Below are positions 1 to 64,000 of a stretch of 64,000 nucleotides of DNA, piece by piece. The DNA is taken from contig NC_042998.1 of NCBI RefSeq assembly GCF_006345805.1, positions 58,156,001 through 58,220,000 of the forward strand, in the 5' to 3' direction. This stretch comes from Octopus sinensis. Its lineage: Eukaryota. How positions within the stretch are numbered: the stretch's first letter is position 1; the number at the start of each line of letters is the position of its first letter. The notes beneath the pieces are model-generated. The model was given only the letters and a program-made list of their open reading frames with translations. It did no database searches and was not told the origin of the DNA. A program made the translations under genes and the position numbers.

Positions 1-349
1 TGTATACAATTGTGTCTTTCCCTATTAATGTCTTTCCCGACGAATAAATATCCACAATTTAGACTAGTCTGTTTGAAGCTATTATCTGTTAACTAGTAGG
101 ATTGATTGAATCAACTATAAAACGTTTCTCTTTTCTGGTGGAACTTTATAGTGAGGTATTAACCAACGATAAAATGAGGTATTTACCAACAATTCCTGTA
201 CCAAACTATAAATTTGCGATATGGGGATTCTAAAACGTGTAAACTGAATGATAATTGATATATTATTGTAAAAGATTAATGGATATTAGGTGCATTGAAG
301 ATAAATAATTAATATGTGTTGGAATAACAGTCGAAATGTCTGTGAGAGA

Positions 350-700
350 TACGCTTTAGTAACAAAGGAATATTATATTTTCAGCGTATATTTGCGAAAA
401 ATGTAACCTTGTTTCTGTGCAGAAACAAAATACGAAGCGTGTGCAATGTACATTGAGAATGGGTGTCTGTATTGCTAGATGTTGTAAAAATAAATATTTG
501 ATGGCGTAATGTCCGGAATCCGAGAAACTGGTGACGATCGAAAGCTATCAAAAGGAGTGAGTTCGCCGAATGTCGAATTGCTATGAGGAGTGGAATGTCT
601 CTTTGCAAAAAGGTCACGTTATAGTTTCTCTCCTTTGTAGCCAAAGTGAACTCATCTGTATACCACAAATTCCTCGACGAATATTGCAGATCACATTTTC
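350..700 (-). mobile_element. Heavily degraded Tc1/mariner-type transposase fragment
   Basis: Across frameshifts, FLQRD..TPH and PDITPSNIYF resemble QQDGA.PH and SPDLTP.DFF. Confidence 0.4.
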
Positions 701-1637
701 ACATAAATATGTAACAGATAGAGATAGAGAAAGAGAGGAGTGGTTATCAGCTTTCAAGATCTTGCTATCTAGCGACATTGATGCGACAGATACTTAGAAT
801 AAATATTGCGAAGGTTAGAGTGGGATAAAATATAATGGATGGATAGGGCATTAAACGTGGTACTGGTCCAAAATGCCTGCAGCAGTCAACTCATATAAAT
901 GAATCCAAGTATCGGTTGGTGGCATTAAGTTAGGTAATGTGTTAAATCTTGGACCCAAAGGCAAGAGTTGACAGATATTTAAGCATAAAGTATTTTTTTG
1001 AGAAACCTTGGCACCTACTATGTAACACCAATCACTGTATTAATGCATTTTCATGATTTCCGTCCAGACACTATAATTTCGATATTTTATTCACCCGTTA
1101 ATTTTACATCAAACTCCAGCCGTTCAGGTCCATATTGTTGAACCTCATAACATCCTGAACTTCAAGCCTTAAAATATTCACTGGGAAACATTTCGATATC
1201 TTTCTAAAATACAGGGTTTAATAGTCAACTGTTAAAACCTTAGTACATACCTTGAATTTTCCGAATCAATAAGGTAACATTGACGGGGTTACTTCATCTC
1301 CTAAAAATAGCGGTCAAATCTATCGCAAATAGATACTACTGTTTTATAAAAAGAAAGACACATTGAAGAAAAGTAGTACAATATTTACAGAAAGAGAAAG
1401 CATGATAGTCATCGCTGGGGTATCTTTGTTGCTTTAGCTGGATCAGAGCTGACCCAGAGCTTACAGAAATGAAATACGAACTAAAACCATATCAGTGTAA
1501 ATAATTTGCAGTATTGCCAAGAAACTCATATGATTTCTTGTCTTTTTGCCGGTGTTAAAAATAAGTGGGACTGTAGTGGATGTTTGATTCAAGGGTCATG
1601 TGTAAATACCACGCCTTTCTGACGATTCGTCCGATTC

Positions 1638-1685
<48 letters not shown>

Positions 1686-2137
1686 AGCACAAGCGAACAG
1701 GCATGCATATATGCCCACACACACTCACATACACATACACACACTTACACACACACACACACCACACACACACACAAGACGGTCTAACACCCGGATGTTA
1801 AGCCTACCTACGCAGATGATTCGTTTTCACACTCTGGAAATTCTGAAAGCATAATGTTGATAGCAAAAACTTAGTGCAAATGTTTGCTACAAGCTCAATG
1901 ACCAACATAACACAGACTTTTCGATTAAAGTTCTCCATCCCCGATGTAGCCAAAGGAATGCATCATTCGGTTGGTATTGTTAACTGTTTTCCCTAGCGGC
2001 GTCTTTATTTCCGGATATGTTGCATGCTCTCCCGTTTCTGGATACAAGTATGGTATACAGTCCTCTGATTTTCTTTTGATTTTTTCCCCATTTTTTCTTT
2101 TTTTTTGATAAAATGGGGAAGAATTTGCTGAAGGTGA

Positions 2138-2300
2138 TGAAGGAGTGGTTGTGTGGTTAAAAAGCTTGCTTTGAAACTCTGTGATTTCGGGTTCAGTCGC
2201 ACTGCTTGACATCGTGAAAGGCTGGTGTCATCTATAGCTTCGGGTCGATTAATGCTTTGTAAGTGAATTTGACAGACTGTGTGGAAGCTTATGGTGTGTA
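2138..2300 (+). mobile_element. Degenerate truncated tRNA-derived SINE (family A)
   Basis: Similar to the heads at 20641 and 39060 (ggagtggytgtgtggt...gggttcagtc.cactgc). Confidence 0.6.
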
Positions 2301-2308
2301 TAAATATG

Positions 2309-2350
<42 letters not shown>

Positions 2351-2375
2351 CGTTTGTGTGTGTGTGTGTGTGTAA

Positions 2376-2643
2376 GCGCAATGGCCCAGTTGTTAGGACA
2401 GCGGACTCGCGGTCGTAGGATCGCGGTTTCGATTCCCAGACCAGACGTTTTGAATGTTTATTGAGAGAAACACCTAAAGCTCCACGAGGCTCCGGCAGGG
2501 GGCAGTGGAGATCCCTGCTGTACTCCTTCGCCACAACTTTCTCTCACTCTTTCTTCTGTTGGTCTGCTCGCTTAGGCAGCGTGGTGGCATCATTTGAAGG
2601 CTAAAACAATGCGAAGCGCATTGTGACCGATCGGTCACATGAT
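2376..2643 (+). mobile_element. tRNA-derived SINE (family B)
   Basis: A-box/B-box-like head (tggcccagt.gttagg...gtttcgattccc); near-identical reverse copy at 55865-56166. Confidence 0.8.
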
Positions 2644-2666
2644 ATATATATATATATATATAATAT

Positions 2667-2717
<51 letters not shown>

Positions 2718-3001
2718 TGTGTGTGTGTGTGTGTGTGTGTTGTGTGTGCAAAATAGCACCAACAATAGCTAGAATAAGAGCTAAAAGTTATAACTGGAAT
2801 AGCCACACAAAGTCGTTAACCTTATGAGATGTTGTGTGGCTATTTGAGTTATATATTTTAATGCTCATTCCTAGCAAGTGTAGGTGCTATTTTGCACCCT
2901 TGTTTATGTATTCTACCATTTTGGTTTTTAATTTCTTTAACCATCTATATCATAACGTATTTAATATATCATAATATCTATTTATCGCTAGAATACCTTA
3001 T

Positions 3002-3064
<63 letters not shown>

Positions 3065-3244
3065 GTGTGTATATATATATATATATATATTGAGTGAGAG
3101 AGAGAGAGAGTGAGAGAGAGGCTGCGATTGGTAAATACTGTACTGTTTGGCATTCGCGCCGGGAGCTCCAATACGAACAGATGGTGACCCACAGAGCAGC
3201 CGTTGTTTTGCTATGTTTCCAAACCATGTACTGCGAATATCAAA

Positions 3245-3775
3245 AATCCGGTCAATGTCATGATGTTTGGAGTGATCAATAGTGATGGGACGTTATGCGT
3301 CTATTCATCTTCCCACACGGCCTCAGACTCAACAAAGAGGCCTACATCAAATGCCTAGAAGAAGGTAGTGCGGCCTTGAGTCACGGGTGTGGATGCTGGA
3401 AGATCCTATATCTGGTAACAGGACTCTGCACCATGCCACACAAGAAGAGAACCCAGTCATAGCTGTCAGACAATTTCTGCAACCACATCATCCCTAACAT
3501 CTGGCCACCTAACTTCCTAGACTGCAACCCCTTTGGTTATTATGTGTGGGGCGCAGTTGAGCGAGAGACAACAAAACTCCTTGTAATACCAAAGATGAAC
3601 TGAAGACAAGGATTATGGCAGCATTCACCAATTAAAACTAGGAGACTGTCCAGAAGAGTTGCAGGAGATTCCGAAGTCGTCGTCTGGAGGCAATGGTTGA
3701 AGCCAATGGCGATTTCATTGAATAAATTTACTCTTTATAGTATTTCAAGATATTTTTATGTAATTTTGGTAAATA
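3245..3775 (+). mobile_element. Tc1/mariner DD37D-like (maT-type) transposase pseudogene, 3' part
   Basis: VMMFGVINSDG, QDSAPCHT, WPPNFLDCNPFGYYVWGAVE, RLEAMVEANGDFIE* with stops and frameshifts; about 37 residues between the second and third catalytic positions. Confidence 0.85.
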
Positions 3776-3844
3776 TATTTTTGCATAATTTAGACAACAA
3801 TATATTCACCGCGCCCCCTCCCACACACACACACTCACACACAT

Positions 3845-4107
3845 ACGAGGGGGTGTTGAAAAGTTTCTTGCTTTAAGGGTATCGCAAAAGGCCTGGCTGG
3901 TGGCCCAACCTTCTGATTTCTTTTACAGGATTTAGAAAAACTGAAGGACCGCTGTTGAATAAAATCTGAGAGGGGGTATATGTGGTGAATCTGAGAGGGG
4001 TATATGTGGTGAATCTGAGAGGGGTATATGTTGAATAAAATCATAATTAACTGATCCTCTTTTGTTTTCTTTTACCCACAGCGAGGAATATTTCAACATG
4101 CCTCGTG
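3845..4107 (+). mobile_element. Non-autonomous mariner-type MITE with a triplicated internal ~25-bp unit
   Basis: Left TIR tacgagggggtgttgaaaagtt; degenerate right TIR ...gcgaggaatatttcaacatgcctcgt; aatctgagagggg(g)tatatgtggtg x3 at 3963-4036 corresponds to the transposase C-terminus (NLRG.YVE*). Confidence 0.7.
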
Positions 4108-4135
4108 TCTATACGTGTGTGTGTGTACGTGTGCA

Positions 4136-4174
<39 letters not shown>

Positions 4175-4594
4175 TGTTTGTTTGACTCGCTCCGACCGCT
4201 TGACAGCTGGTGTTTTTTTTTTATGTCTCCGTAACCTAGCAGTTCGACAAAAGTAAAAACATTAGAATGATTACTACACTTAAAAGTAAAGTAGGCAGTG
4301 GGGTTTAGTTTTCAATTAGAACTTTTCAATGTACGGTTCGAGCATGGCCGGGGGCCAAAGACTGAAACAAGCGAAAGGATCATATCATATAGAGGTTGCT
4401 TCGTTCAGATGGAATGAAGGAAGAACTTCTTGGAGATTATATAAGATGTATTATGACTAAAATATAATAATTATCAGTATTTTTGCTTCTTTTCTATCTA
4501 TTGTAATTAACATTGTTCTCAAAATCAAAGAATGCTTTAATACAATAATATTAATTAATTTTACGCATTTTCACTTCTTTCCTGATTAGTTGAT

Positions 4595-4750
4595 TTTCAT
4601 CTTATAACTAGAAATTATCATCATCGTCGTCATTGTCTTCTCTGTAAGCATCCCCATCCTCATCACTGCCTGCAATACCACCGTCTTTCCCCTCTTCCTC
4701 CTCCTCATCATCATTATCATCGCTGTCGCCATTTTCATCATCATCCTCAA

Positions 4751-4787
<37 letters not shown>

Positions 4788-4940
4788 TTTATTGTAAAGA
4801 TCAATATCACCATCATCATCGTTGTAAGCATCATCATTTTCACTGCAAGCATCATCATCGTTGTCATCATCATCATCATCATCAGTGCGAGCCTTATCAT
4901 GATCTTCGTCATCATCATCCACATCAACATAATCATTATC
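4595..4940. repeat. Degenerate (ATC)n trinucleotide tract
   Basis: Visible (tca)n runs; source of the poly-D and poly-M ORFs. Confidence 0.9.
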
Positions 4941-5007
4941 TAAACAACTGATTGCATTTCCCTTTTTTACACAAATACATTTACATATCTCTTTTCCGTT
5001 TTTATAG

Positions 5008-5254
5008 CACTTGCTGTGTCTCTTGTTACAAGCCCTGGCATGTATTGCTATGAACCCAAACTATCATCCAGTTCTCAGCGAAGCGGATATCGCAGATATG
5101 CTAATGCAGCTTCTTCTGCCTTCCGATGAATGGTACTATACCAACCACAGCACCAAGTATGCCAAATACGTGAAATACAACGCTGCGCGAATTTTAGTTT
5201 ACATGGGTCTGCTTCATAAGCTTGGTGGAAGAGTCGATCTATTCGACCGGAAAC
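5008..5254 (+). CDS. Internal coding exon 1 of a large RasGEF-REM-domain-containing gene (helical/ARM-like segment HLLCLLLQALACIAMNPNYH...SDEWYYTNHSTKYAKYVKYNAARILVYMG...DLFDRK)
   Basis: Pyrimidine tract plus AG at 5006-5007; GTGAGT donor at 5255; 247 nt open and non-repetitive (phase 0 to 1); joins the 22033 exon in frame (C+CA = Pro). Confidence 0.9.
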
Positions 5255-5606
5255 GTGAGTACATCTGTTTGTATTTAATGCTTCAAACGATAAAAATAAA
5301 CAGCCACATGATATTTATTTGTTTATTTATTTATTTATTTATTTATTTATAATACTGTTTTGGTTTACTAATCTTCATTGATAAAATGTGAGAAGTTACG
5401 TTCGTATAATAGTCTATACACATACATGCCCCTGTGTGTACATATATATAATGTATGTATGTATGTATGTATACACACACACTCACACACACAACACACA
5501 TAGATATAAAATCTGATGTACGTACATTCATATCTACACTGTAAAGTTAAATGCCCTATGGGTGTGAAACCTTGGATAACCCCACCGAACGGCCGTAAAT
5601 ATATTT

Positions 5607-5651
<45 letters not shown>

Positions 5652-5746
5652 GTATGTATGTGTGTATGTATGTATATATATTCCTACATAGATACATATA
5701 ACTATACATCCGCATATATACATTCATATATACGCAAGTAGACACT

Positions 5747-5781
<35 letters not shown>

Positions 5782-5803
5782 ACATACACACACACAAAAA
5801 CAC

Positions 5804-5834
<31 letters not shown>

Positions 5835-6114
5835 TACACAAAGCTTTAATTATAGTATTGACCATTCGTCATAGGGATTTTATTTTTGGCATAAATATCC
5901 TTACATGTCTGTGTGTGTGTGCGTGAGTGTGTGTGGTCCGCTTCATTCTGAGAAAAAGAAACGGCTTTGTTCCTTGTTCCTTGACACGGAGCAGCTATCT
6001 GGATAACCTTGCTTCCTTCATTGACAAGCGCCATAGAACATGAGGTCAGCTCCAGGACTGGTGTGCTCGCTCATAAGATTTCATTAAACACTGCAATGGC
6101 ATCTCACTTAACCA

Positions 6115-6132
6115 CTGCTGCTGTTGCTGCTG

Positions 6133-6178
<46 letters not shown>

Positions 6179-6490
6179 AAATTAGTAGTAGAATGGTGGT
6201 GGTGGTGGTGGTGGTGGTGGTGGTGATGGTGGTATTTAATTCCGCTAAGTTCCACTTTAGATTTTCCGGAGTCGATAGAGAAACAGATCCCAAGTACTTG
6301 ATCGATTTCTGTCGACTGCAACGCTTCTCAAAATTTATGATCGTATAGTTCTCTTTCTTTCTCACACTTTATGTCATCCACGTCTTCCGACCGCCACCTC
6401 ACATACGCATATTATAAACTGCCCTTGTAATGTTCCCGTTATCTGATAACCCTTATTGCAAATAGAAGCTGTTCTTATTATTATTGTAGT

Positions 6491-6536
<46 letters not shown>

Positions 6537-6810
6537 CAGCAGCAGCAGCTGCAGTAGTGGTAGAAGGAGGAGGAGGAGAAGGAGGAGAGGCAGCAGCAGC
6601 AGCAGAAGTAGCGAGAGCAGCAGCAGTCTTAGTAGTAGTAGTGGTGGTGTTGTAGTAGTTGTAGTAGTAGTAGTAGTAGGAGGAGAGGAGGAGGAGGACG
6701 AATACGACGACGACGAAGGGGAGGACAAGAAGCAGCAGCAAAGTAGTAGTAGTAGCAGCAGCGGCGGCGGCGGCGGCGGCGGTCGCGGTGGCAGCGGTGG
6801 TGGTGGTAGT
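6115..6810. repeat. Compound trinucleotide repeats (CTG, CTA, GTG, TAG, GCA, GGA, GCG)
   Basis: Directly visible; source of the poly-L/T/S/V ORFs. Confidence 0.9.
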
Positions 6811-6974
6811 GGTGGTAGTATGAAGTTTTTTTAATAGACAGTGACACCGGGTTCAGTCCCGCTGCGTGGCACCTTGGGCAACTGACTTCTACTACAGCCT
6901 CGGGCCGATCAAAGCCTTGTGAATGAATTTGGTAGACGGAAACTGAAAGAATCCCGTCGTATATATGTATGTAA

Positions 6975-7059
<85 letters not shown>

Positions 7060-7250
7060 GTGTTCGTCCCCCCACAACATCGCTTGACAACCGATGCTGG
7101 TGTGTTTACGTCACCGTAACTTAGCGGTTCGGCAAAAGAGACCGATAGAATACAAAGAATAAGTCCTGGGGTCGATTTGCTCGACTAAAGGCGGTGCTCC
7201 AGCATGGTCGCAGTCAAATGACTGAAACAAGTAGAAGAGTAAAAGAGTGG
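6810..7250 (+). mobile_element. tRNA-derived SINE (family A) with (TA)n(TG)n core
   Basis: Matches copies at 20641, 39060, 49440 and 56508; ends aaacaagtaraagagtaaaagag. Confidence 0.85.
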
Positions 7251-7801
7251 AGGAAGGGCAGAGCTCTTTTCAGGAAAACTCCGTGACTGGAGGAAAGTAG
7301 GAAGCGCTCAAGTATAAACTCGTGTAAGTCAACAAAAACAAAAAAAAAAATCAGAAAAATAGAAACCAGTCGAAATAATAAAAGCAGGCAAGAGTCAATA
7401 GCCCACAGGTTTGTCCATGAATCAAAAAATAGTGATTATTCTTTAGTGGGTGTAGGTTTCAGGGGTAGAAGGTGGAGAGGAGGCGGTATTATACACAGTT
7501 ATGGCCATAGTATCGTCTCATCACCCTTTCTCGATATATATCGGCTTGAAGGTAGGTGTAAGAAATCGATTCTGTTTACATGCTATGGCTGTTGTTAAGA
7601 TGGCGGCGGTAGTAAAGAGTGCACTGGTTACTTTAGTGTTTCTGAATTCAAATAAGAACAGAATTGACTTTGCTATCCATCCCCATGCGATCGATAGGAG
7701 AAATATCAGTTAAGTACGGTGAAATTGGGAATCTTATATACATATGTATGTATATATGTAAGTATATATTTATGTAAGTATATATGTATGCATATAAGTA
7801 A

Positions 7802-7859
<58 letters not shown>

Positions 7860-8172
7860 ATATATATACACACATACATATATATATGCACATATGCTTA
7901 TATATATATATATTATATATATATATATGTATGTATGTATATATATATAATATATATATATATATATGTTCATAGGTCTACAATCTAATGTGTATAGATA
8001 TATATCACGCACGTGTCTACATATGTACGCATCACAGTATATACAAATGTATGTGTGTGGGTATATAGCTCGTACGTATATATATATATATATGTGCGTG
8101 TGTGTGTGTGTTTGTGTGTATGTATATATATATGTATATATATATGTGTGTGAGTGTGTATGTATGTGTATG

Positions 8173-8205
<33 letters not shown>

Positions 8206-11200
8206 TATATATTTATACACATACATACGTATGTACGTATGTATTTTTTCATGTGTATGTGCGCATGCTTGTGTTTGGATGTTCGCGTACAAATTTTTAA
8301 TTGTACCAAACTCCATTTCTTTAGCTTTCCAGCAAAACCGTCCTATCGATCTTTAACTTGAATCATATTGTACTTTGGACATGTTAAAGTGGAAATTGTA
8401 TCGAAAATCATTTTAGTTGATGAGTGTACATGATTTGTTCTTTTCTATGCTGGGAAATATTTGAATACTGCATCGAGTATAAATTTTGTTTTGCTGTCTT
8501 TTTTATTCCTAAACTAGTGAGTCATATCTCATTGCTGTGATTTAAGAAATGTTATCCAGGTTATTTCCTGTTTCTTTTAGAAGAGATTTGATTCCCTTCA
8601 AGCTGTCATTTCTAACCAATTCTATAGATTTGTACGAAGAAGAACTCTTAAGTTTCCTTAAACGCTTATTCAGTTCCCCTTGATAACATCTCTAACGTAG
8701 GATACTTAGAGTATTAACGAAGTAGCTTGTATGCGGTCGATCAGCATGCTAGTAATTGCTGCTAAATATCCTATAAATTGCACCATATTGTCCTTTCCTA
8801 ACGGGTACATTAAACAACGCAGCCTTAAATACAGTATGCTTAGTAAAAATTGACTAGAATATCGTTGAGCATCGAACTACTTGATCAAAGGTGCCCTGGG
8901 GTCTACAATTCAATGACAAAGGATACAATTGACAGAATCATTGATATAGAAAAAATACGGAATGGTCACGAACTTTGATCATGACTCTACTTTATTAGGC
9001 CTTACTAGGGCTAAGCAACGACAGCAACAATTTTCTCATAAAAGCTTATGGCATAAACAGTGATTGCATGCGCAGTTGATTTCTCCGGAATTATATTTCA
9101 ATTGTTTGTAGTAAATATAATAAATGAATGAACACAGCCATCAACTTTTGAAATCATTGTAGTATATGATATCGTAGCTATGTTGTCACAGATATGGTTG
9201 ATGATAACTTTTCTGTTCAATAAATCTTGAATGCAACATATGTGCAGTAACATCAGTTGTATCCAACACCTCAGTAGGTAGTCTTTACACCTATTAACAC
9301 TTCATTGTTTCTAAATGCCATCTCTAGAAATCAATCACTATCTCACCAGTAACGCAGCGTGTAGTAACATTTCATTTGAAGGACACTGACTTCAAGTACT
9401 AAGTTCTTTAGCTCTTGCTAAATCATTACAATTTAAGTAGAAACCTTCAAGAGCACGTATACATGGTTGTTCGATCAACTATAATTTCTCTCTAATTATA
9501 GATTTCCGTCTTTAAAAAGTACGAGATTCTTTGAACAATATAGTACTAAAAGATGGTTAGATATGACTGGAATATCCCTTAAGTTGCTTGATCATCTGAC
9601 CCACGGTTTATTTTATCGTATATGATTGTATATAATTTTATATATTCTCAGCAGGCCACACTTTTGACTGTATAGAATATAGGTAATTATCATATGTTAT
9701 AATACATTTTATTATTTTAACATTATATAAATTTGTATTATATATTATATTTTTACTAGTATTTAGCAGAAGCAACAGAGTGACTCAAGGTCCGAAAGTT
9801 TCATGCGTTAGCGCTTATATATTATATAAATTTGTATTATATTATAGGTTTGTTCTCACAAATATCCTGTCTTAACTTTCTAATTAATATCATATCAGGA
9901 GCTCCTAAAAACCCAGCAAGCGATCAATGGAGCAATGGGTTTACAGCCAAAAAACGCTCTTCTAGCTGGGCTGGAAAATTGAAATGATTTATAGTAGAAA
10001 GGAGGCTTCGCTGATTAAACAAGTAAATATAACTACTGATATTTTACGACAACCAAAAAAAAGACAACAAAAACAGAAATTAAAGTAAAATACAAGAACA
10101 TAAATCAAAATATCGAACAGTAAATGATGTATTAAAAAGCCATGTGCAAGGCCCAGTGCCTGTTAGATGTTCGAAACATTACACAGAGTAAAATAATCAT
10201 TAGTCTTTAATACAAGCTCCAATCTTTAAACAAGCAGATTTAATTAAGGGTTTCTAAGCAGTATCCTGATTAAATCAGTCAAGGACATTATCAAGAAGCG
10301 AAAGTAATTAGAATATCACTGGTTGTATGCCATGTTTCAAATTAATCCGGTGCCCAGTAAACCATTAGTCAATTCTTGCAGTAACAAACTGAAGCAATCA
10401 AGGAATTAATAATTGTCTAATTCTTTTTAAACAATTAATTTCATAATCGTTGAAGCTTGGAATCGCCGATATAACAAATAATTGAATAAATCGTGAACAT
10501 TTTTTAAAAAAACAAGGCTACCTGAAACTGAATGATTTAAACTAGTGCGATAACTAGTCTAAAGATGATTTATTAAGTTCTTGTTGTTTAACACCAAGTC
10601 AATGCTGATAGAGTAGTCAGACGTGATCATAAGCAATTTCAACTAAAACCAGGCTGTATTTTCTTCACGAATAACGTACCCTGTCAACTCAATCCAATGT
10701 GTCCTGATAGCAGTGAGTGATTTTTGAGGGGATCAGGTTGGGGAGGTTTTGTTACTACTTCTAACAGACCGTGTGGTGGTGCAGGCTCTGTTGTTATGAC
10801 GAAGTAACGCAATAACCCCCTCAACTCAAAGCAAAAGTAACACGATGCTAAAACATTTGCTCAGCAATCTTTAGGACCGACATCAAGTAAACGTCTCACC
10901 GACATGGGAGTGGATGTAGTAGCCTTCATAGTTCTCCTTAGAATCGTCTTGGATCACTTCGCAAACAAACATCACTATAGCTGACAACATCGTCGTCATC
11001 GTCATCATCACCATCATCATCATCATAAGCAGCAGCAGCATAATCATTATGACGTTTAAGGTCGTCATCAACGTCCTCGCCATTATTTTTATAATTCATT
11101 GTAAGTTCGATAAACGCCATGGGTTGTCAGAATGTGTAGATTGGCAGACGAAATATCTTGTAGGAATTAGCTGCAAATCTTTATGTTGCGTGTTTGAATC

Positions 11201-11773
11201 TCACTAATCTACCAATCAGCTACTTAGAATCCATAAAATAAGTACCAGTCAAGTAGTGCACTGAATATAATCGATTAACTCCCAACCCCACACCAATTTA
11301 TGCTTATGTTAAAAATTCAGATTACTTTCACTTTTCTATAAACCGCTTATCTTCAAACATACACACACACACACACACACAACGGGCTTTCACACATTTT
11401 CACTCAAACAATTTCAGTCACAAGGCATTGGTTGGCTAAGGGCTATTGTATAAGATGCCATCCTACGATGTCACGCAATGAGACTGGATCCGAAAGCACG
11501 TTGTTGCGAAGATGACACTTAATCAAACAGACATGTTTATATGTTGCCTTTCACTACTGCTTCACTCCATGTCAGCGATGATCGAAACGACATGAGATCA
11601 AAACACATCCCAGAACTGAACATAATGTCTTTTTTTTTTCTTTTTCTTCTCTGGTGTAGGTGTATTCAATACCTTATTTAAAGGCGTCTTCCTCTTTATA
11701 AACAACATAGTGCAATTTCAAAAAGGCTTGGCTGCTATTTCTGGCAGGTGTAAGAAACATCCATGGCTTGTTC

Positions 11774-12356
11774 GGATCTATCGCTTTTGACCTACAGATT
11801 TAAAAAATAATCTTTTGTAATATTTCGTTCGTCACTGTTATTTATGACAACCCTAACCCTAAAACCCTAACCCTAACCCTAAGACCTTAACCCTAACCCT
11901 AACCCTAAAACCATAACTCTAACCCTAAAACCTAACCCTAAAGCCCTAACCCTAAAACCCTAACCCTAACACCCTAACATTAAAACCCTAACCCTAAAAC
12001 CCTAACTCTAACCCTAAAACCCTAACCTTAAAACCTTAAAACCAGTACAAACGCACGAACAATGTCATAAATAACAGTGACAAACAAAAAATACACCGCC
12101 GATAGTTGTTGACAAACAACGACAGTAATTTTATTCAGTTGAATACACCTTTTTATTCCGCTGAATACATTGATTGGTTGAAATTACCGAAATACGAGAA
12201 CTTCAACGTGAAATAACTTCGTAAATATAAGTTTTTCTCAAAAACGCTAAGAGTAAAACATGTTTTATATGACACATTCTACTAGTGTTCGAAGTTTGAA
12301 AGTGTTTAGTTACAAAAAATTATTTTTCAAGTTTGTCGGTCAAAAGGTAAAAATCC
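11774..12356. mobile_element. 583-bp MITE with 47-bp imperfect TIRs (GG...CC) and 8-bp TSD; Merlin-like termini
   Basis: TSD GCTTGTTC at 11766-11773 and 12357-12364; TIRs 11774-11820 and 12310-12356 match at 38/47. Confidence 0.8.
11851..12040 (-). repeat. Interstitial telomere-like array (TTAGGG and TTTTAGGG variants) inside the MITE
   Basis: CCCTAA and CCCTAAAA units, bracketed by a second inverted repeat at 11821-11849 / 12063-12091. Confidence 0.9.
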
Positions 12357-12894
12357 GCTTGTTCGTTTCCCATTCACAACTTCTGTTACGTACAAATTCA
12401 CAGTAACCTTTTGACATATCTGATATCGATGTCTGTGGATAATTTTAGCGAATATGAATTATGTTTATACAGTAGTAAAGAATGGATTCATATTCTTCAT
12501 CTGCATATTTATCTCTATCAAATAAAAGTTACATTTTCTCACTTTTATTTCAAGACACGAATTTCCTATTTTAATAAGTTTGATTCTCTAATAATTTGCA
12601 ATCACACACTTACTTCATTCACAGCGATGTTGACATATCGAACATAAATTTTTATTTTATTGAATTTTTTTTTCTCGTCTTAAATCTAATTTATTTGTGT
12701 GCAATGAATCAGGCATTCAAGATGTCCAAATAATTACATAATCACTTGTTTTACAGTAATCTTCAAAGAATCATTAATTATAATAATCATGCATGAATAT
12801 CTTCAAAATTCTGAACGCATTCTTTCTTCAGCCTTCTCCATTCATTGTTGTTATCACTCTTTTTCTCACTTCACAATTTCTCTCTTATTCTCTC

Positions 12895-13365
12895 TCTACT
12901 TCTTCTCCTTCTTCTTCGCTCTCTCCTTCATCTTCTCCTTCTTCTTCTTCTTCTTCTTCTTCTTCTTCTTCTTCTTCTTCTTCTTCTTCTTCTTCTACAT
13001 TTTTTCCTATCCTTTTTCTCCTTTTCTTCTCCTTCTCCTCCTCCTTCTTCTCCTTTTCTTCTTCTTCTTCTTCTTCTTCTCTTTCTCCTTCTTCTTCTTC
13101 TCCTCCACCTTCTTCTTCTTCTTCTTCTTCTTCTCTTTGTATTTTCTCCTCCTTCTTCTACTCCTCCTTCTTCTCCTTTTTCTACTCCTCCTTATTCTCC
13201 TTCTCCTTCTCTACCTCCCACTCTTCATCCTTCTCCTTCTCCTTCTACTCCTCCTTCCCCTTCTCCTCCTTCTCTTTCTCCTCCTTCTTCTCCTTCTCCT
13301 TCTTCTTCTTCTCCTCCTCCTCCTCCTCCTCCTCCTACTTCTTCTTCTTCTTCTTCTTCTTCTAA
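12895..13365. repeat. ~470-bp polypyrimidine (TTC/CTC)n tract
   Basis: Directly visible; source of the poly-F/L/S ORFs. Confidence 0.95.
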
Positions 13366-14515
13366 ATATACACGTATCTATATTTCACGACGCCCACCAT
13401 TTTTTGCAATGTTTTCCATTCATTTTAGTAATAGCAACATATACGCATCTGAAATTCTCTATGACAATCTAATACACACATACACACGTGTAAGTGCGTG
13501 TATATGTATATATATGTCTGTGTGTGTGTGTGTGTATGTGTGTGTGTATACATACGTGTATATGCATATGTATATCTGTAAATGTTTATACGTGTGTGAG
13601 TGTAAGTATATATATATATACACGTATATATGCATGTGTATACATGCATAAGTATATGTCAGGTCGTTCTTGAATATTACTTGTTGCAAAGTCGAGCAGT
13701 CAACGATTAAACAAGCAACACCCTCAGGTTGCTAGGTGAGTAGAATGGATTTTGCACACTGTGCAACATGTTCACCAAAGCCCGTTATAGGGCATATAAA
13801 ATTTGGAGAGATAATGGATAACCAATCATGTATGCACGAGGATTGAGATATTATTGGTTTGGTGTCCATGTCCACATTTAACTTACCATGGGTGATAGAC
13901 CCTAAGCTATAGTTGTCATAGACGTTAAATACTAACCAGTGCGGTTAGCCGTAACCTGGAACATAACTGAGACCCACCGCAGAATCCACTGGATTATGTA
14001 TCCCTCTTGAGTGTGTGTGTATGTGTGTGTGTGTGTGTGCGTGTGTGTGTGTATACGTGTGAATATATATATAATGTATACGTATATACATTATATACGG
14101 GTACATCGGTGAACATGTTTCTTGTTTTCAACTGAGTCCGTCTTAAACTTTTTAATCAGAACATTAATCGCCTGCTTTGTTGGCGGCGGCACAATTGCGT
14201 ATTCGCTCTAAAAATCGGTAACATAATTGTCAAAGGAGTAAATCCATAGTCCATTAATAAAAAGTCCTGATCTAAAATAACATTCCACAATAAATGAACG
14301 TTGCTACACTGATAACATCATCACGACTCCAGAAGAAATCTCGAATGAATGCGTTACACTTGTAGAAAGGCTGAAATCATTTTAGCATAGCGAGCCAATA
14401 TTTTGACAGTTAATCAATCGAGTCAACTTTTAAATTGAACAATATATATATATGTGTGTATGTATGCATGTATGTATGTATGTATGTATATGTGTTTGTG
14501 TTTGTGTGTGTGTAT

Positions 14516-15076
14516 AGATACATATATAGGGTAGCGAATATTCGTTAGAAATATCACCACCAGTGGCCTAGCATGTATAAATAGTCAATAGACAACATAT
14601 TCTTATTTTAAAATGGTTTCAAATTTCTTTAGCAAATAAGATTATCTGCCAGGCGAATTCTCATCAGTAACCGGCCTTAATAACTAACTTATAATTCAGA
14701 GACAAACAGCAGTTTCAGTCGGCAGTAAATACATAATGCCGAGTTGATTCTTCAAGAATGTTAAGAACATATTCATAAGATACATATATAGGGTAGCGAA
14801 TATTCGTTATAAATATCACCACCAGTGGCCTAGCATGTATAGATAGTCAATAGACAACATATTCTTATTTTGAAATAGCGTACATTTAAACACAAGAGAA
14901 AACTACCCTTTAACAGGTAATTTTTACATGCTAGAAGAAGCAGCCAAAACGGCCAAAACCACGATTTAATAGCAATTTTCGAAGGAGATGAAAAATAAAA
15001 ACGCTTACCTTGTTATTATTATTATTTTTTTTTTGCGGTTATACCATGGTTTCAAATTTCTTTAGCATATAAGATT
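14516..15076 (+). repeat. ~128-bp direct duplication; second copy split by a ~170-bp insertion
   Basis: 14516-14643 repeats as 14778-14876 plus 15048-15076. Confidence 0.85.
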
Positions 15077-15360
15077 CGTGGATACGGCAAGAATAATGCA
15101 AATGAATTGCAAACCAAATCAGAAGACAAATATATGAATTAATGTAGACTTACCTTACATTCAATATTTCGGGGTTATGACCCCATTTTCAAGAAATTAA
15201 GGAATGTTGCCAATGTGTAAACTCACACACGCACATCGGCAACATTCGTTAATTTCTTCAAAACGCAAGATGTCTACATTAATTTATATATTTTGTTTTC
15301 TTGTGATTTGTCTTGCATTTACTTCGCATTGTTCTGGACTTACCCACAATCCATTATACA

Positions 15361-15432
<72 letters not shown>

Positions 15433-15466
15433 TAGATAGATAGATAGATAGATAAGATAGATAGAT

Positions 15467-15519
<53 letters not shown>

Positions 15520-16107
15520 GCCGTTTTATAATGCTCTTCAATTACCTAAAATCAATTACTATTCCATAACCCGAAACTTCATATTTTGAGTATTGTATTT
15601 GATTGAAGATTCTTCAAATATTCCTAAGTCTTTCAAAATCATCCACACGAGAATGCGGAAACGCGTCTCTGTTTATTCGATTAAAAATCACCGAACAGCT
15701 AAGATCTCAGATTCAAATTATGTATGTGTGTGTTCGTGCGCTCTCTCAATATATTCAGTGGCGCATTATTGAAGCTGGTTAGTAAGAAAAAATCCCCTTT
15801 TTCATTCATAACAATTTCAGGGATTTCTGAATACGTGAATACGCGTTATGTGGAAGTATATTTGGATGTGTGTAGGTGTATGAATGCGTTTCCGCTCGTG
15901 TAATATGTGCGCTTATCGCTTTGACATACGAGTATATGCTTTCTTTTTATGCATGCATGCTTATATATGCGTGTAATCACATGGAAAACCACACACACGA
16001 GCGTGCATATTCATGTTCGCGTAGGTATATGAATATAAAGACAGTTATATAACTGCTATTTATTTCTACATGGATCACTCTCTCTCTCTCACTCACTCGC
16101 TCTGTAC

Positions 16108-16139
<32 letters not shown>

Positions 16140-16350
16140 GACTCGCTAGAGAGGCCTTTAGCCAACAGATTTTGGGATCTGAAGATAACGTCATAAAGCT
16201 ATGCCCTTTACGGACGTGAAACCTAGTCCCATAAGTCGGTTTTACCTCAGTCTAATATATATATATATATTATATATATATATATATATATAAATAGATG
16301 GATAGCTAGCTAGCTAGCTAGCTAGATAGATAGATAGATACATACATACA

Positions 16351-16381
<31 letters not shown>

Positions 16382-16521
16382 CATAGGTATTTTGGGATCT
16401 GAAGATTTATGACGTTATCTTCAGATCCCAAAATACCTATGTATGTATGTATGTATGTATGTATGTATGATGTATGTATGTATGTATCTATCTATCTATC
16501 TAGCTAGCTAGCTAGCTATCC

Positions 16522-16567
<46 letters not shown>

Positions 16568-16675
16568 CTGAGGTAAAACCGACTTATGGGACTAGGTTTC
16601 ACGTCCGTAAAGGGCATAGCTTTATGACGTTATCTTCAGATCCCAAAATCTGTTGGCTAAAGGCCTCTCTAGCGA

Positions 16676-16678
<3 letters not shown>
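16140..16678. repeat. Near-perfect fold-back inverted repeat (arms 16140-16406 and 16417-16678, 10-nt spacer), flanked by (TA)n
   Basis: Unique sequence and internal GATA/GCTA/CATA microsatellites are mirrored base for base apart from repeat-length indels. Confidence 0.95.
16173..16231 (+). ncRNA. Type I hammerhead-like motif, probably inactive (mirrored on the - strand at ~16587-16645)
   Basis: Stem I UGGGAU/GUCCCA; CUGAAGA at 16179-16185; stem II ACGUC/GACGU extended; GAAA at 16218-16221. Stem III ACCU is one change from palindromic ACGU. Confidence 0.5.
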
Positions 16679-16767
<89 letters not shown>

Positions 16768-17028
16768 CTAGCTAGATAGATAGATAGATAGATACATACA
16801 TACATACATACATACATACATACATACATACATACATACTTAGGTAGATAGATAGATATAGATATAGTAATGTTATATGCTAACATAACGTGACAGTCCT
16901 ATAAAGGACGATGTTACTGTTATTTTAGCCCCAAGAAAACATCTTGTCTAGCTGGCTATCGACACAGTTTGTCTGTATATAGCATTTGTAATGGAGCTCA
17001 TCACTTCTATCTCTAGCTTGACGTATAT

Positions 17029-18072
17029 ATATGAGAGACCAAAGTGTACGTACGCCGCTATATATTTTATATATAGAAAAAATACAAAATGGGACAAGAA
17101 CGCAAAGCATCCAGACAGTTAGGTGATACAAAAAAGGGACAACAAAACATCCATATAGACGATAAAAAGAAAACAAGGGCTGGTCATTCGAAGTTTTCTT
17201 TCCCCTGACGTCTTCCAGATTATCTTTGCAATTTCGGCTGGTTATACTCGAGAATGCTCCAATCTGGCCGGCCCGAAGGAAAAACTAAGCTAAGAGCATT
17301 AGATTCCTTGGAAAAAAGCAGCAAATGTATACGAAAACAAGGACGGAAAGAAACGGGGAATGTTACACAAATACAAATAACAGGACATAACAACAGGTGT
17401 CTTTCGACTAAGGACGAATTAAATTAAGCTGGCGTGTGCGGAAGTAAAGCCTTACTGCAGGGATACAAGATTTCACAGGAACAGGGAGGAATATAGATGT
17501 TACACGGACGGCAGCCGAACCAAGAAAGAAAGGTCAGCCTTGGTAGAATACCGGTCACATTAGGAGAGAAGAGAGAGAGGTAGAGGCAGAGGGACAGAAT
17601 TAAGGAGGGGCGAGAAAATGACAGGGACACAGTGAAGTGAAACGAGGAGAGAAATTCAGCATGAAGAGAAGGCAAGGAAATGTGAGAGAGGGGGAACGAA
17701 AGAACGAAGAGTGGAATGAACGAATTAAGCGTGGAAGAGCTGATTGAAAGAAGGAAAAAATAATAGAAAGAATAGAGTCGTACAAAATTTAGATAAATAC
17801 ATGCTTACATATAAGAGACCAAAGTATACGTACGCCGCTATATGTTTTATATATAAAATATACAAAATAGGACAAGTATGCAAAACATCCAGACAGGTGA
17901 TACAATAAAGGGACAACAAAACATCCAGATAGACGATACAAAGAAAATAAAGACGGGTCATTTGGAGTTCTTCTTTCCTCGGTCGAGTTCCAGATTATCT
18001 TTGCAATTTCGGCTGGTTATACTCGATATATATATATATAAGTCTTATTGCTAAGTAGATATAGACACGCTC

Positions 18073-18129
<57 letters not shown>

Positions 18130-18165
18130 CATGTCTGGATGTTTTGCGTTCTTGTCCCACTTTTG

Positions 18166-18170
<5 letters not shown>
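17029..18170 (-). mobile_element. Non-autonomous retroelement with ~220-bp direct terminal repeats (17029-17251, 17809-18026) and a short inverted tail copy (18125-18170); Penelope pseudo-LTR-like
   Basis: Direct repeats visible by alignment, 557-bp spacer, inserted in (TA)n; solo reverse copy at 53805-53960. Confidence 0.6.
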
Positions 18171-18211
<41 letters not shown>

Positions 18212-20068
18212 TCACACCACACACATACACACACACACAAACATAATATATCTATGTATGATTATGTATTTGAGTGGGTGGTAGCTTAAATAAACATGAT
18301 AACCTCTATATAATTACTCTAGTCAATAATCTAATTAAATTCCTTATCGTATAACATATAACACACATACGCCCTCGCATACACGTGTATGTGTGACTGG
18401 TTGTACGCGTAGAGTGAGTGTTAATCCACTAAAAGCACTTGAAAGTGTACTGAATTAGTTTTTACTACTATTTCTCAGTCAATTCTGAATTGACCTCATG
18501 TATATATAGGTTTCAACAGATTATTTTACTTTAAACAAAAACAATACATCTGAACTGAATATTCCATTTACTTCTAATTTTACTTCCTTATCGTCTGAAA
18601 TCTCCCCCCCCCCTCTCTCTCTTTGTTTTGTTTCTTTTTTCTCTGTATTCCAAACTGCCTTTTAGATTTCTATAAAGCTCTATTTCTTCTCTAATTTCTG
18701 TTTTCGATTTTTTTCTAACTGAAATAGTTTCGTCCTTATAAACATTTTATTGTAGTTGTAAATATCAACTTTTATAAATAGATTTAATGTAGAATTGTTT
18801 GTCTTATAGAAACAGTTTTGCCATTCATTTTTTTTTTATTGTTCAGTGGGATGATTTTAAAAGGACATTGTTTTCTTTCTCCGATCTTTGAATTCAAACA
18901 GATCAGTTTTATTTTAGCATCATGATTTGTTTGTTCACTTTACCATGCCACACCGGGTTGCTATCAACAGTTTTTGAATTTGCCTATGAGCACATAACGT
19001 GCATAATGGCTGCATACATGTGTGTATTGCATGAGTCTGTTGATGATATTGGCTTTCTCTCTTTATTATGCTTCTAGTTTTACTCTTTACCTGTAATAGA
19101 GAAAGTTTTCGAAATGTTTTTGCTGCCATTGTGAATAATTCGAATGCCTTTACTCCAATAGTTACTACGACAGAATCAATGTCCTTCATATTTCTACCTC
19201 TCAAAGGAAACCCTATTTAAACCAAATAAAATTTTGTGTTTTTTTAAAATATATTTTTGTCATAGTAACATATTACTTTTTTTTCCTTTGTGACTTCATT
19301 TTGTTTCGTCTTTCACTTAAGAAGTCCTTATGATTGCCTGTCTTCTCCGGTGCAGTGAAAGCATTACCAGAACGTGTAGTCTGCATTAAATTTGATATTA
19401 CTATTTCAAATGATTTGACTATGTTTATATGACCGTGCACAAAAGACAAGAACCACAGTATGGTCATAAATTATTTTTACTTAATTTTCTGACGTTTATG
19501 GTCTTCGTTTTTGAATTGCTTGAATTTGGAAATGGTAGTGTTTTATCTAAAGCAGAATCGAAACAAGATGTATGGCAAGATCTTCGAGGAACTTGTCGCT
19601 ACCTGTACAAGTTAGTGTTTCATTAGGGAATCCATATATTCTCTCTCCACTGCCTTCGCAAGCAGCGATGTTTGCGTAAACACTGATTTCGTGCCATAGT
19701 TAACGAAATTTCCGTTTCCATATTCAAAGGTAATCTAGTCACCAATATTCCATTTCTTTGTCGGTCAATGTCAATGGGTACAAATCATTCAACGGTTTTA
19801 TTTTCCCATTCAGTCATTGGCTCATAGTATTTCCTGATATAAGTTCTATTGTAATTCTGCAGGTATTTTTATCTGTGATATTGTATTTGTAATTGTAACA
19901 ATAATGACATTTCAACTCAGTAGTTTTTAGGGAGTCAATCAATTACATCGATCCCAATATTTAAGGAGCCATTCCAGTGATTGGATCAATGGTGTCAACA
20001 AACACCTCACTTGAAAATTGTTTGCCTTGTGTCCCAATAACATATTATTATTATTACCATCATCATCA

Positions 20069-20123
<55 letters not shown>

Positions 20124-20132
20124 CATTATTAA

Positions 20133-20330
20133 GGCGGTGAGCTGGCAGAATCGTTAGCACGCTGGACGAAATGCTTCGCGGTATTTCGCTCGTCGCTCCG
20201 TCTTGAGTTGAACATCCGCTGTGGTCGACTTTGCCTTTTATCCTTTCGGGATCGATAAGTTAACTACTATTACACCCTCCCCAAAATTTCAGGCCTTGTG
20301 CCTAGAGTAGAAATTATTAATATTATTATT
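20133..20330 (+). mobile_element. tRNA-derived SINE (family C)
   Basis: ggcggtgagctggcagaatcgttagc...gtcgactttgcc...; related copies at 21195-21650, 33360-33545(-) and 40575-41130. Confidence 0.8.
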
Positions 20331-20640
20331 ATTATTATTGTGGCTTAGTGGTTTGGGTGTTGCATTTCCGATCCCTAGATCGTGATGTCAATTCCTAGAC
20401 TAGGTGGCGCGTTGTATTCTTGAGCAAAACACTTCATCTCACGTTGCACTGAAATCACTTCGACACCTGACGTGTGGTACACCGCGCACCTGTTCAGGCA
20501 ACGTCGATTTAATGAAGAGAGTGAGCTAATGTGGCACGAAGATTTAATCCCTATAAACAGGGCTGTGTGGTAAGTAGCTTGCTTCCCTCCCTCCACATTG
20601 TTCCGGCACCTTCTACCAAGATGTGAAAAGAAATATTTTA

Positions 20641-20805
20641 GGCGTAGGAGTAGCTGTGTGATAAGTAATTTGTTTGCGAACCACATGGTTCCGGGTTCAG
20701 TCCCACTGCGTGGTACCTTGGGCAAGCGTCTTCTACTATAGCTTCAGGCCGACTAAGGCCTTGTGAGTGGATTTGGTAGACAGAAACTGAAAGAAGTCCA
20801 TCGTA

Positions 20806-20897
<92 letters not shown>

Positions 20898-21100
20898 TCT
20901 GTGTCTGTGTCTGTGTGTGTGTGTTTGTTCCCCCAACATCGCTTGACAACCGATGCTAGTGTTTTTACGTCTCCGTAATTTAGCGGCTCCGCAAAAGACA
21001 CCGATAGAATAAGACCTGTGGTCGATTTGCTCGACTAAAAGCGGTGCTCCAGTATAGCCACAGTCACATGACTGAAACTAGTAAAAGAGTAAACGAGTAA
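20641..21100 (+). mobile_element. tRNA-derived SINE (family A), full length
   Basis: Head ggcgtaggagtagctgtgtg...ccgggttcagtcccactgcg, microsatellite core, conserved tail. Confidence 0.88.
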
Positions 21101-21149
21101 ATCATTTGCCCAGATCGTCGTCGACGGAAGAATCCATCTTCATTATTAC

Positions 21150-21180
<31 letters not shown>

Positions 21181-22032
21181 ATCGTCATCATCTTGAAGGC
21201 AGCCAGGTGACGGATTCGTTAATACCCCGGACAAAGTTTTCAGCGGCATTTGCTCTAGCATTACGTTCTGAGTTTAAATTCCACGGATATCGATTTTGCC
21301 CTTTATCCTTTGAGGCTGATAAGCAGCCCGTACGCATTGGGGTCGATGTAATTGACTAGTCCTAACCTCAAAATTTCAGTCATTGTGCCTATAGTAGAAA
21401 AGATCGTTATTATTGAGGTGATGAGCAGGTCAACTCGTTAGCATGTCAGAAAAATATTTTTGCGATATTGTTTCCGTTCATTACGTTCTGATTTCAAATT
21501 CTGCCGAGGTTGTCTTTGCCTTTCACGTCTACGGTGTCGATAAAATAAGTACGAGTCAAATACTGGTGGTGATATAATCAACTTATATCCCACCACCACC
21601 ACCACCACAGTAAAATTGCTGGCATTGTGCCAAAATCAGAAAGGATTATTCTTATTGTTGCTATCATATTGTTGTCCTGGTTATGACTATAAACTACATC
21701 CGATAGTGGCACCACGGGGCCCTGGTTTCAGGGTTTGAGGAGTATGGAACCAACTTCTAGCCACTATTGTTCCCAGATCTACTCTTGGCCCGGTGTGGTA
21801 GCACCTGTAAGGGTTCCAGCTATGGGTTACCCCGCCCCCCCTCCGATTGGGGGCGGAGGCATCAGAGGAATGTAGTCGCCGTATTCCCTGCGTGACGTAA
21901 GAGGCGACTGAAAGGGACTGGAGCAAGGGCACTGGGGACACTCCCTTCTTAATAAATCCAAATTCCTAATAGACAGCAAGAAAAAAATCGTTTATTGTTA
22001 CAATTAATAATTATGTTATATTTCTGTTTCAG

Positions 22033-22187
22033 CATTTCAAGAGACAGTGAGTAACGCTGTACTACAGGTTCACTCTCCCGAAGATAGTTTCATCGGATTA
22101 ATGGCAATGGGACGAATTGTTGTCATCAATAAAAGCAATCGCCTCGAAGCAGCGTCTCTTGAAGGACTTGTTGCAGAACTCATTGAG
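22033..22187 (+). CDS. Internal coding exon 2 (PFQETVSNAVLQVHSPEDSFIG...RLEAASLEGLVAELIE), start of the REM-like domain
   Basis: tttctgtttcAG acceptor; GTTAGT donor at 22188; 155 nt, phase 1 to 0. EAASLEGLVAEL resembles the first REM motif (AGTLEKLVERL-type). Confidence 0.88.
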
Positions 22188-25100
22188 GTTAGTGATCAGA
22201 GGCATTTTATTATATTATTTGAGTCAGTTTTCATATAACATCAAATAAACCTTTTTATATACGTCATTTTGATTGTGTGAATGTACGGGATTTTGTAGAG
22301 AAAAGAAAAATTTCCCAGTGAACGGAACTGGGGGTTGGTTTCAATTTACGTCCGCCACCTCTTTCATATCATTTTGAGTGACACCTTACTAATTCCATTT
22401 CAAATTATTGCCTTTGTTAAAAAGAAAGAGCTGGGATTGCGAACATAACGTTTTTGCCTTCACCATGAGTGAAATGAAATAAAACAAATACTATTGATAT
22501 CAATAATAATAGTTTCAAATCTTGCGTCAGGGCCAGCAATTTCTGGGAAGGGATAAGCCGATTAAATTGACTTCAGTGGTCAACTAATACTAATTTGATC
22601 GACCTCGAAAGGATGAAAGGTGAAGTCAACCACAGCGGAATTTGAACTGAGAATGCGAAGACGGACGAAATGTCCCTAAACAAGGCTTTATTCACCGTTA
22701 GAACTTACTTGTTCATCACGCTAGTCAAAGTTATTTATACACGGCCAGTATCTCAAAGTGGTCTTTTGATCTCTCAGAAATAGCAGCCAACTGACAATCA
22801 TACCTCCTTATAAGATGGAACGATCTAATGAGTTTTGTATGCTAGTTACTCCTTCAGGAAAAACAAATACTGAAAAGTAACGGCTGGAATACCTTTGATC
22901 ATATGCATGGTTGATCAGGGATAATCTGGGAGTAAACAACATGTATTGCTTTATTTACTGCTTTTTCGCCAATACCGGCCTTAAAATCACAAGTAGTGTC
23001 TCCTAAAGTTGTAATTTTAAGGCCGGCATTGATGTAGTGTCTTCTAAAGTTAATTTATTTTATTTTCTCAGTCACTACATTTTTCGTGAAACAAAAATGT
23101 GAAATTGTAAATTTTATATAATTTTATATAATTGACGTGGAATAGAAAGTAGCTAGGGGATCATATTTGCCATGAATTTACACTAGCTCTAGGGTTCTAT
23201 AATTTTTCATAGAATTTGTTTAGTTATGATCGATCAAACTTAGGACAAGAGCCACATCAATTTTGTTATTCTAGTAATATCAGGGACTACAAAACTTAAA
23301 TTTTTCTTTCCTTATTTAAAAGATAAGGGTATCGTTTGGAAAAAAAATCCGGTACTATTTCTAGAAGCTTCGTTGACCACATAGAGATTCATTCGTTGTT
23401 CTAGCTATAATACAGTGAATCTTCATGTTCGGGTAAGAGCTGCTCAAACGACCAATACTCTTATTTCGAGTCCACCTTAAGGCAAATTAATTACGGTGTC
23501 ATTAGGACACTTAATTCCCGCTTACTTTTCAACCCATCTTGAATATTATCAGCGAAAGCGTAGTTTTTCATGATTGCAGTCACATTATAGTCCAGAATTT
23601 AATATCTGGTTGCCCGTTATTGTATTTGGTTAGTCATTTGAAGGCAAATACTATTATTAGGTATTCGTCTTTCTCTGTTAGATAGGCGAAAAGTCATCCA
23701 CTTTTTAGCAATATAATTCCTAACTTAGTCACAAAATATCCAAATTATAAGGCTAATGAAAATAGGTAATTCCGGTGCCATTCTGAAGGGTCATTAAAGA
23801 AAGTTTAATATATTTCAAGCGGAATTCAAACACATTCTCAGAATCATTATCGCCCAGATCCTTTTAATTGTACGTTTGCTGGTCATAAAGAAGCGATTCA
23901 TCATGATTAAGAGCGAAGACGGGTATGTAATGAAATATATATAAAGTGTGTTCGCTCGAGGCTTTCCTCTCGATTATATCCTCAAACGTGAACAAACACA
24001 CATACACACATAAACATACATAAACACGCACGAACACACACACACGTACTTACATACATACATGCACACAGAGCAAGGTCAAACTGCAAAGAAGTTCGAT
24101 TTTTACTCAGGAAACCCATTTATCTCAAGTCAGTAAAGCTGGGTATTTGGGAACTGTACAGAAGCCCGTCGTATATAGTTGAGCTGCAATTTAGCATTCT
24201 AGATTTGTCACCTTGTGTCACAGCGATTCCACTCGAGAATTACGCTAAGGTAAAACTGTTTATGTAATGTTCAGTCTGTTAGGCGCTAATTTCGCAGGAA
24301 GGTAGTTCAATTGATTGAACAGTTGATTACCAATCGCCGAAACCGGCGAATATCCAATTCCACGTGTACATAATGTATATATAAAGCCCTCTCACTTTCT
24401 CCCTCCATATACACACACGCATGCACACACACACACATATATATAAATTATATATATATATATATACATGCATACATATATACATACATATATACATAAA
24501 TATATATATATATATGTATACATATATAAAGTGCACACATACAATCAAATGTGTACCTGTGTATGTACACACACACACGCCACACTCACACACACACACA
24601 CGCACACACACACACACACATACACTCACACACACACTCACAGACGCATAAGAGTGCTTGTATTTCGGAATTCTACTTCAGTGGACATTGTTTTTAGACA
24701 GTGTTGACATTGAAGCAATAGTATTTTAGAAGAGCCATCATTGTTATTTCAGAAAAGAAAATATGATATGATCCCGTTTCCTTTATTTGTTAGTCTTAAA
24801 ATTTACTCACACATCTGTGACCTGGTCACTAGCTCAATTTATCATTAGTTACTAACCAGTTTAGTTGCAGAACACAGGTACAAAGAGCTGCAATTTATGC
24901 TCAGCTGAAAAGATACCCATATTGGGCAACATGAAAGTTCTTGAGTTACCCAATGAAATGGTCAGTTTTACACTAAATGTCATCACGTGAGAAATGCCAC
25001 ATTATATTGTGGAAAATCACGCCACTATTATCTGAATAAAGAGATAGACGTTAAACAATCAGATCTACTCTCTTCATTTGTTAACCTGATATGATTATTG

Positions 25101-26833
25101 TCTGAAAACACACCTTATGATTATTCTCTGAAAACACATCACCGTATTTAAATTTCAGACACTTTCCCTATACCAAACAATACTAATTCTATTTCTTTTA
25201 TTCCGGGTATGTATTCAGACGAGAGCACCTAACTCATGCCATGAGTAACCTTCCTGTTTCTTAGACTTTCTTCTGTTTTTTCTTCAACTTATTTCACTAG
25301 TATCTGATATCTTGCTTAAAATTTACGGACTGATATACGGAAAACAACCCATACATAACCTTGGCCCACCAAGTGCGTTGTCAGTTTGTACATGACTGGT
25401 TGAGACGTCACAAGGTTCCTTTATTACACAGGAAACGTCTCTGGACATAAAGATATAAGTAAACTGCATCTTTTCATACAATTTCTGCAACAGCTACAAC
25501 AAACAGTGAAGTTTTAACCACTCCAACCATAAAAGAACGATTCAGTTTTATTACTTCCAGGAAGAATCACTTATCTCTGGCTTTAGTTTCCACAATATGT
25601 TCCCTGATGGCTTCGTTGTTCAATTGTCTCTTATGTTGCCCATACACATCGGTGATTCAACCCTCCTGCTTTAGTCGCTTTTCTTCTACTTCAAGATAAC
25701 GAATTTTTTGGATCACAATATCTCACTTCTAAAGGAAAATTCGTATTCCTGCTAGTCCAACTCACCTGCTTTGTACTGCATCTAACATTTATTTCATTAC
25801 CAGCTTCATCTCTGCTATCCTCAGTACTACAGATTTCCTCATATGGTATTTCCTTCTTTTCACTTGTATTGGCTAGGTTGCCCGATCAGTGATATCCATG
25901 CGATTGTCTGGCATCTTGCGATAATGAGATTTTCCTGTAGTGCTTTCAAAGGCGGATGGAGATTTACAGTAAAACTACACATCCCGAGTCTTGTAAAACA
26001 CGACGGAAGACCAAGACCCACTCTCGCTTTGTAGGATCTTGAAAGCACACTTTTTCATTCTCTATATTCTGGTTGTGTCATACTTACGTTTTGGCCATAA
26101 GAACATCAATAGAAAACCATGTTGATAACACTGCACCTGAAATGCCCCAACCAAACTGCAATTGTCAATGACAATTAGTCCCGGTCTGAAATTGACCTCA
26201 ATTTCAGTATCCATCTTTGCATTATTTGATGGAATTGCATAGACAACCCTAAGGCTCTTAACTGCTTATTTCACAATCAGTGGAATTTTGTCCCCATTCA
26301 GATATAAAGTAGACGTTTTGAAAGTGACATTCAGTTAAGAACAGAACGAGAAATTTTTAAACTTTCATGTTCGAAGCACAGTTTTGAAATAAGGATTTCC
26401 GTTAGAAATATAAGATTGATATAGGATAAGAACTGCCAACAGTTTGGTCAACTGTTCAATATCCTTTTAGTCTACTAGCTGTAGTTTTTACATGAGAATA
26501 TATTTACAGATAGGTAAGTATACACTGTATGAATGCATTTATGCGCAAATGTTTATGTCTATATGCATGTATGTATGCATGTATGTATGTATGTATGTAT
26601 GTATGGATGGATGGATGGATGGATGGATGGATGGATGCTTGGGCGGATGGATGCATCTATGCATGCGTGTGTGTTTGTGTGTGCGTGTGCGTTTGTCATT
26701 GTGTGTGTGTGTGTTTATTTGTGTGTTTGTTTATGTTTGTGTCCATGTAAACGTGTACATACATATATATGTAATCATGTAACCACACAGGCGCTTTTCT
26801 CGGACTATTCTTTTCCTTCTCTCCGGACCTAAC

Positions 26834-26868
26834 GTCTTTCTGACGAAGAGCATGCTCGAAACGTCGAC
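26834..26868 (+). ncRNA. Minimal type I hammerhead motif (Penelope-type); core intact, stem I damaged
   Basis: CUGACGA(A) at 26840-26847; stem II GAGC-AU-GCUC; GAAA at 26858-26861; palindromic ACGU; GUC cleavage triplet ending at 26865. Confidence 0.7.
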
Positions 26869-27044
26869 CTCATCTCTTTTCCAAACTGAGAGTCACCCTA
26901 ATACATTTACTGCGTACGTCCTTTTGACTTTGTTGCTTTTGTTTTTTACTGTCTTTATATTTGATTTTTCCCGACCGCCAAACTAATAGACTTGCTTGTT
27001 GTTCCTACACTTGTCTTCGTCTTTGTTTTCCTATACATTTGAAC

Positions 27045-27077
<33 letters not shown>

Positions 27078-27083
27078 TATGTA

Positions 27084-27119
<36 letters not shown>

Positions 27120-27362
27120 TGTATGTATGTATGCATGTATGTGAGTGTGCCGACTGGTTAGGACAATGCATTAAATGGATTTATGCTGGCGACCTGTACT
27201 TAAAAGTAAACGATAAATGTAGAAAACAAAATATGTCTAGACACACACACACACACACACACACATACATACATACATACACATACATACATACATACAT
27301 ACATACAACATACATACATACATACATACATATATACATACATACATACATATATATATTAT

Positions 27363-27415
<53 letters not shown>

Positions 27416-28164
27416 CTCCAAGCCAATAAATCTATTAGCTCATTGTAATTAACTATACCGAATATGTTTATAGACTATATCTTGTACGCATTTTATCTCG
27501 TGGATATATTTACCAGTAAAAGTATTTGGATAGATTCTTCATATTATCAGTAAATGAGATCACCATGCATCTAAATACTATCTATATTGTATAAGTCCTG
27601 GCTAGGCTTATAGCCAAAATAGTTGGAGACATTTTGCCGACAGTTGCTAATGCTTTAGACTTGCTCTGATTATTATTTAACAAAAGTTCAAGAAGTACTT
27701 TAACGTTTAAGAGATTCCTATCTATAAACCGAAGAACCTACCATATAAAAGTTAGAAGAGTCAAATTTTCTATGTTCTATGTTCAAATCTCAACAAAGTT
27801 CGTAGAATGTATTTATTATTCTAACTGCCACCGATAGTGGGGGCCCTGGTTTGAAAGTCCCATTGTTTTGAACTTGTTAACCACTATGTTTCCCCAGGAC
27901 TTCTCTGAGCCGGAGTAGTAATACCTTCCATGGCCCTAGCAACAGATTAATTAGCATGTCACAGAAATGCCTCAGGATGAGAGTGGGGGGGGGGTCACTT
28001 ATAGAAATTCCAACATCCCAACAGACGCAAAGCAGAAGATGCCTTTTAGCTCTTTAGCCTCTCGCCTTAGAGAATTTAACACTATAAAAATCCTACATCC
28101 TGTTAACTATCAGGCATGTGCCACTTGTTGCACCGAACCAATTCAAGTTAGAAGGACGAGAAAA

Positions 28165-28378
28165 TGGGACTGGCTTAGTATAAACAATTCCAACTATAAT
28201 AATAAACCTCTGTTACCGAGTGTGGTAATTTACAGAGTGCTTGAAAACCGCTATGGGAATAAACCCCTAGAGAAAATTTGGCGTGAGAGACCCTAAAACA
28301 TACATGTACCGTAATACTTAACCAATATGTGGCATCTCCTGCGATTCTATGAATGCTTGAAGCGTACTGACTTGTCTT
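28165..28378 (+). repeat. Direct repeat copy 1 (214 bp) flanking the rRNA mosaic
   Basis: Differs from 28639-28850 at only about 4 sites (3 substitutions and a 2-nt indel). Confidence 0.95.
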
Positions 28379-28468
28379 CGGAGGGAACCAGCTACTAGAC
28401 GGCTCGATTGGTCTTTCGCCCCTACACCCGGTTCCGACGATCGATTTGCACATTAGAGGCGCTTCGGA
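28376..28468 (-). rRNA. 28S rRNA pseudo-fragment B (region next to the LR5 primer site); non-functional
   Basis: cttcgagggaaccagctactagacggctcgattggtctttcgcccctacaccc...cgatttgcac is the conserved antisense LSU sequence. Confidence 0.92.
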
Positions 28469-28540
28469 ACCCTTCTCCACTTCGGTCTTCGAAGGTCTCG
28501 TTTGAATATTTGCTACTACCACCGAAATCTGCACCCGCAG
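28466..28540 (-). rRNA. 28S rRNA pseudo-fragment C (LR7 primer region); non-functional
   Basis: ggaacccttctccacttc...tctcgtttgaatatttgctactaccaccgaaatctgcacc contains the LR7 site TACTACCACCAAGATCT with 2 mismatches. Confidence 0.92.
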
Positions 28541-28639
28541 CTCGCGACGACCGGCGCGGCCGACGAGATTCGGCGTTGGGCTTCTCCCGGTTCACTCGCT
28601 GTTACTTAGGGAATCCCGGTTGGTTTCTTTTCCTCCGCT
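28541..28639 (-). rRNA. 28S rRNA pseudo-fragment A (5' end, just after the LR0R site); non-functional
   Basis: gattcggcgttgggc...ttcactcgctgttacttagggaatcccggttggtttcttttcctccgct is antisense to the conserved AGCGGAGGAAAAGAAAC...AGTAACGGCGAGTGAA; left boundary approximate. Confidence 0.92.
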
Positions 28640-28850
28640 GGGCCTGGCTTAGTATAAACAATTCCAACTATAATAATAATCCTCTGTTACCGAGTGTGGT
28701 AATTTACAGTGCTTGAAAAACGCTATGGGAATAAACCCCTAGAGAAAATTTGGCGTGAGAGACCCTAAAACATACATGTACCGTAATACTTAACCAATAT
28801 GTGGCATCTCCTGCGATTCTATGAATGCTTGAAGCGTACTGACTTGTCTT
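28639..28850 (+). repeat. Direct repeat copy 2 (212 bp)
   Basis: See copy 1. Confidence 0.95.
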
Positions 28851-29161
28851 TCCTTCGCAGCATCTTCACGATGAGAGAGGTGGTAAATATACTAAGGGCT
28901 AGGCATTGCTTCTGGAATCGGCCAAGGCACAGCAGAGATGGTTACGTTACTGTCTTTGCAACACCGTCGACCGATGAAAAACTACTAATTATTTACTGTT
29001 GAAATTAAACCTTTTGCTCCTCATGTCCTTTATATTCACTGATTTTGTGTAAAAGTAATGACTGTATTTTACAACGCATAATACTTCGTGTTTCATTAAA
29101 TATCATATTTATACATATATAAAAAAAGTTTTGCTTATAATTTTCTGTCTCTCGTTTCTAG

Positions 29162-30772
29162 GAAGCTGTAAAAGAAGAGAATGAGTGTATGCAGCCTCCA
29201 GCAATTCATCTCTCCAGTTCAGTTCAAAGTTTGTGCGATGTTATTGAACCAGCCGTCGATTCATGTTCACCCTACAAAGTCTCTCCACTTATTTCTCCAG
29301 CAAGTTCAGTGTCTTTTCTTGCAGATAACAATACAAAAACATTCCGAGAATTTTTACTCAGTGCTCTCCCTATGCTTGTCCATCCAGTTATCATATTACG
29401 CCTTTTAGCTCATAAACTATTTGGAAATATGGTGAAACGAAAAACCCTTTCATCAGATTGTAAATTAAAACCACCAAAAGTTCTCCCAATGGAAATTTGC
29501 CCACCTAGAGACAACTTAAGAGAAAATATCGGAGAGACAAATGGAGATGGTAACAAAGAATCTCTGCCCAAAAGGCGGAAAATTAACCTTCATGTACAAA
29601 TAACAAATTCACAAGAAGAGAACAACATCGCCAATAACTCACTCAAGGTATGTGAAAGGGACTTAGCACGACCAAATACATTGCAAATAAAAAACGGTAC
29701 AACCAAGTCTGCCTTGAGAGTGATTAGCGAGAGTTTGGTCACTCCTTTGGATCTGAATATAACTGCCTCTCCATGTAGTTTAGATAGCAATCATGGCACT
29801 CCAGATGGTGACGCGTCAAAAACCTCCAGAAAGCTATTTCGTTGGCCAAGTAAAAAACGTCTTTCAAAATCCAATGTTAATGTTTCAGTGACACACAGAG
29901 ATAGTGTGTGTAGTCAGTTAAGTCAAGTTAGTTCTAAGCCATCTTCGATTTCTTCCACACCAGATATAGATATAGCTGCATTCCAACGAGAGCTTATCAA
30001 CTTACCTACATTTGTAATGGATACTGCAATGTCAGACATTTCCCCAGTGTTTTCTCGATCCAGTTCTGTCCCCGAAAATCTATCATGCCGTGTAGTTAGC
30101 AGCTCATCAGTAGAAGACACTCTTTATTCAATCACTACTGATAATTTTGCTTCGGATAATGCTTTATGTAACAAAGCCATTTTACCCAGTGGCCAAGTGC
30201 TTGATTCACTTTGTAAATCTACTTCAGCTGTGACCATAACTGCAACAAATATGGGCTCCGGCATGATAACAAATACAGATGAAGACTTTGCAGACACGTC
30301 CCTTACGAATATTGTGGTTCGATTCGAGCCTCCATCGTCACCCTTGGGTTCAAGTTCAAGCCAAAGTCCGCATACATTTTGTGACTTATTTACTCCTAGA
30401 AATTCTGTTACAAATAGGGATGATAAAATAAATTTGTCAAGCCAAATGTCTACGGATAATAATTCAGCGGTGATTGAGAAATTCATTGGTCAGTCAAGTA
30501 ACAGTCCAGAATCAGATATCATTCCATCTTTCATGAATATCAACGGCAATATACAGATGTCTACACCAATGAGAAATTTATTAAATGAGATTCCTTATGA
30601 TCATCGAGGTGTTCTCAAAGTCATGAATACGTGGGTTAGCGTGTGTAAGACTGATCTTGAGAGTGGTTCCCTTGTGATCCACGAAATGCGCGATTTCCTT
30701 AATAAGCTGTCAGTGTTAGGACATGATTACAAAGCATGGTGCCATCAGATAAGCAATTTACTACAACTCGAG
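29162..30772 (+). CDS. Internal coding exon 3 (537 codons): REM-like motifs flanking a long Ser/Thr/Pro-rich insert
   Basis: ctcgtttctAG acceptor; GTAAGA donor at 30773; 1611 nt open, phase 0 to 0. TFREFLLSALPMLVHPVIILRLL and RGVLKVMNTWVSVCKTDL match RasGEF_N patterns (FLLTYR..F.TP..LL..L; RVL.VL..WV..H..DF). A PLC-epsilon-like or other CDC25-family GEF is possible, but the family is not confirmed. Confidence 0.92.
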
Positions 30773-31926
30773 GTAAGATGTTTCTTCAATTTTTAAATGT
30801 TTGTTTTAGTTTGTCTTTTTTAAAAGTCTACCATGTTTTCGAAACACTCGTTCCTTTATATGCTTTTGTTTACATTTCTAACAGTTCAGCCCACTTTACT
30901 ATATTTGATAGGAAGGAAAAAACATGTCATGTCCTTTTGGGTCATTGGACAACACTGAAGGATTTGCTTTACTACGAAGCCAGATGTGGCTCTGATCTTT
31001 CTGAAGGAGATTTGGCTGCGTAACAAAACAAATTGGGGATGGCCATAGCTGGAACATTTTGATCATTGGTTAACCTGCTCAGATCTAAAATAAGGCAATG
31101 CAAAAACAGTGATATTGCAGTGTTTTTGGGAGTTGGTGTCGATCTAGTAACGTACTTCGTTCTCCGTGTATGTGAATTCATTCGCATGAACATATTTTAA
31201 TGATAGTTAAGATGATTAGAAAATATTAGCATCATACTTTTATCTAATTGCATTAATAACTTTATTAAAATGAAAGCAATTTAACTGAGAAGTGAAACCT
31301 TCGATGTATAGCTCTGGCTTGGTAAAATGCTTACAGTTGTTTATTTGTCATGTACTTAGTCTACGTGAATCTATTTAACACTGCAATATCAATAAGTTCA
31401 ACCTATTATCAGATGTTTAATCAGAAACTACAAACAGGAACAAACTTAAGTGAAACTGAATAATATGGCATGAATCTTTTGCATTTAATGTCAGCGGCGT
31501 AAATCTCATCAGGTGATCAGGAAAAATTGATAACATGGTGCAGCACACGTTCTTAGAGACATTGTTAGCTCCAGACAACGGGAAAATGCTCACTCACACG
31601 AAGATTATGTTCAATGAACAATTTAATCTTTCATATTTTAGACATTTCCAAATGAGACTGGAATAGAATAAAATTGTGAGACATTTCTACTTTAAAATTC
31701 TCTGTTTCCGACTCATGAGTCTAGACGGTGCCTGAAGCGTTGTTTTGCTTACATCAACTAGTCTCGGCAGAGAGGAAAGTGTAAAGGAATTTTATCAGCG
31801 TTAAATGGAAATACTGATGAATCATACAGTCGTATAAATTTTTTTTTTAAATAACGTTTACATGAACTTTAGCAACGTGGATGAAAACCAAACCGTTGTT
31901 GGGAACGTGATAGGACAACGACCAGG

Positions 31927-31966
<40 letters not shown>

Positions 31967-32017
31967 GTGTGTGTGTGAGTGTGTGTGTGTGTGTGTGTGT
32001 AAATATATATGTGTGTA

Positions 32018-32074
<57 letters not shown>

Positions 32075-32193
32075 TTTTTTAGAAAAGCATAAATTCGAAG
32101 AAGCAGTCTGAGAAGTAGAGCAGTCTATATTTATTACTGAAGGCCGTTTATAGGGTTAGCCTGGGTTTCTCGCCATAAAGGCTACTTTGTACG

Positions 32194-32224
<31 letters not shown>

Positions 32225-32235
32225 ATATAGATATG

Positions 32236-32307
<72 letters not shown>

Positions 32308-32919
32308 GAGAGAGAGTAAAGATTATTTCCCATCATAACGTGGCAATCCTAGTTAGGACGAATGTTACTGCTATTTAGCCTCAAGAAACATCATCTCCAG
32401 CTGGTTATACGACACACTGAATCCTTATATTTTCGAACAAAGGAGTTTAGCATCCTCACTCAGCACAAAACAATATCTGTGTATCGCAATTTCTGGATTA
32501 CTTCTCTTCATCAACACAGAATAACTAGAGGTGGTGCTTCTAAATTCTTGTTTATAGATATTGTTTTGTGCTAAATGGGGATGCTAAACTCTCTTGTTCG
32601 AAAATATAAGGACAGAGATTGTGTGTCGTATAGCCAGCTGGAGACGATGTTTCCTGGGGCTAAATAACAGTAGCATTCATCCTAACCAAGACTGCCACGG
32701 AATGTTGGAAAATAATCTTTACTCTAGAGTTCTGTTACTGATGCCTCTCGTTGAGAGATTTACAAATAGTAACTATATATATATATATATATATACGGCA
32801 TATCTAAGCAGATTCCATGCAACATATGCCGGTCACAGTAATGTATATTACAGGAGAGTAACTGCTCCCTTTTTCGACGACAGTATGTTCAACTCACTCG
32901 ACTCATTGGCACAGGGTTC

Positions 32920-32964
32920 TAGCACACCGGTGTTTCAACATGCTGTGTCTCGTCAGTCCACGCC
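32920..32964 (-). ncRNA. Degenerate hammerhead motif
   Basis: CUGACGA, stem II GACA/UGUU, GAAA, 10-nt palindrome ACACCGGTGT; position 17 is G and stem I is not evident. Confidence 0.45.
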
Positions 32965-33359
32965 ACTCGGAGCTCTGAGCCTAAACGCAGCCTCTTTTGT
33001 TATACTTTCAGCGAACAAATTGTTTGCTATTGGTGTTTATATAAGCTAACCTATAAACAAAAATATTTATATGCAACGATTCAGCGAGATCTGAATTCGT
33101 TCACTGAAAGTTTAAACAGTATCAGATGCTGCATTTAGGTTCAGGGTCCGACACTTCTGGTTGAGGAGATGCAAGGTGCTGAAACACCAATGCCCCAGAA
33201 AGTGTGTCTATAACTTTACACACTTCGATCACAATCTATTTTAGACGACTTATAAATACACTTTGGAGTAGTATATAAATATTCGGCTCATGACTTCTCT
33301 GATTACTGAAAGCTCCTCTACGCTCTGAAAAACTATTACAACTAATAATAATAATAATA

Positions 33360-33545
33360 ATAATGGAACAAGGCCAACAACTTCGTGGGAGGGGATAAGT
33401 CGATTAAATCGGCCCCAGTGTTCAACGGGTAGTTATTTAATTGACATTGAAGGAATGAAAGACAAAGTCGGCCTTGGCGGATTTTGAACTCAGAACGTAA
33501 GTATTTTGTCCAGCGTGCTAACAATTCTGCCAGCTCGCCGTCCTA
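33360..33545 (-). mobile_element. SINE family C, reverse orientation
   Basis: Reverse complement of the 20133 consensus. Confidence 0.75.
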
Positions 33546-34014
33546 AAATAATAATAATAATTAATGATAATAATAAATCATAATATAGGTTTAAAAATTA
33601 GAAAGTGAGAAGGAGGGAAAGCAGAAAGAGAAAATACGAACGAATTGAAACTAAAACCATCGATAGACCAACAAATCTAATATAGAGTCAGATCGCAGAA
33701 CGAAATGATAGCTGACTATGAAGCAGATTGTAAATAAGACAGATGAAATATAAAAAAGAACGGAAGAAAAGTCCCGAGGCACATAAAATCTGGTTAGAAA
33801 CTAGCATTTAACAGATCCAGTGAAATGGTGTCAGTGACACTTTCTAGCAATCAATATAATCAAGAAATAAGAAAAGAGAACGCTTCAGTTTTTGAGTCTT
33901 CATAAATAGCTAAAATTACTTGTAGACAATGTAATTATACATACATACACACATAAACACATATGCATATGTATTTATAGGCATAAATATACATGTATGC
34001 ATCTATACGCATGA

Positions 34015-34059
<45 letters not shown>

Positions 34060-34587
34060 CATGTAATTGTACACATTTGATGGGACAGACAAATAGATGG
34101 AATCATATGAGAGAGGCAGACAGACTGATAGACGGAGAAAGAGAGAGAGAGATGGGTAATACACAGTCAGACATGTAGGAAATCTATAATCACGATCCTA
34201 TTAATGGGTTCAATTTACATTCGCGATAACAGGTGCTTACCAATAAAAAGCGTGGAACGTGAGCCATAGACTCACTACACACATTACATAACACGTAGAA
34301 AATCATACACACATTTATTCAGAAATAGATTTATTCATACGAAATATATGTCTGCATACACATTATTGCATGAATTATTCACGCACGTACACACACACAC
34401 CACAATATAAATTATTTGTATGTCTGTATACATAAGCCAAAACGTAAATTACACACACTTATCCCTAGCCAAGGAAGACTTTCGCTGCACTGTAAGAAAC
34501 AGTGACGTTTCAATGTCTCATAATATCATTATGCTGTTTCAATCAGTAATAACTTGGTGTCGCCTTTATACCATACAACCATACTGT

Positions 34588-34900
34588 GGAGGCACGTGGC
34601 CTAGTGGTTAGAGCAGCGGACTCGCAGTCGAGGGATCACGGGTTCGAATCTCAGACCGGACGATGTGTGTGTTTATGAGCGAAACACCTAAGCTCCACGC
34701 GGCTCCGGCAGAAGGTAATGGCGAACTTCCTATTGACTCTTTCGCCACAACTTTCTCTCACTCTTTCCTCCTGCATCTTGCAGCTCACCTGCGATGGACC
34801 GGCTTCCCGTCCAGGTGGGGAACCTATACGCCAAGAAACCGGGAAACCGGCCCTTATGTGCCAGCCATGGCTCGAGAAGGAACCAGCAAACAGCAACAAC
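34588..34900 (+). mobile_element. tRNA-derived SINE (family B head, different tail)
   Basis: gtggcctagtggttagagcagcggactcgc...ggttcgaatc box A/B. Confidence 0.8.
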
Positions 34901-35194
34901 AATACAAGCATACTGTCTTCTCTGCGATATGTATATGCGTCCGTTCTTTGAGAAGCTTTATTCTGAGTACTTTTCCGACCCAAATTTACACCCATTGAAC
35001 AAGGACGGATGTTCAGCTTAGTCACCGACGCACATATGAAAGTTGATACTGTATTAAAGGTTACTTGTTCACCATTAGCAAGCAGAACTTTACCATATGT
35101 AGTATATATACATATAATATGCGCTAACTTTGATAAAATATTTGGATGTAAGTGTATATATGTATACACACACACACATACAACACAAATATAT

Positions 35195-35983
35195 TGGACC
35201 TAAGAAGCATCACATGTGGTGTGCAAGAGAGACGACTGCGCTGGTATGGCCATGTGGCGAGAATGGATGTGGATAGCTGTGTGGAAAAGTGCCACACCCT
35301 AGCGGTTGAGAGAACCTGTGGAAGAGGTAGACTCAAGAAGACCTGAGATGAGGTGGTGATGCATGACCTTCGAACATTGAGCCTCACCGAGGCAATGGCT
35401 AGTGACCGGGGCCTTTGGAAATATGCTGTGCTTGAGAAGACTCGGCAAGCCAAGTGAGACTATAACCTCGTGGCCTATGCCAGGGGTGTAACCAAGCCCA
35501 CTTATGCGTACCTTTCCTTCATTGGACACTAAACTCTGCTTGCGAGGTTCTGTTGAGGCAAGTGAAATCGAAATCGAAATCAAATTCGATGACTGGCATC
35601 CGTGCTAGTGGAAGCTAAGAGTACCATTCGAGCGTGATCGTTGCCAGAGCAACAAACTGGCTTCCATGCTGGTGGCATGTAAAAAGTACCATTCGAACGT
35701 GATCGTTGCATGCGTCGCCTTACTAGTACTTCGAGCAAGGTTGTTGCTAGTGTAGATGGCTCATAAAAAGCACTATTTGAGTGTGACCGTTGCCAGTACC
35801 ACCTGATTGGCCCTCGTGTCGGTGGCACGTAAAAGCACCCAATACACTCTCGGAGTGGTTGGCGTTAGGAAAAGCATTCAGCTGTAGAAACTCTGCCAGA
35901 TCAGATTGGAGGCTGGTTCGCCAGACCTCACTTAAATCGTTCAACCCATGCTAGCATAGAAAGCAGACGTTAAACGATGATGA

Positions 35984-35988
<5 letters not shown>
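35195..35988 (+). mobile_element. RTE-clade LINE 3' end (ORF2 C-terminus, 3' UTR and (GAT)n tail)
   Basis: ERRLRWYGHVARMD...GRGRLKKT*DEVV..DL...DRGLWKYAV; ends gttaaacgatgatgatgat. Confidence 0.85.
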
Positions 35989-36043
<55 letters not shown>

Positions 36044-38130
36044 GAATGTATTTAGCCATTAAGATAGTGCTTTTGTGTTTATTGAGTTGTTTTGACTCTT
36101 GTTTCTAGCAATACTGGTGCTGATTAGTGCCTTTGTTCATTTTAGTGCCGTATATATTTCTGCCTTCAGGTTGTAATATTCTGAATTAGCCACCCATATC
36201 ATGTGTGTGTGTGTGTGTGTGTGCTGCGGGTAGTTTATTCCATCCCCCTCCGTCTTTTAGTTCATGTAATTGAAAAGACCGCAATATTTAGGGGATGACC
36301 CAATACGTACCTACCTACCTACATACATACATACATACATACGCTCGCACACACACACACATCTATATACATACACACATACATATATATAAATATATAT
36401 GTGTGTATATGGAATTTATGAGGAAAAAAAAGGACCCTACACTTAGGTTAATGAACTTGGAGTGGTCAGCAAGTAGATTCTAAAATTATATCAATTATAA
36501 TGTGAATCCCACCATTATTTGTCATTGGAATTATAGTAATGGTTTTGTTAATTATTTAAATAGTATTAGGAACAAAAGTAGATATAGATTTACATAATTA
36601 ACATTAGTTTGCTGTATTCGTCTATTTTTAAATCACTGCTAACAAGTGCATTGGAATTCAGTAAAAAAATAGTCATCGCACTGTAAATAGCAATATTTGT
36701 GATCGTTATGTATTCAAGATAATCGTTACTTTTTCGATAAAGCTTCGTCTTGCGGAAGGATATTGACATCAGAATGTGCGTTACTATGGTGCTGAAGAGA
36801 AATACTGTGCTGAATGCCTGCTCGTCTTTACATAACAAATACATTTAATTACGAGTTGGAAACACTAAATACAAATCAATAGAAGAGATGTTGGACTAAC
36901 ACTATTGTAACGACCCTCATCGAGGCGATATTTCAAAGATTTAAGACTTGGAATACCCATTGATATTTGCACGATTAAATTCTTAGGTGTATATTAATAA
37001 GAAATATATAACCTGCCTCATATCGTATATTTAAGAAAAGCTTGTAATAATATACGCAAAAGAAGTTACGGTTTATGCAACCTCTAATGAAATTTCTTTT
37101 TATACCTTTGCGTTGGAAAAATTGGATTCACAGATATAATTAGCTTTATATCTGGAAAAAGTATAATAATAAAAGAAGGAACCGAATATGAATATGATTT
37201 CGTTTAACTATTCTTTCCCGTTAAATGTAAACACTAGTATAGCTAAAACTATACTTAATACTTATGTTTAGTTATCATAAGTTATTCAGTAGAAAACTAT
37301 TAAGGTAAATTATTGATGTAAAAACTAAAATTCCTAATATTGTAAGTAGTAAATTTCATAAAAGAAGGACAGAAGCGCTCTGTATAACTGTAGACATAAA
37401 GCTATTCTGTATTGGTGCCAACTTAATACTAAATTCTACTAAGCTAGTCTTTCCTTACAATTGTTTATACAACAAGCTCTACATCAAAATAACAAAACGC
37501 TATTTTCTCGAAATAGCAGAAGGTTTCTTCAACAATCGTTAGTTGAATGACAGTCATTCTCGAATGGCGATAAAAGAAATTCTAAGTATTATCTAGTTAT
37601 ATATAGCAGGTGAAATACAGTCATATCAATAATTTTCACATTAAAATGACAACTGTAGATTACAGCAGGCCTTACACGAATGGTTACTGAAAAATATCAT
37701 GAATTATGGAATAAATTCAACTGTTTAAACAAATTGTCTGAAATATTCTGCAAGTGTCTGCACTAATATTTTTGTTATGTAGATTTAACCAATGTTAACA
37801 GAGTAATTGCACCAGATTGACTTCCTGATTGTAAAATCTAACATCAGACCGAATGTGTGTATCATGCATGATGTTTACAAGCTGCATTTATTTGATTCCC
37901 CATGTATAATTTCAGAACGCTCATTTTTTTCGCTAACGTATGGTTCGATGGCTATTGCCCTGTAACTGAACTCATCGCCAGTATTACTAGGTGTTTCGGA
38001 TCCTACAATCTATGCCCTCATCTAGGCGACCCGACTTAGGCTGACGGAGCGCGGAATTATGTCCAAGCGTCACTCTACACACCCAAATGATCATCTCTTT
38101 TTAAATCAAAAGCTTATACACACACACACA

Positions 38131-38199
<69 letters not shown>

Positions 38200-38201
<2 letters not shown>

Positions 38202-38769
38202 GTGAAATAGAAAGATGAATAATCTTGTAGTAGATTAATCTAAAGTTTAACCGATACCTTAGTAGCAAAAATCACAGCAGTAAACAGCACGGTTGGAGGT
38301 ACAACCATCTGGCGTTGCAACCGTGCGTTGGTGCGGATAATTGAAATTAAAACATTATTGGTGAATTGAAGAATTGGAGCTGAACGCAGATTGAACAGAA
38401 ATCGTTTTATTTCATTCTACACGTGTATCGAAAGGCACAAATGACCAAAATCCGATTGAATCACCCACATGATTGACCGATGCCTGACCCGTTGAATTCT
38501 TCAGCCACCGGTTCTCAACATACACTGATAAACAGTTTCGCCATGGGCTCTTAGGAGCATAGTTCGATTTGTTTTTGCTCCGCCTCTGTTCTGTTTTTGT
38601 TTTTCCAACGGATTTCCTTTTTTCTTCCTGAAGAGAAAGACACAATATGGTCCCATTATTCAATCGGATTTTGGTAATTTGTGCCTTTCGAAACACGTGT
38701 AGAATGAAATAAAACGATTTCTGTTCAATCTGCGTTCAGCTCCATTTCTTCAATTCACCAATAATGTTT

Positions 38770-38771
<2 letters not shown>
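38200..38771. mobile_element. (TA)n-inserted element with a 114-bp internal inverted repeat (38348-38461 / 38658-38771)
   Basis: 3 mismatches in 114 bp, 196-bp spacer; the 5' ~85 bp recur at 54016-54096. Confidence 0.7.
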
Positions 38772-38803
<32 letters not shown>

Positions 38804-39059
38804 ATATATCTTGTTGGTATAGCAGTTGAGCATTAACAAATCGGTAAGGAAGTTAATGTAATGGAAATGTAATAAATCTTAACTATTGTTAATGTTAACT
38901 ATTGTAATATGACTATATTTATTGATCAATCAGTGTGTGGGTGTAAAAGATTGTAAATTGTGAAACTCGAGTTGCGGTTGAAATAAATTTAATGAACAAA
39001 CTCTACATTTAGTATTATTTTCCTATTTGTAAAATATATTGCACAGACATACATATATG

Positions 39060-39233
39060 TAGGCGTAGAAGTGGCTGTGTGGTAACTAGCTTGCTTACCA
39101 ACCACATGGTTCCGGTTTCAATCCCACTGCGTGGCACCTTGGGCAGGTGTCTTCTGCTATAGCCTCGGGCCGACCAAAGCTTTATGAGTGGATTTGGTAG
39201 ACGGAGACTGAAAAAAGCCTGTCGTATATATGT

Positions 39234-39279
<46 letters not shown>

Positions 39280-39540
39280 TTATATATATATATATGTATG
39301 TATGTGTGTGTGTTTATGTATGTTTGTGTGTCTGTGTTTGTCCCCCCAACATCGCTTGACAACCTATGCTGGTGTGTTTACGTCCCTGTAACTTAGCGGT
39401 TCGGCAACAAAGACCGATAGAATAAGCTACTAGGCTTACAAAGAATAAGTCCTGGGGTCGATTTGCTCGACTAAAGGCGGTGCTCCAGCATGGCCGCAGT
39501 CAAATGACTGAAACAAGTAAAAGAGTAAAAGAATGAAGAG
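39060..39540 (+). mobile_element. tRNA-derived SINE (family A), full length
   Basis: Matches the 20641 copy. Confidence 0.88.
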
Positions 39541-39924
39541 TATATGTATCTAAGTATTCCGAAGTGCATAATGTTTCCCGCCGTAGAATTTATCTTTGAA
39601 ATGTAACACAAGTTACAGTCATGAAGAGACCTATTTCAGGCTCCTTATTTTTCCGCTTTACCTTATCGTTTCGATGAGAAAATAACTGCATGAATAAATG
39701 AAAAAATTTTCATTAACTCTCAAATTGGTAACCCATCGATGTTAATTTTGCAACAGTATAATATATATTTATATTAACACAGCGTGTTTATTTAAGAATT
39801 CCTCTTATTAATTAGTGTGTCTCACGAATTCTATAGGGCTGACCATTCATACATGTAAGTATCTTCGTAAGTCCAATCAAATTTTAGTAAGTCCAATCAA
39901 ATAACGGCATTTACAATATTTAAG

Positions 39925-40477
39925 GAAGCGAGCTGGCAGAAACGTTACCACACCGGGTGAAATGCTTAGCGGTATTTCGTCTGTCGTTACGTTCTGAGTT
40001 CAAATTCCGCCGAGGTCGACTTTGCCTTTCATCCTTTCGGGGTCGATAAATTAAGTACCAGTTATGCACTGGGCTCGATATAATCGACTTAATCCGTTTG
40101 TCTGTCCTTGTTTGTACCCTCTGTGTGTAGCCCCTTGTGGGTAGTAAAGAAATAGATATTTCGTCTGACGTTACGTTCTGAGTTCAAATTCTGCCGAGGT
40201 CGACTTTGCCTTTCATCCTTTCGGGGTCGATTGAATAAGTGCCAGTTACGCACTGGGGTCCATATAATCGACTTAATCCGTTTGTCTGTCCTTGTTTGTA
40301 CCCTCTGTGTGTAGCCCCTTGTGGGTAGTAAAGAAACAGGCATTTACCATATTTAAAGTGTAATAAATATAAATGCACACAAATTATCAGCGTGCATGCG
40401 TGTGTATATTTCTGTGTGTGTGTGTGCGCGCGCGTGTGCGTGTGTATGTGCGCGTGTGCGTGTGTGTGTGCGCGCGT

Positions 40478-40514
<37 letters not shown>

Positions 40515-41130
40515 ATACCTTCATGACCGCAAGTGTATATCAAACAGTTTTTATTATCGCATCCACCGCAAAGATGGCGAACTGGCAGAATCAGTAGCAC
40601 GCAGGACGAAACACTTAGCGTCGTTATGTTCAAATTCCGCCGAGGTCGGCTTTGCCTTCCATTCTTTGGGGTCGATAAATTAAGTACCAATGTAACACCG
40701 GGGTCGATGTAATCGACTAGCTCCCTTCCCCAACAATTTCAGGACTTTTGCCTCTAGTAGAAAGGATTATTACATCCACCCAGCCCCAGCATAGGCGGCG
40801 AGCTGGCAGAATTGTTAGCACGCCGGACAAAATGCTTAGCGATATTTCTTACGTCTTTACGTTCTGAGTTCAAATTCCGCTGAGGTCGCTTTTGCTTTTC
40901 ATCCTTTCAGGAATGGTAAAATAAATACCACTCAAGTACTGGTGGTCGATGTAATAGACTAACCTACGTCCCAAATTTTGGCAGCGAGCTAGTAGAATTG
41001 TTAACGAGTCGGACAAAATGCTTAACGCCATCTCTTCTGGCTCTTTATGTTTTAAGTTCAAATTCCGTCGAGGTCGGTTTTGCCTTTCCACTTTCGGGTT
41101 CGATAAAATAAGTACCTGTCAAGAACTAGG
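39925..41130 (+). mobile_element. Cluster and tandem array of SINE family C units
   Basis: Repeated ttacgttctgagttcaaattccgccgaggtcgactttgcc units at about 39985, 40170, 40625, 40860 and 41055. Confidence 0.85.
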
Positions 41131-42744
41131 GGCTAACTTTCTGGTTTTCTACCAAAAATTAGAATTATTAATCCCTTTATATATAGTGTTATGCAAAAGT
41201 AGGTAAACGGTTATGAAAAAAGAGAACACGTACAATACTCATTTATTTTCATCAAAAGAATTAAATTACGATAAAAGTATTATTATAGTTATGATAAATG
41301 TTTTATTATAATTAATGACACTGAAAATATCACAAATGAGGCTAACTTTTAATTTTTTGATAAAAATAAATGATTATTGTACGTGTTTTCTGTTTTCAAA
41401 ACTGTATACCTCCTTTTGCACCCCATGTATTTTGTGTTTATCACGTCCTTGTGAAGATGTAATACATTCCCTTCTATTAATGCATCGGTTCTCAGACTAT
41501 TTCATAATAACTTTCCTCCACCCTCAAAAAAGTCACATCTGGGAAGTTTTTGCCTACATTCTAGTTTTTATTAATAAGAAGACAAAATAAAGGCTATAGT
41601 GTTTCGCCATATGTAGGAAAAATTTAAGTATAAAAGCATTTTGATTGTATTAAATTGGACATTTTGTGTGCTTCCTCCTTAATTCTTATAGTCCCCATCT
41701 ATGAGAAACAATCTCAATAGACCATTGTTTTGTAAAATATTACTATTCCTAAACATGAATCAGTTTTATTATGAAAGAGCTGAACGCCAGTGATTGTTAG
41801 AATCAGTCAAGTACAAGAAAAAACTCATTGCTGTCTTTAGTTATTCTCCTTTGCAAATAAACACATCGTTGCAGTACTTAGTTACTATTCTTTACATTTT
41901 GAGTTTACACTCACCACGACAGTCGGCATTACCATTCTTTCATGTAAAGTCGAGGAAATAAGCCCAAATCGAATTTTCGAGTTGGCATTATCGACTGCTC
42001 TTCTCGCCAGAAAACTGCGTGACTCTCGACCTATGGTAAAAATTCCTGTCAGTTGGTTTGTTATCTAGCAAGTAAATATCAAACTTAAGTAAAAGAGAAA
42101 TGATGCTAGAATCCTTATATTCTTTTGATTCCCCACTTCCTTTCTTTCTAGCTGATCTGTTCCTTCAAATATGGAAAGTGATTCATAAAAGTAACAATAA
42201 TTCGATAAAATAACTAGGTTTCTGTTCAAATAAAGTCAAAGTGCCATGACATTTTAAAAACTATCTCCGAAACGGTACAATACGTAGAGAGATTTTAAAT
42301 TTCTCAGTGAACATAGAATTCCTATTCTGTTTTCCATGTACGATTATGATTTTCGGATGTTCGTCAAATTTTAAAGGAGCTGGATTTAATAACTGGAAAA
42401 ATGCAATCAATCTATTAATTAGAAAAGAAGAAAGTTCCTTCTACAACCCTGAACTTCGTTATAATACGAAAAATTGGAGATAAGTGTGGCCGTTCGTAAA
42501 CTTTAAAAGAAATGGAGACTTAAAAGAAAATATTAATGCACATTTCTTGAACGACTAAGTGAAGGTGCACAGTTTTTAGAAAAAGACACGTTCCATTTCG
42601 TGTTAGAAACTAAACTAAACTGAACTACTTATATAAAACTAAGAATTGTTATAATTACTGGCCAATTTTGAACGCTTTTTCTGACAGTATATATAAAATA
42701 CTCATGTGAAAATATAAAGGGTCATACATAAAGTAAGGGATTTA

Positions 42745-43065
42745 TCTGATAGCATGAAGGACCCCTTCAGTCATAAATGACCATGGGATTGCACCTGGGA
42801 AGTTCCCCTCCGAGGCGCAAGACCGAGCAAGATTGTTTATGGAAGACCAGCAGTTGCCCATGTATACCAGTCTCCCTTCTCCACGCCACCGATGTGATCC
42901 AAGAGAAAGGCAAAGGCCAGTACAGTGATGCTGCAACTCATTTCTACAGCTGAGTGAACTGGAACAACGTGAAATAAAGTGTCTTGCTCAAGAATACAAC
43001 ACATAGCCTGGTCTGGGATTCGAACACACTACTTCATGATTGTGATACTGATACTCTAACCACTG
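42745..43065 (-). mobile_element. tRNA-derived SINE, reverse orientation
   Basis: The reverse strand reads cagtggttagagt...gttcgaatccc...gtattcttgagcaagacact. Confidence 0.75.
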
Positions 43066-43234
43066 TGAAGGCGCATGCTCAAGCAGCACTGTGTATCAAT
43101 ATATTATCGCCGAACTGAAGAAGTGCAAACATGTTTATACCTAGAAGACTAACTGACTAATTGTGCACTATGTTTGTCTGCACTAAAGCTGCACCGTTTT
43201 ACTGGACTAACTGTGCGCTATGCTTTACAGTGAA

Positions 43235-43525
43235 TGAGCGTGACTTAGTGGTTAGGGATATTCGGCTCACGAACGTAAGGTCAGGAGTACGATGCTTGCC
43301 AGTGCTTTGTAACCTTGACCAAGATATTTCACGCTGCCCCAGTCCACTCAGCTGGCAAGAATGAGTAGTACTTGGAATTCAAAGGGCCAGCCTTTTCACA
43401 TTCTGAGAATAACTTTAAGGATACACTTGGAGTGCTCAGCCACTTGCACGTTAATTTCACGAGCAAGCTGTTCCGTTGATCGGATCAACTTGAACTCTAG
43501 TCGCCGTAACCGACGGAGTGCCATT
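43235..43525 (+). mobile_element. tRNA-derived SINE
   Basis: gtgacttagtggttaggg head; tail ...gttccgttgatcggatcaac...gtaaccgacggagtgcc. Confidence 0.7.
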
Positions 43526-45982
43526 TTTTAATGTTTTCCCGCTGATCCATGTAGTCATTGAATATGCAAGGTTAAACGGTGGGTTCAATATTTGCGTGAC
43601 TTCTTTTGCGGTAAATGATATTGATATAAATTACTACTGTTATCACAGTTATAGCAATACCAGCAAAAAAATGAACCAGAAGCGTACAGTTATGGTTTAA
43701 GGAGGCGAATGCGTTTGCGGACTACAGTTTATGCTTTCCCCGTTTAATGGACTTGGCTGGAATGTATGCAGGGAAATTTTCTTCAAATTTGTGTTAAGCT
43801 TTTAATTTCTCTACTTCCATCAATCGATGAGATTTTATGACTGCTGCGTAATCTGATGGTGATGTTCATTTTCTAATTGTGAAAAGAATATCAAATACCA
43901 GGTACTTAGCTCGAGCAAAGGCAACAAACAGAAGCACATCTACACAGCTTTTCTGCATTAAAACAGGCTTTTCTACGACGTTTTAAATAACAATGAGCAG
44001 ATGAAATATCAGCGACAGATTCGAGGATTATTTTCAACCCTCATGAATTTGGAAATTATAAATGGTCATATTGTGAAATGAGGGCCTAGAACGTATTCAA
44101 CTGACCAATGCTTCTTTGGAATCTTATAGCTAAGAGTTGAACACAGCTTGAATACTCGATTAATCTTTGCATTAACATATTTAAGCTATTGATGTCTACT
44201 TTATCATACGTTGCAAATAACCAAGATCTGATTGAGAGTTTAGATTATCAACAATAAATAATCTCAAGTATGATTATTTCAGTGGTTCCATTTATTGAAT
44301 CGGAAACACTTTCCCGAAAGTTTAAAAACCAAATATTTTGCAATTATTGATAGCTTCCTTTCTGCCTTGTCAAGACGCCAGAAAGCTTATCAAGAGCTGA
44401 ATAGCATATTTGAATTCATCATCATTTTGCAGCCGTTTACACCTGAAGAGATTCTAATGAGGTAATCAATTCTTGTGAAATTATATCCGGAAGATCGAGA
44501 AGAAAGTTTTGGTAAAGGATGTGTTTACCAAGTTATTTAAAACTAATATTTCTTTTACTGGCACTAAACAAGACGTTTTAGAGCTACAGTCTTAATATTT
44601 GATAACTGAAAATTTTTTGTAGTCTTGTTTTACCACTATAGAAAATACTTTTCTATGCGACTTTGTCACAAAAGAGTTTGGAGGCTACTGTAGCATAAGA
44701 GACTACAAAGAAGGAAAAGAGGGATCCGACAAATTCCAAAGATATTGATGAACTGAAATCTAAAAGGACTGAGTATAACAGTCTAGAGTAAAACAATGAG
44801 TTCCAGAGAGTGACTGTTCGCGGAAAGAAGGTATCGGAATAAAAATACTTATGGGTAATAGGAAGCTCAATAGATAAATGACGCGTCTGGGAACAGAAGC
44901 AGCTGACACGTTTAAAATACTTGAGGAAGGTACTTGACTAGAAAGTTCACCAGAGCAATTCATTGCAATACTTATAGAAAAAGACACAACGTGTTTTATT
45001 TGTCACTCCTATAAATATAATAAAGAACACTCATTTTCAAACCGAAAACGATTCCAAATACACTAAGGGGTGCGGGGTATCGTGGATCAAAACAATGAAC
45101 AATCTCATTGTAAAGTGTATATAATTGCAAAAGTAGACATTTTAAAATAATCGAAATATACAACATGTGATAGCTAAATTGTAGTCTAACGTATGCTTTC
45201 GTATTTATGAACAATATTTTTCGAAAATTAGGGTTTCTTTATAGTGTATGTTCCAAGTTTCGCATAGCTTAATCTGGTCGTTACTCTATTGTCATATATA
45301 AATCTTTCTCTTGTTGCTTGGCACATGGTAAGACCTGATTGAGCAGAGCTATGATAGAAGCGGTAGTTATTCTACCTTTTCTGGCAGTCATGGTGTATAT
45401 GAGTTTATATAAAATAATGTTTGTTCCTGTCCGTTGTTGATTACTTTGTTGAGTTTGATTGATTATATCAAATAAAATTTCAACATGGGAAGGCGTTCAA
45501 TTCAAAAACTAAATAGTTACTAGTTACTGCAAAATAACTACACACCGCTTTCTACTAATCCAAAATGTAGCAAGATTTAGAAGAAGGAAAAATAACGTAG
45601 TGGTATTGATGCTTTTCCTACCTAAATCATCAACTTATCTGTGAAGATACTTCTTCAAATCTATTATTTGAAGATACCTCTTCAAATCTATGATAAATAT
45701 AGCTCATAAAAATATTATATCATATTATTTTATTATTGAAGTTAAATCATTATGTTGTCATTGAAGTCATATAATCTGCATTCCAACGAGGCAGTGCTTA
45801 AATATAAAGCTGAGGGTAAATTACCATTTACTTTGAAATCATATTCATATAGCATTTATATTGAACGTGTACACGCATTAAAGTTTGCACCGATTCCAAC
45901 ATATAAAGATTTTACACACTAAGACACACACATACGTATCTCTCTCTCTCTCCTCTCTCTCTCTCTCTTTCTCTCTCTCTCT

Positions 45983-46056
<74 letters not shown>

Positions 46057-46082
46057 GCACCTATATATGTGTACATATATAT

Positions 46083-46131
<49 letters not shown>

Positions 46132-46194
46132 TATATATATATCCGTACATGTGTGTGTACCTCTATATATATGTCTCTGTGTGTGTACGAATGT

Positions 46195-46475
46195 ATGTAT
46201 TTACTACCTCAGTAAAGCTGGACTCAAGAGTCATCTTCGTAGTCATAAACCTGGCCACTGGTGGTGGTGTAATACACCATACTAATAATATCTGTCAGGC
46301 ATGTAGAAGAGAGTTTAATTTGGCAGGAGGACTTAAACGACATGCAAAGGTGCATGAAGCCCAGTTACAACTACAGCCGGCTATTACCAGTAAATGTTTT
46401 AATTGCCAATTTTGTACAAGACATTGTAGATCTTTAGCTGAACTAAAAAGTCACATTCGATCACAGCACCAGTAA
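46195..46475 (+). mobile_element. LINE (RTE-like) C-terminal C2H2 zinc-finger remnant
   Basis: SKAGLKSHLRSH, CQAC..F....GLKRHAKVH and CQFC...CRSLAELKSHIRSQH lie in two frames with no usable splice acceptor. Confidence 0.55.
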
Positions 46476-46980
46476 CAGTTAAGCTTCGTGCACTGGTCAT
46501 ACGGGGCAGCCATAATAAACGATGCACAAACGCATATGTATATATATGTATATGTATGTATGCATGTATTTGTGTGTATTGTTGATATATGCATGCATCT
46601 GAGTGATAAGTGTATACGTATACGATTTACCTTCATCTGTTTTGTATAATTTCAAGACAAACATACACCATTAAAATATTCAATTAACTTTGATTACTTA
46701 CGTATGCTTTCTGTTAATTTATATATACATTTATATTAATCAGTATACTGTGTTTGCATTGATTCCATATACGCATACAAACCAACCAAAAGGTGGAAAC
46801 ATACGCGCGTGGCTAAGAAATTGTTTTTGCAATAACGTGTTCCAAGTTGGACCACCACTACGTAGCTCCTTGGGCTCGTGCATTCTATTATACACGTTGT
46901 TCAGGCTAAGTTTGACAGTTTGTATCAAAAGAAATGAGAACAGAGTACACATAAATATTTGTGCAGACACACACTCACAT

Positions 46981-47404
46981 GCATACATACATACATAATA
47001 CATACATACATACATACATACATACATACATACATACATACATACATACATACATACATACATGCATACATACATACATACATACATACATACATACATA
47101 CATACATACATACATACATACATACATACATACATACATACATACATGCATGCATGCATACATACATACATACATACATACATACATACATACATACATG
47201 CATACATGCATACATACATACATACATACATACATACATACATACATACATGCATACATACATACATACATACATACATACATACATACATACATACATA
47301 CATACATACATACATACATACATACATACATACATACATACATACATACATACATACATACATGCATACATACATACATACATACATACATACATACATA
47401 CATA
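46981..47404. repeat. ~420-bp (CATA)n tetranucleotide array with CATG interruptions
   Basis: Directly visible. Confidence 0.95.
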
Positions 47405-47734
47405 CAAAAATACCCTGTTGTTGATGTTGGAATTCCAATGAAGGAGTCTTGGGTCTAGGTTAGAAACCGACTTTTTCTCATTTGGCAAGAAATCTTGAAA
47501 TAACGCTGAATAATGACATACATACATAATGAAAAGTAAAATTGTTCTTAATAAATCAAAAATATCAACTAGATTATGAGCCGGAGATAACAATTTACAC
47601 AAAGTAACCACCCAGCTTCCACCCTGCGAAGATCTTCGAACACCTCCTTGATTATAAGCACCAGGTCGGCCTTAGTTGGTGTTGCAGACAGAGTTGTTGG
47701 TGTCTTTCTGAACCGAGCCCCATACGTAGTAGTC

Positions 47735-48345
47735 TCCGACAGCCAATTCTGACTCTTTCCGGAGGTATGGCAAGCAGCCAAATTCTGCTGCCACATATAT
47801 GGCCCTCTTGAACCAAAATTTGATCACATTTTCCAGCAGCTTCACATTCAGCCGCCTGAATTGAACCTATCACCCTGTTCAAAGATATAGGGCAGCATGA
47901 CGTCACCTACACTTGATACGCACCATTGCAATTTAGTAGAACTGATATATAGAACATCACATGGGTTGTAGGCAGCCATTTGTTGTTCTGGGTGTTGTTG
48001 AGCTGGTCCCGGCAGTTCTTTTCATCTGAGAAAAACCAGATCATCGCAGCTGACTACGATGCCTCAGCTTGTTCATAGCTGTCTTTGCCTCCGTCAAGCG
48101 GGTCTCCTTGGCCTTAGCTGTGAGAATTTGTCTCTTGCGCCTTTTTTACGAGTGGAAGTAAATGTCCTCATAGTTGTTCGATGGGTTCTAGCTTATGACT
48201 TAGGTAGAACACCTGCTGATCAGGGCTTCTTAATCTCCGTTATAGCTGTCCATGTCACATCCTACAGCCTTTGCAGTGTTTGAGAGCATTGAGCAGCAGT
48301 CATGATGCTGCTATTTTGATAGCCGGCACAAATCCTCATGATACA
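47735..48345 (-). mobile_element. Second DD37D-like Tc1/mariner transposase pseudogene
   Basis: MIWFFSDEKN...QNNKWL, CVSSVGDVMLP, PYMWQQNLAACHTSGKSQNWLSE. Confidence 0.8.
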
Positions 48346-48615
48346 AATAACACTCTTTCAGTTTTCAGACTGCTTCCAGCACGCCATGTCAGCAGAGTGT
48401 TTCTCAACTACAACTTTAATCGTTATTCTCTCCAGTGCCATTGACTGGTCACTAATATATCAAGCTGTTTCTGAAAAACAAAAAAGAAGACATGTGCAGA
48501 AACCTATCATATATATAGTTAATCCAAACAAGAAAGCACAAAAAAACACAACAACGCGAGGACGTGGAACAAATATAGTATTATTGGACGCTCAGGAAAG
48601 AAGGAAAGAAGCAGG

Positions 48616-48650
48616 GTTTAACGTTTTGAGCGGAGCTCTTCGTCGGAAAC
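48616..48650 (-). ncRNA. Hammerhead-like motif with CCGACGA core variant (also G12A)
   Basis: Reverse complement of the 56292 motif, within a shared ~140-bp repeat. Confidence 0.45.
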
Positions 48651-48727
48651 ATAGGAGAAGGAAAGATCCAGAGAGGGGAAGACAGAGGAAAAAAATCGCC
48701 AACGGTACACACGAGGTCACATTTATC

Positions 48728-48774
<47 letters not shown>

Positions 48775-49439
48775 AATTTAATGAATAAAACATATGCGTA
48801 CATAAATATATGTACATACCTACATCTATATGTATATATACATACATATATGAGTACAGGACACCACAAATAAACGTAGGACACAACGAGAAACGAAAAC
48901 AAGGAAACGGACTTTTTTTTAACACCGAAAAAACAGAGTACAAGACAAACAATACAAGGAACATTCCTATTCTTCAGCTGCCCCTGTTTCGACTCAATGC
49001 GTGTTTCGAAGGTAAGGGCAGAACACGGCCACGCCGAAGCGGTCCTTCCCGCAAAATGAATTAATTAAAATTTTTTTTGCGGAGGAGTAAAAAAGTGACA
49101 AGAACAGGACGTAAAAGCAATACAGATGAAGAAAAGAACAGTACAAATAAAGATAAAACCAGTAAAAAACAGGACAAGGAAACCAACAATATATATATAT
49201 ATTTGTGGAGGGGTGGCTTTATGTTTATTTATTGCCGCCTAACAACGCTTGTTGGCTGGTTTACACCTCTTTAGTACTACATCTTAAATTAGTAGCGAGT
49301 TGATTTAATCAACGACAGTTCAATGATTGAAACTGGCACAAGAGCGAAAGACTAAAAAAATAGCTGCGAATACGTCTATATTTGGTACTTTGTATGTAGA
49401 TGCTCACGATGGAACAAATCGAGAAAATATAGTCAAAAG

Positions 49440-49625
49440 CGTAGGAGTGGCTGTGTGGTAAGTAGCTTGCTTACGAACTACATGGTTCCAGGTTCAGTCC
49501 CACTGCGTGACACCTTGTGCAAGTGTCTTCTACTATAGCCTCGGACCGACCAAAGCCTTGTGAGTGAATTTGGTAGAGGGAAACTGAAAAAAGCCCGTCG
49601 CATATATGTATATGTATATATATAT

Positions 49626-49716
<91 letters not shown>

Positions 49717-49945
49717 TGTATATGTTTGTGTGTCTGTGTTTGTTCCCCCAACATCGCTTGACAACCGATGCCGGTGTGTTTACATCCCCGCAACCAAGCG
49801 GTTCGGCAAAAGAGAACGATAGAGTCAGTACTAGGCTTACAAAGAATAAATCCTGAGGTTGATGTTCACGACTAAAGGCGGTGCTCCCGCATGGCCACAA
49901 TCAAATGCTTGAAACAAGTAGAAGAGAGTAAAAGAGAGTAATATT
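49440..49945 (+). mobile_element. tRNA-derived SINE (family A)
   Basis: Matches the other family A copies. Confidence 0.85.
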
Positions 49946-50589
49946 TGACATTAAACTGCATGCACAACGTATATATTTGTTTTCAAAACACGCTAATTGT
50001 TACCTATGCAAGATGCCGTGTAGTTCTTATTTATTATACGATATTGATATTGCACACTATTTATAAAATAGTGTGCAACGCTATTATTAACTTAAGTGCT
50101 TGTCTTCGAAATGGTTTCTTGTACTTTTAAGTAATATTTTATTGAGTACTAATTATTATATCGAAATACAAACCAGACAAATAGTAATATACATTTTGTT
50201 TTACCTAGGCTAAATCAGAAACCGAATATTCTTTATCTACACACACACACACACAATAACAGAGAGACACGCACTAGCACACATGCATGCACATACACAC
50301 ACACACGAACACATGCAACCAGGGAACTCCTACGAGACTGTTTAACTTACTATAAAGTGTAGATAACGTTTCTGTAAATCAGTCAGCATTGCTTTTGCGA
50401 ACTGAACAATACATTGGACAATTCAGTCCTACACGCAACCATGTCTGAAAATATGACAGCATGCTCGCGGTTGGAACACATGTGAAAGCGGGTTTGCCAG
50501 ATAAGTGATGATCAGGGGGCTAAACAACATACATGTATAGGCAAATGCTACTTCTTGAACAGTTTCTCAAAACTTGTTAACATCGAATC

Positions 50590-51378
50590 TTTTCTACTCT
50601 AGGCACAAAGCTCGAAATTTTGGGGGAGGTATTCGGTCAATTAGATCGACCCCTGTACGCAACTGGTACTTAATTAATCGACCCTGGAAAGATGAAAGTC
50701 GACCTCGGCGGGATTTGAACTCAGAGCATGTGGACAGAAGAAAGACCTATTTCTTTATTGCCCACAAGGGGCTAAACATAGAGGGGACAAACAAGGACAG
50801 AAAAGGGATTAAGTCGATTGCATCGACCCTAGTGCGTAACTGGTACTTAATTTATCGACCCCGAAAGGATGGAAGGCAAAGTCCACCTCGGCAGAATTTG
50901 AACTCAGAACATGACTACAGACGAAATACCTATTTCTTTACTGACCACAAGGGGCTAAACACAGAGAGGACAAACAATGACAGACAAACGGATTAAGTCG
51001 ATTACATCGACCCCAGTGCGTAACTGGTACTTATTTAATCAACCCCGAAAGGATGAAAGGCAAAGTCGACCTCGGCGGAATTTGAACTCAGATCATAGCG
51101 GCAGACGAAATACCGCTAAGCATTTCGCCCGGCATACTAACGTTTCTTATTTCTTTACTGCCCACAAAGGGGCTAAGCATAGACAGGATAAACAAGAACA
51201 GACAAAGAGATTAAGTCGATCACATCGACCCCAGTGCGTAACTGGTACTTAATTTATCGACCTCGAAAGGATGAAAGGCAAAGTCGACCTCGGCGGAATT
51301 TGACCTCGGAACGTAAAAGCAGACGAAATACCGCTAAACATTTCGCCCGGCGTGCTAACGTTTCTACCAGCTCGCCCC
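50590..51378 (-). mobile_element. Head-to-tail array of four SINE family C units
   Basis: Units at about 50590-50745, 50746-50930, 50931-51146 and 51147-51378. Confidence 0.88.
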
Positions 51379-52374
51379 GCTTAATCTTGTCGCTGTTGGT
51401 TGAGAGAAAGCTGACTATGAGAGAATCGAATTTTATAGTATTAGGAATCAAATGTACAGAATAGGTTATCACGTAGATATGGAAGTCTTTAGAATTCGAA
51501 ACCGCACGTTTTTGTTGTTGTTTTCTTCAAGTATGAATGATAGTTTACGTGGCCTCATAACAATAGATATAGATGCAGCATTTACATGGAATGTTTAAAG
51601 AGCATGAGCGCCGATTTCAAGAACTGAGGGATAGTTAGAAGAAAGTATAAAAGAAGGAAAGAAATCTATGTATAAAGCAAGGAATTAGAAAAGAACCGAG
51701 CAGTTTGTGCCTAAATAAATACGCAAAATGTAACATGTCAATATTTTATGAAAAACTTGTTTTGATTGATCAATCTGAGAGAGAATAATACTAGTTCAGA
51801 AAGAGTTGGATTAGTGAATCTTCGGAGAAAACATAACCCAAAAAATTCCCCGAAGAACTTCCTATCAACTAGCTGTCATTTACATGTACTTATTCCTGTC
51901 ATGTCTGCTATAACACTTGCAATTATCTAAGTGACATCAAAAGCATCTTGCGTGCACCTGACAGGGATATGGATGGATAATTCAAATCTGTGCAGAAAGC
52001 CGTTGTCATAGCTGGACAACAGTATATTTGTATGTATGTATATATATATAATATATATATACCTCGCTTAGAGATTTATTATTGCTATATGTATGTATAT
52101 ATATATGTATGTATATGTGTGTACGTGTGTATGTATAAATGATAAATGTAAGATCCAGGGATCGAAGTGTAGGAAGAAAGTTAGCTTCAAGCAATCCGTA
52201 GTAAATATATAAAAAAACAACATTCAGGAAACATAATAGTTTATTGAAACTGAAGGCTGTCGATTTTTTTCGTATCGAAGAACGATAAGCTGAAAAGAAG
52301 TTATTTATTATATTCTACAGTATACATTTTCAATATCAGTTATAAAGATATAATAAAGTTATAAAGATGAAACC

Positions 52375-52431
<57 letters not shown>

Positions 52432-52467
52432 ATCTGTGTCTGTGTGTGTGTGCACAATTATAATTAA

Positions 52468-52644
52468 GGGTACCGAAGAGGCACCATTATGCCAGAAATA
52501 GCTGTCTAGACTGACTCTAGAACCACATCATATATTCATATAGCACAGGTATTCATACTGCACCAGTGCTATATGAATGCCTGCTGTGATTCTAGAGTCA
52601 GTTTTGACTGCTATTTCTAGCATGGCGGTAGCTCTTCGGCACCC
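52468..52644. mobile_element. 177-bp hairpin MITE with TTAA/TTAT flanks and GGG...CCC ends (Kolobok-like termini)
   Basis: Arms 52468-52546 and 52566-52644 are roughly 80% complementary, with a 19-nt loop. Confidence 0.55.
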
Positions 52645-52739
52645 TTATACTTATACTATTATGCTTGTACTAACGGCCAGTTGAGAACCATCTTCATAAA
52701 CTTGGTTACGTAAGTAGGTTCGATGTTTCGATCCCAGAT

Positions 52740-53425
52740 CAATTGAATGAAGCTAATCAGACACTATGGATTTTCATCTACGATGTGCTGCAGAAACGTG
52801 AAGCAAACGATCTCTTTTCGAAGAGAACCGTAGCAGCAGGCGATAAATGGATTGTCTATAATAATATGTATCACAAACGATCATTGGGGAAGCGAGGTGA
52901 ACTATCACAAACAATCTCCAAAGCAGCATTTCACCCGAAGAAAGTTATGCTTTAAATTTGGTGGGATTGGAATGGTATTGTCTGTCAGGACTACCTATCT
53001 GGATGAGTACTGCAACCAGCTGGACAAATTAGATGCAGCTATCCACCTGGATGTCAGATCGCATCCTTCTTTGCAAACACAGACGTTACTGGAGATGGGC
53101 TGGGCTGGGCTACGGTTGAGGGAAGTTTTGCCGCACCCTCAATATTCGACCGACATTGTGCCTTCGGATTTACACTGGTTTAAGTCTCTTCAAATCTCAT
53201 CGAATATACAGAACGTCCACGCTGAAGAAGATATATAAATTCACCTCGAAGAGATTTTCACTAGTAAAGACAGGGAATTCTTTGAGCAGGAACTAATGGT
53301 TCTGCAAAGTGGTAAATCTGCTGGAATGAAACTATAACTATATTATTGACCGAATACATTGCCTGGTGTTTAACGTTTGCGTCTTATTTTGAAAACTCAA
53401 ACAGACGTTTTGACCAACCCAAAGT
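52740..53425 (+). mobile_element. Mariner (DD34D) transposase pseudogene
   Basis: KRTVAAGDKWIVYNN...HPKKVML and VLPHPQYSTDIVPSDLHWFKSL resemble TGDEKW and HPPYSPDLAPSDY; TIR-like 3' end. Confidence 0.85.
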
Positions 53426-53571
53426 AAAAATACTTATCCACTCTACACAACGTATTCACTTCTCTAAAAGAAAATGTCTTCACAGCGTAAAATGTACTCG
53501 GAAACACTTTTAAAATCTTATATTATGATGCAAATATATTTACATATATATATATGTATATATATATATAT

Positions 53572-53634
<63 letters not shown>

Positions 53635-53738
53635 TAGGATGTGTGCATGTGCGTCTGTGTGTGTGTGTATGTGTGTGTGCCTATATTGATTTTAATTGCG
53701 CATTTACTTATGTATATATTGTATATATTCACACATAC

Positions 53739-53808
<70 letters not shown>

Positions 53809-53958
53809 AAATTGCGAGGCTAATCTGGTGCTTGACTGAAGAAAGAAAACCTCAAATGACCCGTCCTTGTTTTCTTTGTATCGTCTATCTGGATGTTTTG
53901 TTGTACCTTTTTGCATCACCTATGCTGTCCGGATGTTTTGCGTTCTTGTTCCATTTTG

Positions 53959-53999
<41 letters not shown>

Positions 54000-54095
54000 G
54001 TATATATATATATATTATGTGAAATATAAAGATGAATATCTTGTAGTAGATTAATCAAAAGTTTAAACGATACCTTAGTAGCAAAAATCACAGCA

Positions 54096-54151
<56 letters not shown>

Positions 54152-54219
54152 TAATATATATATATATATAGATATATATATATATATAGATAGATAGATA
54201 GATGTATTTATATTTATAT

Positions 54220-55500
54220 GTAGGTGCCTCTTCTCTCTTTGCACCGCTGCGTGTATATTTGCACGGTGTCTTTTTTTATATCTATACCCTAATCGTACAA
54301 CAACTAGAATTCCAGTACCTATATATACTAATGTGCAAATATGCCTCTGCACATGTATGAGTATATACACACACACACACTCTTCTCCCTGTTAGATTAT
54401 TTTTCTCCTATATTATGTATAAATTTTTGTTCACTTGCGTGCACCCTCCTACTCGTATCCTTTCTTATATTCATGACTGGCATTGCACCCTTATAACCTG
54501 AATACCACTACCACCCTGTTGCCATTATATATCCTTCTTTCTTAATACTGAGCTAGATTATCACCTCTAAAATAATTTTTTTATACCAAAATACATCTAC
54601 TGTATAACATAACACATCAATACTTTTATAAAATATATTTTTTTTATTTATTTACTCTTCTCCTTCCCAGCTCATTTCTCTCCCCTACATTTATTTTCTT
54701 TTTCGTATTTCTATTTTTACTCCCAGTTTATTTTCACTTTGTCATTCTTATAGTCACAACAAGGATATAATATTTTTATTTGTAATATTAACACCAATTT
54801 TTCTGCATTATATTTTATACATAATAACGAATATTAGTTTTTATGCAAGCATAACTCCCTTTTATACATCATATTCTATCTTTAATATTTTTTGACATCT
54901 CTATTTCCCCTACAATTTATCTACGTTAACTATTTAGTATTAGCTCTTTATATACCATCTCCTCACGATATACTTCATTCTTATGTATGGAATTTTTTTT
55001 TTAAATATTCACCACACGACGTAAAGATTTCAATGGCCAGACCATATTTCAATTCAAACCAAGGAGTGTCTTTCCATTGAACATTTCTAATACATATTTT
55101 GCCCTATTTGGACTTAACATTTCTAATACATATTTTGCCCTATTTGGACTTAACATTTCTAATTTCAATACTCATCTATAGAGGAAACGTTTCTGATACC
55201 GCTTTACTTATATCTTCATATAACCGTTATAACCCTTAGTTATGATTAAATATCCAAACATGACTCACATCTCTTTCTCACAAGGATAAAAATATGAATC
55301 TCCTACATTCAAATTTTTTGCTATTTTCCTTCTCAAGTTCATTGTATTTTTGCTTATACTTCCCGCACTGAAGAGTACATTGATATATTTAATTTAATTC
55401 AATTTAATTCAATCATGAATTTGCATTCTTATTTTTATGTCTCTGTACGAAACGATCGTCTGCAAGAATTAAACTTCTTATATATTTTAACAACTTGTCT
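54220..55500 (+). mobile_element. Probable Penelope-like element 3' remnant hosting the hammerhead; includes a 36-bp tandem duplication at 55080-55163
   Basis: Pyrimidine-rich block next to (TA)n that ends shortly after a hammerhead; no clear ORF, so the assignment is inferred. Confidence 0.4.
55359..55468 (+). ncRNA. Type I hammerhead ribozyme with complete catalytic core and long stem II
   Basis: CUGAAGA at 55368-55374; GUACA/UGUAC at 55375-55379 / 55444-55448; GAAA at 55449-55452; palindrome ACGAUCGU at 55452-55459; C17 = 55460; stem I GCA/UGC, extending past two C.A mismatches (UUC/GAA). Confidence 0.8.
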
Positions 55501-55864
55501 CCTCCATTTTAAAATAAATTGACGAATATTATGGGGCTTCTTCCCATAAGTTCACCACGCATTATATACAAGTATTACTTTCATATCTTTGCAAATTTAC
55601 GCCTGTAAACTACCAGCGAAGAATGAAGAATCAATATTAAAAATCCCTTTTGGAAACCTCCAAAATTAAAGGACGAATCTACATACAGCCTTTTTACACC
55701 TATATTATATACATATATATATATATATACACATAGAGAGAGACAGATAGACAGATGTTAACTGCGTGTTTGTGTATATAGTTCTATAGTGCGTGTATAT
55801 ATATTAATGTGTGAGGTTCTGTGTGTACATAGTTGGTACTACATACATACATACATGTAACATA

Positions 55865-56166
55865 TTTCACGTGATCACGTGATATCACGTGACCGACCAG
55901 ACCATCAGATGTTGTTACACATCGCTGGTCAAATGCCTTCGCATTGTTTTAGCCTTCGAATGACGCCACCCCGCTGGCTAAGCGAGCAGGCCAACAGAAG
56001 AAAGAGTGGTGAAAGAGTACAGCAGGGATCACCACCCCCTGCCGGAGCGTTGTGGAGCTTTTAGGTGTTTTCGCTCAATAAACACTCACAACGGCCAGAC
56101 TGGGAATCGAAACCGCGATCCTACGACCGCGAGTTCGCTGCTCTAACCACTGGGCCATTGCGCCTC
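55865..56166 (-). mobile_element. tRNA-derived SINE (family B), reverse orientation
   Basis: Reverse complement of 2376-2643. Confidence 0.85.
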
Positions 56167-56239
56167 CACATGTACATATATGTATGTATGTATGTATATA
56201 TATATATATATAAATTTATATATATATATATATATATAT

Positions 56240-56280
<41 letters not shown>

Positions 56281-56291
56281 CCTTCTCCTAT

Positions 56292-56326
56292 GTTTCCGAC
56301 GAAGAGCTCCGCTCGAAACGTTAAAC
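56292..56326 (+). ncRNA. Minimal hammerhead-like motif with U4C core change
   Basis: GUUU-CCGACGA-A-GAGC-UCC-GCUC-GAAA-CGUU-AAAC; all stems intact. Confidence 0.55.
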
Positions 56327-56417
56327 CCTCCTTCTTTCCTGAGCGTCCAATAATACTATATTTGTTCCGCGTCCTCGCGTTGTTGTGTTTTTTTGTGCTT
56401 TCTTGTTTGGATTAACT

Positions 56418-56480
<63 letters not shown>

Positions 56481-56507
56481 CATATTGATGCTAATTGAGT
56501 GTATATA

Positions 56508-56970
56508 GGCGCAGGAGTGGCTGTGATAGGCGCAGGAGGACCTGTGTAGTGTTACTTTCTCACAAACCACATGGTTCCGCGTTCAGTCTAACTGCAGGGC
56601 ACCTTGGTCAAGTGTCTTCTACTATAGCCTCGGGCCGACCAAAGCCGTGTTACTGGATTTGGTAGTCGGAAACTGAAAGAAGACCGTCGAATATATATAT
56701 GTGTGTGTTTGTGTGTGTGTGTGTATTTGTGTGTGTATGTGTGTGTGTTTGTGTTGGTGTGTCTTTTTGCTCCCCCACCATCACTCGAGAACCGATGTTG
56801 GTGTGTTTACGTTCCCGTAAGTTAGCGGTTCGGCAAAACAGGCCGATAGAATAAGTATTAAGGCTTACAAAGAATAAGTCTTGGGGTCGATTTGTTTGAC
56901 TAGAGGCAGTGCTCCAGCATGACAGCAGTCAAATGACAGAAATAAAAGAATATACAAGAATAAAAGAATA
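56508..56970 (+). mobile_element. tRNA-derived SINE (family A)
   Basis: Matches the other family A copies. Confidence 0.8.
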
Positions 56971-57704
56971 TAGAATACCCCCTTTCTTTCCTTCCCTGAG
57001 TGTCTGCTAATACTTTCCACGTACCACGTCCTCGCGTTGTTGTTTTTGTCTTATGTTTGTTCTTCGTTCTTTTTATTTACTTTATATATACTTATGTGGG
57101 TGTAGGTGTGGGTGTATACACAAACACACATATTGATGTTAATTGTGTTTGTGTGTGTGTGTACTTATATGTTAATAATGCTCAGACAGATCGGTCATAG
57201 AATATATTTGCAAACATCTCGATCATCAGTGAGACGTATTGTTTTTCAAGAATGTCTTAATTCTTTCTTACAAATTGATTTGTGGTCTAGCATTCTCCAT
57301 TTTAGATGTTTACATCTGTCTGTACGTGTCGGCCTATCAGTCATTTTCTAAGAAACCGGCAATTATTTCTCCGATATCCTCACCCCGAATCTCCCCACCA
57401 CCACCACCACCACCTCTCTCTCTCCAATACTCACATCATTACTGATAATATTTTGCAGAGACAATTTGAAGTGAAGTTCGTCTTTGTTGCTTTCCAAATT
57501 AATTCCATATTCGATTCTGGCTTTTGTTTACTCATATATTATTCTGTGTGTACTAAGGAGGAACAGAGTCGAAATTATTCACTGAGAGTTGTTAGAAATT
57601 TCTGTATGTCTGCTGGACACAGGTGAAGAAAACAGGAGGGGAAGAAAATAAATTTAAGTTAATGTGAAACTTCTAAAACAAACAAATTCTTTTATCTTAT
57701 GTTA

Positions 57705-58060
57705 CGATCATCATTAGTAGCAGTCAGGTGCTTTCCCTGTGTCCATGAGGAGGCAGCTTGCCAAGATTCTCCATTTCCCTCTGTGTTTTGCTGCATGTAT
57801 TCAATCAGGTAGACTCTTGCTTTCAGACCATTCGCTGCAGCCGTCAACAAACGTCTTTGACCAATTCTTGCCCTCGTTCCCTACACATTTCCAGTAGCGA
57901 TTGTCTTGAGCTGTGACTTGGACCTTGTGACGCATTGTTTGTCTGAAGTATGATAGCTTTGTAAACTTGATTCTTGACAATAGGTGACTATGGATTTTAA
58001 CGTTTCTAGTATTGCAGCGGTTGTTACCTCTGCTTTTCCAACTTGTTCTCAGTCAGTGAA
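57705..58060 (-). mobile_element. RTE-like LINE 3' end
   Basis: HLLSRIKFTKLSYF..MRH ... HAAKHRGKWR on the reverse strand. Confidence 0.7.
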
Positions 58061-59754
58061 AAACCAACATTTCAAAGTTCTCTACCTTTTTCTTTGTTTT
58101 GCTCTGTACATTTTCCAAATATCTATACCATAGGAGATAACAGGCAAAATACAAGTTTACTCATCTTATTATTTGTACAGCGTGAAGATACTTCTTTTCA
58201 TTCTTATGTACGTGTACATTCTTACGTACACGTACTTTTAGCCTTAATTATTCTTCGAGCACCTTCTTTTACCCAGCGATTTTTCCGATTTATTATTTGT
58301 CCTAAATACGTGCAATCTAATGTCACATGTTCAAGCTTGTGTCCGTGTACCTTTGTTTTCGCATCTTTTGTTCTGACTTATTAATAAGCTTATAGCCAAC
58401 AGAAATGTCTACCAATCAGTCGATGTTAAAATCTATAACAAAGGGGTCCTTATAGTGACAAACTATTCATGATTATGTAACAAGGAAAAAAATATTAGTC
58501 AATTATATATATTATTTTCAGTATTTTGACAAGGATGGGACACAACTCTTGACTTGTTTTAGTCTTATTATGACTTCATCTGCTAAGCATAGACTTCATC
58601 GTGCGTGGGAAAGCACCAAGGGATGATGCTCCATCATGGCTGTAGTCAAATGACTGACACAAATGAAAGAATAAAAGAATAAAGGAATAAATTTAAAAGA
58701 CTAAATTGAGACAATAGCTTAGTTAGTAATAGCATACTTCGTAAATAGAAGGTAGATACTTAATGCAGTCATCGTAATACTAAAACAAGTCCAGTCCCTG
58801 TCTCTTATTTGTTCTAATATTCATTGACAATTGTTTTCCTCGCGGCATAACTTTCTTATGTAGATTTTTGATATATTCGGTAGTAAATTTGTTGACGCGA
58901 ACTATTATTTTTCTACAGAAGGAATTTGTGGAATAATTATGGCCATAATTATTGTTAGAAGGGGATGATGAGGGAAAGAGAAACAGTTTGGTGGAATGAA
59001 AGCTCATTGTAAGTCTCAATCAGACCATATCTTACGTTTGGGTTTAACAGAAGATCATCAGTGAAACAAAATGAAGGACGAATTAGAAAGGAAGAGAAGG
59101 AAGGCATAGAATAACAATAAAAAGGGTAGTAAAAAGATAAAATCGCTAACCTAAGATTATGTATGTTACAACCTATAAAAGAACTAGTTCCAACCTGACA
59201 TCAACAAATGCGAAGTATTGAAAAAGATACGAACGTTTTAACACAATGTCATTTAACAGTGCAAATATATGTCTTCGTAATCTTATATGACAAAACAATT
59301 TGGCTGACAAAGACGAGTAAACGTGAATTATTTACATTTAACTTGCCTTCGGACTTGTATCCGCTGTCATATTTAGCTGCAAGGTAAGTTTGGAACTGTG
59401 AATCACTAACAGTTTATAATAAACGCTAACCAGTCACAATACGAGAGGTCTCTTAATCCAAGCCAAACTCTTGTTTACCATCTCCATAAAAGCTATAAGA
59501 ATAATGCGGAAGAAATTATCGGTGATATCAATCTGTATTCATCGATTCTTTAACTAAAACGCACTATTTTTTCATTGTTATTATGATGTGTATATACATG
59601 ATCAAAAGCTCGGTTAAACATGATTTGTCGCCTTCTATTCCTATTGCAAATGTTCTACATACCTCTTACTTATATTAAATTCATAGAACAATTCATCGAT
59701 GTATCTCTATTCTGAAAATATAAACGTTCTCTCTCCCCACCTCTCTCTCTCCCC

Positions 59755-59790
<36 letters not shown>

Positions 59791-60496
59791 ATAACTGCCT
59801 TCTCTGTCCATCTCTTTGTCTGCTTTTCTTTAACCTCGCCACCAGAACATTACCCTCTGCTAAATATTGTATCCTAAATATATCCCCTTCTCTTTACCTT
59901 TCCCGTCAGCTAACTGTTTAAACAGCTAATAACTATTCCTTCTCCACACTACCACATGTCATTCTCACTCATTTTCTCTCACTCTCTTTCTCTCTCCCTC
60001 TTTTTTCTCGCTCTTCGCCTCTCCCTTCAGCTAACCACGTGACACATTTGGCGTTAGTGTATTAATATTATACACCGTTCTCTAATGCTTCCGCTCTTCT
60101 TTCTTCTCTACACTTTCTTTGACTTCTAACTCTCTATCTCTCTATCTCTATCTCTTTCACTCTTACTCTACCTCTCACTCCCTCCACCTCCACTTCTCTA
60201 AGTAAATTATAACGTGCGAACGAACAAGCAGAATTATATAGAGATGAAGGAAAAAACTACTTTCGCTTCCTTGTAATCTAATAATAGCTTGGGGCAAAAG
60301 CGATTCAATCGGATTCCGAAAGAATGCCATTAGATCCCAATACTCCTTTCCATAAATTCTTAACCAAGGAAAAGTAGACAACAATAGTTTGGCATTTAAA
60401 GGTCTTCAGTTGTAAAATTATCTTCTGAAAGGCTAACAAAGCATTACCAATGTTACTCTTGAGCATTTTAACAGGTATGCATATACCTTTATCTTT

Positions 60497-60884
60497 AACC
60501 TGCAGTATCGCCCGGCGTTGCTCAGGTTTGTTTCAACCCTTTAGAATTGGAATTTATGAAACGTAAAAGTTTTGCATTATACAGCTTGTTCTTCTCGTTG
60601 AGTGAAAATTTTCCTGGTTGAAATACACCGAAAAATGGTGACACAGCAGTCAAAGAATCGTAGAAAATTGGAATTTTCATAGAAAAAAAAACACCTTTTT
60701 GATGTAAATAATTTTTGGTGTTAACATGGTCCGATTTGAATTTTTTTCTACGGAAGGAAGAGCAAACCTTCTAACATACTCTCAATTTTGGTCAACTTGC
60801 GCCGCAGGGTCTCGGAGGAGATAGTGTTAGTTGAAGGTTACCAAACCTGCCATACACAAACAACTTCAGCTTTATATAGAGAGT
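60497..60884 (+). mobile_element. Non-autonomous Helitron-like (Lep1-type) element
   Basis: Begins aacctgcagtatcgcccggcgttgctc and ends ...catacacaaacaacttcagctttatatagag, the typical terminal pattern of this class. Confidence 0.55.
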
Positions 60885-61427
60885 GATATCTCAGTAACCT
60901 CGAAAGTAGATCGTTCATCCCAATTAGGATACCAACTACACCTAAAGACTCAACAAAAACAGATCTGACGTTAATTCTTTTATTGCTTAATTAGGAAGAA
61001 AGGGTTGTGCTCATGACCATTTACAAAGACTCCAGACACAAGTGAGAAGAAACAAACTATCCTCAAAACAGAGTTCTGACCCGAGTGCATGTAACAAAAT
61101 GAAGTCTGTTGAAGGTAACCAAAATGCATTGGTTGGTGATGGATTAAATCTACCACTCAAGTATGCTTAGTGGGATATGAACTCAGGGCATAAAGGACCG
61201 GAATACATACAGTAAGACATCCCATAATTGATCTTGTAACTCTACCAGTGTACCACCCTAGAGTAATAATACCTCAATCAAATTTAGAAGGTGAAAAGGC
61301 AAAGTAGACTTGCAGAATTTGAACTAGGAACGTATAAATGGAATAAATACAAGTAAATTATTCTGAATATATTTGAACGTATAAGTAATATGAAGAGAGT
61401 GAGAGATGCTCTTTACCTTGGCCATTC

Positions 61428-61565
<138 letters not shown>

Positions 61566-62008
61566 AGACAATACAAAGGACAAGATACTCGATTCTGAAG
61601 GTTGAACACCAGTACGGTCTTAGTAGCTGTGACAGATTTAGCAGTTAAAAAAATTTAATAAATATGCGCCCACCTCCACTCCATATCAATCAGACGTATC
61701 AGAAAATATTGACAAAATATTCTAAGGCAAGATTGAAAATATTGCCATTGTGCAATAGTTTTTTTAGGATATATTGATTTTATATACATTCTATATCTCT
61801 AAAATGAGACAGAAAAGCGAAATGAGAGAGAAAAAAAGAACATATCAAAGCTCATATTGGGAATAAAGTAAAAGTGCATAAACGACATATTTCTCTTAAA
61901 GCCTTTACGGCGGATATATTGTGTGTGTGAATGGGAACATGTACGTATCATTTTAGGCACACAATGACACATCCATCTGTTCCATCATTCACATACACAT
62001 ACATAAAC

Positions 62009-62087
<79 letters not shown>

Positions 62088-62127
62088 TGGTGTGGTGTGT
62101 GCGTATGTGTGTGTGTGCATTGAACAT

Positions 62128-62170
<43 letters not shown>

Positions 62171-62631
62171 CTCTCTCTCTCTATATATATATGTGTGTAT
62201 GTGTATATTACAATATATGTGTGTGAAAGATAGAGAGAATGTATATATATCTATTGTGTAAACACATGTATGTGTACTCACACATACACCACACGCACAT
62301 GCACACACGCCACACACCACAGACACATGAACACACACACATTAAAAGCACATGCACACATACACACAGACATACACACACATATACACACACATATACA
62401 TACACGCTTGGACGCACGTGCATTGTGTTTTTACGTATAAGTATAATCTGAAGATGTATGAAAAACTGTCCTGTTCAGTAAAATTCTTTAAATGACAATT
62501 AACCTATATCCTTTGTTAGTAAATCTATTATGGATTTCTTCTGAATTATTTTCCTCGGTTTTATTTGTTTCTGTATTTATATATTTTCCTCATTTATTTA
62601 TATATTTATATTTTTTTGTATTTTATATTAG

Positions 62632-62703
62632 GAACGAACCATCACAAAGACTTCCAAAGACGATTCCGAAGATAAAGAGAATTGCCATTTGCAATACAAA
62701 AGA
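62632..62703 (+). CDS. Internal coding exon 4 (ERTITKTSKDDSEDKENCHLQYKR)
   Basis: Long T-rich tract plus AG at 62630-62631; perfect GTAAGT donor at 62704; 72 nt open, phase 0 to 0, compatible with exon 3. Not present in the ORF track. Confidence 0.75.
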
Positions 62704-63199
62704 GTAAGTATATTGAGAGCTCAGTATTTGACCTTAAGCTAGAGATTCTAATTAAATCCAGCGAAAATATATTGTAGCATTAACGCAACAACCATAATCT
62801 TTATCCGCATTATTTCATTTTGTTCTTCCTTACTAATTTTACCGCCCCTCTCCTCTTATTTATTATTATATTTTTTTGACCTTTTTGCTCTGATTATTTT
62901 CTAATTTATAAAAAACCTGGATTCAGAAACTATGTAATCTTATCAATCGCTGATGTCATGATATATAGGTTATATATTTACAAAGGCACGAACAAAATCG
63001 CCCATAAATAACTTTATACACATACGATCTCAGACGCATATAGCTCAGTTTCCAAAATACATCACACAGATGTTCTGGGATACATCATCAGTGATAGGTT
63101 TTGAAATCTTGGAAAGTTTGGATCTTTCGACACATCAGGTCTCTCACACAAATGTACAAACTTGTATTCCAGCAGCACAGGTCTTACCTTTTATTTATC

Positions 63200-63850
63200 A
63201 AAAGTCATCTTGCCCGCTTGTGGTTTCATCTGCAGTATCGGTAATGGAATGTATGCTCCTCACCTCTTTGCTGCATTAGTTGTTCGAAGGACAGTCAGAT
63301 CTTCACAAAATAAATCGAATCCGGACCCACGAAATCCTACCAGCCAACTTCCAATGCTGTATTTGTTTTTAGCAAACTTTCTTTTATAAGCCTTCTCTAC
63401 GTATTCTTCGCAGAGGGCACAATCAGTTTGGACATGACCCCCTACTTGAAGGCTTCTAAGAAGATAAATCTGCCTAGGTGAGATGTCGTTTGTATAAATA
63501 AGATGCCTTAGGAAGTTAACCTGTTTGACAAAATGCACTATCGATTACCAGTCTGGGGCTTTCCCTAAACAGGGCTTCAATCCATGTTCGAGAAACGTGA
63601 CAGCTTCTTTCCTGATGTATGTATTGCGCTGAATAGCAAGTGTTATCACCTCTGCATTGACCTGGCCATATCTCTAACGGTAGTGGTTGCTCGGTAGGAC
63701 TCAGGGGAAGCTATTGAGAGATTTTGAAGGAACGCTCATGTCGACCCACTCAGTCGAAGATTCATATTGGCAGTGTCCCACCATCCTGCTTGGACGAGCT
63801 TCCTCTACACTTTCATGGACGTTTTTTGGTTGTGTTGCTGCTCCTTTACT
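63200..63850 (-). mobile_element. Fossil RLE-type non-LTR retrotransposon C-terminus (HERO-like)
   Basis: EEARPSRMVG; HYR*RYGQV (RYRWRHDQV-like); KEAVTFLEHGLKP; APDW...KQVNFLRHL; EKAYKRKFAK; VGFRG, in the colinear order of this clade's RLE region. Confidence 0.65.
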
Positions 63851-64000
63851 TTGGTATTTCCAACTGGCAGGTTGGAAAGTACCAAAGCCCGAACGCTCTA
63901 TAGCCAAGGTTCCAGCATGATCTTTCTGCTTCGTCCGTTCATACGTCAACAGCAACTCTCTAACGGCCCTTTCCTTTCTATTTATGTGAACTTCAATACT

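What the first reader, a model, noticed from the sequence alone, without database searches (positions are those of the whole stretch)
28165..28850. Scrambled three-piece 28S rRNA mosaic inserted between a 214-bp host duplication
Seen: a 261-bp insert made of three LSU rRNA pieces sits between two ~98% identical direct repeats (28165-28378, 28639-28850), about 310 bp upstream of exon 3. In rRNA sense the order is 5' end, LR7 region, LR5 region, which is non-colinear. There is junction microhomology: host ...GTCTT overlaps rRNA CTTCG, and GGA(A)C is shared between fragments B and C. Known: normal retrotransposon TSDs are far shorter, and rRNA-derived SINE heads are usually one recurring unit. 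Inference: the + strand looks like a cDNA primed from a chromosomal 3' end at ~28378. It jumped between rRNA templates and rejoined 214 nt back, consistent with RNA-templated break repair or RT template jumping on the most abundant cellular RNA.
Basis: partly seen in the sequence, partly recalled or inferred. Interest (0 to 1): 0.82.

Follow-up and report, generated by a model that had tools for sequence, protein, structure and literature searches.

The report
Scrambled rRNA patch flanked by duplication
Three out-of-order pieces of large-subunit ribosomal RNA sit in an intron of a mollusc (probably octopus) phospholipase C-epsilon gene, between two copies of a 214-bp host segment; this looks like the scar of one old copy-and-switch repair or reverse-transcription event, which is a tidy example of a known kind of scar and not a new kind of element.

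Summary
DR1 (28165-28378) and DR2 (28639-28850) differ by 3 mismatches and one 2-nt indel. They flank 260 bp made entirely of three 28S rRNA pieces, all antisense to the + strand. In rRNA sense the order is Rfam LSU positions ~49-155, then ~1441-1512, then ~874-966, which is non-colinear. There is no filler, no poly(A) and no LINE tail. All four junctions carry microhomology of 1, 1-4, 4 and 3 nt.

Contigs from a related species (intron 84% identical) run colinearly through the right edge of the repeat. So the repeat is host DNA, not an LTR. The repeat copies differ by only 1.4%, so the event is much younger than the species split.

No second copy of the mosaic or its junctions was found in the window, in two very large protein-ORF searches, or in a metagenome scan.

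Best reading (confidence ~0.55): a single event in which a chromosomal 3' end primed on 28S rRNA, switched template twice, and rejoined 214 nt back. The enzyme is unresolved. A DNA template (rDNA), a two-step origin and mis-assembly are not excluded, because the species' own genome and reads were not available. Interest is moderate to low.

The parts
28165..28378 (.). DR1, the left copy of the duplicated 214-bp host intron segment. Its last 3 nt (CTT, 28376-28378) overlap rRNA piece C.
   Evidence: 98.6% identical to DR2 over aligned bases plus one 2-nt indel; homology ends sharply at both edges
28376..28468 (-). rRNA piece C: LSU rRNA model ~874-966 (the 'LR5' region, ending ...CUCCGAAG). Under the cDNA model this is the first template copied.
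   Evidence: 91/93 identical to rDNA contig L005 1844-1752; RF02543, 74.7 bits, model 872-970
28465..28538 (-). rRNA piece B: LSU rRNA model ~1441-1512 (the 'LR7' region). It shares TCCG (28465-28468) with piece C.
   Evidence: 72/74 identical to L005 1215-1142, about 540 nt downstream of C in real rDNA; RF02543, 60.3 bits, model 1431-1514
28535..28639 (-). rRNA piece A: 28S nt ~40-145 (conserved 5' core plus the start of D1). It overlaps B by 1-4 nt and overlaps DR2 by 1 nt (28639).
   Evidence: 102/105 identical to L006 937-833, a closely related 28S; RF02543, model 56-103; P0054 antisense-28S ORF contiguous across the former 'spacer'
28639..28850 (.). DR2, the right copy of the duplicated host segment (212 nt). 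It continues into the ancestral downstream intron sequence.
   Evidence: related-species contigs L001-L003 are colinear from inside the repeat, across its right edge, into the exon
29162..30778 (+). Large coding exon of the host gene (PLC-epsilon-like), 311 bp downstream of DR2. The previous exon is at 22032-22187, so the mosaic lies in a 6.97-kb intron.
   Evidence: 535/537 aa identical to P0050 residues 452-988

Best explanation
This is a one-off insertion made in a single event, with rRNA as the copied template.

Inferred sequence of steps:
1. A + strand 3' end at 28378 (...GTCTT-3') annealed through CTT/AAG to an internal site of mature 28S rRNA (...CUCCGAAG).
2. It was extended as cDNA over about 93 nt (piece C).
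3. The nascent 3' end (...CGGA) re-annealed to UCCG about 540 nt further 3' on 28S and copied about 74 nt (piece B).
4. It switched again, through 1-4 nt of microhomology, to the 5' region of 28S and copied about 105 nt (piece A).
5. It was then joined through 1 nt of microhomology to a - strand 3' end lying 214 nt upstream of the first break.

Filling in the two 214-nt single-stranded overhangs produced the flanking duplication. Those overhangs could come from nicks staggered by 214 nt. They could also come from one break whose other end had first been extended on the sister or homologue.

The polymerase is most likely a retroelement (LINE-type) reverse transcriptase acting in trans. A cellular polymerase with RT activity, such as Pol theta, is the alternative.

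Shown: the anatomy, orientation, piece order, junction microhomology, host origin of the repeat, and relative age. Inferred: that it was a single event, that the template was RNA, the direction of synthesis, and the enzyme.
For: - Three pieces, all mature 28S and all in one orientation, abut directly without filler.
- The order is non-colinear.
- Microhomology occurs at all four junctions, at least 9 nt in total, P ~0.007-0.03.
- There is no poly(A), no LINE tail, and no short TSD outside the repeats.
- The insert sits exactly at the joint between the two repeat copies.
- The repeat is host DNA. Its 3' part and right-hand flank are colinear in a related species.
- DR1/DR2 divergence is 1.4% against 16% intron divergence between the species. 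The pieces carry substitutions at universally conserved rRNA positions. So this is an old in-vivo event, not a fresh artefact.
- No ORF reproducing any mosaic junction was found among 5.8 billion clustered or 1.84 billion representative proteins, although ordinary antisense-28S ORFs are present there.
- No true junction match was found in the metagenome contigs.
- Template-jump chimeras and 28S/LINE-1 chimeras are documented (PMC2104539; 10.1101/2025.02.02.635956). Expressed RTE-class LINEs are reported in octopus (PMC9115989).
Against: - Nothing in the sequence proves an RNA template. rDNA would give the same product.
- A 214-bp duplication is far longer than usual LINE TSDs.
- Neither break site resembles a TTTT/AA-type endonuclease site.
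- Canonical trans-mobilised rRNA pseudogenes usually start at the 28S 3' end (10.1101/2025.02.02.635956), whereas these pieces are internal.
- Uniqueness in the genome, correctness of the assembly and an orthologous empty site could not be checked directly.
Confidence: 0.55

Rival explanations
1. Same architecture, but DNA-templated. A broken or stalled 3' end copied rDNA itself through serial microhomology-mediated template switches (MMBIR/FoSTeS-type) and returned 214 nt behind its point of departure. Alternatively, short rDNA fragments were captured at a break by end joining.
For: Microhomology at every junction and a flanking duplication are the classic signature of replication-based template switching. 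rDNA is a recurrent donor of insertions at induced breaks in yeast (PMC11372161).
Against: All three pieces come from mature 28S and none from ITS, ETS or IGS. All three share the orientation expected for cDNA of sense rRNA (1/4 by chance for independently captured fragments). rDNA is spatially remote in the nucleolus, whereas rRNA is the most abundant RNA. Plain fragment capture by NHEJ does not explain a 214-bp duplication. None of this is decisive.
Confidence: 0.2
2. Two separate events: first a simple 214-bp tandem duplication, and later an rRNA-derived insertion that happened to land at the joint.
For: The window holds another short-range duplication with unique sequence between and inside the copies (14516-15076). 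So local duplications do occur in this genome.
Against: The insert lies exactly at the repeat joint, with no loss or gain of repeat bases. The chance of hitting that position within the 426 bp of tandem repeat is about 1/400. One event explains everything.
Confidence: 0.07
3. A copy of a mobile or repeated element: either an rRNA-derived SINE-like family, or a miniature LTR element (TRIM) whose LTRs are the 214-bp repeats.
For: Terminal direct repeats of 100-250 bp around a 100-300-bp core match TRIM dimensions. The repeat starts with TG. 28S-derived SINEs exist (SINE28; mentioned in PMC5786205 and 10.1101/2025.02.02.635956).
Against: The repeat ends ...CTT, not CA. No tRNA-type primer binding site follows DR1 and no polypurine tract precedes DR2. 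There is no short TSD outside the repeats (GAAAA versus TCCTT). The 3' part of the repeat is ancestral host sequence, colinear with the flank in a related species. There is no second copy in the window and no matching ORF in the large protein sets. There is no poly(A) or LINE-derived tail.
Confidence: 0.06
4. An assembly or library artefact, for example a chimeric read carrying rDNA-derived pieces.
For: No independent assembly or reads could be examined.
Against: The two repeat copies differ at 4 sites. The rRNA pieces carry substitutions at universally conserved positions. Three short pieces joined by microhomology in one orientation, placed exactly at a duplication joint, is not the pattern of ligation chimeras.
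Confidence: 0.05

Closest known systems
Chimeric retro-pseudogenes made by LINE reverse-transcriptase template switching (bipartite U6/5S/28S-LINE-1 chimeras; the tripartite Magnaporthe chimera)
   Same: Several RNA-derived pieces are fused head-to-tail in one orientation at template-switch junctions within a single insertion. 28S rRNA is a documented partner (18 primate 28S/LINE-1 loci, pieces of 50-482 nt; 10.1101/2025.02.02.635956). Double template jumps are documented (PMC2104539).
   Different: Here there is no LINE or poly(A) 3' part and no endonuclease-type target. The flanking duplication is 214 bp instead of 7-20 bp. All three pieces come from the same RNA species, in scrambled order.
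Templated sequence insertions / RNA-templated double-strand-break repair (the class without poly(A) or TSD; Pol theta end joining with templated inserts). This comparison is from my own knowledge, not checked in the library.
   Same: Sequence from a distant donor is inserted with junction microhomology, without poly(A) and without an endonuclease motif. Serial template switches give patchwork inserts.
   Different: Those events usually carry small deletions or no duplication, and Pol theta inserts are usually under 30 nt and copied from nearby DNA. Here the insert is 260 nt, comes from rRNA, and is flanked by a 214-bp duplication.
Capture of rDNA, Ty cDNA and mtDNA fragments at induced breaks in yeast
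   Same: rDNA-derived sequence is a recurrent insert at chromosomal breaks, and some inserts have several donors (PMC11372161).
   Different: That system is experimental and somatic, in yeast, and mostly NHEJ capture of DNA fragments without long flanking duplications.
Tandem duplications with filler from staggered or paired nicks, and 'patchwork filler DNA' in plant end joining (from my own knowledge)
   Same: Filling in long overhangs yields a direct duplication, with filler DNA at the joint.
   Different: The filler there is usually copied from nearby DNA, not from rRNA.
SINE28 and other rRNA-headed SINEs
   Same: They contain LSU or 5S rRNA-derived sequence dispersed in the genome.
   Different: SINEs are multi-copy, built from one recurring unit with a LINE-derived tail, and have short TSDs. 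None of these features is seen here.

Membership tests
LINE-mediated chimeric retro-pseudogene | The 3' component is a LINE, SINE or polyadenylated RNA ending in poly(A) or a LINE tail | tested here: not met
   DR1 abuts internal 28S sequence directly. There is no A-run or non-rRNA sequence between the repeats.
LINE-mediated chimeric retro-pseudogene | Short TSD (about 7-20 bp) at an endonuclease-type target site | tested here: not met
   The duplication is 214 bp. The break sites are GTCTT|TCCTT (+ strand) and CCCA|TTTTC (- strand).
LINE-mediated chimeric retro-pseudogene | Components in the same orientation, fused directly at template-switch points | tested here: met
   All three pieces lie on the - strand and abut with 1-4 nt overlaps.
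rRNA-derived SINE / repeat family | Many dispersed copies of the same unit | tested here: inconclusive
   There is one copy in the 64-kb window. No ORF with these junctions appears in two large protein searches, and there are no true metagenome hits. The species' genome itself was not searchable.
rRNA-derived SINE / repeat family | LINE-derived or A-rich 3' tail and short TSD | tested here: not met
   neither is present.
TRIM / LTR retroelement | LTRs with TG...CA ends, a PBS after the 5' LTR, a PPT before the 3' LTR, and a 4-6 bp TSD outside | tested here: not met
   The repeat is TG...TT. The internal region is pure rRNA from the first to the last base. The outside flanks are GAAAA and TCCTT.
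TRIM / LTR retroelement | The repeat is part of the element and absent from the orthologous empty site | tested here: not met
   The 3' 75-150 nt of the repeat is present and colinear with the downstream flank in related-species contigs L001-L003.
Templated insertion at a break (RNA- or DNA-templated, microhomology-mediated) | The insert is copied from identifiable distant donor(s) | tested here: met
   96-98% identity to real 28S over all 264 nt.
Templated insertion at a break (RNA- or DNA-templated, microhomology-mediated) | Microhomology at junctions beyond chance | tested here: met
   3, 4, at least 1, and 1 nt. Total of at least 9 nt, P ~0.007-0.03.
Templated insertion at a break (RNA- or DNA-templated, microhomology-mediated) | The template was RNA rather than DNA | not testable with these tools
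   Only indirect evidence: mature-28S-only origin and uniform orientation.
R2/R1 rDNA-specific retrotransposon co-transcript | 28S sequence flanking the R2/R1 target site, joined to element sequence | tested here: not met
   There is no non-rRNA sequence in the insert. The pieces map to model ~49-155, 874-966 and 1441-1512.

The most novel reading that the evidence does not exclude
This is a natural, heritable footprint of retrotransposon-independent RNA-templated break repair in an animal germline. A cellular polymerase (Pol theta-like) copied ribosomal RNA through three serial microhomology-primed switches and then re-annealed out of register, producing a 214-bp duplication. If similar inserts with long flanking duplications recur across the genome (compare the unexplained structure at 14516-15076), it could mark a distinct cephalopod mutational process.
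Probability: 0.2. Interest if true: 0.6.

Novelty: new member of a known kind. Interest (0 to 1): 0.35.

Why it matters
Template-switch and templated-insertion scars are usually studied in cancers, cell lines or yeast reporters. This is a clean germline example in a mollusc, with every breakpoint resolved. The only donor is the most abundant cellular RNA, and the flanking duplication is unusually long. That makes it a useful natural substrate for two questions: whether RNA-templated repair leaves heritable marks in animal genomes, and how far apart the two strand breaks can be. On its own it is a single neutral intronic scar with no evident effect on the host gene. It would matter more if a genome-wide survey found more of them.

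Tried and rejected
- Whole-window Rfam scan at gathering threshold found nothing because the pieces are scrambled. Piece-wise scans were needed.
- The first Rfam alignment forced B and C into one hit with an internal 'deletion'. This was rejected after alignment to real rDNA.
- An apparent 22-nt unexplained spacer between A and B, relative to L005, was resolved as species-specific D1 sequence of piece A using P0054/L006.
- Exact look-ups of window ORFs spanning the junctions, of the upstream ORF, of the exon ORF and of P0050 were all 'not on record'. So no independent assembly of this species was reachable.
- A six-frame pseudo-protein query of 27430-28378, meant to pull out orthologous intron contigs, gave no hit.
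- The A/B junction scan of the metagenomes hit L007. This was rejected as a chance 22-mer in a 71% GC bacterial contig, with no extension and no rRNA similarity.
- The apparent cross-junction matches of P0061 and P0063 (query residues 5-46) were rejected. The real antisense-28S context is '...RLTHVQLLFTW|NPSPL', not the mosaic's 'RSICTLEALR|NPSPL'.
- A search for the SRA run identifier, to name the related species, found no paper.
- ADAR-type editing of the rRNA template was considered and rejected. The changes are G>A and C>T in rRNA sense, not A>G.
- The TRIM/LTR reading was rejected (see the membership test).

Full report
**Setting.** The window is AT-rich, microsatellite-laden animal DNA. 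It carries exons of a phospholipase C-epsilon-like gene on the + strand, at 5008-5253, 22032-22187, 29162-30778 and 62632-62706. The large exon is 535/537 aa identical to a 1170-aa UniParc protein, P0050. It is 98% identical to exon ORFs on Logan contigs of a related species. More distant hits, at about 40% identity, are gastropod and bivalve proteins, one of them named PLC-epsilon-1. I infer a mollusc, most likely an octopod. The species name is my inference and was not shown by any tool. The finding lies in the 6.97-kb intron, 311 bp upstream of the large exon.

DR1 (28165-28378) and DR2 (28639-28850) are the only two copies of this segment in the window. They differ by 3 mismatches and one 2-nt indel, and homology stops sharply at both edges. 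The 260 nt between them are entirely LSU rRNA on the - strand. The whole-window Rfam scan at gathering threshold reported nothing, because the pieces are scrambled.

Scanned alone, B and C pass the gathering score of 50:
- Piece B scores 60.3 bits at model 1431-1514.
- Piece C scores 74.7 bits at model 872-970.
- Piece A scores 41.4 bits at model 56-103, below the gathering score.

Two real rDNA contigs, reached through antisense-28S ORFs, fix the breakpoints. L005 is a Tara metagenome scaffold and L006 is a Logan contig with a very similar D1 region.
- A = 28535/28538-28639, 102/105 identical to L006.
- B = 28465-28538, 72/74 identical to L005.
- C = 28376-28468, 91/93 identical to L005.

A 22-nt stretch that looked unexplained against L005 is simply the species-specific D1 continuation of piece A. 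The insert therefore has three pieces and no filler.

**Junctions.** In rRNA sense:
- Host/A shares 1 nt.
- A/B shares at least G, and up to GCGG if this species' D1 reads C where L006 reads T.
- B/C shares TCCG.
- C/host shares AAG, which is CTT at 28376-28378.

At least 9 nt in total over four junctions has P of about 0.007-0.03 under random joining. There is no poly(A), no LINE-like tail, and no short target-site duplication outside the repeats. Neither break site looks like a TTTT/AA site.

**The repeat is host DNA and the event is old but not ancient.** Three identical-length Logan contigs from a related species (L001-L003) align colinearly from inside the repeat, across its right edge, through the intron and into the exon. 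They cover at least the last ~75 nt of the repeat. So the right boundary of DR2 is the ancestral context, and the repeat is not an LTR brought in by an element.

Because those contigs run through the right end of the repeat without a branch, that end is probably single-copy in the related species. This suggests an empty site there but does not prove it. The contigs stop inside the repeat and never reach the junction.

Intron identity between the two species is 84%, whereas DR1 and DR2 differ by 1.4%. So the duplication is much younger than the species split.

The rRNA pieces carry changes at universally conserved positions: GUAACGGCG>GUAACAGCG, UCUGACGUG>UCUAAUGUG and AGAUCUCGG>AGAUUUCGG. Together with the repeat differences, this argues for an in-vivo event that has since decayed, not a fresh library or assembly chimera.

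**One-off or family?** Nothing else in the window resembles rRNA or the repeat. A word-indexed search of 5.8 billion protein clusters, using the 102-aa ORF that crosses the C/B, B/A and A/DR2 junctions, returned only partial hits to ordinary antisense-28S ORFs. An exhaustive HMMER search of 1.84 billion representatives gave the same result. The few hits whose ranges seemed to cross a junction carry the normal rRNA context. Exact scans of JGI metagenome contigs found no B/C junction. They found one chance 22-mer for A/B, in a 71% GC bacterial contig. These negatives are weak, because the species' own genome was not in any searchable collection.

**Mechanism.** The simplest account is a single event.
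1. A + strand 3' end at 28378 anneals by CTT/AAG to an internal site of 28S rRNA.
2. It is extended over piece C.
3. It switches by CGGA/UCCG to a site about 540 nt further 3' and copies piece B.
4. It switches again to the 5' region and copies piece A.
5. It is joined to a - strand 3' end lying 214 nt upstream.
6. Filling in the two complementary 214-nt overhangs gives the duplication.

The overhangs could come from nicks staggered by 214 nt, which is target-primed reverse transcription with an unusually long stagger. They could also come from a single break whose other end had been extended on the sister or homologue before out-of-register end joining.

Three facts favour RNA over rDNA as the template, though none is decisive:
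- The origin is mature 28S only.
- All pieces share the orientation expected for cDNA of sense rRNA.
- rRNA is highly abundant.

A LINE-type reverse transcriptase is a plausible enzyme. Template jumping and 28S/LINE chimeras are documented (PMC2104539; 10.1101/2025.02.02.635956), and expressed RTE-class LINEs are reported in octopus (PMC9115989). Against a canonical LINE event are the missing LINE or poly(A) part, the missing endonuclease motif, and the internal position of the pieces. Trans-mobilised 28S pseudogenes usually start at the 28S 3' end (same preprint). A cellular polymerase acting in break repair is therefore a live alternative. So is a DNA-templated version, since rDNA-derived inserts at breaks are known in yeast (PMC11372161).

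**Verdict.** The insert is 260 nt, not 261. The B/C microhomology is TCCG/CGGA. The A/B join is direct. The locus is best filed as an unusually clean, rRNA-only, three-piece templated insertion with a long flanking duplication. That makes it a new example of known processes and not a new kind of element. Interest is moderate to low (0.35). It would rise if a genome-wide scan showed more such scars.

Noticed in passing
window 28165-28248 versus 28639-28720: All four differences between DR1 and DR2 fall in the first 84 nt of the repeat, which in DR2 is the part next to rRNA piece A. The differences are 3 transversions and an AG indel, and the remaining 130 nt are identical (P~0.02 for such clustering). 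By contrast, the changes in the rRNA pieces at conserved positions are all transitions. This could reflect error-prone fill-in synthesis near the joint, gene conversion of the distal part, or chance.
   Followed up: partly
window 14516-15076: A second short-range duplication with unique sequence at and inside the joint. The layout is a1 (14516-14614) + b1 (14613-14643), then a 134-nt unique stretch, then a2 (14778-14876, 97%), then a 169-nt unique stretch ending in a T-run, then b2 (15046-15076, 97%). There is no Rfam match and no other copy in the window. The origin of the two unique stretches is unknown.
   Followed up: partly
window 52743-53238 (+): ORFs with a mariner/Tc1-like transposase C-terminal motif (...PHPQYSTDIVPSDLHWF...). 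This is probably a decayed DNA transposon in the intron (judged by eye).
   Followed up: no
window 46149-46475 (+): An ORF with C2H2 zinc-finger-like repeats (C..C...H...H spacing) inside an intron. It could be a gene fragment or a transposon-borne domain (judged by eye).
   Followed up: no
window 39923-40340 and 50695-51365; also 6629-7090, 20638-20949, 49471-49764: Tandem ~184-nt units whose ORFs repeat 'RKDERQSRPRRNLNSE', and a dispersed element with a (CA/TA)n core present at least three times on the - strand. These are probably SINE- or satellite-like families.
   Followed up: no
L001-L003 (Logan SRR11869385/91/94), position 1: All three related-species contigs are exactly 2129 bp and start at the same base inside the repeat-equivalent region. 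That implies a consistent assembly-graph branch there, such as a repeat or indel boundary just upstream in that species.
   Followed up: no
L007 239-260: An exact 22-mer match of the A/B junction in a 71% GC bacterial metagenome contig, with no extension. It is a reminder that GC-rich 22-mers can match by chance at this database size.
   Followed up: yes
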